Assembly: GCA_000091205.1 (NCBI GenBank)
Contig: AP006499.2
Length of the DNA: 64,000 bases
Source of the DNA: Cyanidioschyzon merolae
Lineage: Eukaryota
Reading direction: 5' to 3' (one strand)
Numbering within the stretch: position 1 is the stretch's first letter; each line of letters opens with the position of its first letter. The notes below the pieces were generated by a model. The model saw only the letters and a list, made by a program, of their open reading frames with translations, did no database searches and had not been told where the DNA came from. Made by a program: the position numbers and the translations under genes. This document shows, piece by piece, positions 1 to 64,000 of the stretch.

Positions 1-621
1 ATTATAAACAAAAAGCCGGTGCGCTTCACCTGATAACTCTGCTCTACGATAACCGTAGCCCGCGAGCGAACAGCACCAACAACGCACAGGCTGCGAGCTG
101 CACCGATCCCGTTTCGAGCACGTTTAAACCGGCGTGCGGAACGCCCACGTGGCCGTGACCCCCCGTATACCGCACGCGGCTGTGCCTGCACACGCAGCGG
201 CCGTCGTACGATCGAGCGCAGCCCTTGCGGGCACGCAGGGACGTTGCGCGGGGCGCTTGCCGCCACGGCCTGGGCATCCGCGGGAACACGAGCCGGATCG
301 CCTGCCGATGCATGCGCCAGGTACGCAAAAGGAGCTTTGTTCTGTTTTCCCCTATTTGTTTGCATAGGACGCATGATTTGTATGCACATGGCAGCGCCGC
401 TTGGAGCAGCGATACAACGTCTTCGGCGAGCGTCGTCGCGCTGCACAGCAGACAGGGCGCATTCGCGACTAGACGAAGCGCACAGGTGGTATGCGGCTCG
501 AGGTTCGCGTCTCGTGGCAACGTGTGGGCAGCATCCGGGAGCGAGATACGTCGCCACTGCGATGTTTGCGTTGGTTGCGCGGGCGCTCCGAACTCTTTCT
601 GAATGGACTAGCACTGAAGAA

Positions 622-1166
622 CCACGCGTCTGGAGTCGCATCCTCGAACTTGATGGTCATGACTCACCAGTTCATTGCGAGTATCCGTCGAGGACACTAA
701 AATGTCGGGGATTGGATGCATATCGAGAAACCACGCGTCTGGAGTCGCATCCTCGGACTTGATGGGTATGACTCACCAGTTCATTGCGAGTATCCGTCGA
801 GGACACTAAAATGTCGGGGATTGGATGCATATCGAGAAACCACGCGTCTGGAGTCGCATCCTCGGACTTGATGGGTATGACTCACCAGTTCATTGCGAGT
901 ATCCGTCGAGGACACTAAAATGTCGGGGATTGGATGCATATCGAGAAACCACGCGTCTGGAGTCGCATCCTCGAACTTGATGGGTATGACTCACCAGTTC
1001 ATTGCGAGTATCCGTCGAGGACACTAAAATGTCGGGGATTGGATGCATATCGAGAAATCATGCGTCTGGAGTCGCATCCTCGAACTTGGTGGGTATGACT
1101 CACCACTTCATTGCGAGTATCCGTCGAGGACACTAAAATGTCTAGAGGTTGACTCCGCGTCTGGAT
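622..1166. repeat. Tandem satellite, ~109-nt unit, ~5 copies (last copy divergent)
   Basis: Unit starts ('ccacgcgtctggagtcgcatcctcg...') recur at 622, 731, 840, 949 and 1058 with >90% identity. Confidence 0.85.
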
Positions 1167-2219
1167 GAGTCACCGGCGGAGCCGCTCATCCCTGGTGGTA
1201 TTTCCTGCGCAAACACTTTCCAGGAAATCATCTGGGAACGTGATTCAGGTCGGTGTCACGCAACATTTTTCAGATGTCTTTTCGCAGGATAGACAGAGTT
1301 GCGGCTCGCTGTTGCCACGACTATCGATAGGGATGGTGCTGAACACCTGGTAAACATCTCCTCGAAACAGGAGTGTTGTTCCGAAGCCACAAGAATGCGC
1401 CGCCGCCGAGCGCCAAAACTCGAACAGCGCACCTCTCCTCGTGATCCAATACAGGCTCAAATTTTGGGGAAAGATGCAGTATGCACGAGAAAACGGCATA
1501 CGCATGCTTGGACTAGATGTTTAAACGGGAAAGCGCGAGGGCCTGCCACACGCGACGTTTTTGAGCGCCACACCGCACGCTCTAATGGCAACACCCCGAA
1601 TATGGCAAAGCAACATGCGCGAAACTATGGCGCTGGACCCGACAGCTACAATGGCGAACAGCTGACTCAGACCTTTGCACTGTACGTTCCGACCTGTGCA
1701 TCGCCGCAGCTACGCAAAAGCTTCCGCTTCTGTTCCGAAACTGTGATCACAGGTCTTGCAGTGCTGCCGATCGCGAAACGCATAGCAGGCTGCGAGTCGA
1801 GGGGCAAGGTACCAGAGGCTGCCCTTCCCGGGCAGCACCAGGCCTCACACACACGGACGAGGGTGAGGTTTCCGTATCGGGCGCGTACAAGAGGCAAGCG
1901 CTTCGCCTGGGCCGTACAGCGTAGAGCCTACGGAGCCACTTGTGTCCCGGTTCTGTGGCGAGTCAGAAGCAGTCGTTTTGGCTGTGAACCCGCGCTGCTG
2001 GGCACTGCGAAGCGTCGAGTGACGCGCACTTCGAACGCCGCGGGTACTCTCCAGGGTGCAGGCGGGCGCTTGTTTTCAATACCTACCGACCGTTCGGAAC
2101 AGGAGCGTAGACACGACGACCAAGTGATCGCTCCCAGTCGGCCAGACGGCTACCAAAGTTTGGCTGCGAACGGCACCTGCTCACAGTACTAGCAGCGCAG
2201 GGGTAGCGACACCCGTGTC

Positions 2220-4844
2220 ATGAACCTGTTCGCAGACCCGCCTTTAACTGCATTCGTGAAGGCGCTTCGTTCGCACCAGCACGAGGAGTTGTCTTTTGTG
2301 CAAAAGCAGCTTGAGCTGCTTCGAAGCGAGTGCGAGGACCGCGATCCGGAAAAGAAAGCCTGGGCCTTGCTGAAGCTGACTCACCTGAACCAGCACCTAC
2401 TAGCAGGCGACCTATCGTTCACCGCTTTTCCTATCGTGGAAACAGCCACTCGGTCTGTTCTATGGCAAAAACAGGTCGGATTGCTTGCTGCGAGTCTGCT
2501 CTTCCATTCTCAGACTCCGGAGACACTGCTACTCGCGAATCAATTGAGAAAAGATCTTCACAGTGGCAACCGCAACGAACAGGCGCTTGCGCTGACAGGG
2601 TTTGCGGGTTTCGCCTCCGCGGACCTCGCTGAGGCTTTGTGGCCCGACGTTGCAGCGCTGTTCACGAGCGCTCGTCCGTACCTGCGTAAGCGAGCAGTGG
2701 TCGCCTTCCATCGCAGCGTTCGTCAGTGCCCAGAGGTGCTGCCAGCGTGCTGGCCTCGCTTTGTCAACCTCCTGCAGGACGCCGACCCTTCCGTGGTCTG
2801 CGCATCAGTCACCGTTGCACTCGAAGAGGTGCATACGTATCCAGAACTGTTTATACAAGTGATTCCCCGTTTTTATGAAATCGCCAGCCAGGGCGGTAGC
2901 AATTGGTTGCTCATCAAAGTCCTGATGGTTCTCGACGCTCTGTGTGCACATGAACCGCGTCTACCAAAGAAACTCGCATCTTTGGTGACAAGCATGATAG
3001 AGGCAACCCAGGCCAAGTCGTTGGTGTTCGAATGTTGCCGAGTCGCATGTCGTCGCTTGGCCGATGACGGCCATTTGCTCTGTGTTGCCATTGCTCGTCT
3101 AATTGCGTTTGTTGAGGGTACCGATCAGAACCTTCGATACTTGGCGCTGAAAGTACTCCGCAATGTTGTCGAGTACCGGCCATCGATCATTTCGCAGAAA
3201 CAGTTGCAAGGCGTTCTCAACGAGTTACAGAACAACGACATCCTGGTGCGGCTTGCAGCGCTAGAATTGCTTTCGAGCAGAGTGCATACTGCCGATGACT
3301 TACGATGCCTGGCTCAGAGCATGGAGCGGATGTCGCTGTTAGAGCCCGCACCGGGGCGGGCCCCGAACCGGGACACATCCGAGGAGCTGCGATTTCGCTC
3401 GATGTTGTTCAGTGAGCTGTGGCGATGCATTCGAAGGGTGTTTCCGGATGGATCCACTGATCTGGCAGAGGCAGATGCAGCGTGGTTGCTTGTGTCCATC
3501 GTTCGCCCGGCGCTTGTTCGGGCATCACAACTCGATGAGAAAAACGTGGAGCGGTTTGCGGTGTTGCTTTGGAAGCTTGTTCAATTACATGAATCGCTAC
3601 GCGGATCTGCAGCGGCTGTGTGTCGTCAGGTTCTCGACCGCTGCCTCTCGGAATCACACGATTGGATCCGGTACTACGGCGCTATTCGAGTTTGTGTTTG
3701 GATACTGGGCACCAGTCTTGAAGGTGTGAACGACTCGTCTCGTGCCGCCAATGACCTGGAACGACTCACGGGACTGTTCCAGCTTTTCGAATGCGTACGC
3801 ACGGGCGACGAGGAATTGGACAGTTTCGCAGCACTCCAGACGACGGTGCTGCGAACATTGCGCTTTTGCTGTGAGCATTTGCAGGCTGACTTTTCCTTGC
3901 AAGTCAGAGAGCGCCTCCAAAGAATCGTTCTATTGAGTCCAAGCGCCTTTGAGGAGCACTGGCGCCTCCTGGGCATCCAGCGAGACGTCCAACGCCGAGC
4001 GGGAGAGATCACTCGTCGCAGCGCCCCGCACCCCGGGGCACTCCAAGCGCTTTTGCGTTCGCTGCCCGCTCTCTCGTCACACGAACTATCCGAGTGTTGG
4101 GCTGATCCGCACGACTTGCCGCCACCGACACCGACACCAGCGATACGTCGACCACGAAAGCATTCGGAATCACAGGGCGCATCTCGGAGTGGCAACAATG
4201 CCGAGGCGGCGCTCCTGCTGCTCGACACCGTCGACGCCAATGATGTCGTACGTGCGCCGCTGACAGCACTGCCGTACAGGTCCGCTGCGCCCGCAAGTGC
4301 AACAAATGAATCCAGGGGCGAAAGAGACGCGAGCAGCGCGCATCCTCTGCAAGCGTCAGCGAGTGCGGGATTCACCACCGCATCTGATGTCTGGGCAGCA
4401 CATCGTTTCGCGAGTGCCCCCGACGACACCTCAACGGATGCCACAGGAATGGAGGCAGCGGGAGCAAGCGCCCGCTCCACCACCGAGCTCGAGCACCTCG
4501 CATTCTACCTCCGTGATGCACCGAGCGCGCACGCACACGCACGACACGCACACGCACCAGCAGCCTCCGTGCCCTCGAATCAGCAGGCTGCTGATGCGCT
4601 CTCGATCGGCGCCAGTCTGCAGGGCAATGCGTGCACCAGGCATGATGCGATGCAGGGCGCACGCATCGCAGGTACCAGCGATGCCCCGGATGATGCCCTG
4701 TTGATTGACTTTTGTGCACCGTATGCAGCAATCGACGGTGGTGATGCTCCTGCAGGTGATGATGCACCATCTACGACCGGGGCTGACAACTTGGGACCGG
4801 GTCGGTGTGTTGCGACCCCGGAGCATACCCAAGCAGCAGTGTGA
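2220..4844 (+). CDS. AP3D1: AP-3 complex subunit delta (adaptin large subunit); C-terminal low-complexity His/Ala-rich tail
   Basis: N-terminal half aligns with adaptin N-domain motifs: 'NQLRKDL', 'ALTGFAGF..ADLAE', 'RPYLRKRAV', 'SNWLLIKVLMVLDAL..EPRLPKKL', 'KSLVFEC', 'TDQNLRYLAL'. These match the AP-3 delta family. Confidence 0.7.
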   Translation: MNLFADPPLTAFVKALRSHQHEELSFVQKQLELLRSECEDRDPEKKAWALLKLTHLNQHLLAGDLSFTAFPIVETATRSVLWQKQVGLLAASLLFHSQTPETLLLANQLRKDLHSGNRNEQALALTGFAGFASADLAEALWPDVAALFTSARPYLRKRAVVAFHRSVRQCPEVLPACWPRFVNLLQDADPSVVCASVTVALEEVHTYPELFIQVIPRFYEIASQGGSNWLLIKVLMVLDALCAHEPRLPKKLASLVTSMIEATQAKSLVFECCRVACRRLADDGHLLCVAIARLIAFVEGTDQNLRYLALKVLRNVVEYRPSIISQKQLQGVLNELQNNDILVRLAALELLSSRVHTADDLRCLAQSMERMSLLEPAPGRAPNRDTSEELRFRSMLFSELWRCIRRVFPDGSTDLAEADAAWLLVSIVRPALVRASQLDEKNVERFAVLLWKLVQLHESLRGSAAAVCRQVLDRCLSESHDWIRYYGAIRVCVWILGTSLEGVNDSSRAANDLERLTGLFQLFECVRTGDEELDSFAALQTTVLRTLRFCCEHLQADFSLQVRERLQRIVLLSPSAFEEHWRLLGIQRDVQRRAGEITRRSAPHPGALQALLRSLPALSSHELSECWADPHDLPPPTPTPAIRRPRKHSESQGASRSGNNAEAALLLLDTVDANDVVRAPLTALPYRSAAPASATNESRGERDASSAHPLQASASAGFTTASDVWAAHRFASAPDDTSTDATGMEAAGASARSTTELEHLAFYLRDAPSAHAHARHAHAPAASVPSNQQAADALSIGASLQGNACTRHDAMQGARIAGTSDAPDDALLIDFCAPYAAIDGGDAPAGDDAPSTTGADNLGPGRCVATPEHTQAAV

Positions 4845-5825
4845 AGCGAGCTGCAGGCCGGACGTTCACACGGCAGTTTATGGGAAGCATGTGCTCGGCA
4901 TCCTGGATCATAGCAGACACGAGCGTCGACGCTGCAACAGGGACGTCTTGCTATTGCTATTGCTGTTGCTGGTGTTGGTGTTGTGGTGCGCTGACGTGCG
5001 TCTCGCACCAGTCCAGCATCGCGGAGGCCATTGGCCGGTGCAGAGCGCGCGCTGGGGTGAGGATCAGTCGGCAGCGGACGCAAGGTTACGGACGCGAATG
5101 CACGGGGCTCGTGCGGATTCACTCCAGAGTCTGGGTGCTTGCTGTTCATGGCTGTCGGGCCTGGATGTGTCTGGTATGGGGCTTGCGTCGCAGTTTGCGG
5201 CCGCGGCGACAGCTACAATTGATGACACGAGTGCGTGGATCATCGGCAGACGTGGCTGCTCCATCTGTCACGGTGCGCTGCCACGTGTGCACTGACCGGC
5301 CTTTCGACACACGGACGATCCATGGAAAATGAAAGCGGAGTAGCGAAGTGGACACGGATGCGCTCGAGTGCCTGCAACAGGCGGTAAGGAAGCGGCTGGC
5401 GATGTGCGAACGCTCCCACTGGGCGGCCGTCGGGCGACCCGGGGCTGGTCCATGAGTAGCTACCGCTTCGGGGGTCTACTTGTCATGACGGACACGCCAG
5501 CACAGTGGAAGCGAGGCTGCTTCGTGTAACGCAGAGCGTCCGGACTGCGCCTCCAGGCGGAGCGGCGAGGCCGTCTTTGTCGTCGTCGTCGTCGTCGCTG
5601 CTGCTGCTGCTACTGCTGGTACTCGCTGTGAAGCAGGCGGGTGCTAGCGATCGTCAGGCGTTCATCAATACGAAGCTCGAGGGCGGCGGATGACGTGCTC
5701 GCCGTAAAATCATCTGCTGTAGCAAGTTTGTCAAGCACCTAGTATAGACCCGTGCGTGTTCCGCGTCTTACGCACCGTGGAACAGCCACCAGTGCGGTGC
5801 GCTCGCTGCCCAGCGCGTTTGCAAC

Positions 5826-7433
5826 ATGTTCCTAGGTGCTGGACTTCGGGTTGGCCACGTCTCGAACAAAGTAATTGGGCGCGATCGTCGGCAACCGTAC
5901 GGTTTCCTGCGGTCGGTTCAAGGTGTCGTTTGCGCTTGCGCCGATAACGCCGGCTTCTTGCGTGCGCTGCAGAAGTGTCGAACGCGGATACGCGCTTCGT
6001 TCTGCTGCCCGGGGCACCACGGCCAGCCGGAGAAGCTGTGGCCCCCGCTCCGAGAAGTACTCGATCGAGAGCGGCATGCCCTCGTAACGCTTGATCTAGC
6101 AGAGCAACCCGAACTCGATAACCTGCAACAACCGACCGGCATTCTTCGTGCGGTGCAGGAGCGAGCAGCGGCCGTCTTCGATACCGTACATACCTTCTTT
6201 CTGGTCAATGGCTCGACCAGTGGCATCCTTGCTGCGCTGCTTGCAGTCTGCAGTCAGCTGGGTCAGGATCCGAGTCGCTTTTATGCCCTGGTGCCGAGAA
6301 ATGCCCATCAGTCTGTTTTTCATGCGCTAGCGCTGACTGGACTTCATCCCGTGTATTTAACCCCAGAGGTTGTGGATTCTCGCTACGATATCCTCGGGCC
6401 GGTTTCCGAGTCGACAATAGAGGCGGCACTCGTTGCTTTCGCGCCGCAGGTGGCGGTGGTGCTGCTGACCTCACCAACCTACCACGGGTTTGTGGCGAAT
6501 GTGCGCAGTATCGCAGCTCGATGTCGTCGATACGGGGCGTGGTTGGTTGTCGACGAAGCGCATGGTGCGCATCTGGGCTTCTCTCCCGAGTTGCCGCAGA
6601 GTGCGCGACAGATGGGTGCGGATCTGGTTGTACAGTCGACGCACAAGACCCTGATGGCCCTGACCCAAGCAGCGATGCTGCACGTGCCATGCGGTTCACG
6701 CCTCGCTGTCGAGGATGTGGCCGAAGCAGTCCGCATGGTTTCCAGCACGTCGCCGAACGCGTGGGTGGTGGCGAGTCTCGACGCCACCGTCGCCGCTCTG
6801 GCGGATACGCCCTGGTGTCAGGCGTGGTTCGAGCGAGCCTGCACTCTAGGGCAAGCGATCCGAAGACGACTACCGACGCTTCCGAATGACGACGCAACAC
6901 GTTGCTGTCTCCTGCTGCCGGACGACATCGATGGGTTTCTTTTCGATGCGCACTTGCTGGATCACTACGGGGTTTACATGGAACTTGCTGGACGTGCGAC
7001 GAGCACAGGTATCGTCACCGGGGCCAATGATGCGAGCCATGTTGCCATTTTGGAGGAAGCGTTCACAGCGTTGACCACGGACTCCCGCCTAAGAGGCACT
7101 CGTGAATCCAGGGTGCACACTTTGCGCCCCATGGACAGCTTGCAAGGCGTGTTTCGGGCTGCAAGCTGCACGCTTCGTGTGTCTCTGCATCAACGACGCC
7201 GCTGGTGCCCGCTGCAGCACGCCGCAAACCAAGTCGCTTCCGCGACAATCAGCGTTTACCCACCGGGCATTCCGGTCGTCTTGCCTGGCGAACGCATCGA
7301 TCCGCCACTGGTATCGTACTTGCTCGACGCATCGCGGTGTGGTTGTGCCATATCGGGCGTGCACGGCCCAGAGCAGCACGTTGCCGTCGTTGATGATGAA
7401 CCACCGGCGACACGATGCCACCAGGCGCCTTGA
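5826..7433 (+). CDS. Orn/Lys/Arg decarboxylase, bacterial SpeA/LdcC-type PLP enzyme (OKR_DC_1 major domain)
   Basis: 'CCPGHHGQ' (cf. hMPGHKGG), 'FLVNGSTSGILAALLAV', 'LVVDEAHGAHLGF', and the PLP-lysine motif 'VQSTHKTLMALTQAAMLHV'. Confidence 0.7.
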   Translation: MFLGAGLRVGHVSNKVIGRDRRQPYGFLRSVQGVVCACADNAGFLRALQKCRTRIRASFCCPGHHGQPEKLWPPLREVLDRERHALVTLDLAEQPELDNLQQPTGILRAVQERAAAVFDTVHTFFLVNGSTSGILAALLAVCSQLGQDPSRFYALVPRNAHQSVFHALALTGLHPVYLTPEVVDSRYDILGPVSESTIEAALVAFAPQVAVVLLTSPTYHGFVANVRSIAARCRRYGAWLVVDEAHGAHLGFSPELPQSARQMGADLVVQSTHKTLMALTQAAMLHVPCGSRLAVEDVAEAVRMVSSTSPNAWVVASLDATVAALADTPWCQAWFERACTLGQAIRRRLPTLPNDDATRCCLLLPDDIDGFLFDAHLLDHYGVYMELAGRATSTGIVTGANDASHVAILEEAFTALTTDSRLRGTRESRVHTLRPMDSLQGVFRAASCTLRVSLHQRRRWCPLQHAANQVASATISVYPPGIPVVLPGERIDPPLVSYLLDASRCGCAISGVHGPEQHVAVVDDEPPATRCHQAP

Positions 7434-8558
7434 TCGATCCACGCTATGCGTATCGGATGTACCACATGGGGTGCACCGGTTCAAGGCACGTTGGTCGGGC
7501 AACGAGTTCAGCACGCTGGCATACAATCCATAGCATCGAGAGCGGGAATCGCGATGCCGGTGACACAGCTCGCATTCTACATTTGCGGTGACTTGCACGG
7601 ATGGCACGCATGCGCGGATGCATGGACCTGTCCATACATGTACATGTATAGATCGCTGTGTGGATGTGAGCATGCATGCACACCAACGCCGCTCGCCGCT
7701 GAACTTGCGCGCATGCGTGGCGTTGCTCGACACGCGCGATGCAGATGCATGGCGCTGTGCGTGCGCATGCGTGTCCGCGGGCACAGACAGCGCGCTGCCC
7801 GCATCCGCTGCATCGACAGCGCGTTGGGGTGCGTGCCATGCGCGCGCCACCGGCGACACGTCGGCAGTGGAATCGCCACACAGATACCGCGTAGCTGTTT
7901 CGATGGCGCTGTCGAGATCTGTGACCTGCTTGCGTTTCGTCTGGGGGAAATTTCTTGCTGGCTCGCTGACTGGCGATCGATGCAAAGGCGTGATCCGTCC
8001 ATCCCGGATGCTTGTTGTTGTTGTGGATGCGCTGATGCGCTTGCTTGTCGCGATGACGCGTATACGTTCGGACGGCGCACGAGATGTGCCGGCTCTTTCC
8101 GAATCGATTCATATCGTGCTGGTGCGCTGCGCCTGGCCTACTGGTACGCTGCGACCCACATGGAATCCCGAGAAGGCTACCTTCGGCCCATACGCTCCCT
8201 CTGCTGCCTCGTTCCGAATGGTTTGATATCGGGCAGGTACGGTGCAGCTGACGATACCCGGTGCATGGAGATGCCACGCGGAAGCGCGTGTACCGCAGAT
8301 GCGCCAACGAGAACACAAACGCTTGAGTGATGCGCCACAGCGCACCTCAGCCGAACTCCATATGCATCTGCGGCGCGTGCTTCTCGCGCGTTTCAGTCAG
8401 CGCACGGAGGAGTCGTCTTTCGCGCCATGGATACGGATATGACGGCCGATGGAGTGCGCAAGTCGTCACCGTGGCCGGGCTGAAGCCAGAGGCGGAACCT
8501 GCCTCAACGAACGGCTAGCGGTACGCGGACGTCAGCGAAATGGTCGATCGCGTCTGGT

Positions 8559-9689
8559 TCATGCGCGGTAGTGTTTCTCTGGGAGGCTGCGAAGGCGTTC
8601 CGCAGCCTGCTCGGCAGTGAGATCACGCTGCGATTCGGCGAGCATTTCGAAACCGACCATGAACTTGCGAACGGTTGCACTCCTGAGCAATGGTGGATAG
8701 AAATGGATGTGAAAGAGTAGACCTGGTTCGGCGGTCGCGGCACCGTTCGCCACGGGCGCCTGGTGCAGCCCCATGCTGTACGGAAAACTGGTCTTGAAGA
8801 GATTGTCGTACCGAACTGTGACTCGCTGCAAAATGTCTGCCAGATCATCCTTCTGCGATGCATCTATGTCCAAGAGAGACTGGCACGAGCCAGTGGGAAG
8901 CACCATGACCTCGAACGGCCATACCGCCCAGAAAGGAACGAGTGCAACAAAATGCGGATTCTGGCAAACAATGCGCTCGTTAGGCCGCTGCAACTCTGCT
9001 TTCAAATAGTCCAAGAGTAGTTCTCGGCCCGTGTCAGCGTAATAGGCACTCTGCAGGCGCAGCTCGGTGGCAATCTCGTTCGGGATGAACGAGGATGCCC
9101 ATATCTGGCCGTGCGGGTGCGGGTTGCTGCAGCCCATCGCAGAGCCCTTGTTCTCGAAGATCTGCACGTGCCGGATCTGCGGCATGGTCGCTAGCTCAGC
9201 GTACTGCTCTTGCCAGGCATCGACAACGCGCCGAATCTCCGAACGACTCATCTCCGCCAGCGTCAAGTCGTGCCGAGGCGAAAAGCACACGACGCGACAG
9301 GTACCGGACACGGGCCGCGCTTGGAACAGCGTGGCGTGCGACGCCCGACTGGCCTCAGCGTCGGCACTGTCAGAGGGCCCATCTAACAGAAGCGCAGGAA
9401 AGTCGTTCGTAAACACAAACGTAGCGTCATACTGGGGGTTTCGGTGCGCGCCACCAGCCCGCGTGTTACCAGGGCAGAGGTAGCACTCGGGATCGTAGCG
9501 GGGTCGTTCTTCGCCACCAACCGTCTCCTGGGCGCCTTGCCAAGGCCGTTTCGCTCTGTGCGGGGAGCACAAGACCCACTCCCCTTTCAGAGGATTAAAC
9601 CTACGATGCGGGTGCTCGGTAAAGTCAAACGACGCCATAAAGACGGGAGTAGTGCAATGAAGCAAGCACCAAGCGCAACGACTTGCCAC
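8559..9689 (-). CDS. GALT: Galactose-1-phosphate uridylyltransferase
   Basis: 'CYLCPGN', '[24 protein letters not shown]' (HPH active site), '[19 protein letters not shown]'; full-length 376 aa. Confidence 0.85.
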
Positions 9690-9767
9690 CGCCTCAACAC
9701 ATCAGGGGCGCTCGCCGTCGCATGAATCGTCAGACGCCGTGGACATGCGCGAGCCGTACGATGGACG

Positions 9768-10545
9768 CCTCGCTCGCCCGGAATGCCGATCAGCATCGCG
9801 CAGTCGAGAATCCCTGCTCCATCGCAACGCTCCGTTGATCCGGCGTTCAGGAGCGCCTCGCTCGCCCGGAATGCCGATCAGCATCGCGCAGTCGAGGATC
9901 CCTGCTCCATCGCAACGCTCCGTTGATCCGGCGTTCAGGAGCGCCTCGCTCGCCCGGAATGCCGATCAGCATCGCGCAGTCGAGAATCCCTGCTCCATCG
10001 CAACGCTCCGTTGATCCGGCGTTCAGGAGCGCCTCGCTCGCCCGGAATGCCGATCAGCATCGCGCAGTCGAGAATCCCTGCTCCATCGCAACGCTCCGTT
10101 GATCCGGCGTTCAGGAGCGCCTCGCTCGCCCGGAATGCCGATCAGCATCGCGCAGTCGAGGATCCCTGCTCCATCGCAACGCTCCGTTGATCCGGCGTTC
10201 AGGAGCGCCTCGCTCGCCCGGAATGCCGATCAGCATCGCGCAGTCGAGAATCCCTGCTCCATCGCAACGCTCCGTTGATCCGGCGTTCAGGAGCGCCTCG
10301 CTCGCCCGGAATGCCGATCAGCATCGCGCAGTCGAGGATCCCTGCTCCATCGCAACGCTCCGTTGATCCGGCGTTCAGGAGCGCCTCGCTCGCCCGGAAT
10401 GCCGATCAGCATCGCGCAATCGAGAATCCCTGCTCCATCGCAACGCTCCGTTGATCCGGCGTTCAGGAGCGCCTCGCTCGCCCGGAATGCCGATCAGCAT
10501 CGCGCAGTCGAGGATCCCTGCTCCATCGCAACGCTCCGTTGATCG
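9768..10545. repeat. Tandem array, 88-nt unit x ~8.8, immediately upstream (5') of GALT
   Basis: Unit 'cctcgctcgcccggaatgccgatcagcatcgcgcagtcgag[a/g]atccctgctccatcgcaacgctccgttgatccggcgttcaggagcg' recurs every 88 nt from 9768. Copies alternate an A/G variant. Confidence 0.9.
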
Positions 10546-10739
10546 AGGAAGTACGCCAAGCATCAAGCGGCCGTCACGTGTGCGTGCTGCTCCCGGTCGC
10601 ACGCGCGCTCCTGCCGCCGACCCAGGCGATCTCGCGTCGGGCGCGCACCGCATTATGTCTGTACCATGCTTTGTTTGCTATTTAGGGTATCTTCTCATCG
10701 AAGAAGCGCCCTGGGACCTAACATCCAACTACACCAAGC

Positions 10740-11213
10740 ATGGCATTCGTTCTCTGTGCCGCTAAATATGGAAATCGTAGCTCCAGGAGGCGTTGCATGC
10801 GGAGGTCGCTGAACGCTCTGCACACCCGTCTCGCAGTAGCTGCGCACTTGAAGAAACTTAGGTGGAGTGAGTTCGAGGACCGTGCCGCGTACCAGCCACT
10901 GCCGGCAACGTGGCGAGGCGAGTTTGACTCGGTGTCGCCACTGGACGAGATGAGTGGTGGGCAAGTGAAACCTGTTAAAACCCAGGTTTTCGGACAAGTG
11001 TATGAGGAACCGGTTCCTCTGGAGCTTCGCGCCGAAGACGACGACGCCTTCCGTCGTTTCCAGGCGTTGATGCTCGCCGACCGTGCGGCAGAACTTGAGG
11101 CTTTGCAGCAGCGGCGTGCAGCGTACGGCGACGACGCTGGAGTCATGAGCAACATGCGTATAGAGACGATCTACGCGCAGCCATGTGTGGAATACTGGCG
11201 AGGTCGTTCTTGA
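10740..11213 (+). CDS. Hypothetical protein (157 aa); no recognizable domain
   Basis: Isolated ORF in a region without other calls. Coding status unproven. Confidence 0.2.
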   Translation: MAFVLCAAKYGNRSSRRRCMRRSLNALHTRLAVAAHLKKLRWSEFEDRAAYQPLPATWRGEFDSVSPLDEMSGGQVKPVKTQVFGQVYEEPVPLELRAEDDDAFRRFQALMLADRAAELEALQQRRAAYGDDAGVMSNMRIETIYAQPCVEYWRGRS

Positions 11214-12204
11214 AACGGCTGGAGCCGTCTGGGCACACGTACTGTCCAGAACCTGTGCACCGGGAATAGTCCCTATGATGAAAAATTCCTATTTTACTCG
11301 GAACGTAAAGCACGGCGCGAATCGCTTTCGCCTTGAGCCGCCGACGCATCCGCGCGCCGTATTTTTTGACTGCGGCCGCATTTGAGTCTGGCGTCTTGTC
11401 CATGCGTTGTGAGCGCGCGATAACGTGCAGGAGAAACGAGTAGTTCCAGAAGGTGCACCAGACACCATTCGGGTCGTAGGCCGATCTCCAAACGGCTTTT
11501 TGCGAGACGCACCTGTGAAGATGGAGGCTGTCGAGAGCGCGCGCCCTGCTCCGCACTGTACCAAATTCCGGGGACGATCGCGTTCGAGCGCGGGAGCAGC
11601 GCCTCCCGTAAGCAATACGGACCCCATCAAGGCAACCGCCGGGGCTGCGATGCGCGCTACCCCTGCGGGTGATGGCTCCTGAACGTGCACCATCACAGCT
11701 GGGCGTACCAGCGAGCGAACAAAGCGCATCAGCGAGCAGAGCACATGATCGTATGGAACATCGGCATCGGGGGAGCTTTTACTCGTATACGCTGTAGCAT
11801 CAAACGAATACTTAAACCCACATATACCAAGCATACCTACAAACCCGACGATTGTTTGCCCCTAACCGCACAAGCGGATGCATCGCAGCGGCGGCGGCGG
11901 CGGCGGCCGGGGCCGCTCCATATTTCTCCAGCAGGGATCCGATCGTTGACGCATCAAGCGGGTATCCCGGGATGGCGCGATCGCTGCCAGCCTCTGGAAT
12001 GCGGCTCCAGTCGGGACGGGGCGGGACCAGCCGGGCGTGCCCGCTGGTGTGGCATTCTCGACGCATGCCCAGTCGATGCTCCTCGGCGGCGCGTAAAATC
12101 GGCATCACCACCCGTCCGTGCGAACGTGCTGTGCGCATGCAAGAACGATGAGCTGCAGCGCTCTCGCAGACAGCGTCAGGCGACGTCGAGTTCGAGTGTG
12201 TGGG

Positions 12205-12293
12205 TTTTTTTTCATTGAGAAAACGTTTACTTTGGCCAGCGTTCGCCGATCATGCGCATTGTTCTTTTCTTACCTTTTTTTCTCTTTTTTTCC
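12205..12293. repeat. Copy of ~85-bp T-run-bounded dispersed element (paralog of 40431-40512)
   Basis: About 90% identity to 40431-40512 over 'ttttttttcattga.aaaacgtttac..ggccagcgttc.ccgat.atgcgcatt.ttcttttcttac.ttttttt'. Near-identical 20-nt direct repeats 'tcgag.tcgagtgtgtggg' sit at 12187-12206 and 12485-12504. Confidence 0.6.
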
Positions 12294-12512
12294 AGTGCGC
12301 GGTAATGTATCTATCAACCCCCCACTCCCAAGTTACATTACCTGCACTTCTTCTCGGATATTCTGGTCGTTTCGTACGTCCAATCGTGTGCCTAGTGCCT
12401 GCCGAACGCGACAGCAATAGCGCCTATAGCGCCGGTACGGTCGCTGCACGGAGACAGAACGGCGTTGCTGTACCACACAAAGGGCGCCGGCTCGAGGTCG
12501 AGTGTGTGGGTG

Positions 12513-12533
12513 AGCGCGCGCGCGCGCGCGCGC
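12513..12533. repeat. (GC)n dinucleotide microsatellite (~10 units)
   Basis: 'gcgcgcgcgcgcgcgcgcgcg'. Confidence 0.9.
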
Positions 12534-12842
12534 GTGATCAGAGCGAGGCACACCGCACGCACACCTAGAGTCGCTGTCCATGCGCCACGTGTGCATGAAC
12601 CCCGCGCACCGGTCCAAAACGGAGCGTGCGCCGTACCACCCCGGTGATCCAGGCGCGCCAAACTGGGACTAGGCGCGGCATCGCGACGAGCCTCTCGCAG
12701 AGCGCCCGTTAGCGACGTCCCGCACCGGCGCCGCCCAGTCGAGAACGAATGCCGCCCCCCGGTGATGCCAGACGCGCGCGAATGTTCGCCACTGTCGGAA
12801 TGCTTCCTGTTGCTGCGTGCTGGAGCAATACCTCGGACGGGA

Positions 12843-13403
12843 ATGAAGCATTTTTCGTGTGTTTGGAGTTTCATGTTTATGGTTGCCTGCTGGGCGAGCA
12901 TATGCTTTGCCGGCGGTGCAGCCGAGCCGTCGCTGCGATCGGCGCGAGTAACGAACGCGTTTACGCTGCCTGTCGAGGTGCGCGTGACCTACGGGCGCTA
13001 CAGTGCCAGCGCACAGAACGCCAGTCGACAACTGACAAGTGCAACTGTCGTTTTTCCAGGTGACTCTGCTGTTTTTGGAGAGGTTTTCGTACAACTCAGA
13101 GAACCCGCTGTTGTCGGCGCACTGACCGGTACGGGCTCGTCTTCGTGCGTGCAGGTCACGCTACCGATCGATTCCGTGCTAGCGTGTGCGTTTCCGAGCA
13201 ACGACACCAACATACCATACACTTATCCCGATAGTTGTGCATCGGCCAGTGCGCCGTACGGGGCTGAGAACCAGAAGAGAGGCAACTTTTTGGTATTGCC
13301 TGCAACCGCGGGCGGCTCGTCAGGGTCAGCACCTGTTTCGGTGGCGTACGCTGGTGGCGAGCCCGCCGCCAGTGCGCTGATTTCCGAAACCTGTAGCGTA
13401 TAG
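12843..13403 (+). CDS. Putative small secreted Cys-containing protein (signal peptide; no known domain)
   Basis: 'MKHFSCVWSFMFMVACWASICFAGG' is a hydrophobic N-terminal signal-like segment. The mature part is Ser/Ala-rich with 5 Cys. Confidence 0.3.
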   Translation: MKHFSCVWSFMFMVACWASICFAGGAAEPSLRSARVTNAFTLPVEVRVTYGRYSASAQNASRQLTSATVVFPGDSAVFGEVFVQLREPAVVGALTGTGSSSCVQVTLPIDSVLACAFPSNDTNIPYTYPDSCASASAPYGAENQKRGNFLVLPATAGGSSGSAPVSVAYAGGEPAASALISETCSV

Positions 13404-13819
13404 AGAGGTTGTATAGGATTCTAGCATAGGATATAAGTAGCGGAAATAGGTTTGAATGCCGTGAAAGTTGATCGGCTTTCTAGAGAGAACTGGCGATCGC
13501 CTTGATGTTGCACGCAACGATGCCTGACCCAGAGCGCGCTCGCAGGCGCACCAAATCGTCGATTCCTCGGCACGAATACAAACGGGATGCTCAATGTTTC
13601 CGTAAAGATACGGAATACCGACGTTATGCGCACCGTCGCGGATCCACTGTGGACACAAGCGCGATGCATTTCTCGTGCGTTCGTTATCCTTATACGCATG
13701 CACCAGTAGTATCGGCAGTGTCTTGGTGCTGCTCCCGCGGTGTCCAGGCGTGCGCATCGCCTAAACACTGAGTCCATTGTGGCGGCACCTGACGTACAAG
13801 AGAGAGAGTTGTCGCCCAC
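13326..13819 (-). pseudogene. Degenerate fragment of TnpB/Fanzor-like gene (N-terminal region paralog, copy D)
   Basis: Minus-strand translation 'LLVHAYKDNERTRNASRL...GIPYLYGNIEHPVCI' aligns with copy-1 '[18 protein letters not shown]...[15 protein letters not shown]'. The local region is AT-richer than its flanks. Confidence 0.35.
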
Positions 13820-14101
13820 TCCGGATACCGGTAGTATACGTGCACGCAGTAATTTCTAATGCGAGTCGTCGACCTCACATCGTCTATGACTCCATAGGTT
13901 CACGAGATTGACTGACGATCTGTTGTAAAAGGGAACCCCGAATCTGGGATTTTACAAGCACCCGTACAGCAACGCCGGCCTTGGCCACGATCGGTGCCGG
14001 TCGTATATGCGCTCGCTGCAACATCGAATTCGAGTCATCGCTTCCGTACCGTCCATGAGCTCGAGACGCCACCAGTGCCGGCGATATCCCCATACGTGCG
14101 C

Positions 14102-15550
14102 TCACAAGGCGATATGTGCCTGGGGCTTTCCAGCCGGCGGCTCAGCGGCGGACGTCCGCGAATCCGGGATGCTTCCCGTATTCCAGTCACGAAGGAGCGT
14201 TCTCCGTATAATTCCTGCTAAATGGAGCGATCCGATACAAACCACACTGTGCGGTTTTTCTGGACCAGCTGCCGTCGCAGCAAGCTCAACCGCACGGCGA
14301 AGCGCTTCTTCTGGAAGTGCCACTTTGAACACCGGCGTCTGAGACACCGCTGCAGCGTGATTGGCAACAACGCGATGCGCCCGCTCGTGCAGCTCATCAG
14401 CCGGCATGTACGATGGGTCATCACCGACCCGAGTGCAGATGATCGCACGCGGTGCGAAGCGCATCAAGGCCTCGGTAAACTCCTCAACTCGCTTGTCGCG
14501 GCCCATGGCTAAGACGATCCACGCTCCGCAAGGGAGGCGTTGTACGGTTTCAGGAATATGGGCCCCATCGACGAGCACGTTCACCGATAGCGTTCCGCGA
14601 TGGAGCGCAAACCACTCCATGCGTCCGGGAAGCATCTGCTTCATCTGCGGTTGAAGCAGCGACCAATCCGGTGGCTCGCACTGAAGCCAACCATACCGTG
14701 CTGCGAGCTCTTTTATTGCGCGCTCCGCCATCAACTGGTTGCGCTCTTCCCAGGAAGCCGCGTCTACGAAGACAACGGAGCGAGGAGCCGGCGGTGACAA
14801 CTGCTCCACCGTCTCCCGAATGACTTGCCGCAGCTCCGGTTGATGGACGCCCGAGATCAGTATACAACTCGGCCGCCATGCAATACCTGCCTTTTCACGA
14901 GCTATATCGGCTAGACCTGGCCCGATGATCTCCGCATGCTCCAGGGCAACGCTCGTGAGCAGACAGACCTCAGCTCCGAGAACGTTCGTGGAGTCCTTGG
15001 CGCCGCCCATGCCGCACTCGATGACAGCGTACTCGACACCAGCCGTTTTCATTGCTAGGAATCCGGCCGCCGTCATAACGTCAAACCAGGTAGGACGCTC
15101 GACCACCGGTACGCCGTCTTGCAGGAATGGATCAGCCGCAGCAAGGGCGCTCTCGAGGGCGTCTGCGAGCGCTTCGTCTTCGATGCACGCACCCTGCAGC
15201 CTGACTCGCTCTTGGATGCGCTCTACATGTGGTGAGGTATATGTTCCGACTCGGAATCCTTTTTGTTTGACCAGATACGCCGTGAGCATAGCCGCTAGGG
15301 TCCCTTTGCCCTTTGTCCCGGCAATATGAACGGCGCGATAGCAGTGCTGCGGACTTCCAAGCGCGTCCAGCAAACGCTTCGCAGGCTTCACGTCTACACG
15401 CATCTCCCGCTGCCGTTGACCCGTGTTCGCTCTTTGCAACCGTTCCCAGTTCACAAGTTCATCTAAGCGAGTCAGCAACTGTCGCAGACGCTGTGAGACG
15501 GTACCGTCAACGCCACGAGTAAAGACACCGCTGGCAGTGCGCCAAGCCAT
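14102..15550 (-). CDS. FPGS: Folylpolyglutamate synthase / dihydrofolate synthase (Mur-ligase family)
   Basis: P-loop 'HIAGTKGKGTLAAML', 'GTYTSPHVERIQERV', and Mur ligase middle/C domains. Confidence 0.8.
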   Translation of the reverse strand: MAWRTASGVFTRGVDGTVSQRLRQLLTRLDELVNWERLQRANTGQRQREMRVDVKPAKRLLDALGSPQHCYRAVHIAGTKGKGTLAAMLTAYLVKQKGFRVGTYTSPHVERIQERVRLQGACIEDEALADALESALAAADPFLQDGVPVVERPTWFDVMTAAGFLAMKTAGVEYAVIECGMGGAKDSTNVLGAEVCLLTSVALEHAEIIGPGLADIAREKAGIAWRPSCILISGVHQPELRQVIRETVEQLSPPAPRSVVFVDAASWEERNQLMAERAIKELAARYGWLQCEPPDWSLLQPQMKQMLPGRMEWFALHRGTLSVNVLVDGAHIPETVQRLPCGAWIVLAMGRDKRVEEFTEALMRFAPRAIICTRVGDDPSYMPADELHERAHRVVANHAAAVSQTPVFKVALPEEALRRAVELAATAAGPEKPHSVVCIGSLHLAGIIRRTLLRDWNTGSIPDSRTSAAEPPAGKPQAHIAL

Positions 15551-15699
15551 GGCTTTGTTGAGGCAAGTTAGCAGGTCGATTAACGCTGAGATTTTACTGG
15601 AGGTGAGCAGACACTATTGTCGCGTGGCGAAGGCACTACATAACGGTACGCACTAGCAACAGCAACAGCAGAAACTGCAAGGTGAAGACTGTTCCAAGG

Positions 15700-17259
15700 T
15701 CAGCGCGAACTTTTCGGGTGATAAGGGCGGCGCGAGGACGGCGGCGGTGGCGGCGGTAGTACCGGTACCCTCGCCGCTTGCGTCAGGTCCTGCATCCGAT
15801 CCTCATCTGTCGAGTTGTCTTCGGATGCCGCAGAGGAAATACTATACTCCATGTCAGAGGCGGATGACGCGCGAACTTGGGCCGACGACTCCACCAGAAT
15901 ACCGTCACGATCGACCGGAACATTACAGGCCTCGGTGTCCGACTTCCGCTTGTCCGTCCATGGCAACGGGCTCGTGAACCGGCTCAGCTCGGGATCAGTG
16001 CGGGCGAGATCCATCAGAGAAGACGAGCCCTGCTCGGTAATGGTGGCGGGAGCGATGTCAGGCGACACGCGTGGCGTCAGCACAGCGCTTCGATGACGTG
16101 GGCTTGCGACCTCGGGACTGAGAGGCTGTTGGGTATGTTTCCCGGAAGACAAGTGCTCCGCGGCGAACTCACCGTCGACTTCGGTACGCTCCTGGCCTTC
16201 GCAAAGTCCTGGATGCCCGCGCTCTCCATATGGCGGCTGCTTTGGGCGTCCCGGGATGCCAAGCTGCCCCTGCGCTGCAGTTGGACCCGATGCCAGATCG
16301 GCATCTACACTGGAGCGCGCGCTCTTGACCCCTGTACCATAAGGGGTCTCATCGGAAACAGACCAGCTGGGCGGCTCTATTGGACGTTGTTGCTGTGCAT
16401 TGAGTCGGAGTCTTGTGGAGAGCATTTGCCAGGCGACACGGGCGTCATCGCATGCTCGCAGCACCCAGTGGTGCAGCTTGGATAGCGTCGTCACTGCCGT
16501 GTACATTCCGCCCGCAAGTTGGCGGAGCGCAAGCAATCGCTCATTTTTCACATCGTAGACAACACGGAGACGAGCATGGCAAGCGTTTTCCTCCGCCTGC
16601 GTGGGGTCCAGCACGCAGCATGTCTCTTGAGAGCCTCGATGCTCATCGAAAAACAGAGCATACTCCAGGATCACAGGGTATACTTGCAGCTGCAGCGGGA
16701 CTGGCGGCCGCTCCCTCGGACTGAATAGTCGAACCCGTTCATCGCCATACCCGTGCCGCTCGATGGTAAAGTCTGGACGGCGAAAACGTTGTAGCGAACC
16801 GAGCGCAGCCAGTGACGCGTAAAAGAGCCCGCTACCATCCAGACTTTCGACACAGACTTGCACGGTAACCTGGAACGCGTATTTGCCGGCAACTATGCAG
16901 AGCGACTCGGGGTCAATACATCGAGACTCACGAAGGATGCGCTCTAGAAACACAGCCTCCTCTGAGAAGCTAACAGCGTCGCTTTGTTCGAGCAGCGTTC
17001 GCTCTGAGGCACCCGGCGAGATTCCGTAGACGACGCGGATCCATCCTTCGGTGGGTCGGTGCGGCGGCGGTGCAACCACTCGACAGGTTGTGGTTGCAAA
17101 CGTGATCGCACTCGAGCCGGCGAACACGAGGACGCCGCTCTCGCCTACAAGCTGGAAACGAAGGCGCCGGGCCTCTTCGGGTCGGCGACCATCAACGCGG
17201 AGCGGCAGACTCTGTAGAACGAACAGGAGCTCGTTGCTCGAATAGGGCTCATCTCGCAT
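15700..17259 (-). CDS. RRP45: Exosome complex component RRP45 (EXOSC9), RNase PH-like with C-terminal extension
   Basis: 'RVDGRRPEEARRLRF', and 'LERILRESRCIDPESLCIVAGKYAFQVTVQV...LQRFRRPDFTI...ERPPVPLQL' closely paralleling EXOSC9 'LERCLRNSKCIDTESLCVVAGEKVWQIRV...FRRPDV...ERDPVPLSI'. Confidence 0.8.
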   Translation of the reverse strand: MRDEPYSSNELLFVLQSLPLRVDGRRPEEARRLRFQLVGESGVLVFAGSSAITFATTTCRVVAPPPHRPTEGWIRVVYGISPGASERTLLEQSDAVSFSEEAVFLERILRESRCIDPESLCIVAGKYAFQVTVQVCVESLDGSGLFYASLAALGSLQRFRRPDFTIERHGYGDERVRLFSPRERPPVPLQLQVYPVILEYALFFDEHRGSQETCCVLDPTQAEENACHARLRVVYDVKNERLLALRQLAGGMYTAVTTLSKLHHWVLRACDDARVAWQMLSTRLRLNAQQQRPIEPPSWSVSDETPYGTGVKSARSSVDADLASGPTAAQGQLGIPGRPKQPPYGERGHPGLCEGQERTEVDGEFAAEHLSSGKHTQQPLSPEVASPRHRSAVLTPRVSPDIAPATITEQGSSSLMDLARTDPELSRFTSPLPWTDKRKSDTEACNVPVDRDGILVESSAQVRASSASDMEYSISSAASEDNSTDEDRMQDLTQAARVPVLPPPPPPSSRRPYHPKSSR

Positions 17260-17829
17260 AGAGTACGCTTTCTTCCGAAAGTGTTGGAAACGGGGTCAGC
17301 ACCCCGTCAGACCAGGTGTCCGTCGACTCGTCGGAATCTTGAATGCTGCTGCGCTGCGCTGCTCGACGACGGGGTAGACGCCCAAGCTCTGCAAGGCATT
17401 TGTAAAAGGCGTGCTCAAACGTACTGAGACAGTCGTTTCATCCCAGTTTCCCCTGTGTGACTGTATCAGAATCTAATTCTCGTTATATACGAGACCTAGG
17501 ATACCACATCCTCCATTTTGCATCAAGACACATCGGTCTCGAAGGATGGTGTGGTGTTTTTTGTCACTGAGCTGTGATGTTTGTGTTCCGTCTTACGACA
17601 AAACGGGGCAAGTCGCTGATTCGCTCTGATGCTGATCCTCAACTGCTCCGGATTGATGTGGCACTTGTTGTCATCGCGCTTCCCTTTGATGCCTGGGCTG
17701 GGAGCGTCTTCGACGAATCTAGCACTCTCGTAGCGCAACACATAGTGGATCCGAGATAAACACACGACCTGCTTTCTTTTTCTTTCGTTTCTTTATTGGT
17801 AATGACCCTCGTCGTCATCATTTCGTTCA

Positions 17830-20560
17830 AATTCGTGAGGCGACTTGCGCAACAAGAATACTCTGTCGACGCCCGGCATTCATAGCTATCCACCACATGC
17901 ACATTCCGCAATTCCCCGCACTACTGTTTGGTGGTTTCTTCCTGCACCGAACGTTGGACAAGAGCTCGGATGCTTGGCTCGCGCATCCCGGTCTCCGAAC
18001 CAGATGGCTGTATCTTGGCCACCTGGCACCAGCATGGGTTGCAGATCCCATGGATTGCATCCTGTTCGAATATGGGGCGGACGGCACCTCAGTCGCTCGT
18101 ACCCGGAACGAGCTCTGCGCTTTAGTCATTCAGGAAGAACGCTTAAATGCGCTCGCAGATACGTTTTGTAAGCCAAGTCCGTCGTCTCGCATCTGGTGAG
18201 ACGAGCAGTCACATGCTCTGTCTGTTGAATCTTGTTTTTTGCGTGTTCCTCGTGCTGTAAACGAGCCTCGCCTCGAGGCCGTATCTTCTGCTTCGGTCAA
18301 CGGCACGTATCTGACCCTGGGCTCGAGTACGCGACGGCGACCAGGTCCAGAATACCTGGCTCTTGGCCCACGAGTCTTTCGTAATTTTTCAGAGGCGGGA
18401 GGCTTTCTTCGTCTGCCATTTGCCCCGAGATATTCGGCGATGCGCTCAGTTGAAAGCTAGAACCGAACCCATCCGAGAGAAAATGGAAACTGAATGCACC
18501 GTTTCTGGTTTCGGCTGCTTAGATATTAAGGTTTTCGCGTTAAACCTTCCTCTTCATTTCCTCACTCGCTTTCCTTTCATTCTCAGCATGCCGTGGCGTC
18601 GTAGAATGCCCACGACACTCAAGTAAGTTAAAGGAACGTAACCAGTGATGAAGCCACGCTTTGTAGACAAGAGAGTGTACGTCGTGGGGCGTAGTGTACC
18701 TCTTCTGTCTTGTGCATCCTATTTTCGCCGGGAATTTGAAGCATTTACACACTTTTCTACCAATTCGTTTCACAGCGAAAGAGGCCAACGCTTCTTGGAA
18801 GAATGTCTCAGAGACATGCCTTGGGGAATGCATCTCTTCACGTCTTCCACGATCTCTGCCGCCAAGTTCAGCTTCGAATTACTTGTTCGGTCACTCGGAC
18901 GGAAGCGAACCTCGAGACTTTCGAACGATCCCGCGGGTACGACACAGGAAATCTCTTTTTCTCTCTCCCGAGGCTCTCTTTATTCATTTTCCATACTCCA
19001 GCTTGATCGAATCCTATCTAGGAACGACCACCCGTTTGTGGCCGCTCCGCTCGCCCGAGCTTCGGCCTTCTTGCATCCGCGTCCTCTCAGTGTCTGTTCG
19101 AAGCGAGATAAACGATCATGTGAACAGCGTCCGTCATCGCAAGCGAGAATCCCCAGAATGTGCAAGATCGCAAGGGCGTAGGGTTCCCTTCCCAGTCAGT
19201 TGCCTAAGGTAACTTTAAAACGGGAACGAGACACTTTATATTTCTTGGCGATGATGGTCTTGCAGGGAAGCAACCAGCTACATCTCGGTGAAGCGAACTT
19301 CCCCTTGGGTCACTCGCTCTCGTTCGTCATCCTCTCTCTCCCCAGCTCGAGTCAGACGGTACATTTTTTCTGTGCACCACAGGATGTGTTACACTGGTCC
19401 CAACAGCATAATGTCTTTCTTCACGTGGAAACATACCTTGAATCTCTAATTTATTCGAGAAAACCGAAGACTCGATACGTCATTTTGTTGCTCCAGAGGA
19501 GCTGAACCAGCTTTGCACAAGCGCTGGTGTATGGACGCTGCACTCGGTAACGACGAAATGGAACACACCTGGTCGCAGTGTTGCGATTTCTTTTCCGGGT
19601 TTTTTCAATTGTCCCGCCTTCTTATTCGAAACCCAGAAATAGGAACTTTCGGATTGACACGAACAATACGTATACATGGTTGTCGACTCGGAGAGGCCCC
19701 TTCGATTCGTAGCCATTGGAATTCCGTAGCTCCCGGGAATCACGATGATTCGCGACGCTCTCGAACAAGAATTCGTAAAATAACCTATACCATGATGCAA
19801 TGCATCCGTGCATGCCTCGAGTCATCTTGTATTTGCTAACATGCAGCATGTTCGAATAACGCATGCTTCATGTTTCGATCTTTGTGTCTCGAGGCAACTC
19901 GTCGGCGCTAGAATACGTGCCGCTGGATTGACGACACAAAAAAAAACGCGACATCGTTCATTGACGACTTGTTCGCAAGCTCGTGCTGAAAGTTTGCTGA
20001 GCAATCAAAGTCTAATAATCGATTCCATTCGATTGAAAAATCCTTCTCGGTTTACAATCATCGATGAAACGACATTCCACGTCATCTTGATATCTTGTAT
20101 GATGTATGGTTCCAGATGCTTCCGTCTTCGCATTTTGTACGGAAAACCGTCTTCGACTCGGACTTGAGTTGCCATGGCGATCGCTTCCGCTGGCGAGGTC
20201 GTCATTGCTCTGTATGATGCTTGTGGAACGGATCGAAAGATCTCTGTTTGATCGCCAACCTGGATTTTTCTTCCAGTACTTGTTTCATTGTGGACCAGAT
20301 CTCGTTCCACTAGCCCTCTATCGAATAGAACAGTGTACGCGTCACGGGTATCGCCCAGACGAAGCCCCTGGTTATAGAGTACGGCATCGAACGCGGAAGA
20401 GGAGGGCAGCATCAAGCCGATCCTCGTGCATTCGTCAAAGGAATGTACCAAGCGATAAAACAAGCGTTTACGCGCCACACGGCGACGCCGTGAGCAGGAG
20501 AAAGTGTACTAGACTCCTAGGAACATCTCACCACAGCCAGGTGTCACCAATACGAGGCGC
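17830..20560 (-). pseudogene. Degenerate TnpB/Fanzor-like copy 2 (multiple frameshifts/stops)
   Basis: Minus-strand ORF pieces are collinear with copy 1. 20005-20478 'FDAVLYNQGLRLGDTRD..LVERDLVHNETSTGRKIQVGDQTE..KMTWNVVSSMIVNREG' matches '[58 protein letters not shown]'. 19480-19800 'IIVIPGSYGIPMAT' matches RuvC-I '[14 protein letters not shown]'. 18540-18833 'QKRYTTPHDVH' matches '[10 protein letters not shown]'. Confidence 0.4.
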
Positions 20561-20912
20561 GCACGGAGGCTCGACATCACTTTGTTGAAAATGACAAGCA
20601 GAGCGTAGATCACAACTTCCATATGTGCAAGAGGTAGGTTGACAACAACCGCAAACAGCGAAATCTGGACTTGGACGCTACGATCAATATCTTTCGAACG
20701 TTGCCAACGGAGCTGTAGTGAACGATGAGACCAGCGTTTTGAAAGCTCGAGATATGAGAGAGCATTATGGGGAAAAGTCGATGAAAAAGCGAGTATTGGT
20801 TGCTGCTGATGACAGCGGAAATAGATCCAAAGTTGAGCATGTACTCCCGAGTTAGCAGAATGCACCTGTTCCATTTTTATATTAACATTGGCGTAGAATG
20901 GATCAGGTTCAT

Positions 20913-21791
20913 TCAAATTGCTCGATTGGGATCCTGACTGCGCGCAGAAGCTGCACTTTGTTCGCTGGTGAACGCCCTGCCAGAGGCTGGTTTCCGAGGC
21001 ACACCCCGCGTGGCCTCCGTCAGCCAGCCACCACCCGAGTCCTGGCCGTGACCGCTCGAAACCGCACTCGAGTTCATCGTTCGCCGTGAAGATGCGTCAG
21101 TGGTCGGCTCGATGTACTGCGCTGCGGGAGCCGAAACTCCACCCTTCTCCAGTCCGTCTGCCTGGTCGGTGTCCTCAGTGCCGGACGCTTGGCGTTTGCC
21201 CCAGAACCAGCCGCGCCCCGTTTTCGTGGACCCGGACGATGCTGATGCGGCCGCTGTGGTGTGCGTTGGGCCCGCATCCGCCGCAAACTCATGATTCTTG
21301 CCAAAGAAGACGTTGAGGAAACTGAAAGAGACGATGACGGCCCCAGATACAATTAGGAGCACTTTGCTCACGGTATCGCTGTCGCTAACACCAGCCGTGA
21401 TAGCCAGCGAACCGGTGAACATCTCGAACAAGCCACGTCCCCAGCGCCCTTTCAAGAACCCGAACGGGCGGAAAAAGAAACGAGGCCGACCGATTTCACC
21501 AAATATAATCAGCAAACCGAAAAACGCGACATACAGCATCACAATGAAGCCCAGCGGGTTGCGCAGCGCCTGTGCTGCTGTCGTGAAAAGCGTCACGAGC
21601 CCGAAAACTCCGGTGAAAACGAGAAAACCCCCCGAAACCACTGTGCACCACCGGAGCACTGTGCTTACCTTCCGCAGATCAGCCTCAAAGCAAATGCAGT
21701 TCTTCATCGAAACGAGCCCAAAACGTGCGATGAACGACGCCGACCGTGTACAGCAGTGGCGAACCGTACGCCCTGGACAGACCGTGTCCAA
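20913..21791 (-). CDS. Multi-pass membrane protein (possibly COPI-associated/TVP15-like); true start may be M at 21709
   Basis: Hydrophobic helices 'GGFLVFTGVFGLVTLFTTAAQ', 'GFIVMLYVAFFGLLIIFGEIG', 'LLIVSGAVIVSFSFLNVFF'. GC-rich like host genes. Lies directly between the two Fanzor-like copies. Confidence 0.35.
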   Translation of the reverse strand: MDTVCPGRTVRHCCTRSASFIARFGLVSMKNCICFEADLRKVSTVLRWCTVVSGGFLVFTGVFGLVTLFTTAAQALRNPLGFIVMLYVAFFGLLIIFGEIGRPRFFFRPFGFLKGRWGRGLFEMFTGSLAITAGVSDSDTVSKVLLIVSGAVIVSFSFLNVFFGKNHEFAADAGPTHTTAAASASSGSTKTGRGWFWGKRQASGTEDTDQADGLEKGGVSAPAAQYIEPTTDASSRRTMNSSAVSSGHGQDSGGGWLTEATRGVPRKPASGRAFTSEQSAASARSQDPNRAI

Positions 21792-24265
21792 CTGACGTGT
21801 AGACGCCTCCCCGTCTTTTCGGACCGGGCATCCACCACTGCTTCCAACTTCTTCTCATATAATTCCACTTTTAGAGGTTGTCCAATAAAGTTCTCTCTTG
21901 TCCAATCTGGAGGTCTTTCCTCCAGCACCGCACATTTCCTTATATGGATAGCGGCATTGAAGTCTCGGTTCACATACTCCATCCGTTTTTTGTTGCCATT
22001 GATTGTACGAACAAGCGCAAGGAGTCCACGAACGTTCGCCCTTCTTTCCATTTGCTCCCCCGTCATCGGTCCGTGCTTTGCTATTTCCTCAGGGCTCCGT
22101 TGGCACTTTTCTATCTCCACTCTCTGAAGTGTACACCCCAGTTCCTGGTGTGTATACGATGTTCGAAACTCATCTACAGGTATCGTAACAAAACGCCTTG
22201 CGCACGCCTTGTACACCCTCGTCGTTGGAGCTGGCGTAGTTCCTTTTTGGGTCATCCATCGTCCTGCCCCGTACGCTACAACCAGCCTTTGACTTTCATC
22301 CTCCTTCAGGACGCTCAACTCATTGAAAAATTCGCGAACGCCCGCTGGTTCCCACAATACAAATTCATTCGGAAACGAGCCCACCGGGGCTTGGTATACT
22401 CCTCCCACAGCGCATCCCAATGGGCAACACGAACTTCCATGAATTTCCGAAAAGCTTCAAAGTCCGCTCCACGGCTCGTCATCTCGCTCAGAGCTTCCAG
22501 GTGATCCTTCATTCCATGTCTCGACTTTCTTCCTCGCATTCATTATACCGGATTCTCGATGGTATCTTGCTCTCGAGAACCTCAAAAGACGCATGTCTTT
22601 CTGACGAAAGTTGCCCTCAGTACCATCTTCCGCACGCTTCGGTGCTGTGATGGTGATGATATTTGTGTTTCCGGGGTCCGCGCCAACAACAAAGTCGTTA
22701 TCCTGCACTTTCTGTGTCACAGGACCTGCCTTCTTGGTTTCTTCATGCTTCTCCGCGTAAACGACATGCACGTTATCCTCCACCTCCTGCGTCGCAGGAT
22801 CCACCTCCTTCTTTTCTTCATCCTTCGCCGCGTAAACGACAAGGTCGTTATCCTCCACCTCCTGCATCGCAGGACCAGCCTCCTCCCTTTCTTCATGCTT
22901 CGTCGTGTCAACGACAAGGTCGTTATCTTGCACCCTCTGCGTCGCAGGATCCGCCTCCTTCTCATCTCCATCCTTCGCCACGTCAACGACATGCACGTTA
23001 TCCTCCACCTCCTGCGTCGCAGGACCAGCCTCCTCCTTTTCTTCATCCTTCGTCACGGGCGCAGCTGAGGGAGGGACTGGCCGATCTGCCTTCAACCGCC
23101 GATAGTGTACACACAAGGCTACTCCATCGGTTTCGATCATTCCAGTGAATATCTTTTGTTTGCCGACTTTGAGCCGTTTGAAATCGAAGATATTCTTCCA
23201 GTACGTCTCCCGGTTTTCGCCGGTGAACTCTGTCCTCCTTACATCGAACTCCGGACTGATCTCCTTCATGATGCCGTAAAGGATTCTGGAATCGATGCTC
23301 ACAAAATGTGACTTGATGTTGCACATTGGAACCACGTTGAAGCGCTTCCCCATTAGGACAGCCTCCCGTCTCTCACACGCTTCATTTTTTTCCTCACTCA
23401 GCTTCGTTTCTGCCTTGCGTTCGAGCTCTCAGTCCAGAAACACGAAATATCGCAGGACGAGGCGATAGTATCTTTTCTTATCTTTTTTCATCTCTGATAT
23501 CTTGTCTGTTGGATTCACGAGCCCCAAGACTGCACGGTGCTCTTGTATAGCCGCACGGATTCCAGAAGCTTCATTCGTGAACTAGTTTGACGCTTTCTTG
23601 TCAACGATTTCGACCTCATCTTCACGCTTGCCATCTTTCGTGATGCCATTGATCATCGCCCATGTTCCTTTGCGAGATAGGCCCGGGTAGAGTGCAAACA
23701 CGGCGCGTATCATGAAACGTTCGAGGTTCACTGTCAAATGGTTCTTCAGGTTCGTGATGTACTTCATCGCCCCGTATATGTAAAAATTCGAGTCGCCCTT
23801 GTATCGAGTACCCTCGAAGCGGATTTTGGCGAAGTTTTCGTGGAGGTGCACTAGCACATTTTCCCTCCGCGTTTTCTCTCCACCAAGCATCAGGTGTCGA
23901 ATAAACGTCTTGTCGAAAAACTCGTCCGGAATCTCGACCGTTTCCATATCCGTCACGTCGCGATACATCTCCCTTGCCAAATGCATCAGTCCTGACGACG
24001 CCTTGACAACAATCTTGGAGTACGAGTCGACACGTTTTTTGATAGCGTCTCGCAACTTTTCCCTGTAGGGATCCTTGATATGTCCAAGACGAAAGGTTTT
24101 CACCACCTTCTCGTCGTACAGTCGTCTCTCGTGACGCCTTCGACGTAGGGCCTCCCCCTTTCGGTTCTTCTTCTCTCCCTGTTCTTCTGGACTCGGCACT
24201 GTTTTTTGTTTTTTTCTAGCAGCCGGCGACCATGGCCCTCCAGGATCGTGGACTTGCTTTTTCAT
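21704..24265 (-). CDS. TnpB/Fanzor-like RuvC nuclease (near-intact copy 1); ORF segments 24265-23582, 23353-22457, (22539-22315), 22420-21704 in different frames, probably joined by introns
   Basis: N-terminal basic NLS-like 'ARKKQKT...[17 protein letters not shown]'. RuvC-I '[18 protein letters not shown]' (D at about 22676-22678). Zn-ribbon-like '[35 protein letters not shown]' (HCCH). RuvC-III '[12 protein letters not shown]' (D at about 21962-21964). Confidence 0.55.
22676..23050. repeat. In-frame 75-nt x5 tandem duplication inside the Fanzor-like CDS, ending in the RuvC-I motif
   Basis: Minus-strand protein units '[25 protein letters not shown] / [25 protein letters not shown] / [25 protein letters not shown] / [25 protein letters not shown] / [25 protein letters not shown]'. 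Confidence 0.85.
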
Positions 24266-24582
24266 AACTTTCCTTTTATTAGTTTTTTTTTGAAAAAGAA
24301 CCCTCTTTGAACCCTTGTGTTATATACTGCGAAAAAACACTTGACTAGACTTGTTTGAGGTTTGAAGCAAAAACGAACTGAAAGACTGTACTTTGCCACG
24401 TCTTTAACGCAAGTACAGCTTGCACATTAGAGCAGCACGCTATTGATCAGGATCGCGTTTCCCTTCAACGGCGACAAGTGCGTCGCATCAGTTGACTGCC
24501 CGATCTCCCAGATGCGCTCAGTGAGCGCGCTGGGCGCATCGCCCCGTTAAAAACGCGCAAAGCACAGTGCCTCGACACAAGT

Positions 24583-25979
24583 CTACCCGTCGCGCACCGA
24601 GGCTAGGCGCAAGGCCGCTGGCGACGCCTTGGCTGGCCTGGTGTCGCTGCGCTCCGGAGACATCGACTCAGGTACCGAGTGTGGTGCCTGCGCAGACGCC
24701 GAGCGCCCCGTTACGAATAGAGAACGCACCGGTGAGCGTTCAAAGACCCCAGCAGACCGACAAGCATCCGCAAGTAGTCGACCGGCAGGTGTAAATACCC
24801 CAACGATCCAGCGCGTTGTTGTGGCAGCAGCAGTATCAGCGTCTCGTTCGGCTAACGTTGGTTGTAGAGACGCCAGCGGCACATACGGTTCAACACGAAT
24901 CACGCCCGTGCTTCCATACAGGTCGAACAGACCAAAGGAAGTTGTGCTAGTGTGCAGGACGTTACTAGGTCGAGTGCAGCGTCCCGCCCCGAGTTCGGTG
25001 GCGGCTCCAGCCACTCGGCCGGGAAAATACTGGCCAGCGAAAGCACTGCCTAAGCCACGAGCGCGACTGATGACCCAACGACCAAAACGCGCCTTTCTAA
25101 TAAAACGAGTTTGATCAGGCGCAACAAGTCCCGTCGAAGCCGCGTCACCAGCTGTTGGAGACTCGTGTCGCCAATGGCGTCGCGGTCCAGGCACGCTGGT
25201 AGTCGCTGCACTGGCACTGGTGTCGGTACCGGCAGTCGCTGCACTTCAGGGTCGCCCAACGCAGCCGCTTCCTCTTCATCCAGCGTCGTAACCAAGGTCC
25301 CGAAGCAGTCTACCTGCCCAAAGCTATGTTTCGCAAAGTAACTGGCAACCACCGGCTCAAGTCGACTCGCTAGAAGCGCATACAGCGGCCAACGACTCAA
25401 CAGTAGCACAGACTTTTGGACGAGACCTCGGGCTGTTGCAACAGCCTCCTCCTCAGCGCTAGCGATGCGACTGCAGTCCATCTGATGCTATCGGTAACAA
25501 GCTACACCGTACAACGTGTCGACAGTGACGCCCTGCCGAACCGTGAGGTACACCGTGTCGTGCTCGCGTCCATGCGCACCGTCGGGAAGCGCTCGCACGG
25601 CCACCTCGCGAAGCCAGTCGTTGTCAAGGTTCTGCGCTGAAGCTCCGGAGCGATCTTCTGTCTGGTTCACTTGCCAGTTCACCGACAACTCATCCGCTAA
25701 CTCAGCACACTCGACTTGGTACTCGTGCTTGGCGTGAAACCTGAACGCAAACCCGCGTTCACCGAACGGATCCGCAAAGCGCACGGCCGGTCGATCGTCG
25801 AGACGCCGCCCTCCTGCCCCATGCGATCTAGGCAGCGGGTATCGCTCTGTGCACAGAAGCGCGTTAAAACGGGTAGGCGTCGACTTCAGTGCAGCGGTGC
25901 AGCGAGGTATCCGTCTGAGTTGACTGAAAGCAGTTCGTGTCATGGAGACACGGTCGGCGGTCAGCGGGAAGGAAACCAC
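24583..25979 (-). CDS. Hypothetical protein split over three frames (25979-25488, 25481-25050, 25194-24583); possible introns; weak longin/DENN-like feel
   Basis: Consecutive minus-strand ORFs. No confident motif. Confidence 0.2.
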
Positions 25980-26094
25980 GCAGATAACACCGAGCGGCAG
26001 GGGTGCAACACGCGCACCTGAGGGCCGTCACGCGTCCGTGGGCGCTGCAGCTGCTCGTGACGCGACCCTCGTGTTCCCCGAGGCACCGAAACGC

Positions 26095-26568
26095 ATGAGC
26101 CCTATGGCAACACGTCGTCTGCATAAAGAGCTCTCGGACTGGCACCTTTCGGGGCGGACCGCGGAGAGTAACCCACAGCCGGCCATCTTTCTGGAAACCC
26201 CGGTGACGCGCCTCGACGAGTGGTTTGTCTCCCTGCGCGGCGTCGAGTCGACGCTCTACGCAGGTGAGGTCTACCGTTTACGATTTCGCTTTCCCAGTGA
26301 TTACCCCATCGAAGCACCGGAGGTGGTGTTTCTGGGAAATCCGCCGGTTCACGAACACGTGTACTCGAACGGTCATTTGTGTCTATCGATTCTCTACGAT
26401 AACTGGTCGCCAGCGCTGACTGTCAACTCGGTGGCACTCTCTATTCAAAGCATGCTGAGCAGCGCAACTCAGAAACGACGCCCGCCAGATAACGATGCAT
26501 ACGTGCGAAACTGCCGAGGCAGGTCGCCGAAGCACACGCGCTGGCTCTTCCACGACGATGGGGTTTGA
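26095..26568 (+). CDS. UBE2W: Ubiquitin-conjugating enzyme E2 (UBE2W-like)
   Basis: 'RRLHKELSDW', 'YAGEVYRLRFRFPSDYPIEAPEVVF', and the UBC active site 'HVYSNGHLCLSILYDNWSPALTV'. Confidence 0.7.
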   Translation: MSPMATRRLHKELSDWHLSGRTAESNPQPAIFLETPVTRLDEWFVSLRGVESTLYAGEVYRLRFRFPSDYPIEAPEVVFLGNPPVHEHVYSNGHLCLSILYDNWSPALTVNSVALSIQSMLSSATQKRRPPDNDAYVRNCRGRSPKHTRWLFHDDGV

Positions 26569-27284
26569 AACCGGTGCGCATCTCGCTGCTCCGAGCACAG
26601 CAGCGCGCACCATTGTCTCGACCAGGCATGCTCGAGCGGTTGCAAGCGTTCATTCGGAAGACTCGGTATCCATCGTGGATGTGTGTTCGGCGAACCCGGC
26701 TCGATGTCGCCGTCAACGCGCGACGCTCGGGCGCGCACCGCGACATCCAGCGAGCAACACCGGCGCCTATCGAACGCACCGCTCAGGAGCGTATCGTTGC
26801 CAAATCTGGATGCGGGCAGCGAATCGATACTGGGGCATCCGGGGGGCGGGCGGGAACCTGGAACCCCGAACACTGCGACAAGCCGGACATTGGTGTCGTG
26901 AGTGGCGCGGCGAGCGATATCACGCACGCGCGGGATGCTGAGAACGCTCCTGGACATTAGTGGTCAGGGATTTGGAGCTGGCTGCGTTGCTTGATCAGAT
27001 CGGTACCGTTGAACAGCGGGTACGGTGCCCGAATGATCATTGGGTAGCCTGGAACGATGTTCCCGAAGCGACGCTCTGCGACCGCAGCGCGACACGCTTT
27101 GGCACGTCCAGGGCAAGGCATCGTGTCCGGGTCGCCAGTCAATGGTGCCAGGTGCTGACCGCCCGCCGCCTGTGGTGATGTGTGCGGAGTGGCACCTGCG
27201 CCACCGCGTTGACAGCGGTGGCTACGTCAGACGCGGTTGTGGTTTGGAATCACGCGTGCACAAAATGCATCGCGTTGTAAGTGA

Positions 27285-27329
27285 CGGTGGTGGCGGCGGT
27301 GGCGGCGGTGGCGGCGGCGGCGGCGGCGG
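27285..27329. repeat. (GGY)n trinucleotide microsatellite
   Basis: 'ggtggtggcggcggtggcggcggtggcggcggcggcggcggcggt'. Confidence 0.9.
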
Positions 27330-28139
27330 TTTGAATCTATCGTAAGCATCCGCACTGAACATGCTCAGATGCTTGACGAGTGGCGTCCATGTGCCCGGTG
27401 ATTTGGGATGTAGTTTGTACCTCCATTGCCGCCTAGTCAACTGAGGTCCGTAGTTCGCAGGGATGCGATTCGCGAACGCTGACGTTGCGGATACATTCGA
27501 ACGCGATCGACCCGCGCTCATCTGCAGTTGCAGCGTTTTACGAAATGGTCCCTGGTGAGCCTCGTGCAAGCGCAGTCCGCAAATCCCGAGTTTGCGGACA
27601 CCCTGAAACATCATCGCTGCGCGTAAAACGCACCAGCTTTGCAAATAGCGCTGAGCCGTGTATCGCGTCAGGGTCTGAGCCATGTCAGCGGAAAAGGCAG
27701 GCCTGTGCGATGATGTCGGATATCGTGGATTTGCTGAGACAGTTGTCGCACAGGTACCCGCTGGCATGGAATCACGGCCGCTAGCCCCGTGCCAGATGAA
27801 AATGGAACGCTGAACTGCTCGCTCTGTTCCTGAGCTTCGTCGTTGCTTCTGAAGATTTCATAGATATACAGGATCGATTTTCGAGGTCCAGCGACAGGGG
27901 TTTACGGATTCATGCGTTGATGGAGGATCCTCGGTTGTAGCTTAGGAGTGGCCTCTTCAACGCTTTGCTCCTGAAATTCGATATGTCTCGGGAATCGAAA
28001 TGATTCCTGATGCCCTAGAACAAAGTTTCATAAAATACCCACCATCATGATAAAATTTACAAGTCGAAGCTTCGATTCGACTGCTTTCCTTACGTGTAGC
28101 ATGCTCAGATCACGCTTGCTCCAAGTTTTCGGCCTTTAT

Positions 28140-28830
28140 GATTCAGGGCCAATCGCGGGCACAGCACTGCGCGCCGCAGCATCGATGACCACGAAAAAAT
28201 ACATCGATCTCCTCTCTTGACGGCTTGTCCGGGTGCTCATGCAGAGAGTTCACTGAATCCGCCGGGGGTAAATACCGGATACCATTCGAAAAGAAAATTC
28301 GTTTGTCTTTGTGACGATCGATTGTACGGGATTCGAAAGAGACAGCACGATACTTCTGACGGGATATGCTCCAAAGGGTCACCGTCTCTGCTGGAGCTGT
28401 TGTGAGAGGTCTTACGCTCGGAGTTCGTTCATCGTCGAGATCGCTTCCAGTGGCGATTCCGTCATCGTTTTCCACATAGGGAGCGTAGACGAATCGGGAT
28501 TTCTCGACTTTATTCTCCAGCCGAGAAATTTATCCTTACAGTACTTGCTTCATCATGGACAAGATCGCGTTCCAGAAATTCTCTATCGAATGCGACAGCC
28601 TGCGCTTGGGCGCGCAGCGTACTCGCCAAGGGCTTCGCCCGGAAGATGCCCCCGGTTATAGGGTATTGCGCCAGGTGCGGACGCTGAGGCATGCAGCGGG
28701 TGAGCCTTCTGTTCCTGGCAAAGGCATGCACACAGCACTGAAGCAAGCGTCAACACAGGGCAGTGCTCTGACAAGGAGGATGGAGTGTAGTGTGCATACG
28801 GGAACGCCTAACCAAAGCCATGTGTCATCG
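28140..28830 (-). pseudogene. Degenerate fragment of TnpB/Fanzor-like gene (copy B; N-terminal ~230 aa equivalent, intron-less at the copy-1 intron site)
   Basis: 28510-28746(-) '...FLERDLVHDEASTVRINFSAGE' aligns with copy-1 '...[18 protein letters not shown]'. 28143-28475(-) 'IDRHKDKRIFFSNGIRYLPP...SREEIDVFFRGH' aligns with copy-1 'IVDKK|[12 protein letters not shown]...[11 protein letters not shown]'. B reads straight through where copy 1 has the 228-nt gap at 23354-23581. Confidence 0.4.
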
Positions 28831-29716
28831 TTTCGATTGGCGCACCCAGGCTCTGTACAACGACAATGAACATGGCAAGCGAAGCGCAGATCGGTACCTT
28901 TCCCTGTTCATGAACTACGTTGACAGCAGACGGAAGCTGCGAATTCGGAAGTTGAACGCTGCAGGCAACATCCCTTGAATGCTGATAGCGGCGCTTGAGC
29001 GACAAACGAGACTAGTGTGCTTTAAGACGGAGGCGAGCGAGGAAATGAAAGCAGACTTGGCGGGAAAAAGCCCGCAATGGCTGGTGTTGGTGACACTTGG
29101 ACGAGGCCCGAGCGCCCACATGTAAGCCGGAGCTGGTGCTCACATTCCATTCTGTTCTGGCATCGGCACAGCCGCGACCAATACGTTCCGTTTAATCGTC
29201 GAGTCCCATGTAGTGCATGCCTTCTCGCCAAAACGATTCGTCGTGACGCAACGCCATGCTGCAGGATGGATCATGCGTAATCGAGCACATCCTGGTGCCA
29301 TACAGCCGCGTCATTTCCATAGATTCGACGACGCGGTATCGCCATAGCGACACTACGGCAGTCGGCTGCACGATGTACACGGGAGGCGCCGCGTTCGCAT
29401 CGCCCATCCGTCGAATGCCGCTCACCCCGCAAAATCGTGCGTTTCCAGACGCTCACAGCAAGTAGGACGCGGTCATGTATGGCCATGTGTCAAGCCACGT
29501 GAATCGGAAGCAGGAACTGTGCCACTACACGATTCGAAGCCGAATCCTTGCATGGGGATAAAGACTGCGCCTCGCCTTTAGCTCCAAAAGTGTGGCGTTC
29601 GGTCTGTTCGGCCGCCGTCTCTACTTGCATCTCTGGCGGATGCTCGAATGCACCAGCGAAATTTGACGTAGCTGCCTAGTCTTCAGATAAACGCTCCTGC
29701 AGCGTGCATCTTGCGC

Positions 29717-31336
29717 TTACAGGGTCGGTGCCTGCCGCGATGCTCCGGCCGCAGCCTCGCATCCGAGGCGTGACAACCCACGCTGTGACATGGTTCGTAC
29801 GCACGCGCACATTTCATCCTCCATTTTGTTCTCCTGTACGATTCTAGAGGCCGTCTGTAAAATCTTTTCTTTTGGCAGACTACGGAAAGGTCGAAGTTCG
29901 AAACCAATTCGCTTCGCCTGGACCTGCTCCAGCGCAGTGTCCAGCTCGGAAGGCCACTCGTACGCAGTGTTGTCACCCGTTGTCTGGTCCGCACTGACGC
30001 TTTCCATGCATTTCGCATTCGTATTCGTTTCCGCGGTAGGCAGTGGCGCGGTTCGTTGAGGGCTCGGTCCCGGATGGTAGTGCATCCGAATCTCGGCACG
30101 GAATAGATCTCGCAATCGCTCAGCGTCCAGGCGAGTGTTCTCGAAACCAAAGTCGCCCGCATCCCAGACTGGGACTGTATACGAAGGCGCTCGACCGCCA
30201 TCAACATCATCAAAATATGGATGAGAGAGCGCCTCGGCGGCCGTCAGCCGCAACCGTGGGTTCACGCACAGCATCTGACGCAAAAGATCGACGGCATGCG
30301 GCTCCGCTGTTGGGAACAGGCTCCCCAGATCCACCGGAGGTCGCTCAGGCATACGACGCAGATACTCACGCACCTGAGGAGAACGAAACTCTCGAACAGA
30401 ATGCGCATCCGGTTTGCCAAGCAATCGAGTGATGAGGTCCAGTTGATCCAGTCCGTCTTTGCCGATAAAGAGCGGTCGGCCGCCAGAGAGCATCTCCGCA
30501 AAGATGCACCCAGCCGACCAAATGTCAATTGCAGTACTATAATGGGTGTAGTTGCATAGAAGAAGCTCTGGCGCTCGATACCAGCGTGTTTCCACATAGC
30601 CCGTCCATAGAACGAGATTCTCGGGCTCTCGCAGCTTCGCAGCGCGCGCCAGCCCAAAGTCGCAGATACACAGGCGCACGGTATTCGGCATATTCGTGAC
30701 CAGCAGATTATCCGGCTTCAAATCTCGGTGATATATACCCGCTGCGTGCATGTATTGTAAGCCGCACAACAGGTCGTAAAGCAGCTTCTTGACTAGTCTA
30801 TTGCGATATGCCGTCGTCAACTGCGAGTTGGTGTACAGGATCGCATTCGCGCGCCGCAGTGTCGCCGGCAGATACTCAAGAATAATGAACACGTCATCGA
30901 AGCGCAGCGTGTCCCTGGGCATCAATACATCCAAAATCTGAACGATATTCGGGTGGCCGCGCAACAGACGCAACAACTTGAGTTCCCGGAGTACGCGAAT
31001 CGCCTCGGGTGGGTGCTCAAACACGTTGCGAATGTGCTTGATGGCTACATCTCGGCCGCTGAGCGTATCTCGGGCCCGATAGACCTCACCATAGGCACCG
31101 CGGCCCACGAGGCACTGGAACGTATACCGCTGGGAGGAAAGAGCTGCAACGCCAAGCGCTGCCGCGTTCGGTACGGTTGTTGTTTCGGTTCGAGCACCTT
31201 GCGGCGGTGGCGTTCGCTGCTGCGACATCCGCTTGTCCACTGTATTCGTCAAAGAATATCGTCTAGAGATAGGTGCTGGCTTCCAGAGCCCAGGATCCGG
31301 TGAACGCTTCTCGTTGTTCGTGCAGCGATCGTCCAC
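29717..31336 (-). CDS. Mitogen-activated protein kinase (TGY activation-loop type)
   Basis: 'GRGAYGEVYRARD', 'VAIKHI', 'HRDLKPDNLLV', 'DFGLARA', activation loop 'WTGYVETRWYRAPELLL', and a CD-domain-like C-terminal region. Confidence 0.75.
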   Translation of the reverse strand: MDDRCTNNEKRSPDPGLWKPAPISRRYSLTNTVDKRMSQQRTPPPQGARTETTTVPNAAALGVAALSSQRYTFQCLVGRGAYGEVYRARDTLSGRDVAIKHIRNVFEHPPEAIRVLRELKLLRLLRGHPNIVQILDVLMPRDTLRFDDVFIILEYLPATLRRANAILYTNSQLTTAYRNRLVKKLLYDLLCGLQYMHAAGIYHRDLKPDNLLVTNMPNTVRLCICDFGLARAAKLREPENLVLWTGYVETRWYRAPELLLCNYTHYSTAIDIWSAGCIFAEMLSGGRPLFIGKDGLDQLDLITRLLGKPDAHSVREFRSPQVREYLRRMPERPPVDLGSLFPTAEPHAVDLLRQMLCVNPRLRLTAAEALSHPYFDDVDGGRAPSYTVPVWDAGDFGFENTRLDAERLRDLFRAEIRMHYHPGPSPQRTAPLPTAETNTNAKCMESVSADQTTGDNTAYEWPSELDTALEQVQAKRIGFELRPFRSLPKEKILQTASRIVQENKMEDEMCACVRTMSQRGLSRLGCEAAAGASRQAPTL

Positions 31337-32518
31337 TGTGCCCCAGGTACCTCGAAGGCACGAGTCAGTTCAAGGCATGCAATCGATAGTTCAGAATTGT
31401 TCGAACTAGAGATTTGCACTCTTCCTTGGTCTTTTCTCAAAAACAGTATGAAGAGAATCTGCTGCCAAACTCGCCTGGAGCTGGATTCGAGCTAGGTCAG
31501 CATATGCCGTACCGGGGCGAGGTCTGGGGCCCGTTTGAGCCTGCCCACTCGCTGGACAGCACTTGCCAACGAGATGCACTGACACGCCCTACGCTGCTTA
31601 TCAGTTCAGCTCAGGAAATGCGGTTTTGCTGCGAACGCCCCCTGGGCCGTGGCGCAAGTCCACAGGCTGTATGAAGCCACCGGTAACGCTCGTCGTCGCG
31701 CCGGCTGGTGCGCGCATCCCGCACAGCCTCGAGCGACCGTGCGCAAGCGCACAGCGTTGCTGTTCATCGGTCGCTGGAGCGCAACAACAGCGACGGCATC
31801 GACAACGACAACGGCGAGATATACACGGCATTGCTTGTGTTGTGGGCATTTGCGGGATGCTCGAAACTCGGCGTATTGCTGAATCGATAGAGTCTCTACT
31901 TCCGAGAAATACACCGCCCTGCGAACGGAGGTATGCAGGTTTGTTCCGAGATGGACTGCTCCTCCTCTCTGGTCTCCGATAGCATCCGCGCATCGCGAGC
32001 TTAACTCGTTGGATTCATCAATCTTATCCGATGCAACGAGTCGAGCGCCCACGCAAGCGTCTGGGGTAGGCTAAACCCGCCACCGGATAGACTGCTGGAC
32101 ATAGATGAAGCGCGCACTAGCGGCGGGACACCGTCCTGACCTTGATGGAAAGTTAGCGTCGCTGTTGACGAGCTGAGACTCCATCCAGAGTCACCCAGTC
32201 TTTTCGTTGTGCAGCAGAACGGTTTCCATGGACCCCAGATACCCGATTGCGCGAGATGCGTACGGGCATGCAAACGGCACGCGATGCCGCAGCTGTGTAC
32301 AGATTTGTGTATTTGTGTACAGCGTGATGTGGATGCGTGCACGCGTGCATCCATCTCGCGGAACAGTCGATCGAGGCGGGACGCATCCAATAGGGACAAT
32401 CATTGACAAGTTGTTCACGATCCTGCTGGTGTACCCAATGCTGCAGGGGAGCAATTCGGGATCGAGTCGTGTACGTTGTGCCTCGAACCTGGCTACCTGA
32501 CTGTGCACCTGTGCTGCT

Positions 32519-34690
32519 ATGGCCTCTGAGGAGGCCGTACTAGCTGGTAACTGTAGCAGCGAGCAGGATGCGTCGGGCACTGCAGTCGTTGCGTGCGCAG
32601 AGTCGGCGGCATCATTCGACGAGCAGGCTGCAGCAGCGCAACAGAATCAACTGCTCACTGCCGCTGCAGCAACAGACGGCAGCAGTGCGCGCGATGAAAA
32701 ACACAGCACGGAAACAGAGGAGGCTTTGAGGGCAAGCGTAGCGTCCGCGCCGTTCCAGCAGTGCTCCTCTGCTGGGGCGATGTTTCCCAGCGCCGCGGAC
32801 GAGCTCGTGGAGCGAGCGCTGCACGATGATCGGTCGCTGGCAGCCTTGCTGAACGCGGACGGTCCGGTACGATGGCCGTCCTCCGAAGTGGTGCTCCATC
32901 AGGTAGCATGCTCTCTCGAGCGGCGTTACCTGCTGCACCCCGGAACCATGTACATCTCAAAAAGGTACTTGTGCTTCCAGCTCACGTCAAGCGGCAGCTC
33001 ATCGTTTCTGGAGGCTGCAGGAGCCTCCGCTAGTAGCTTTCTCAGCTTTGGATATAGGTCCAGCCCAGCGGCAAACAGCGGTTCTGCTGCACTGGCCCAA
33101 GCGGAACGGCGCAGTGTCCCTGAAGCAGACGGAGACGCCGTCTGCTCCGCCAGGGACTGTGCCTCGAGCGTTGCTTCCCCGCGTTCTGCGAGCGGCAACG
33201 GTACCACGGTCTCGCCAGGAAGTTTGGCGCAGCAGAGGGCTAGCGATTCCGGGTCTACGACGCTCTGGCTGATTCCCTTCGAGGCAGTGACTTCCGTTCG
33301 CAAATCATCATACCTGTATCTGGAGAGCGCGTTGGAGGTTTCGACGACCTTTGGTCTCTGCAATCATACTCGACATGGCGGCGTGTTCTGGACGAAACCG
33401 CAAGAGGCTGTCTCAGGGATCAAACTACTCCGGTTTGCTGCCTTTTCTGAGCCGAACCGGGATGTCGTGTACCAGTACGTCATGAAGGCTTGGATGGCTC
33501 GACTGAGTCTGCTCGCGCTGGAGGGTCGACTCCCGCTCACGATGCAGACACCCAGCACACAGCACGCTCTGGACAACGCAGGGAAGCCCGCGACGCAACC
33601 GGGCTCTGAAAACAATATGTTTATCGCGGGCGTTTCGGAGGTGAAAAACGAACCTCGCACCACCAAGACGAATACAGCGGTTACCGGTGGCCTCGCGCTG
33701 TCAAATGCTGTGGCTTCTCAGGAGACGCTGAAAACGCCAGACACCAGCGCCAACGGGTCTGTTGTGGAGTCACTATCACGGGAGGACGGTGCTGCGGTTG
33801 CAGTTGAAACGCCCTACGACATCGACGCGGGACAAGTTGTGCTCGAGATACCAGCACACATCACCTCTGCCCAGACAGCTGACAAGGTCCCCGAGGCTTT
33901 GCTCTTTGAACTCTTTTTCGCCGATACCGCAACGCTGCCCAAGCAGTTGAATGAGGCCCTCGGACACACGGAGCTGCAGATGAGCACCTGGCAACTCATT
34001 GAGCCAGCCTCGGACGCAGCTGTGCATGCTGCGAGCGCTTTCCCATCACGCCATCGGACGATATCATATCAGGTGACGGTGCGGCGGGGTATCCTGAGCT
34101 TCACCGGTCACTGCACGGAGTCGCAATCGTTCCGCTTAACGCCCCCGGCATTGCGGGATGCCGGATACCCGTACGGAGCGCTCTACGAAATGTCCGTCAT
34201 CACTCGAGACATGCCCTCATCGGACACGTTTCTTGTCCGCCAGCGAATTTTTTTCGATATGCAGCAGATAGACAAGGTGTGGCGAGTACGCGTTCGCGCG
34301 GTTCTCGGTATCCAGTGGCTTGGACGCACCGTCTGGCGGCCTTTCATCGAGCGCAGTGTGGCGGCTCAGAGCCGCCACGCCTTTGAGCAGTACAGCAAGC
34401 TGATGGACGCAGAAATATCCAAGTTTCGGGCACGAGAAGGTGCAGCTCAAATTCAGCATCATCCGCATGCCTCCAAACCAGAACCAATCATCGCTGTGAT
34501 GTGGGTTGTGCTCGCGAGCAGGGTGCGATCGCTGGTGCAGCGCACTGCTCGGGCCGTGGAACAGGCCCTGGTACGACTACCACCACCGCTGCTCGCTCGT
34601 CTGTTTCTTACGCAAACGGTTCTCTTAATGCTTTGCTCAGGTTTATGCGGGTATCTGTTGGGGCAGCTGAGTTCGCGCAGCTTGCCATAG
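32519..34690 (+). CDS. GRAM domain plus VASt-like domain protein (LAM/Ysp2-like lipid-transfer family?) with C-terminal TM segment
   Basis: GRAM-like 'HPGTMYISKRYLCFQLTSSG...LWLIPFEAVTSVRKS', a later VASt-like block, and a C-terminal hydrophobic 'LFLTQTVLLMLCSGLCGYLLG'. Confidence 0.4.
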   Translation: MASEEAVLAGNCSSEQDASGTAVVACAESAASFDEQAAAAQQNQLLTAAAATDGSSARDEKHSTETEEALRASVASAPFQQCSSAGAMFPSAADELVERALHDDRSLAALLNADGPVRWPSSEVVLHQVACSLERRYLLHPGTMYISKRYLCFQLTSSGSSSFLEAAGASASSFLSFGYRSSPAANSGSAALAQAERRSVPEADGDAVCSARDCASSVASPRSASGNGTTVSPGSLAQQRASDSGSTTLWLIPFEAVTSVRKSSYLYLESALEVSTTFGLCNHTRHGGVFWTKPQEAVSGIKLLRFAAFSEPNRDVVYQYVMKAWMARLSLLALEGRLPLTMQTPSTQHALDNAGKPATQPGSENNMFIAGVSEVKNEPRTTKTNTAVTGGLALSNAVASQETLKTPDTSANGSVVESLSREDGAAVAVETPYDIDAGQVVLEIPAHITSAQTADKVPEALLFELFFADTATLPKQLNEALGHTELQMSTWQLIEPASDAAVHAASAFPSRHRTISYQVTVRRGILSFTGHCTESQSFRLTPPALRDAGYPYGALYEMSVITRDMPSSDTFLVRQRIFFDMQQIDKVWRVRVRAVLGIQWLGRTVWRPFIERSVAAQSRHAFEQYSKLMDAEISKFRAREGAAQIQHHPHASKPEPIIAVMWVVLASRVRSLVQRTARAVEQALVRLPPPLLARLFLTQTVLLMLCSGLCGYLLGQLSSRSLP

Positions 34691-35546
34691 GGCTTGCAAG
34701 CGCAAAAGATTTGGTGTACAGCGCTCCCGCTCTGGAGCTCGCCATGCAATGAACAACGAGTCTGTGAAAGGCCACAGATTGTTTCAGTGTCAGAGCGTGA
34801 TCGCTTCCGGGTTGCACGGTCACGATGACCAGCATTGACGCTGAGGTTTTGGCTGGCGCACCGCCCCTGGGAGCTTGCTTCCCTGGGAAACCGGGCATAT
34901 GCCATGGTAGCGCCGTGCACCATGCATGCTGGTGCGACTGTGTAGCGCGCGCGTGCGCGATCACGACAAGTACGCACATCAGAGCGACGACAAACGCCAC
35001 CAGGTTCGAAGCTGTGCTGCGAATGACTATCTGCGATTCGAGTCGGGATCAGTCTAACATCTGAGAATGATCACATTGAGCATGATTCGGCAAACCGTGT
35101 GTTGCTGTGTACTGCTTTGCGATGTTATGCGCCGTATGATTCCTTCATGGTACATGATCGACGAGTCAACGCAATCACGCACCAGATTCGTGAACACCGC
35201 CAGGAACCAGGCACCGATCGCAGCGCCTCCGCACACGCTACCACGCACACGTTGACCCAGTGCAGGATGCCGTTTGTGAATACTCCACAAGATCGATCCA
35301 GCGACGTTCAAGATGTTGTTCGGAGACCAGGCGGTTTGGCCTCGACCTTTCGCACTGCCGCTCGAGGCGCTGGCAGGCACGCAGGCACGCGTGCACCACT
35401 GCAACACGGAAATATCCACGCGAAGCCGGTTCAATGCATCGATCGAACACTGGGCAAAGAAACTCGCTGATACCCATCCATCACGACGTTCGACGCTGCA
35501 TCCATCGTGGGCGCGCTTGCACAGAATCCGTCCCATTCGGATCGCT

Positions 35547-36821
35547 TCATACGAGAACATCTGCACCCGGAGGAAGAGGCGCTCCCCGATTCCCCGACGA
35601 CACGGTATGTGTACACTCGTGCGCAGCATCAGCCGTAACGTCTTGCCGTACCGGGTAGCCGTCTGCGTAGTAGACGCGCTCGAGGCATAGTCCGTGCGCC
35701 GGAGCAGGTTTCACCCGGGGCGCAATGAGCGCACGCCCTCGACTGCCTTGCTGCAGCGCATCGACAACAAGCGCATCATCTAACTCGCCTCGAGCGACTG
35801 CGAGAAATGTTCCCATGATGTTCCGAATCATCCTGTAAAGCGCACCATCGAGCTCGAACTCGAATTTCCACACAGGTACAATACTATCTACGGGGGATGG
35901 CTCGACCGAGATTCGTCGGATCGTTCGTACCGTTGAACGCTGGATCTGGTGGCGATCGGCCTTTCCCGGTGGGCTGCTTGCGAACGCTCCAAAATCATGT
36001 GTTCCTACGAATGTCTGCAACATCTGTTGCGCTACCGCCCAGTGCTGCATCTGGCGGTAATCTGTGTACGCGTAACGATGGTAGAGCGGGTCGATCCATG
36101 CACCAGCAGAAAGGCGATAAACGTAGCGTTTGCCTTGTGCTCGGTAGATTGCATGCCAGGGCAGCAGCTGGTACGTTCGTGTCGAGGGTACAAGATACCA
36201 GGCCGGCGGCGGTGAGACCTCCATCGCTCGTACCTGAATCGTTCGGGGAAGGAGTCGATTCAGGGCATGCTCCAGTCGAGATGGCTCAAATGCGGATGTA
36301 GCGGCCTTCTGCTCGGGAATATCAAAGTGTATGACTTGGCCTCGAGCATGAACACCAGCGTCGGTGCGTCCAGCACCGACTACCTGGCAGTGCCAGGGAT
36401 AACCTCCGAGACGTTGTTGCAGGGCCGCTTCGAGTCGGCCCTGGATCGTTGGTGTCGCTCGTGACTTTGCCTGTCGCTGAAAGCCGTGAAAGTCGGTGCC
36501 ATCGTAGGCGACTACAGCTCGATAGCGCACGAGGTTCTCTGTCGATGGTGCGCTACCCGCGTTGCGAGTAGGCTGCTCACCGGCGAGGCACGCAACCGGC
36601 GACAAGTGACTGCCTCCGGGCAGCCAGCAACGGCGCTCTCGAAGGCATCGCCAGAATTGGCCTAGCCTCGACGCGTGCACGACAAGAAGCAAGCGCTTCT
36701 TTTGCAACTGCGGTCGAGTGACACTCGTAACCCAAGCAGGACGTTTTTTGAGGTCGCCCAGTGCTGCTGGGAAACGCACCTGCTTTGAATCACTAGAGGC
36801 ACTGTGAAACTGGAGTTTCAT
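35547..36821 (-). CDS. tRNA pseudouridine synthase, TruA/PUS family
   Basis: 'YRAVVAYDGTDFHGFQRQ' and 'GAGRTDAGVHARGQVIHFD' (catalytic Asp motif). Confidence 0.7.
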   Translation of the reverse strand: MKLQFHSASSDSKQVRFPAALGDLKKRPAWVTSVTRPQLQKKRLLLVVHASRLGQFWRCLRERRCWLPGGSHLSPVACLAGEQPTRNAGSAPSTENLVRYRAVVAYDGTDFHGFQRQAKSRATPTIQGRLEAALQQRLGGYPWHCQVVGAGRTDAGVHARGQVIHFDIPEQKAATSAFEPSRLEHALNRLLPRTIQVRAMEVSPPPAWYLVPSTRTYQLLPWHAIYRAQGKRYVYRLSAGAWIDPLYHRYAYTDYRQMQHWAVAQQMLQTFVGTHDFGAFASSPPGKADRHQIQRSTVRTIRRISVEPSPVDSIVPVWKFEFELDGALYRMIRNIMGTFLAVARGELDDALVVDALQQGSRGRALIAPRVKPAPAHGLCLERVYYADGYPVRQDVTADAAHECTHTVSSGNRGAPLPPGADVLV

Positions 36822-38962
36822 ATATACATGATCAGTGAAACAAAAAACGTTCTACGACTTTTGAGGGTAAAACTATATCAACGCGCAGAAGCTTCCCAGT
36901 TTGTTTTTCGTACCGGCCGACTGCTATAGGCTTCAGCTCCTCCTGGTAAATCTCGAGAATCAGGGGCTGCCCCACGAGCTCTGATCGCCTAACCTCCTCG
37001 GGTCTTGTCTTCAGCGTCGCCCATGTCCTGATATATGAATGGCGGCGTTCAGGTTTTGTATTCACGAACTCCATGCGTTTGCGGACCCTGGTTGAACGCA
37101 CGAATACACGGAGTCCTCGAACTCGTGCCGCCTGTGCCACTAAAGTCTCGACATACTCCCGTCGAGTAAACGCCTTTTCTCACCCATGTCCGTTCCTGTT
37201 CTTCTTATTGGTCAAATGGTCTGCTTCGCTCGGTGGTCGGCGAGGAGGAGGATTTTTCCTTTTTCAAGCATCCGGGGATGACAGGCCGTCAGGATCCGTG
37301 ACCTCCGTGTCCATAACTTTCCCCTGGATTTTTATTTCCTCAAAACGAACGCATCCCTTTATGCCGTTCGATGAGGACCTTCCCGGAGGCAGAAGGACTT
37401 GCGGAATAAAGACGACCGGTGCCGCTGGTTTCACCGTGGGCTGTACGCCTCAGCGATTCGCTCCGTCGACCGATCATTACACTTCACGATGGAAAACACG
37501 CCTGCGACGGGGATGGACCACGGAGTGTACCCAGGAATGAAAAGCAGCTCTACTCTCGATAGAATCCACAAAAGTTCGAATGCAATGGGAAAAGTCTCCA
37601 ACGATTAGGGAACGGCGTGCTGTTGTATGAGTCTTCTCTACGAGCGAAACTGAGGCCGCCAAATGAATCCACTGCAAATAGAACAGATGAAGAGGTCATT
37701 GGCCTCTTGGATTTCGATCCTACATAGAAAGGACTCCATCTCCACGAATACCCATGAACGCTCCCATCGCCGCGTCCGCAGAAAGCCTCATCGACAGAAA
37801 AACAAACCCCAGTCCCTGTGCTTCATATCGATGGTAACTTACCAGGAACATTGCTGTAGTTACGATTTCGGTCGAAGATGGCCGCGCTTGAACTAGGACT
37901 TTTGCGACTATATCCCAGTGTTTTCGAGACTACACGAAAAAGCTGGTGAGAAATAGAGACGCCCGTTGCGGCTGATATCGTCGGTTTCACCTACCCCAAA
38001 GTGAACAACGGGTCGCCTTCGACCATCTTTCGCAAGCAGTCTATGAATGTACCTGTTTTGGCGCGGAACGCATATACTTGGTCCTTTCAGTGTTCCTCAT
38101 CCAGCCGAGTCCATTGGTATGACTGATCTGAGGGAGGAATGCAGTCCTCATTGAACTGTTCACTAGAGCATATATCTAGACGCAATGCGTCTACGATCTA
38201 TCGAGTACATCGCATAGCGATTTCGATCTCGTGCTATACACCGCAGCAGGGATGAAACAGTACTGCGTTGGAAGGCTATAAGAAGTGATGCTCCGTAGCG
38301 TTAAGCGAAACCGCGGCGCCTCGACCTGGCGCGCGTCATTCGCATCACCTGCCTTTTAGAGAATAAGCTATCGATGAAGCCTCGCTTTGACAGAAATGGG
38401 GCGCGCTGTGGTGTGTTCGACACCCACATTGCGCTTCTTGACAAACGTCCCAAACGAAGACCATTTGCGTTGACGCCGTACCGACGACGCGAAGCGCCCA
38501 GCCAGCGGATCCGTCCTAGGCCTCGCTGGAGGGCGGCGCCTCCTTTGAAACGGCTCCGACCAGCTACGGCTGCAACAGCCGTGCACGTTCAGGAGCGCCC
38601 GTGCAACGCGTCGTCAAGTCGCCGGCGTCGAATGCGTGTTCGCTCCGACGGCTGCCTGGAAGCTACTTGGGCACGCCACTCTACTCAGTAAAGTGACGCA
38701 CTTCAGTCAATGTCATCCGGTGCATACGCGTTTACCAATAGTTCATGGTGAGAGGCGCAGCACGTCTGCATGTTCGGTCGACGATATCGCAACCGCAAGC
38801 ACACGCGATCCCGCGCAGAAAAGCCTTCCCTGTCCCTCTGCATCGGAACGAAATATCCGCGCAGAAATGTCTTCTCGCATGGTGAAGCGCTTCGCTCCCG
38901 AACGCAGTGCGTCAACTGCAGGAATTGCTTCCCGCCAAGTGCGCACGCGCGTGATACGATAC

Positions 38963-38989
38963 CATCATCATCATCATCATCATCATCAT
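38963..38989. repeat. (CAT)9 microsatellite
   Basis: 'catcatcatcatcatcatcatcatcat'. Confidence 0.9.
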
Positions 38990-38999
38990 CCGTACTCGC

Positions 39000-40325
39000 C
39001 TAGGCGAACCACGCCACACTGCGTAGGACGTACATGCGTAATCCGTAGGCTAACGCGCAACACAGTGCCTGCAAGATCATCAAAACAAGGCAGAGCTGTC
39101 GCTCCGTCATTGGGCCGCAGAGCAGGAGGACCAGGTTGAGCAGGTTCATGTGGCTCGGAACGCCCTCAAGCTTGCGAGTCTTCGGATTCAGCCGCGGCAG
39201 TCGATGGCGCGGACACCGGATGATCCCCAGTAATTGCGGTAAGCTGTACAGGAAATTGAACACCTGCGGAACGAAGAAGAGGAGGAGCGTCTCGCTGTAG
39301 TGTCCCAAGATCGCAGCCATGGCCAAACACATACCTGCAAAGTAGCAGTAGGTATCGCCGACGAATACTGCCGAAGGATACCAGTTGTGAACAAAGAGCG
39401 CGGCGCTGGTCGCCAGGAATGGCACGATCAAGTCCAAGGAAAACAGATGGTTCGCTCGTAGACGTTCGGGGTCTGCAACTGGCAAGGCGAACCAGCCTCG
39501 CAAATGCGCTGCATTATGTAACGCAACAGCACAGCCGATGACGATGGCTTGACCAACTTCCAAACCATTGATTCCCGCGTGAATGTTAATGGCATTTGAG
39601 CAGAACACCGCCAGCAGGAGCATGTAGAGTTTGTATATCCAACCGAGATCGACCAGTCGCGGTACAACAACGGGTAGTTTCCAGAGCTTGGCCCATTCTT
39701 TGCCGTATGAAAACGAGGCCACTTTGGTGAGCAGCCAACCGAACCACTGTCGAACCGGCTGCGGTACGATGACCGTTGTGGAGCCGGTGTAGGCTGCCAA
39801 CAACGGCAGAGCCGCCACGCTCGGTAGAATCATCTTATCGCGCCAACGCAGATCAAGCACATCATCCGCGAACCCAAGCAGAATCATAAATGTTACGGAG
39901 GCGAGGGCGGCGTTGTAGAAAGGGGTCGCCTCTGGACCCCGGAACAAGTGGAAGAAGCACAGCCCGCAGAGGTATACGGCAGCCGCTACAAGGCCCAGCG
40001 CTTCTGGCACCAAGGGCTGCTCTTGCGTCGCATCAGCGCCCTCTTGCTTCGTCGGCGGCTTGTTCAAGTCACGCCCATAGAGTCCTGCTTTGATGAAAAG
40101 CGGTGAGAAACGCGGGATCAGAACGAGCGTCGCGAGGAACACACCGGCGGAGCTCCACCAGTTGAGCGCTATGTGCGCACGTGCCTCTGCATCCAGCTGT
40201 ACGTAAACAGCTCCAAGTGCCGCCAAGATGAGCGCGAGCGCGTAACGAGCGTTCCATATGCGTGCTCGTAGGCAACGAGGATGCTTGATCGTACTTGACA
40301 TTGTTGCACCGCTGACGCAGCACAA
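39000..40325 (-). CDS. ALG7: UDP-GlcNAc:dolichyl-phosphate GlcNAc-1-phosphotransferase (GPT)
   Basis: Multi-TM protein with glycosyltransferase family 4 motifs: 'FADDVLDLRWRDKMILP', 'NAINIHAGINGLEVGQ', 'VFVGDTYCYFAGM'. Confidence 0.75.
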   Translation of the reverse strand: MCCVSGATMSSTIKHPRCLRARIWNARYALALILAALGAVYVQLDAEARAHIALNWWSSAGVFLATLVLIPRFSPLFIKAGLYGRDLNKPPTKQEGADATQEQPLVPEALGLVAAAVYLCGLCFFHLFRGPEATPFYNAALASVTFMILLGFADDVLDLRWRDKMILPSVAALPLLAAYTGSTTVIVPQPVRQWFGWLLTKVASFSYGKEWAKLWKLPVVVPRLVDLGWIYKLYMLLLAVFCSNAINIHAGINGLEVGQAIVIGCAVALHNAAHLRGWFALPVADPERLRANHLFSLDLIVPFLATSAALFVHNWYPSAVFVGDTYCYFAGMCLAMAAILGHYSETLLLFFVPQVFNFLYSLPQLLGIIRCPRHRLPRLNPKTRKLEGVPSHMNLLNLVLLLCGPMTERQLCLVLMILQALCCALAYGLRMYVLRSVAWFA

Positions 40326-40430
40326 AACGCACGAGTCGCGTGCGTTCGAACACGTTGCGAAAGGATGGCGCTGTCGTAGCCGCTGTGGCGGTTATGCGCT
40401 TCTTCCTCAGAGAGATGCCGCGGCCTCGAT

Positions 40431-40512
40431 TTTTTTTTCATTGACAAAACGTTTACGTAGGCCAGCGTTCTCCGATTATGCGCATTTTTCTTTTCTTACT
40501 TTTTTTTTGTGT
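40431..40512. mobile_element. ~82-bp non-autonomous insertion with perfect 13-bp target-site duplication (MITE/retroposon-like)
   Basis: Direct repeats 'ccgcggcctcgat' at 40418-40430 and 40513-40525 flank 'ttttttttcattgacaaaacgtttacgtaggccagcgttctccgattatgcgcatttttcttttcttactttttttttgtgt'. About 90% identical to 12205-12293. The minus strand ends in an A9 tract. Confidence 0.5.
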
Positions 40513-41129
40513 CCGCGGCCTCGATGCTGCGGTACCTCGCAGCGGGGGTCGGCGGGGAACCGTGGCGCCCTTAGGCTTCGCGGCAACGCAGATGCAGGTC
40601 GGTCCGGGAACGGACACCCAAATGCCGAAGCGCCCTTGCCTCCATGACAGGGGCATATATGCAAGCGTTAATGTTTGTTGCCTGATGATAGCCAGCACAC
40701 CTGGTTTCGGGAGCTTCTGAGTCGAGTTCATTGATCCTCCAGGGATGAGCGTTCCTCGTTCGCCGCGTCGGGCGGGATCTTCGTGAATGTCGTCGAGGAA
40801 GGCGACATCTCCGCACTCCGCGAAAGCGTCCCGGATAGGCGCGTCCTTCTCGTTGAAGGAAGGACGGACAGGAGGTCAGGCGAATACAACGATGCCTGAA
40901 GTGGAAGGGCATGCCCTTCGTCGGTCCTCGGTCGCAGCAGGGCATTCGCGGGATTCGGCGTCAGCGCCATGGAACTTGCACAGAGACAACAAGATGCGCC
41001 GTTGAACGCGCTGAACCCGCATTCGATGAAGATGGAACACTGTACTGCTCGGTATGCGCCTGCCTTGGGATTTTTCTGGACTTTTTTTTTAAATTGTGGA
41101 TTCTCGACACTCGACGTGCAGTGATAAGG

Positions 41130-41450
41130 GCTTAAGGATTCGTTCGTAGTTTTAGTTTTCTCGACTTGATCTCCATCCTGGAATTTCGTTCCAATTCCTG
41201 CCTCATCATGGACAACACTCCGATGCACAAATCCGCTAGCGAGTAGAACAGCGTCTGCTTCTATGTGCAGCGGACAGGGTGCTCGCTTCGGGATTGTCGG
41301 GACGAAGCTCTTGATCGTTGTGTACGACAACTGGCGCTGCAAAACGAAGGCGAGCATCAAGTGTATCCCTGTGTACCCGTCACGCGCATGTGGCGAGCGA
41401 AGAAGCAAGCATTCACCCGCCACAGGGCGGCGCTCGGAGGACACATTGTG
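41130..41450 (-). pseudogene. Short degenerate fragment of TnpB/Fanzor-like gene (copy C)
   Basis: 40728-41444(-) 'ADAVLLASGFVHRSVVHDEAGIGTKFQDGDQVEKT' aligns with copy-2 'FDAVLYNQG..LVHNETSTGRKIQVGDQTE' and copy-1 '[23 protein letters not shown]'. Nucleotide similarity to 20270-20520 and 28530-28800. Confidence 0.35.
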
Positions 41451-42320
41451 GTGGATCTATGGAAAAATTGGCCCCAGTCCATCATCATCTGGGCGAAATT
41501 CGCACCAAACTTGTTCAACAAAGAATCTGAAAATGGCAAACAGGCTTTAGATCCAACCACCTGCTGGGCAGGATATGCGTCGACAAGAGCCCGCAGCAGA
41601 AAGTCAGGATATTGATGCTCTCCTTCGTATGATTTTTCGTGTGCTGGCAACGGAGCTCGAGTGAAGACACACCCTGTCGAATTTGAATCCGGAGATATGC
41701 GAGACAGGGATAGGAATCAGTCGCAGAACAAGCCCGCAAAAACTGACCCTTCTGGGGACGCGTAGAGACCCGGACGCTGGTGCGTACGCCCGAGTCGCTC
41801 GGTACGTACACCTGCTCCATTGTAAGCGAACATGTATATAAAGATATCAATAGGCACCTAATGCAATAAAACTAGACACATATGGGCACAGGATGTGTGC
41901 GTTTTCGCTGCGTGCCGCACGCCGCGCACCCCCCGCGAAATCGAAACGCTTGCGTCGGCAAGCCGCAGGAGCGCGCGCGCGCTCGTAGCCCCGCAGCCGT
42001 TTCGATCTGGAGCGCGCAGGGTACCCGGCCCCGACGCCGATGATGCGATGGGGTGACGGCCCTGGCGTTGCGTCCGCTGCAGCGGGTCGCTCGTCAGCGG
42101 GAGGCGTTGCAAACGGAACGTCCTGCGCTGGGCGGCAGCGATGCGCAGCGGCGCACTCCACAACGGCACCAGCAGCAGCACCAGCAGCAGAGCTGTTCTC
42201 GATATCGGAGCATTCGTCGACCGCGGCAGCTGCTGAAGAGGCCGCGATACGCACAGCAGCCGCCCGTGCCTGCTACCAGGGGTCGCGTTCGGCTCTGCTG
42301 TATCAGGCGTCGACGTTCCG

Positions 42321-43832
42321 TTGTTGGGCGAGGTGTGTTGTCGCTGTGGGTGCACCAAACGGACCGAATCGGTCGTTGATTTCATAACATACGAACTGCG
42401 TGCAAGCACAAGTTCTTGCTCATCGATCGTTAGAAGGTGTCCGAGCTCAGTACACAACGTTGTTCGCAGTATGCAGGCGACACCAGGCCTTGCGGTGCAA
42501 GCTGGTACGACGCCTGAGGTACGCAAATGGAAAGCTGACAACTCGCGGCAGCTTTACTCAGACGCAAAGGCATCACCCGAGAAACTGCTTGAAAGAGCGT
42601 GGCTGCGGCTTGGCCGGCGCGATGCAGACGCCTTGCGAGAAACGTCAACGCGAGCTACTGCCAATGCATCAGCGTCAGCGGCAGAGTTGGCTACCAGGGC
42701 ACCGTTATCGCCAGTGCTGTCTCGGGTAGATAGCAAGGACGCCAAGCTCCACTATACGCTGCAGCGCAGCACGTCCAAGGCTGTCATCTATGCTTCCGAG
42801 GATCCTCATCGGAACAGCAAGAACAAGGCTATCTCCAAGAGACAACTCGTCACTGAATGGACTCCCGACAAACGCATAGCCATGCAGGTGCCGGATGAAC
42901 GCCCGCGGGGCACTGTAACGGCAGCAACTGGCCCGGTGTCGACGGCGGTCCTGCGAACGCCAACCGCCTCTACCCCGGAACGACGACCCTGGACGCTGGG
43001 CGACTTTGAGATCGGAAGGCCACTGGGGCGCGGCAAATTCGGTAATGTTTACCTTGCACGGGAAAAAAGGACGCGCTACATTGTGGCACTCAAGGTCCTG
43101 TTCAAGGCTCAGTTGCAGAAAGCCGGTGTCGAGCACCAACTGCGTCGCGAGATTGAGATCCAGTCGCATCTACGGCATCCGAATATTCTTCGCCTTTTCG
43201 GGTATTTCCACGACGATACGCGCGTCTTCCTAATCCTGGAATACGCCGGGCGAGGTGAGCTGTACCGCGAACTCCAGAGATGTGGCCGTTTCAGCGAGCG
43301 CCGCACGGCGACCTATATCGCGCAACTCGCACACGCACTGGAGTACTGTCACCGCAAGCACGTTATCCACCGAGATATCAAACCGGAAAACTTGCTCCTA
43401 GGCATCTTCGGAGAGTTGAAGATTGCCGATTTTGGTTGGAGCGTGCACGCACCGCAGTCTCGTCGGAATACACTGTGCGGCACCCTAGATTATTTACCGC
43501 CGGAAATGGTTGAGGGCGCGCCACATGATGCGCGCGTCGATATCTGGAGTTTGGGCGTGCTCACCTACGAGTTCCTGGTGGGAAATCCGCCTTTCGAAGC
43601 GCAGAGTCACGAAGAGACGTACCGACGCATTGCACGAGTGGATCTGCGCTTCCCGCCGAGCGTCTCTGCGGGGGCGCGAGACCTCATCCGGAAGCTGCTG
43701 GTGCGCGACCCGGCCGAGCGTCTGCCACTCGATGCTCTGCTGAAGCACCCGTGGATTCAGGCCAATGCTGAGTTCGTGCCACGAATCGGTGAGTTGTCTT
43801 TACCGCCGCGAATGCACGCTGCGGAACAATAG
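42321..43832 (+). CDS. Aurora-family Ser/Thr kinase with ~220-aa N-terminal extension
   Basis: '[21 protein letters not shown]', '[10 protein letters not shown]', '[23 protein letters not shown]', '[11 protein letters not shown]', 'DFGWSVHAP...[15 protein letters not shown]'. Confidence 0.75.
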
Positions 43833-44256
43833 GCGACGGGCATCGCCTGCATCGAACTGCTCGGTTACGGCGCTGACATAAAGTCGGCAGTGCACTAGGT
43901 AGCTTTCGCAGCGAGCCCTGAATCCTCGATGCCGGTCCACGCTTCCATGCAGGCTGCTGCGGTGGACGTCACGCTGATGCGCAATCAGCAACGTTCGTTT
44001 CGCCCGCACTGTCGCTGCAGGTTCCGGGCGATGCGTTCACGCGAGTCCGTATTTCCCGTGGACGTCCGCCCGTACATCCATGCAAACAAGTGCAGATACC
44101 GTTGCCACGTGCGACTTGCGCACCTGCTCCGAGTGAAGCGCACGTTGCCGTCGCGTCGCATGACGCACGCTCGCTACCAACACGCTGACCAGACTTGCGT
44201 CTGCTATTGGCGAGGGCGCACGTGCCTCGCTGTGTGTGCATACATGTGTGCGCAGC

Positions 44257-45048
44257 TCAGCGCTCGTCGGAACGAGCCTCCCGCTTATCCTCCTTCAGCG
44301 CGTCTCGTTTGTAAATGACCTCATCGATGAGACCGAACGCTTTCGCGGCCTCCGCAGACATGAAATGATCGCGCTCCATTTTGTCCGCAATAACATGCTT
44401 ATTCTGACCCGTGTGCTTGGCGTAGAGCTCGTGCAAACGCTCACGCAGAAACAGAATCTCATTGGCGTGGATGGCAATATCTGAAGCCTGCCCGCCGGCT
44501 TGCCCACTCGGCTGATGAATCATCACACGAGCGTTCGGTAAGCAGCGGCGCTCGCCCGGCTCACCCGCGCATAGCAGCAACGATGCCATAGAGCTCGCCT
44601 GGCCCAAGCAAACCGTGTGCACCGGAGCAGATATATATTGCATGGTGTCGTAGATCGCCATCCCCGCTGAGATGATGCCCCCTGGTGAGTGAATGTACAT
44701 AGAGAGCGCCTTCGCCGGCGCTACCGACTCCAAGTACAGCAACTGCGCAACGACGAGAGAGGCCACGGTATCCGTGATAGGACCGTTGAGCACAATAATA
44801 CGCTCTCTGAGCAGACGCGAGTATATGTCGTAGACGCGCTCTCCTCGCGGTGTCTGTTCGAGGACGATGGGTACGAGTTGCGCTTGAGCGGCGTCAGCGC
44901 CTGCTGTCGTGGGCCCAGCGTCGAAGCCCGGGCCGGTTCGGTTCGGAATCCCAGGGCGGAACCAGGAGTAAAAGCGAGCACGTGCACCTAGACGCGAAAA
45001 AGTTTGCGCAGACGGCAGGATTCGAACCTGCGCGGCGAGACACCACAT
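44257..45048 (-). CDS. CLPP: ATP-dependent Clp protease proteolytic subunit (organellar ClpP) with N-terminal presequence
   Basis: '[22 protein letters not shown]', 'MYIHSPGG', '[15 protein letters not shown]', 'RVMIHQP'. The annotated first Met (45048) lies inside the tRNA-Ser gene. Confidence 0.75.
44997..45001 (-). terminator. Pol III T5 terminator immediately 3' of tRNA-Ser
   Basis: Minus-strand sequence after the tRNA 3' end is 'CAAACTTTTTCGCG'. Confidence 0.45.
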
Positions 45049-45139
45049 GATACCGAGGCGTCAGCGCGAGGCAATGTATACCAGCACTGGCTGCAGAACG
45101 CGTTCGAGTCATGCACCTTAACCACTCGGTCACGTCTGC
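45007..45139 (-). tRNA. tRNA-Ser(CGA) with ~51-nt intron (about 45052-45102) 3' of anticodon position 37
   Basis: Minus strand: acceptor GCAGACG/CGTCTGC (7/7 bp); D-arm ACC-GAGTGGTTAA-GGT; anticodon stem CATGA/TCATG with loop CTCGAA[intron]A; long variable arm TGGTGTCTCGCCGC; T-arm GCAGG-TTCGAAT-CCTGC. Near-identical in architecture to yeast tRNA-Ser(CGA). Confidence 0.8.
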
Positions 45140-45575
45140 CGGATAATCATACCATTGCGTGCGAAATCTGTATATAAAGGGTATTGGGGGAGTTGCGGCT
45201 CGAGGCGGCGCTTGGCGCTAGCGGCGCGCGTGTGCCTTCGTCCACCCTGACTTGCTCGCTCGATTGCTTGCGGGAACGACCTGGCAATCGAGCTGCGCAC
45301 TGTGCGGGGAACGCTTTCACAAGCTCACCGAGCGACTGGCGTTAAGCTGAGTGCGCGAATGCCTAGTGTCTTCGGCGCAACGGGACACTGACGCTGCTCT
45401 CTTGTTTCCCTTAGAATAGTGGTGTAAGGCACGTGATCGCGCACGGGGTCTGTGTTCGATGAGTCACGTGCCCGCTGCGCCTGTGTGTGTTGATGATGCG
45501 CGAACAAGGTATGAAGTGATCGAGTGTTGTAACGTTTAGGTCCTTCTCTGGCGTGATATGAGCGGGGGATAGGAA

Positions 45576-47786
45576 TTAATCGCGAACATAGCGACCGGTT
45601 ACTCGGGGAAGTGCATGCAGGCTGCCGTTGACTGTTACGAGGATCGCGGGGAGCGCGCTCGAGTCGCTGCTCTTGTTCAAGGGGCTCTCACGATGCTGAG
45701 TCGCAATGCGTGAGCGGTTCGCGCTGGTTAGCAGGGCGACCTGCTGTTCGAGCTTCTGCGTGACACGCTCTGCGCAGCGCATGTCATTTTCAATATCGGA
45801 TAGTGTTGATGAGGACTCGCTGGGCGAGCGCCAGCGCGAGCTGTGCTCCGGATCAGCAGAAACTGGGCTGCGCAGCAGAGTGTCCGCTGGTGAGGGGTGC
45901 TCGTGCGCTGGGCTTTCTCCGGCAGAGTGAACATGCTCGGCGAGTGCGCAGGGTGAGGGATCTTCCGATGCCGAGTCGTCGCCCGTACTAGGGACCAGAC
46001 CGGCAGCGATCTCCCGCCGTACTGCAGCAGCCTCGACCCGCAAGGCAGCGTTTGCGAGCATCATTCCCTCCAGCGTCGTCACGAGATTTTCAATAACGTC
46101 AATGGGTGGCACCCTGGCAAATGCACTCGCAACTAGTTTGGTATGCTCGCCACTCGCGTCACCACAAGCAGATGCATGTCTTTGGAGCAGACTAGCGGCT
46201 TCGTTCAAAAGTCTTGCATGGTCGGAATCGGTGCAGTCTCCTAGAAGAGAACGCAATCGAGAAGCGAGCGCGCCGAAAACCTCCGAATGACTCGCACACA
46301 ATTGGTCGAGGGAGCTGCTTGACGCATTCGTGAAATCCCGAGCATAGGGTGGATCCCACTCCATCGAGTCCGTATTGGCTTTGTGCTGGAAGGCGCCTTC
46401 GTCACTGGTATCGATCGGATCTCTCTGCTTCTGGTGTTTGTTGCTGGATCGACAGCAATCCTCGTGACGAAGGGTAGCTGTTCGCTGGTTCGCTGGACGT
46501 GGTCCGCTCGTCTCGATGGACAGGCTCGGTGATGCAGATCGCCGCGAGTCATGATCGACTTGTTCAGCTTGTTCCTCGTATGGTCGGGGCACGGGCTCTC
46601 CGGTGATCTGAGACGCAGAAGCAGCCGGTCTTGACTCGGCTGTACTCGCTTTCGCATCGGGCTCGGCGTCTGCAGTTATCGTTTTGCCACTGCCAACATC
46701 TTCGCTCTTCGACGAGGGCATTTCAAGATTCCTGCAACCGATTTGCGCCACGTCTCGCGAGCCTCTCAATAAAGCATATGAGCGACGAGTATCAGGTTCT
46801 GGGGACTTGCCTGAAGGCAGCCCCCTGTGACCTGGAGCTGCTTGGGAGTCGTCCGCGAAACGCACGCAGACTGATCCAGGACGGCCTGCAAGCCCCAGTA
46901 CAGAGTCGCTTTGCGAGCCACGCTGACCCTCACAAATCGCTTCCGTATCCGGGTCAGCGTCCTCGGCTGGCCGTGGTGCACAGCTGTCCTCGGTACACCT
47001 GTGTCTCCAAAAGGATGCGCGAGAGTTCGCGGCAACGTGAACGAGTGCTCGCGTTCGCAGCTCGAGAAACCTCCAGCATGCTACAATTATCAGGCGCAGC
47101 TTGCACCATACATAAACTGCGCGACGAAGAATCGCCCTCCACCAGATTCCCATTGTAGCACGCCAGCGCCAGTGCGCCAAGCCCCCAAGTGCCAGCAAAA
47201 CTGCCGCCACCATAGCACCAACAGGCCGAGCGTGCTGACCCCAGCACTCGCGGGGTGGAGCGGTGGGCCAGTGAGAGACCAGCGCCTTCGTCCAGTGCTT
47301 GATGCGCAACAACGCGTGTCCAGGTGTTGCGGCCGCTTCGCCTTGCCCAAAGATGCGCCCATACTCTGGGTACTCTCGTAAGAGCGTCTGATGCGCGAGC
47401 GCACGGATTGACTCTCCTCGTCTTTCCGCAGCGACCCAGTGCGCGAGTGCCGCACCGCTTCCGATAACCATACCGATGTAGACTCGCCGGCAAGCCCGGT
47501 ACCAGGCCTCAGGGAAAGCGCTTGAACAGCTGCGCTCCGCGTCAGGTGCAACCGTTGACGCCGCTACGCACACGTTGTCCATTGTTCGGCGCAAGCGCAG
47601 CGGGAATTTGAATTGATGTCGCTGGGGCTCGCCGCCCTGCCTGAATCGCTGGCGGACGGACGGACGCCCTGGGGGTGAGGCGGCACCAACGGCGACGGCA
47701 GCGGGCCGCATTGCGATGCGCATCGGAATCGGCACGTTTCGGAGGTGCCACCGATGCGTTCGTTTGATCCGATATTGTAAAGACAA
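45576..47786 (-). CDS. Hypothetical protein (736 aa), low complexity, no recognizable domain
   Basis: Long ORF with a coding-like N-terminal third; the remainder is Ser/Ala/Asp-rich. Confidence 0.3.
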   Translation of the reverse strand: MSLQYRIKRTHRWHLRNVPIPMRIAMRPAAVAVGAASPPGRPSVRQRFRQGGEPQRHQFKFPLRLRRTMDNVCVAASTVAPDAERSCSSAFPEAWYRACRRVYIGMVIGSGAALAHWVAAERRGESIRALAHQTLLREYPEYGRIFGQGEAAATPGHALLRIKHWTKALVSHWPTAPPRECWGQHARPVGAMVAAVLLALGGLAHWRWRATMGIWWRAILRRAVYVWCKLRLIIVACWRFLELRTRALVHVAANSRASFWRHRCTEDSCAPRPAEDADPDTEAICEGQRGSQSDSVLGLAGRPGSVCVRFADDSQAAPGHRGLPSGKSPEPDTRRSYALLRGSRDVAQIGCRNLEMPSSKSEDVGSGKTITADAEPDAKASTAESRPAASASQITGEPVPRPYEEQAEQVDHDSRRSASPSLSIETSGPRPANQRTATLRHEDCCRSSNKHQKQRDPIDTSDEGAFQHKANTDSMEWDPPYARDFTNASSSSLDQLCASHSEVFGALASRLRSLLGDCTDSDHARLLNEAASLLQRHASACGDASGEHTKLVASAFARVPPIDVIENLVTTLEGMMLANAALRVEAAAVRREIAAGLVPSTGDDSASEDPSPCALAEHVHSAGESPAHEHPSPADTLLRSPVSADPEHSSRWRSPSESSSTLSDIENDMRCAERVTQKLEQQVALLTSANRSRIATQHRESPLNKSSDSSALPAILVTVNGSLHALPRVTGRYVRD

Positions 47787-49995
47787 ATCCTGTTTTATAC
47801 AGTTTCTTCCGTTTTGTAGATGCAGGTACCGTTTCGATGATGCTGCCGACGACGCCGTGCAGCGCTAGGCGCCCGCGGCCAGCACGCTCGCAACGGGCAG
47901 CGTTTGCGCGCATGCATGAACCTCTGCCAGTGCGCGTGTGCGGCACCAGGAAGCACTGAGACGTGTTCGAGGCTGTGCTCTGAAGCCCGCCTGTCTGCCT
48001 GTCTGCCTGTCTGCCAATTGCGGACGCTGTGATCCCGGTAAATCATCCATGTGGCACCACTGCGGCAGGCAGTGCAGAGCTTGAATGCAGCACTCATCGA
48101 CTACCCAGCGTACGATAGCGACGACGCACATTCCGCGTGTTGACACGCGCCGGGTACCTATGGTCGGTGGCTGGAGATCGACAGGGAATGCCAGGTACCG
48201 ACGCCTTACAAAACGCTTTTGCCCGAACTGTGCCTGCTATGCAATGCGTATCGTCGGTCGAGCGACTGACGTCACACTGCAGCGCGCCCAGTAGCGAGAT
48301 GGTGCCAGAAACCTCGTACACGTCATCCAGTCATGCGTCAGGACGATACCTGGAGCTATGAGCACGTCATTTTGACTCTTTCGCTGCAGAGTTCAGCGAC
48401 GATCGACGACGGCATTCGGGAACTGTTTCTGTACCATCTCCGTATGGCAACAGCAGCGGGGTGCTTCCAGGGGCGCAACGGACCCGTGCGCCACACTTGC
48501 CACCCGGAGAGTCGCTTGAACGAATTATGATACCCCGATGCCAAGTAGGGTCTGCAGTTCGTCGAAATCAGGGTCGTGACTGGTGTGTGGACTACCATGC
48601 AGTCGAATACGGGTGAGTCTCGGCCGCTTTCCTGGCTACCGATAACCACGGCACATCCTGGAATCCCCGATTCGTCTCATCGATCCCAGACTATCAGGAA
48701 GGTTTCAGCGACATCGACGCGCTCGAAGCGAGAACGCATAACGCTTCACGATGCGAGGGTTTGCCTTCACCACGAGGGACTCGGATGCTTCCGAGTCGTT
48801 CATGCTGTGCATTCTGATGAACGAGTTGAGGTTAGGCGCAAGCGCCACCTGTTTCTACGTGCTCATCCTCTGACCGAGATCGCTCACAAAGATACGCGTT
48901 CACGTACCCTGGACATTGCCTATCGTATCGAGGAAGCGGGATGCAGTGCGCGATCCGCCACAAAAACGACCGCAGCGCGCTGGATGCGATGCAAAAGCGC
49001 AAAGGCACCCCTGCTGTGCACGAAACGCAACGAATGGCGGCGACTTGCAAGAGATCCACATTGAAACTGCTACAACAAAGCGGTTCATAACCGCTGGGCG
49101 AGCGCTATATAGCTGATACGTGAAGAAACGCAATACCACAAACGGCGCTTCTAGGACGGCCAACACACTCGCGTCATTCGCTCGATGCAGCAGAGCAATT
49201 TTTACATGCACCGTCGACGAAACCCAGCGCCCTGCCTGGACTTGTTTCGCAATATCGCAAGAACAAAGATGCGCTCGTAGGTACCAGAACATGCAGCGCA
49301 TTGCTCTCTCGAGTGAAGCGTGCCGTTGAATCCGCATCCAATGTCATGCAGAATCTGGAACTGGCCCAGCATACACGAATTCATAATTGCCGGCAGGTAC
49401 AGCACCTGTTGACGCGGCTACACCAAGCCGCATCTCGACGAGACTCGATTATGCTGTTTTCGTATCCCGTCAGCGGGTACGGAAAACGGAAACGGCAGCG
49501 GATCGCACCCCGTGATTTCGTGCTTATGGATCGGAAGCGCTGTTGTTCCTGTCATGGTGGCCTCGACGAGAGGTGCCACTCGCAATCCAAACATTCGCCA
49601 CGAATCAGGCTACTGGTGCAGATGCAGTTGATGGTTCAGCAGACGTTGTCAAATGACATCCTCTGTCGCATACGATACTGCACAACGAACGGATTTAACG
49701 ATGCTGCACATGTAGAACAAGTGCATCCGAGGAGACGCTCCACGTTCCGCAGCGTAGATTGCTTTCTGCCTTGACACTATTCCAAAGCGAACCGTCGCCC
49801 CAGGTGTCTCCATACAGCGCGGAGCGTCTGTGCTTCGACCGCGCATCCATTTACCACTGCAACCATTGAACAAGTCGTGCTTCTCGGCGTTATCTAGACC
49901 GGGTCCAACGGTGATGTGCATCGAACAAGTGACCTGTGAGCAACAATGGGCGTACTGGGGATGACAGACTCCGCAACTCGCGCGAGGTGCTCCTC

Positions 49996-50178
49996 GAAAC
50001 CCCGTAATACTCGGGGAATACGTCAGGCCATAAAGCCGAATGGCCCCGACGATGCATCATTGCATGCAAAGAAGCAGCATAACCTGGAAACCCCGTAATA
50101 CTCGGGGAAAACGTCAGGCCATAAAGCTGAATGGCCTCGACGATGCATCATTGCATGCAAAGAAGCAGCATAACCTGG
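49996..50178. repeat. 91-nt x2 tandem repeat with internal inverted repeats, in 3' flank of the WDR82 gene
   Basis: 'gaaaccccgtaatactcggggaa.acgtcaggccataaagc.gaatggcc.cgacgatgcatcattgcatgcaaagaagcagcataacctgg' occurs twice. Contains hairpin 'ccccg-taatac-tcgggg'. Confidence 0.85.
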
Positions 50179-50204
50179 AGTTGCCTTAGCAACCCGAACA
50201 TCGA

Positions 50205-51320
50205 TCAAACATAGTCGAGTGTTGCCGGGTCTGGTTGCCAGAAGACCACATTCTGACACGCGCTTACGAGCAGTGCGTACTGCGGATTAAACCCTAACGC
50301 CCGCGAATACATGGAATGCCCGTGCAGAACGTGACACGGATTCCCCGTCGCCCTTTCCCAAATGTGAATGCTTGCATCTTCTGATCCCGAAAGCACGTAC
50401 TGTGAGTCCGGACTAAAGCATGCGTCAAGCTCATAGGCCTGGTCATTCGCGTGGCCTCTACAGAGTGTCTGCAGACAACCGTTGAATGCGTCCAGTATCT
50501 GAATGCGTGGATTCGGTTCAGCCGCACCTACGAGCAGTGAGCGGCCGTCGCCGCTAAACTTGAGTACGGTTGGCTCAGAGGTTGTTACGTTGCTCTCAAA
50601 GTCGATAAATGGGCCCTCATCCCATTTGCGGAGATCGTAGAGCTTAATCACGAGTTTCAACAGGTCACTGAATGCTACTGCAGCGACAAGACCAGATGGA
50701 TCGACGGCAACTGCGGGGCGCCCTCGTACCTGCAGCACGCCTGCACAATGGGGATAACGAATGTCCCAGAGCCGCATGGTGCCGTCCAATGCTGCTGACA
50801 TGAACGAATCATCATTCGGCGTCACTGCGATGGAAACAACGCGCGCACGATGACCACGAAAGTACCGTATGTATTTGCTCTCCGTTAACGACAGATAGCG
50901 AATATGATCGTCCCAGGACAGCGGCGCATTGTCCGGTGCCCGGGCTTGGAGTGAACCGCTGCCGGGGTCCAGAACTGGTTTGCTTGCGCATAGTACTGCA
51001 GATTTGTGGTTACCGAAGCGAATGACACCGCACCCGTAGCGTTTCACTGGTATTGTCGTCAAGAGTCTGCCTTGAACGGCGCTGTACACACTGATGAGGC
51101 CATCATCACCACCGGCCGCTACGATTTCGCCATCAACCGAAAAGTCTAGAGTGCAGACCTGTTCTTGATGGACATTTTTGAAGACTTTTGTTTTGCGCAG
51201 GCTCTGCATCGCTCGGTTGTTTAGCCTCACTATCGGAAGGTCTCGCTGCTGCGAAGTGAAAACTCTGGGCTCCATGCTCCAATTCCGTACTGAACAGCGA
51301 ACGAAATTGACAACGTTCAC
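50205..51320 (-). CDS. WD40-repeat protein WDR82/Swd2-like (COMPASS / PP1-PNUTS component)
   Basis: WD repeats 'GGDDGLISVYS', 'YFRGHRARVVSIAVTPNDDSFMSAALDGTMRLWDIR', 'GSEDASIHIWE'; 371 aa. Confidence 0.65.
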   Translation of the reverse strand: MNVVNFVRCSVRNWSMEPRVFTSQQRDLPIVRLNNRAMQSLRKTKVFKNVHQEQVCTLDFSVDGEIVAAGGDDGLISVYSAVQGRLLTTIPVKRYGCGVIRFGNHKSAVLCASKPVLDPGSGSLQARAPDNAPLSWDDHIRYLSLTESKYIRYFRGHRARVVSIAVTPNDDSFMSAALDGTMRLWDIRYPHCAGVLQVRGRPAVAVDPSGLVAAVAFSDLLKLVIKLYDLRKWDEGPFIDFESNVTTSEPTVLKFSGDGRSLLVGAAEPNPRIQILDAFNGCLQTLCRGHANDQAYELDACFSPDSQYVLSGSEDASIHIWERATGNPCHVLHGHSMYSRALGFNPQYALLVSACQNVVFWQPDPATLDYV

Positions 51321-52029
51321 TGCCAGGTTCTTTGAGCTTAAAGGTAGCGCTTCACAGCCAAGAGCACCTCGAGACGCCCGTGTCTAGTCCCAGTTAATAT
51401 TTTGGCTCGGGAGCAAGTCACTTTGGAGCGCCCGCTCCCGAGGCACTGCCCTGCGTTCTCCGGCCACGGTTCAATGGCGCGTTAGCCCTGACGCGGGGGC
51501 TTGTGAAATCGCGGACCTGCAGCGACCACGTCTCTACACCCGCTTACTTGGTGGCAGCAAGCTGCGGTGTTTCAGCGTGTGTCGACGCAATGAACCAGTC
51601 TGCAAGCGGGAAAGCAACAAAAACAACACTGGCAAAAGTCCCCAGGTCTCCGAAAGCGATGAGTTAAACGGCTTGGCCTCGACTGAGCTAAACGTTCGCT
51701 ACAGGGCCATGACACCAGTCAGGCCACTGAAATAACGCCAAGATTAATGATGGTGCAGGCACCGTGAACTTGCTCAGCAGCTGAGGCGCGTTCCACAGGT
51801 CGTTTCAGACGTTGTTCGACACCAGAACCCGCCGCATACGAAGGCACGACGCGCTGCGTTGCAGAGCGAACATGTGCTGTCCATATATATTCCAATAGTA
51901 ACACTTTTGTACTATGTGCAATGGACGTCGACGCAGCGGCGAGCCACGAGCCGCGCCCCTACTCGACAGGGATGTTCATCGAACAGTGTATAAGGCAGCT
52001 GCGTCGCGCTCTGGAACGACTAGTGCACC

Positions 52030-52344
52030 ATGCAGAACGCGAGTGGACGTATTGTCGATCTCTATGTACCTCGAAAATGTTCCGTGACGAACAGGCTGAT
52101 TTCCGCAAAGGACCACGCATCCGTACAGCTGAATATCGCAAAAGTTGACCCTGATACGGGACGGATGGTTCCCGGCGAGCACCTGACCGTCGCTTTGACC
52201 GGATCGATAAGACGCTTGGGGCTGAGCGATCAGGCGGTTTTTAGACTGGCCAAGGAAAAGGGAGCGCTCGATGACTTGCGTGGTGGTGGTGCTGTTGGTG
52301 TTGGCTCAGGCGCTTCAGGCGGCGCGGAGGAGCGCACGGACTAG
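52030..52344 (+). CDS. RPS21: 40S ribosomal protein S21e (with Gly-rich C-terminal extension in the ORF)
   Basis: 'MQNASGRIVDLYVPRKCSVTNRLISAKDHASVQLNIAKVDPDTGR...SIRRLGLSDQAVFRLAKEKG' parallels the eS21 consensus. Confidence 0.7.
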   Translation: MQNASGRIVDLYVPRKCSVTNRLISAKDHASVQLNIAKVDPDTGRMVPGEHLTVALTGSIRRLGLSDQAVFRLAKEKGALDDLRGGGAVGVGSGASGGAEERTD

Positions 52345-52580
52345 CTGACGCGGGCACGCACCTGCGCAGCGCTAGGGACCTGTCCGCGGCGGCGGCGCTA
52401 AGCACTGAGCGCCAGCTTCCCAAGTGCAACATTCGTCTGGTTTGCGCGAAGACATCTGCCAAGGAAGAAACGCGTCGATATAGTTGCGTGAGCAACATGT
52501 AGACGCGCGACTCCCTGTGAGCGCCTCTTGCTCGAAAACGGAGAGCGTGACCGCAGCGCTCTGCTCGGGCGCGCGAGACG

Positions 52581-53297
52581 TTACCGCTTCGGTTTGCTTG
52601 AATCGATACAACTGGTCGGACTTTGCTGCTCGTAGGTATTCGGTGATTGCACAGCGTTATTTGGAGACCCACAACCAAGCTCTTGAAGTAAACGTTCCCG
52701 ATGCGCCACTGAACCCCCAGAGCCGGGATCTGGGTTTCCCGGCTCGCTTGCAACGCTTTGCATGAGGTGCTCGAGGCGCTCCCGAGACATACCGGCTTCA
52801 CGGATGCGCTGCACTAAATAGCGACGTAGGCCATCGGTGCCGTGGTTGTCACGAACGTGTCGTAGTTCCCGAAAGAGCATGCTCGATGCAGCTCTGATCG
52901 CGTCTGCCATACGCGGGTCCAAAGAAGTAGCGACCAGCGGCGAGACCTCTTCTGGCTTTTCCGCTGCTTTTGTGCGCTCTTGTTGCAGTTTCGTCGCAGC
53001 AGGCTCCGCCGTTCGGAGGCTTTGCTGTGCGGCAGACTGGCTTTTGAGAATAGGGAGCAGGTCAAGCGTGCTACGGCTCAGACGATGAAGTTCTTCCAGT
53101 GCCTTGTGTTGCGCCTGAGCGCGTTCCAGTAAGGCGCGGGCAACAGTTACTTCTTGCTGGAGTCTCTGGCGTACCAGTTTCTCCAACCGCCGTCCCTGCC
53201 TCCAATACGTAAAGAACTGGTACAACAATCTCACGCCGCTCCACATGACGTGAAGTGTCGGCTTTCTTGATCTGTAGCAGCCTCTAAAGCACAGCAA
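52581..53297 (-). CDS. Hypothetical coiled-coil protein
   Basis: Heptad-rich ORF. No domain recognized. Confidence 0.25.
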   Translation of the reverse strand: MLCFRGCYRSRKPTLHVMWSGVRLLYQFFTYWRQGRRLEKLVRQRLQQEVTVARALLERAQAQHKALEELHRLSRSTLDLLPILKSQSAAQQSLRTAEPAATKLQQERTKAAEKPEEVSPLVATSLDPRMADAIRAASSMLFRELRHVRDNHGTDGLRRYLVQRIREAGMSRERLEHLMQSVASEPGNPDPGSGGSVAHRERLLQELGCGSPNNAVQSPNTYEQQSPTSCIDSSKPKR

Positions 53298-53620
53298 TCA
53301 GGCCACGAAGAACCTGTCTAGGCAAAAAATGCCGATCCCATAGAAAGTCGACCGCTTCGCGCCCAGCAAACTCGACTTGTACGGCGCTGGCTCTCGCCGG
53401 TCCACGGGTAGTAGAGCGCTTCAGCCGGCGCACCGGGTGTGTGCCAGGAACGTCTTTGCAACACACGCTTTAGCAACCAAACCGCTGATTAAGAAGTGCC
53501 GTCAATTTCAGCCGTTCGTGCGGTATTCTGAAGTGAGGAAACAATCAACCAACCAACCGTTAGCCAGTCAGCCAGCGCTGAACCCTCAGCGTCGGCGAAG
53601 AGCAACCAGCCAAGGCGCAG

Positions 53621-54436
53621 GTGCACAAAAGACCAGGTCCAGCGCGGCGCTCACGCTCCGTTATGGGGGTTCTGGGAGACGCGTCCGCTCGTTGGCCCTG
53701 GCTGGTACAGTTGGGAACGGAGCCAGAGGACACCATCCTGAGGGTTGTTTATGAACACCAAAAAGTTGCAGCTGAAGAGGAGCGGCCCTGGTTCGTGACC
53801 CTATCGTTCGCCCAGTCACTTGACGGGCGGATCGACTTTCGCGAGACAACCGGGGCCGCTCCCCTGCGACTGTCTAGTCCCCGGGCGCAACGTCTGACAC
53901 ACGCACTTCGAGCTATGCATCATGCAGTTGCTGTCGGGTGGAACACCCTGGTATCAGACGACCCGTTGCTCACAGTGCGTTGCGGTATACCGGGAACGCA
54001 TACGCCTCCAGGTTGGACGCAACCTCGACCAGTGGTCCTGCTCCCGCACGACGGCACCCGTGAGTCTACAGGCCTGAAACAGTCACGCCTGTGGTGCCAG
54101 CGCCGACACGAGCTGCTGCTGGTGCCTCGCGAGGCTGACTGGCGCGCCGAGGTCAGTGCACCCTCGCTCTTTGTTGAAGGCGGCAGACGGGTGATCTCCA
54201 GTCTACTCCAAGCGACAACGACAGACGACGCGCTTGGGCGACGTTGCAACCTGGTTATCATCACGATTGCGAATTGCTTCATTGGAAACGACGTGCGGAG
54301 CGTTCCGGCCTTTACGCGTGGTTCATCGAGTGCGCACACGTGTCGACTTGGACACTTGCGCAGCTGGATGCTCGAAGATGAGCTGATTCTGCTCGGTATC
54401 CCGGCCGGTGCGGATACCGAGCGCACGCCATCCTGA
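53621..54436 (+). CDS. RIB7: Riboflavin-biosynthesis pyrimidine reductase (RibD C-terminal domain)
   Basis: 'WFVTLSFAQSLDGRIDF', 'LRAMHHAVAVGWNTLVSDDPLLTVR', and a C-terminal 'ELILLGIP'. Confidence 0.55.
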   Translation: MHKRPGPARRSRSVMGVLGDASARWPWLVQLGTEPEDTILRVVYEHQKVAAEEERPWFVTLSFAQSLDGRIDFRETTGAAPLRLSSPRAQRLTHALRAMHHAVAVGWNTLVSDDPLLTVRCGIPGTHTPPGWTQPRPVVLLPHDGTRESTGLKQSRLWCQRRHELLLVPREADWRAEVSAPSLFVEGGRRVISSLLQATTTDDALGRRCNLVIITIANCFIGNDVRSVPAFTRGSSSAHTCRLGHLRSWMLEDELILLGIPAGADTERTPS

Positions 54437-54838
54437 ACGGCTGTATGCAACGAAACCACCATCTAGAAACGCCTGGGGAGCAAAGCGATTTGCATATCCG
54501 GCAGCGAGCTGAAGGCCGGCGACTCGAGTCGCTGGGAAGCGGGGCACTGGGCACCACGGTAGCTCCGCCAGCAACCTCGAACGAGGCCATCAGACCTGGA
54601 CTGACTGCCCAGGTGCTTTCGGTTCCACGACTGGCGCTCGCTCCCGGAAGCAGGTAAGCGAGTGTGCGGGTATCTCCTTCATTCGTCAAACTACAGCACC
54701 GGCATCAGCAACAGAGCAGCCGATGATGAAGCTTCGGGGAAGCAGACGCCGACGCCGACGCCGCCCCACCTGCCCCCGGGTGCACGCCAAACGCCACGCG
54801 GATGCCGCGCAGATCGATCACGTGATCCATACGTCTGT

Positions 54839-54864
54839 GGCGGCGGCGGCGGCGGCGGCGGCGG
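54839..54864. repeat. (GGC)n microsatellite
   Basis: 'ggcggcggcggcggcggcggcggcgg'. Confidence 0.9.
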
Positions 54865-55992
54865 GAATGCATGCGTGCACGCATACGCCCGCGCATCGAT
54901 GAGCTGCCCTGTACTGGTGGCAGTCGTCGAGCGGCTGCGATTGCTGCCAGGCTCTATTGCGCGTGCATCGGTGCATTGGGACACGACGCAGTGCAGATTT
55001 TTCCTCTTTGACACATCGTTGAAACACCCACGCAGACGGACGGCAGACCAGCGATTCCCGATTGCGCGATGGATATGAGCGATTCGCGAAGCATCCGTCG
55101 TTGCACGCCGTCATTCCATACTCAAGACCCATACGTACTCGCGGGGGTACTTGTTACGTTTCACGTTGCATCGGGCGCGGCGTGCATGCTTTAAGCGTTC
55201 GCGATAGCACGCACGGCGCCGGCGCGTACGCAGCACAGACATAGAACGGCTGTGCGATACCACAGAAGGCATTGAATCCGTAATGTCGATGCTATTCGCT
55301 GCGGCGATCGGGGTACGGCGGAGCGCGCTCGGTGGGTGGCCCCCGCCCGAGAATCCCGCAACCACAGAATCAGGTTCCGAATTGCATGGCGAGCTCATGC
55401 ACCTGCTCCCAGCAGCAGCGTATCGGAGCAGTCGGGGAACCCAGACCAGTAGTTGCATTGACAACGTAAACGAGCACCGTCTGATCGCGAGAATGGACCC
55501 AGCGACGTTGGCATCCGACCGGAGCCTGCGCTTCGTTGGCGCTCGTACTTGATGAAGCGCGCGACGCTGCGATCGGCAGGACTGACGTTGACCGCCATCT
55601 CTGTAGTCACGCACCTGGGATGCACGAATACCGCTGCTGGAGCGACGCTCGAGGATGCGCACGCGACCCATACCAATCGGGGAGCGCCATCGTCGACGAT
55701 GGCGATAAAGGCACGGCGCCCGCTGGAACGCGTGAATGCCGAATACCGGCGACCAACACGACGCCATGCGGCTGCACAGGGCCGGGCAGTCGGTGCTCCT
55801 GAGTCGTCGCGCGGGCTCGTGGCGGTGCAGCTGGCACCGACCGAAGCCCTGCCGCAGGCGCAGCTTCGTTTTCGACGGCGATCCGTCGTTGTCGTTGGCG
55901 TCGTCGTCGTCGTCGAGACGATGCACCACACAGAGCTGCTGCCCCGGATCCGGCGAGGCCAGTGAACCACGCGCCCATGCTGCAAGCATACT

Positions 55993-58014
55993 TTATAGAT
56001 CGATATCAAAGTGAACCGTGGGTTGCCAGCGAAACAGGGGCACCTTCCCGTGTCCCTCTTGTTCCGCAAGATCCGCGTCGTTGCAAATACTCGCGTTGAA
56101 CGTGTGTGGACCGCGAGAAGTGCTCGCGATGAGCTGAAAGTTCCCGTATCCACGTGGACGTAAGGCGGTATTCAAACCGAAACCGATGACAACACCGCGC
56201 TGTTTTGACGGCGGTGCCATAGCCCGTTTCTCCATCCGCGTCATGGCCTGAAGCTGGGCAGTCGGCGAGTCCCGGTATTTGTTCGCTGCCTCGAGCAAAG
56301 TGTTCTGCAGATCTGTTCGGCTGCTACGATACGAGAGTCGCATGCTGGGTACCAGTAGTTCTTCGGCTTTTCGATTGAAAAATTCATCCATCCTCCGAAC
56401 GAGGAACTGACACTCGAACTCGCTGACCATGCCGCTCCGATCTGCGATGAGGGCGAGCATCTGGTCTCGGAAACGGGTCATTGTTTGATTCTGTAGCAGC
56501 TGGATTTGTCGATTGAAAAGCGCTCGGATATGATTCTGAAGTGTCGACACGAGCTCGTGGCGTTTGCGGTTCCGAACGAGCGATGCGCTGCTACTGGTCA
56601 AGGCACTTGTTTCGGAGTCGTACTTTTCGCCGGTGGTCGTCAACAGTTCTTGGGCCTTACTCCCGAAACCATCCACCAACTTGCCGCTGTCGACCTGGTT
56701 GTACCACTTGGATATTTGCTCTAACGCTGAGCGGAGCAGGCGATCGTAGACGACTCCGCAACGATGCGCTGCTACTAGTTCCGCGTAGTCTGGCAGGCCT
56801 CCTTCCTTGGGCTCAATGAGTTCTCTCCATACCATGTCCACGTACGTCGCAAATCCTTCCACCGGTAGCTCCTTGGAGTAACGGGGCGCCAGTAGGTTTT
56901 GGTAGATTTCTGCTGCGTCCGCGGACGAGCTGCTCTGCGGCCAGAGCACTGCGCCAGTGGCACCCCTGCCGGTGAGAAAGCGGCTCCGAAGCGCATCGAT
57001 CGCCTTGTTGTACGCCTCCGCCCGATAGCGGCGATGCGGAAGCGAGATAACTTCGATATCAAAGTGATCCCCAATGCGTGCATCGCGGTATTCAACTGGC
57101 TTCTCCACCTGAGTTGCCCATACAGCCTCGAGGTCACGCTCAATAATCGCAGCGATTGCCTCGAGAGGCGACCCATCATCGTGATCGTGGACGATGAATA
57201 AGATTTTGCTCCTAGCAGGCGATTCCTTCGTGAAGAGCTTCAGATGCTCACTAAATATGGTCCTTATGAGGGGCACATATCCAGAGGCCTCGGCTCGACC
57301 GATGTCTGCGTACCAAACGTTCACCAGCATCACATCCGATATCGTCGTTGCCAGCATCGCCACGCGTATCGCTCGTGGAACCGTCAGTTGGAGTGCGCGT
57401 TCACGAGCGCCAGCCCCGGCGTGATCGGCAGCGTTGGCGCTGTCTCCGCGGCGCCCAGTGAGCCTTGCTCGGGACTCCGCTTCGACGAGGAGTGCCTCAG
57501 CTTCGGCGTCTTCGAGCTCTGCAGTTTCCTCGGTTTCTCGGCCGTCGATTCCTTCTGAATCAAGAAGCAGCAGCCACGGCGCTTGAGGGCCGGCAACGCT
57601 GCAAAAACAACCACGAGTACCGCGAGCGTGTCGCGCAAATGTCCGTCCTGTCGCAAAACGGGTCCCAAAGAGGTCGTTCAAAAGCGCCGACTTGCCACTG
57701 CCCCGTGGTCCGAGACTCGTCACCACTGCGAGTTCGCGCTGTCCTAAGAAGCCGGCCTCGTTGCCGGCGACATTATTTGCGGTTAACTCGGCATCTAGAG
57801 GCCGTACGTTCAGAGATATCCAGTCGCCAAGCGCAGGATTCAGCTCCCCCTGCGTGCTGATCATGTGAAGCGGCGCAGTCGCCCCGCTCGCGACACCCGC
57901 ACTTGCCATAGTCAGCGGCTTGTGTTGCGTTCTCGGTGAATCGCACTGTAGAAGTTTGACGCAGCACCGGTCCTCTCGGCAGGTGTTTCTATCGCTGGCA
58001 CGTGCCGAGCACAC
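55993..58014 (-). CDS. SEY1: Sey1/RHD3 (root hair defective 3) atlastin-like dynamin-family GTPase
   Basis: 'VVTSLGPRGSGKSALLNDLFGTRF' (GxxxxGKS P-loop in an RHD3 context) and a long helical middle domain. Confidence 0.7.
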   Translation of the reverse strand: MCSARASDRNTCREDRCCVKLLQCDSPRTQHKPLTMASAGVASGATAPLHMISTQGELNPALGDWISLNVRPLDAELTANNVAGNEAGFLGQRELAVVTSLGPRGSGKSALLNDLFGTRFATGRTFARHARGTRGCFCSVAGPQAPWLLLLDSEGIDGRETEETAELEDAEAEALLVEAESRARLTGRRGDSANAADHAGAGARERALQLTVPRAIRVAMLATTISDVMLVNVWYADIGRAEASGYVPLIRTIFSEHLKLFTKESPARSKILFIVHDHDDGSPLEAIAAIIERDLEAVWATQVEKPVEYRDARIGDHFDIEVISLPHRRYRAEAYNKAIDALRSRFLTGRGATGAVLWPQSSSSADAAEIYQNLLAPRYSKELPVEGFATYVDMVWRELIEPKEGGLPDYAELVAAHRCGVVYDRLLRSALEQISKWYNQVDSGKLVDGFGSKAQELLTTTGEKYDSETSALTSSSASLVRNRKRHELVSTLQNHIRALFNRQIQLLQNQTMTRFRDQMLALIADRSGMVSEFECQFLVRRMDEFFNRKAEELLVPSMRLSYRSSRTDLQNTLLEAANKYRDSPTAQLQAMTRMEKRAMAPPSKQRGVVIGFGLNTALRPRGYGNFQLIASTSRGPHTFNASICNDADLAEQEGHGKVPLFRWQPTVHFDIDL

Positions 58015-58057
58015 CAGGAACAGTGCAACGCGCTAGACTAGGTAGGACAGACGGCGC

Positions 58058-58090
58058 ACTGCTGCTGCTGCTGCTGCTGTTGCTGTTGCC
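58058..58090. repeat. (CTG)n microsatellite just upstream of SEY1 start
   Basis: 'ctgctgctgctgctgctgctgttgctgttgcc'. Confidence 0.9.
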
Positions 58091-59307
58091 TACAATCGCT
58101 GTGCCGGGCGGCGTACGCAGCCGTGTAGGAGCAGCAGCAGCAGCGCCTTTCGCTCGACTGATGCTCACCGAGCGCCGGCGGCGCCGCGGGCGAGGCGTAC
58201 CGTCGCCGCCGCGGTCCATCACCTCAGAATCTGTACTAATCTGTCCATCCGCATTCGTGCGCTTGGAGCGCCGCTCAAGCGGCAGTGTGCTGTTCCATGA
58301 CGGGCATGGCGCTTGGCACCGGCGGGATCGCTTGAACGAGCCGTTACCCCCCCAGGAGATGAGTCGCTGATGGTTGATCAGACCTGGAGAATCTGGTATG
58401 GCATGACCGGTGCTTTTCCTAGTGGCGATTGGAAACGTGCAACTGGGATCATTGTTTAGACGTACCGATCCCAGAAGAGAAAAATGGGATACAGAGTCTC
58501 GGTGTTAGCGCAAGAACCTGCTGAAACCGAGTACGAACTCGTTGTGCAACGGCTTGTCGTAGAGCGTCCCGCGCTCCATGGTCGCATCCTGCGAGGCTGT
58601 AGTCGACCTAGACTTCTCGACACGCTGGGATTTTCTGTGAATAAGAACTTTATCTATCCACGATGCGGAACGAAGGGATTCGCTGCGCTTTGCGGGTACG
58701 GACACTTCCGCTGTACACGTCCAGTCTAAGAGCGGACTCAAGTTCCATGTGGGAAGCCTCAAACTGCGTCGTTATCGCACCTTTCCAAGGCGGGCGGCAA
58801 ATCCTCAATTCGCATGTTCCATCACATCGGATGACCCGAGCGTCTATGGGCGTCCTCATACACTGGCTGCACTCACGGTTCCCGGTCAATGATCGTAGTG
58901 TGCTATCTCGAGTAGCGGGATCCGAAACCCCTGACGCGCGCACACGTGCATCTCTGTGTCGGGCGTACGCAAGTCCACCAGCGCCTCCAATGGTTATGCC
59001 GATTCCGATGTGTTATGCCATGTTGGACGCGTCTCCGGTACACTGGATGGCTGGCGCGCTCGCGAAACGGCCCCAGGAATGGTGGTGGTCGAGGACCCCG
59101 CTCTCGTTTAGGAGACGAGTCATGATATGAGGCGATAGGCGACAACATACCGCTCGGACGGTGTCTCCGAGGTGCGCCCCGTGAAAACATGCCTCTCCAA
59201 AGTGACGGGAGCGATCTCGTAGAGAGATATCTATCAGCAACACGCGGGTTTCAATGCATGGTCTGCAAAGCGAGGCAGCAAGCAGGCACAAACACCATCC
59301 CGAGCGA

Positions 59308-59610
59308 CTATGGCCGCGGTGGAAGCGTTGACGTTGGACCCGCTAAACCAGGACCCATACCGCCGGGCATTGTACCCTGACCCGGCAGTTCGTCCTCAAA
59401 CCCTTCGTGGCGCTTATCATTCCAGGCATAGCGCAGAGACTTTTCTATGAGATCTACGTGCGTCAGGAGCATTCGCCGACAGCAGTATCGCTTCAGCCCC
59501 AGGGCGTCAAGCGCCTCTGCTTCTGTTTTCTCTCGCAGTAACTGGAGATAGGGTTCCCACTTATCACCTATAACCTTTCCACACGTAAAACACCGCACTG
59601 GTATGATCAT
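59308..59610 (-). CDS. RPB10: DNA-directed RNA polymerases I/II/III subunit RPABC5 (RPB10)
   Basis: '[25 protein letters not shown]...[27 protein letters not shown]'. Confidence 0.75.
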
Positions 59611-60940
59611 CGCGTTCAGCGCGCAGCGTCTACGCGTGAACGTGCCGAGGTACCCGCGCTCTACGATGCTCCCTCACGACCAAGCTTCACCTTCAGAAGC
59701 GATCCTTGGTTGATTTGGAGTAGACTTGTCCCCGTTTATGAGCTCTTTGCTGTCAAAGAGCGCGCACAGACGCAAGTCAAACAGAAAGCTCTCGATGATC
59801 TGGTGTTCACGCGATAGCGAATAGCGCCAGAACGCCAGCGAGAACGCGCACACGAATCCAGCGCTAACTCTGGTGGAGCGCGGAGCGTTTGCGCCCCCTC
59901 TGAAACAGTGGACTTTCTTTCATAGTGCAAGACGACTTTCGCGTTCCTGGGTGTATCTGGTCTAGAGCAATGGATTTTAGACGAGAACGAATATTGGCTG
60001 TGGGAGCTTCGGCCCAGTTTTGCTCCAGCGCAAACGCTGAACTCCGGGCGAAGCATGGATGTCCCAGCGCTACGACGCGTGCGTTAGAGCAGCGTCCGCA
60101 TCGACATGCATCAGAGCGTTCTCGAAACCCATGCAACACTAAAAACTCGTTGCATCGAGTACGTAAAACAAAACCGCTTGAATCCGAGACAATGCAGCAG
60201 TGATACATCGGCCTTGAGTCTCGATTGTTGGAGAAGATACGAGGGCGTGCTCGCTGGGTGTACTCGGATGGTAACAAGGGCGGTTTCGCGGCTCAGGGCG
60301 GACGCCTCGACAGCAAGGGCCATTACGGACGCACGCTGCAGCGTATCCTGGTACACCCATATCAGACTGAAAAAGGGACGGGTTCTACCGAGTTGAATCG
60401 GGCGTACGCGCTCAAGTTCGGGTCCGTTCCCGTTATCATGAAGACCAGTCATTGTGGGCTTTCTCTGTAATCGCTTCCCTTTCGTTCATCCTATATCAGA
60501 GCTTTAGAACGCTCTACTCTTGTTTAACCACAACTCCGTCATCAACAGTGAAAAGATGTTGCGTAGAGCGTACAAGCTCTGATTTAGACGCTTCCGCCGG
60601 TTTCCGACGTATTTCATACACAGGCGGATGCCGCCATCGCCGCATCGCCTGGCGCTTCCGACTTGTCTGCTCCTACAAACTCAGTGCGCCCTTCGCAGGG
60701 GTACCTCTCGGGTTTTATCTACTGTTCCCATTTATCCAACAAAATTCCTCCTCCGAGTGCAGCCCCGTGGCACGACAGAGCTTGCTTCATCGCTCGGTAG
60801 ATGCTCTTGAAGCGTACGCGATGCTCGCTTAATGCATTGGTACGTTTACGCACCATGTGCCGTACTGACAATCATGGGCTGCTGGTTCTGAGCGAGCCCA
60901 TCGAAGGCCGTTCTGTTCGCTGCACGTGCAGGCGGACACT

Positions 60941-61465
60941 TTACCATTCCATAGATGATTTTTTGAACGCGATGTCGTCCATGATAATTCGAGTCCTTGA
61001 ATGAAAATCCAGGTTGGAAAACGAGAATTCGAGAAATTTCGATGCTTCTACGCTCGCATCGTGCAAAGCAGCGACGCACCCTCCACTGAAAGCAATTGCT
61101 AAGGTTGCTCGAGCTTGAGCCAAAAATCCGTTTCCATCCAAATAGAAGAGACGGGAATCTCCAGAAGCATATCTCACGAGAACGATCATGCCGCTGTCGA
61201 GTACCAATTCCTTGATGTCTCGCATGGAGTTAGTGTGCGCCTTTCGAACGAACTCGATTGCTTGATGTGACAAGTTCAGCGAACTTTCGGCACGAGCGTA
61301 GGAGCAAGTCCTCGAAGTACGACGTCGAGTTTTCTTCTCTCCGGTCCAGTGGCGCGCCTTGTGGCGCTCGCAAGCTGTTGTAGAAAATGCGAAAGCTTGA
61401 TGCATGTGTGATTTGAGCATGCTTCTCGTCATGAAAAGAGAAGCATCGAGACCTTTACACATCAA
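60941..61465 (-). CDS. Possible roadblock/LC7-fold protein (LAMTOR/dynein light chain-like); weak
   Basis: 'ELVLDSGMIVLVRYASGDSRLFYLDGNGFLAQARATLAIAFSGG' resembles the roadblock pattern. Confidence 0.2.
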   Translation of the reverse strand: MMCKGLDASLFMTRSMLKSHMHQAFAFSTTACERHKARHWTGEKKTRRRTSRTCSYARAESSLNLSHQAIEFVRKAHTNSMRDIKELVLDSGMIVLVRYASGDSRLFYLDGNGFLAQARATLAIAFSGGCVAALHDASVEASKFLEFSFSNLDFHSRTRIIMDDIAFKKSSMEW

Positions 61466-61959
61466 CCGGATATCGATATCGGCTGCTTTACGAACCTTTG
61501 CTCGAGGGCGTGGCGAATCATCTTGATTCCGGCAACGACCATGAACTCCAGCGGCGAAGAATCGAGTGCGCCACTATGAAAAAAAACACCAAGAAGCCGA
61601 AAACCACGTGTGCACTCGTGCGCCCTTATTGCTGTTCTTGGAATACCGAGGCTGCGCATCCAAAAAAGCGGAAAAAAAATCGAAAGGCAGGAACAGAGCG
61701 AGCAGTTCAGGGTTCCGTTTCAGTCTGAAACTGATGTTTGCGTACAGGGCCGAGCACCGCGCCGTTGCCGCAGTTGCTTGGCGCTCCGCATAGCGCTGGA
61801 CTCGACAGGGACCATTCGCCACTGGACAGCGTGGTTTTCGATAAACGTGCGGCAAGCATTGCGGAGACACCGTGGAAAACCGAGACCGCTCCCGGAGCTT
61901 GGCATGCGGCAAATTCAAACCCATGCTGACCGGTTGCCGCTGCCAGTGGCAAACGTCAT

Positions 61960-63093
61960 CTATTCGGTGCCCGCCGGTGAAGTTGCAGAGCTTGTGCCGG
62001 TCCGGATGCGTTTCCGTGGTCGCGCAGACGGGGCAAGTTCCAGCGTTTCCAGACTCTGACGCGGCAGGTAAACTTTTCCGACCTTGGACAATCGGGCTGG
62101 ATCATATTTCACGTTCTTCTCACGACGTGGTAGCGTAGAGCCGGCAGCTGCACGCAGTTGCTCCTGCGTGGGCATTGTTTGACGCATCAGCGCATCACTC
62201 GCAAAGCGAGTACGACGCACTCGCCAATCCATCCACGGCATGGCGGGTTCGAGTCGTACCAGCGGCAGGCGCACGTCGCCCTCGGCTCGTTTCTTCAGTC
62301 GCACAAGATAGTGTCGAAACAGAATGCGCAGATCCCCGCATCCATCCGACTCAACGGTTTCCAATACGCTTCTAGGCGGCGACTGCGCCACCAGTACGAT
62401 CACTTGATCGATGCCAGCAAGGTTCACCTCTTCCAAATCGTAAGCCCGGAAAAAGTCCAGAAACAAGTTCCGCAGTCGCTCGCCGTGGGGTACTTTCGCC
62501 CATGCATCGCCCAGGAAACACAAGCAAGGTTTCGACCCTATGGAGCCAGCGCGTTTTGGGGCCTCAGTGTCCTGTTCCGGGGTTTTCAGTGACTCGACGC
62601 CTACTTCGATCATGTCCAGCACCCGACCGTCGAAACTTCGGCCAAGCACGAGGCCATGCGGACGCTTTTTAGCGTGCGTGGCGATCGCGAACAAGGAGCA
62701 GTCATTTCTCTGTAATAAGAACTCTAACGGGCCCTCACCGCCGAGCTCGAAAGGACGCACTTCGTTCCGCTTCCTTAGAACAGTTACCAGAGGTGCTTTG
62801 AGCCGCGCTAGCGAACGAAGAGCGCCAATCGCTACCTGCGAAGTCTTGCTTGCTCGCAGGACAAGCAGCCTTTTCGGGTTTTCCTCGAGTTTCGGTTCTC
62901 GCTTTTGGAGGGCACGCTTACCCGCCCTCGTGCGCGGTTTTGTTGTTGACGACATGGACAACGTCTGGGGCAAGGCGCAGCACGAAACGAAGCGATAGGT
63001 TGATGACCGATCGACGGGAGGCGACGCTACGCGTGCTGCGCAAGCGAGTCCAGCATCATATGTCTTTATGGAATACGTGCGCTGTGGACCCAT
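61960..63093 (-). CDS. RPF2: Ribosome production factor 2 (Brix-domain protein)
   Basis: 'KPRTRAGKRALQKREPKLEENPKRLLVLRASKTSQ' N-terminus followed by a Brix-domain-like core. Confidence 0.6.
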   Translation of the reverse strand: MGPQRTYSIKTYDAGLACAARVASPPVDRSSTYRFVSCCALPQTLSMSSTTKPRTRAGKRALQKREPKLEENPKRLLVLRASKTSQVAIGALRSLARLKAPLVTVLRKRNEVRPFELGGEGPLEFLLQRNDCSLFAIATHAKKRPHGLVLGRSFDGRVLDMIEVGVESLKTPEQDTEAPKRAGSIGSKPCLCFLGDAWAKVPHGERLRNLFLDFFRAYDLEEVNLAGIDQVIVLVAQSPPRSVLETVESDGCGDLRILFRHYLVRLKKRAEGDVRLPLVRLEPAMPWMDWRVRRTRFASDALMRQTMPTQEQLRAAAGSTLPRREKNVKYDPARLSKVGKVYLPRQSLETLELAPSARPRKRIRTGTSSATSPAGTE

Positions 63094-64000
63094 TTTCTCT
63101 CCGACGATAAAACGTTTCCATGGACAATGGGTCCCAGATTGTGAGATGGATAATGATTATCGAAAGAGCGTCCATCATGACGCACTTACCTCCGAGTTCC
63201 ATTACCTATACTTGCTTCCAGATGTACTGGTCGTTTCGTATGTCCTATCGGTCACAGAGTACCTGCTTTGGGCGCCTGCGGTAGCGCTTATATATCGCTG
63301 ATGCCGATGCATCACGGAGACAGAACAGCGTTGCCATACCGTTGAGTTCGCTCGGGCGTACTGTGAAATGTTTGGCTCCCTTCCCAGTGTCATCAATACC
63401 AACCTTTGCAGGCTTTTTCTGTGACCGTTTCCCGTCGCTTTCTCTTATCCCTGGCTTGACATGCACCAGTCTCGCCTTTCTATCAAGAACAGCTGTCCAG
63501 TGTCGAAGGACGTTGATCACAGCGTTCAATGGCCGACTTGCCGCTTCAGGCTGTTGTCGACGCATACCATGCACAGGTGAACGTTGCGATCTATGCTTCG
63601 CTTGCGATTTTCATCTTCCATGGATAGAGCTTCGGTTGCCCTGTCGCAGATTTGGCACGTCCGTGTAATCGGATGTTCGCATATGTCCACCACACCGCAT
63701 CCTCCGAGGTGCACCCTGTTTCACGTGAACACTCGCGTCGTCGCTCGCTACGTACCCGTGACGAATACGAGAAATCGTCTCGATGCCTTCCTCCATCTAC
63801 GCGCTCGGTGCAGTACCCTGGAATCACGGGCTTCTTCTGTGCGATCCAACTGCCGCTGCTCTGGCTGTTGCAAGCACGTGTTGTACTATTCTATAACGGA
63901 CTTATCGAAGACGATGTATTCAACGACGAAACTATTACTTGAAGCAAAATCAAGGCTGGACAAGAAGGCAGGGAACCTCGATCTGTCCATGGTCGCTTCG

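Follow-up and report, generated by a model that had tools for sequence, protein, structure and literature searches.

An apparent same-strand overlap of an intron-containing tRNA-Ser(CGA) gene and the start of the mitochondrial-type ClpP gene in Cyanidioschyzon merolae and related red algae

In the stretch of nuclear DNA analysed here (the window, 64,000 nt of Cyanidioschyzon merolae 10D contig AP006499.2), the annotated start codon of a ClpP gene lies inside a gene for tRNA-Ser(CGA) on the same strand. The question raised by this locus is whether one piece of DNA serves both genes, or whether the 5' end of ClpP has been misplaced. We compared the window sequence (W) with the same locus in Cyanidium caldarium (L001) and in two further diverged lineages (L002 and L003). 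Based on these comparisons, the locus probably represents a real and conserved case of two functional nuclear genes of C. merolae 10D that overlap on the same strand, with the ClpP AUG located in the 3' strand of the tRNA anticodon stem. Use of this AUG as the ClpP start is something we infer from comparative sequence alone. The features of the locus are collected in Table 1.

Table 1. Features of the tRNA-Ser(CGA)/ClpP locus in window coordinates.
Feature	Position	Strand	Evidence or remark
TATA-like box TTTATATA	45171..45178	-	31 nt 5' of the tRNA; presumed Pol III (TFIIIB/TBP) promoter element
tRNA-Ser(CGA) exon 1: acceptor 5' strand, D arm, anticodon stem 5' strand, CGA through A37	45103..45139	-	ARAGORN with introns, RF00005; invariant in four lineages except for the compensatory D-stem pair
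Upstream ATG, out of frame, in anticodon stem 5' strand	45110..45112	-	Palindromic partner (CATG) of the ClpP start codon; in all four lineages
tRNA intron, 51 nt, position compatible with the canonical 37/38 site	45052..45102	-	ARAGORN; holds the in-frame TGA 15 nt 5' of the ClpP ATG; no ATG
tRNA-Ser(CGA) exon 2: A38, anticodon stem 3' strand, long variable arm, T arm, acceptor 3' strand, discriminator G	45007..45051	-	ARAGORN, RF00005, pairing
ClpP coding sequence, 263 aa + stop	44257..45048	-	Identical to the deposited C. merolae 10D protein BAM81975.1 / XP_005538011.1
Dual-use segment, 42 nt: tRNA positions 41–73 = ClpP codons 1–14	45007..45048	-	Same-strand overlap, 42 nt in all four lineages
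ClpP codons 15–57: remaining presumed mitochondrial presequence and propeptide	44878..45006	-	Excess of third-position change; W, L003 and L002 without indels
T5 run, presumed Pol III terminator	44997..45001	-	Inside ClpP codons 16–18 (ACT TTT TCG)
Conserved motif R-F-Y-S-W-F-R-P, codons 25–32	44953..44976	-	Candidate R-3 type processing-peptidase site

The tRNA-Ser(CGA) gene and its signals

ARAGORN with intron search called a tRNA-Ser(cga) at c[45006,45139] with a 51-nt intron, and the Rfam model RF00005 matched positions 45139..45007 of the minus strand over model positions 1–71 of 71, with a score of 48.9 bits against a gathering score of 29 (E=2e-7). This was the sole Rfam match across the 64-kb window. 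ARAGORN in its default mode (no introns) found no tRNA in the window; as that mode ignores introns, the miss does not count against the tRNA. Two additional calls obtained with unlimited intron length, a tRNA-Gly(ccc) at c[4010,4488] with a 382-nt intron and a tRNA-Thr(agt) at c[49385,50144] with a 664-nt intron, were rejected as spurious based on their mismatched stems, implausible intron lengths and lack of Rfam support. One of these two calls sits inside the AP-3 delta coding sequence.

The predicted tRNA has a 7-bp acceptor stem (GCAGACG paired with CGTCTGC), a 3-bp D stem of the class II type, an anticodon loop of CUCGAA/A (the slash marks the intron site), a variable arm with a 5-bp stem and a 3-nt loop, and the T arm GCAGG-TTCGAAT-CCTGC. 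The long variable arm, the discriminator G73 (the G at 45007) and the anticodon CGA are serine identity features. The initial annotation had proposed an intron-containing tRNA-Ser(CGA) at 45007–45139 with a perfect 7-bp acceptor stem, a Ser-type D arm, a long variable arm, an intron of about 51 nt at 37/38 in the loop CTCGAA/A and a T5 terminator, and each of these elements was recovered, including the T run at 45001..44997.

Comparison of the four lineages provided evidence of selection on the tRNA itself. All 25 base pairs were standard in every sequence (100 of 100 pair-by-sequence cells), versus 25–52% paired in slid controls, and two pairs, 10:25 in the D stem and the first pair of the T stem, have undergone compensatory change. 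These compensatory changes argue that tRNA-Ser(CGA) is selected at the RNA level. A chance origin of the tRNA/ClpP arrangement is excluded by the Rfam score, the pairing with its compensatory pairs in four lineages and the conservation of the arrangement. Based on the RNA-level constraint, the gene is presumably expressed and its transcript spliced to mature tRNA-Ser(CGA).

The position of the intron is compatible with 37/38: ARAGORN assigned it to this site in L002 and L003 and to a site one base further on in W, where its length is 51 nt either way. Apart from the compensatory pairs the exons are invariant, and the intron sequences are unalignable except for a 3' segment, CCUCGGU, which is conserved in all four lineages and can pair with U33 and the anticodon. 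In the minimum-energy fold of L003, UCGA (U33 plus anticodon) is paired with the UCGG of this segment; the fold of W itself is a different structure.

The TATA-like box is the only conserved block of the upstream intergenic region in the four lineages, with TTATAT invariant, and no such box occurs within 250 nt of the ATG for 13 of the 17 other long ORFs in the window. T-runs of 5, 4, 4 and 6 follow just 3' of the tRNA in the four lineages. In C. merolae the majority of tRNA genes have an upstream TATA-like promoter, and this locus has the TATA-like sequence within 50 bp upstream and the T-stretch downstream that are used to recognize TFIIIC-independent genes of the C. merolae type (PMC3728597, PMC3978253). 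In addition, 17 of 42 C. merolae tRNA introns are at the canonical 37/38 position and intron lengths range over 11–69 nt (Soma et al. 2013, PMC3728597; review PMC3978253), so that by promoter, T-stretch, intron position and intron length the tRNA-Ser(CGA) gene and its intron are ordinary for C. merolae. What sets the gene apart from the published C. merolae tRNA genes is that its exon 2 appears to provide a start codon and 14 codons as well. A sigma-70 promoter and intrinsic-terminator scan of the window was disregarded as not applicable to a eukaryote.

The ClpP coding sequence and its shared segment

The encoded protein matched Pfam PF00574 over residues 68–247 with 260.7 bits (cut-off 20.2), and S153, H178 and D227 were invariant in an 11-sequence alignment; based on homology to the E. 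coli ClpP motifs, we take these three residues to be the catalytic Ser-His-Asp triad. The closest relatives are mitochondrial-type ClpP proteins of red algae and plants and alphaproteobacterial ClpP. These similarities identify the gene, at the level of sequence, as encoding a mitochondrial-type ClpP protease. An exact look-up of the protein returned only long genomic contigs; contigs bearing a 178-aa call with a GTG start were also genomic, and their ends are assembly breaks. Six proteins encoded in the window match C. merolae 10D entries exactly, among them ClpP (BAM81975.1), whose deposited start is the one described here. The deposited starts of the C. merolae and Cyanidium proteins are gene-model calls, namely the first ATG of the ORF, and therefore do not constitute independent evidence for the start codon.

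The ClpP ATG (45048–45046) corresponds to tRNA positions 41–43. The initial annotation had assigned this only in-frame Met to exon 2 or to the intron, of which exon 2 proved correct and the intron did not, and had estimated a same-strand overlap of about 40 nt, which is exactly 42 nt. In W the nearest in-frame stop is the intronic TGA, and there is no further in-frame ATG ahead of the catalytic core. Comparison of ClpP N-termini in relatives, as the initial annotation had suggested, revealed the same tRNA-ATG arrangement in L001, L002 and L003, which supports the second of its two readings, that the tRNA is embedded in the ClpP 5' region.

The ATG of the tRNA is in frame with ClpP in all four lineages and begins an open ORF (263, 263, 264 and 273 aa in W, L003, L002 and L001, respectively), with no second in-frame ATG ahead of the ClpP core. 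In-frame stops are located 15, 21 and 48 nt upstream of the tRNA ATG in three of the four. The spacer from the tRNA to the QLVP of the ClpP core is 126, 126, 126 and 168 nt, each a multiple of three, whereas the lengths of the flanking non-coding segments vary arbitrarily (leader 31, 30, 32 and 35 nt; intron 51, 42, 37 and 36 nt). Common descent links W, L002 and L003, so the argument from frame has the weight of about two independent lineages, supplemented by the lack of indels.

The three parts of the coding sequence have evolved differently. Codons 1–14 had no third-position differences (0 of 14, versus 51–59% in the ClpP core), with no synonymous changes where about 8 were expected per pair, and the compensatory change in the T stem of Cyanidium converts ClpP codon 12 from Pro to Ser. 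In codons 15–57, third positions differed at 58–67% compared to 33–42% at positions 1 and 2, a pattern which indicates, from sequence comparison, that the spacer between tRNA and ClpP core evolves like coding sequence. The core had 15–22 nonsynonymous versus 97–108 synonymous codon differences, reflecting strong purifying selection. Both an RNA constraint and a protein-frame constraint (an open in-phase frame, no alternative ATG and indels only in multiples of three) are consequently apparent in the shared segment. In the outgroups Galdieria partita, L014 and L015, ClpP begins at a start codon of its own, and no tRNA lies close by. The comparison thus places the origin of the overlap in the common ancestor of Cyanidioschyzon and Cyanidium, with the overlap absent in Galdieria and other red algae. 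A metagenome scan with the tRNA exon-2 pattern returned only contigs identical to C. merolae and no new lineages.

The first 14 residues of ClpP would be a translation of the tRNA's variable arm, T arm and acceptor 3' strand, forming the N-terminal part of a cleavable targeting presequence. The N-terminus has four Arg and no Asp or Glu in its first 30 residues, the first acidic residue being at 43, and its maximum 11-mer helical moment is 0.68, versus 0.55 +/- 0.09 in random sequences. Taken by itself, the 14-mer derived from the tRNA has a low moment (0.23–0.35), and it is residues 9–32 that give the N-terminus most of its presequence character. The motif at codons 25–32 is kept (also as RSYSWFRP) with synonymous third-position changes, and we consider it a candidate for an R-3 type processing-peptidase cleavage site. 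Targeting presequences tolerate almost any composition without acidic residues, and it may therefore be that the sequence is set by its role in the RNA and accommodated by the protein.

Alternative explanations and transcription of the locus

Of the alternatives to a ClpP mRNA that begins within the tRNA gene, the one that deserves most weight, although we consider it unlikely, accepts the overlap as real and has the ClpP mRNA start 5' of the tRNA, possibly at the same TATA box as Pol III. The pre-tRNA would then make up the ClpP 5' UTR and first codons, and each Pol II transcript would either be translated by leaky scanning past the upstream AUG or be cut by RNase P and RNase Z, in which case a tRNA is gained and the ClpP message destroyed. 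This explanation is consistent with the TATA-like box being the only conserved upstream intergenic element and with the gap of only 188 nt between the upstream gene and the tRNA in Cyanidium, and tRNAs within Pol II transcripts are known elsewhere, for example in plant dicistronic transcripts. However, a message of this kind would meet the out-of-frame AUG with a purine at -3 in the anticodon stem of all four lineages, from which the uORFs of 72 codons in W and 252 codons in Cyanidium overlap the ClpP start. Furthermore, it is established enzymology that RNase Z cuts after the discriminator, which here would split the AUG and 14 codons from the remaining ORF, and most Pol II genes in the window are without a TATA box.

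That ClpP instead starts at a non-AUG codon 3' of the tRNA and T-run, with its coding sequence not overlapping the tRNA and the open frame through the tRNA accidental, is improbable. In-frame near-cognate codons do occur at codons 20–24 in L003 (TTG), L002 (ACG, TTG and GTG) and L001 (GTG, AAG and TTG), but C. merolae has none between codons 11 and 34, and the positions of the candidates are not conserved. In addition, the frame is open to the tRNA ATG in four of four lineages although the adjoining non-coding DNA gains indels that are not multiples of three, and non-AUG codons are rare as the sole site of initiation.

Less credible still is a mis-annotated gene model, also raised in the initial annotation, in which the true first exon of ClpP lies 5' of the tRNA and the tRNA within a spliceosomal intron. 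W does have an ATG/GTATGA 11 nt 5' of the tRNA and an in-frame AG (GCGCAG/GTT) in the T stem. However, this ATG-GT is not conserved, and in W joining the ATG to the sole AG between the tRNA and the conserved presequence motif gives the wrong frame. L001, L002 and L003 have no donor-like GTRWGW within 200 nt upstream and no branch-like CTRAC, and in L003 the 71 nt that follow the tRNA, a stretch reaching past the conserved motif, are free of AG. C. merolae also has very few spliceosomal introns, which counts against this model.

Nothing specific favors the remaining idea, that the tRNA-like sequence is a relic or pseudogene kept only for encoding the ClpP N-terminus (the default ARAGORN miss is due solely to the ignored introns), and we regard it as scarcely tenable given that invariance extends to exon 1 and the acceptor 5' strand, which are not part of the coding sequence, that compensatory changes keep the D and T stems paired even where one alters a ClpP residue, that the 14 codons have no synonymous changes, that the TATA box and T-run are conserved, and that among the 43 nuclear tRNA genes of C. 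merolae only tRNA-Gly(CCC) is reported as duplicated (PMC3728597).

For the preferred reading, an overlap of two functional genes, the following course of events is proposed. The tRNA-Ser(CGA) gene would presumably be transcribed by Pol III and its transcript then spliced by the tRNA endonuclease, and Pol II would make the ClpP mRNA as a transcript of its own, reading across the T-run. The most likely start of productive ClpP mRNAs is within the tRNA gene, at a point in the anticodon loop or intron that is 3' of the out-of-frame AUG at 45112. With such a start the ClpP AUG would be the first AUG, and the message, lacking the 5' half of the tRNA, would be spared cleavage by RNase P and RNase Z.

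The absence of ATG from all four introns fits a transcription start inside the tRNA gene, a result that is weakly significant given four short introns. The uORF from the anticodon-stem AUG has not been kept short (72, 5, 36 and 252 codons in the four lineages), which we also counted in favor of such a start. Against it, there is no conserved promoter-like element besides the TATA box of the tRNA. The folding of a hypothetical 5'-truncated mRNA, from the intron through codon 24, was no better than that of shuffled sequences in two of three lineages (z = -0.11, +0.59 and -1.91). As the T-arm hairpin alone was consistently kept in these folds, they provide no evidence for a special mRNA structure.

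More speculatively, the two polymerases may share the locus in a regulatory way. Pol III would produce pre-tRNA-Ser from the TATA box to the T-run, and Pol II a ClpP mRNA starting in the tRNA intron or at the same TATA box. The unusually long intron would persist because it doubles as the ClpP 5' UTR. RNase Z would cut any transcript with a complete tRNA fold, so that tRNA and ClpP outputs would be mutually exclusive per transcript and cytosolic decoding capacity would be coupled to mitochondrial proteostasis. We consider this extended scenario doubtful.

Comparison with known systems and significance

Intronic tRNA genes in animals, and dicistronic tRNA-snoRNA genes and poly(A)-RNA::tRNA transcripts in plants, are known, in part as cited in PMC13578239. 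The ClpP locus resembles these embedded or co-transcribed tRNA genes in that the tRNA lies on the same strand within the unit of another gene, with the attendant interplay of Pol II and Pol III and the problem of RNase P and RNase Z. In those cases, however, the tRNA is in an intron, a UTR or a non-coding partner and supplies neither translated codons nor a start codon, unlike at the ClpP locus.

Overlaps between tRNA and protein genes occur in animal mitochondrial DNA, and overlapping transcription occurs in nucleomorphs and microsporidia. As in these compact genomes, one stretch of DNA at the ClpP locus serves two products, a feature tied to genome compaction. Mitochondrial overlaps usually involve a few nt at gene ends, one polycistronic transcript and one polymerase, whereas the overlap here is nuclear, presumably involves two polymerases, spans 42 nt and is conserved across genera.

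The protein itself is similar to other mitochondrial ClpP proteins (plant CLPP2 / 'nClpP7', PF00574) in its core domain, Ser-His-Asp triad and acid-free N-terminal extension. It differs from them in that a tRNA gene would determine its first 14 residues; the presequences of Galdieria, Gracilaria and others are unrelated and belong to the MxxxxRxL type. A tRNA gene sharing sequence with a protein-coding gene is not mentioned in PMC3728597 or PMC3978253, and the literature searched contained nothing relevant on nuclear tRNA/CDS start overlaps, C. merolae transcription-start or UTR data, or C. merolae ClpP. The conserved dual use of tRNA and coding sequence is unusual, and we found no description of it in the literature.

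If the anticodon-stem AUG is the real ClpP start, the locus would be a conserved nuclear case of a functional tRNA gene that is also translated. It would indicate that mitochondrial presequences are very permissive, accepting a tRNA variable arm, T arm and acceptor strand as their first 14 residues, and that a start codon can be captured from an adjoining RNA gene during genome compaction. Transcription by Pol II would have to start within a presumably active Pol III gene or pass through it, and the message would need to evade RNase P, RNase Z and the endonuclease that splices tRNAs. With its genetic tractability, only 43 nuclear tRNA genes and lack of identifiable TFIIIC box-binding subunits, C. 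merolae is suited to studying how Pol II and Pol III share one locus. For annotators, the overlapping tRNA and CDS features at the ClpP locus would then not be an error.

The tRNA-Ser(CGA) gene and its overlap with ClpP

The intron-containing tRNA-Ser(CGA) proposed in the initial annotation was recovered by ARAGORN with intron search (c[45006,45139], 51-nt intron). The Rfam tRNA model RF00005 also matched it end to end (45139..45007, minus strand; score 48.9 bits, gathering score 29), and this was the sole Rfam match in the window. A default ARAGORN run found no tRNA at the locus because that mode ignores introns. The perfect 7-bp acceptor stem, long variable arm, interrupted anticodon loop (CUCGAA|A) and T5 run described earlier were all present on the minus strand, together with a 3-bp D stem, a 5-bp variable-arm stem and a G discriminator.

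Elements of the tRNA-Ser(CGA) gene and its flanks
Feature	Position	Strand	Remark
TTTATATA box (TATA-like)	45178-45171	minus	31 nt 5' of tRNA
tRNA exon 1	45139-45103	minus	
tRNA intron	45102-45052	minus	51 nt
tRNA exon 2	45051-45007	minus	
T5 run	45001-44997	minus	3' of tRNA

Cyanidioschyzon merolae has 43 nuclear tRNA genes, 27 of them with introns of 11-69 bp, and 17 introns are at position 37/38 (PMC3728597). The presumed promoter of these genes is an upstream TATA-like box and the presumed terminator a T-stretch, and the TFIIIC box-binding subunits have no identified homologs (PMC3728597, PMC3978253). The tRNA-Ser(CGA) gene shares this architecture of TATA-like box, intron and T-run, and it and its intron are therefore ordinary for the organism. 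A tRNA pseudouridine38-40 synthase gene (BAM81972.1; 35547-36821, minus) lies about 8 kb away, probably by coincidence.

With unlimited intron length, ARAGORN also reported a tRNA-Gly(ccc) with a 382-nt intron (4010-4488, minus) and a tRNA-Thr(agt) with a 664-nt intron (49385-50144, minus). Their stems contain mismatches and Rfam does not support them, so both were rejected as false positives; the former lies inside the AP-3 delta coding sequence. A 91-nt unit is tandemly duplicated at 49992-50173 (two copies, 96% identical), in intergenic sequence directly 3' of an ORF at 50205..51320 (minus). Each copy holds the near-palindromic TGCATCATTGCATGCA, and the unit had no Rfam match.

The ClpP ORF (45048 to 44257, minus strand) encodes 263 residues identical to BAM81975.1; five of six long window ORFs tested matched deposited C. 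merolae 10D proteins exactly (BAM81962, 81968, 81971, 81972 and 81975; CMQ locus tags). It carries Pfam PF00574 (260.7 bits), has Ser153/His178/Asp227 invariant in the alignment, and groups with mitochondrial-type and alphaproteobacterial ClpP. The first 30 residues include four Arg and no acidic residue; the N-terminal extension appears to have presequence character, and a conserved R-F-Y|S motif looks like a candidate R-3 processing site.

The same-strand overlap, estimated initially at about 40 nt, is exactly 42 nt (45048-45007). The ClpP ATG had been placed within exon 2 or the intron; it is in exon 2 and not the intron, where it spans tRNA positions 41-43 on the 3' side of the anticodon stem. 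A TGA in the ClpP frame occurs 15 nt 5' of this ATG, within the intron, and no second in-frame ATG was found in the window ahead of the ClpP core (LVPIVLEQ), leaving 45048 as the only in-frame Met for the presequence, as had been stated.

Constraint on the shared segment in four lineages

The closest relatives of this ClpP are cyanidialean. Three loci were compared with the window: Cyanidium caldarium (L001, GCA_026184775.1; identity ~68-70%), a JGI metagenome contig (L002; ~82-84%) and an assembly of run SRR7903764 (L003; ~82-85%). All three have an intron-containing tRNA-Ser(CGA) directly before ClpP. That of Cyanidium was labelled Ala(cgc) because ARAGORN placed its intron two bases further 5'; the anticodon loop in the exon sequence still reads CUCGAA. 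In all four lineages the overlap measures exactly 42 nt, the ATG within the tRNA lies in the ClpP frame and is the sole in-frame ATG before the core, and the ORF is open (263, 264, 263 and 273 aa). The suggestion that the tRNA is embedded in the ClpP 5' region was thus supported.

Third positions in the ClpP core differ by 51-59% among the window, L002 and L003, such that synonymous sites are near saturation and neutral DNA is expected to be scrambled, as observed. The leader between TATA box and tRNA measures 31/30/32/35 nt, and the introns (51/42/37/36 nt) are alignable only at the 3' end. However, the spacer that separates the tRNA end from the QLVP codons is 126, 126, 126 or 168 nt, always divisible by three. 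In codons 15-57, third-position differences reach 58-67% versus 33-42% at positions 1 and 2, and changes within a conserved motif, R-x-(Y/C)-S-W-F-R-P, include purely synonymous ones. Together, these features argue that coding constraint on the reading frame extends as far as the tRNA.

By contrast, codons 1-14 showed 0/14 third-position differences in each pair. Changes there are confined to the variable-arm loop and one Cyanidium T-stem pair (G:C to A:U), which is compensatory for the RNA but alters codon 12 from Pro to Ser; a second compensatory pair is in the D stem, outside the ClpP coding sequence. This pattern indicates that the shared segment has its sequence set by RNA function, which the protein accepts. 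As judged from these comparisons, two constrained products are shown to share the 42 nt.

A convergent Ser/Thr protein kinase gene 3' of ClpP (window 42321-43832) is also common to the four lineages, forming a tRNA-ClpP-kinase block. In L002, one additional gene call of 142 aa separates ClpP from the kinase. In Cyanidium the gene 5' of the tRNA differs; it encodes a COPI-associated protein and lies at a distance of only 188 nt.

Proposed expression of the two products

The tRNA would be transcribed by Pol III from the TATA box to the T-run, and the ClpP mRNA by Pol II, which would ignore the T-run. The anticodon stem holds the palindrome CATG, with ATG on both stem strands (45110-45112 and 45046-45048, minus), so an out-of-frame AUG is necessarily present in the 5' strand. 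Across the four lineages, the uORF opened by this AUG (45112) has 72, 5, 36 and 252 codons, and it is therefore not kept short. In addition, by established enzymology, RNase P and RNase Z would act on any transcript that contains the complete tRNA, and the RNase Z cut would sever the ClpP AUG from its ORF. For these reasons, we favor an mRNA whose 5' end falls within the anticodon loop or intron (45109 to 45049). No AUG would then precede that of ClpP, and the tRNA fold would be lost. The introns lack ATG in all four lineages, which is weakly consistent with a start inside the tRNA gene.

Alternatively, the ClpP mRNA may be longer and begin upstream of the tRNA, perhaps at a shared TATA box, which is the only conserved upstream element. 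However, Pol II genes in the window do not typically have a TATA box: a TATA-like hexamer was absent within 250 nt 5' of the first ATG in 13 of 17 long ORFs, which suggests that C. merolae Pol II promoters, unlike tRNA genes, are mostly TATA-less.

The initial annotation had also considered a mis-inferred ClpP 5' exon, with the true one spliced over the tRNA. This was not supported, as the donor-like ATG|GTATGA occurs in the window only and is not conserved, neither a GTRWGW within 200 nt nor a CTRAC branch motif was found in the relatives, and L003 has no AG for 71 nt 3' of the tRNA. A non-AUG start after the tRNA is unlikely, since near-cognate codons are missing between codons 11 and 34 in C. 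merolae and the relatives' candidate codons are not conserved. The invariance of exon 1, the compensatory pairs and the conservation of both TATA box and T-run contradict a relic tRNA.

Extent and novelty of the overlap

Environmental C. merolae-like contigs (L004-L023; JGI, ENA, Logan) all kept the overlap. Across -160..+200 around the ClpP ATG they differ from 10D only at 45143 and 45158 (T>C, G>A), in the leader 4 and 19 nt 5' of the tRNA, with no variation in tRNA, intron or presequence.

Comparison of ClpP N-termini, as initially proposed, showed the tRNA start kept in L001-L003 and unrelated sequence in the outgroups. The genes of Galdieria partita (L024) and two further red-algal-like loci (L014, L015) have their own N-termini and no tRNA nearby; that of G. 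partita starts MMWQWT, followed by an intron, and no tRNA was found within 4 kb. Galdieria phlegrea ClpP (P0011) likewise has an unrelated N-terminus, in a comparison at the protein level only. These outgroups indicate that the overlap is a derived trait of the Cyanidioschyzon/Cyanidium clade. At L024 4001-4075, the G. partita intron (GTAAGT...CAG) is spliceosomal and directly follows the sixth codon (MMWQWT|); it is absent in the C. merolae and Cyanidium orthologues, where the N-terminus is tRNA-derived.

Public sources already contain the tRNA, its intron type and the ClpP gene model. The overlap itself was not found described in the papers on C. merolae tRNAs, in a 2026 review on how tRNA genes are organised in algae and plants, or through keyword literature searches. 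Related arrangements that are known comprise tRNA genes within introns or UTRs and overlaps between organellar genes. What would be new relative to these is a nuclear tRNA that is functional and at the same time contributes a conserved start codon and 14 codons that are translated.
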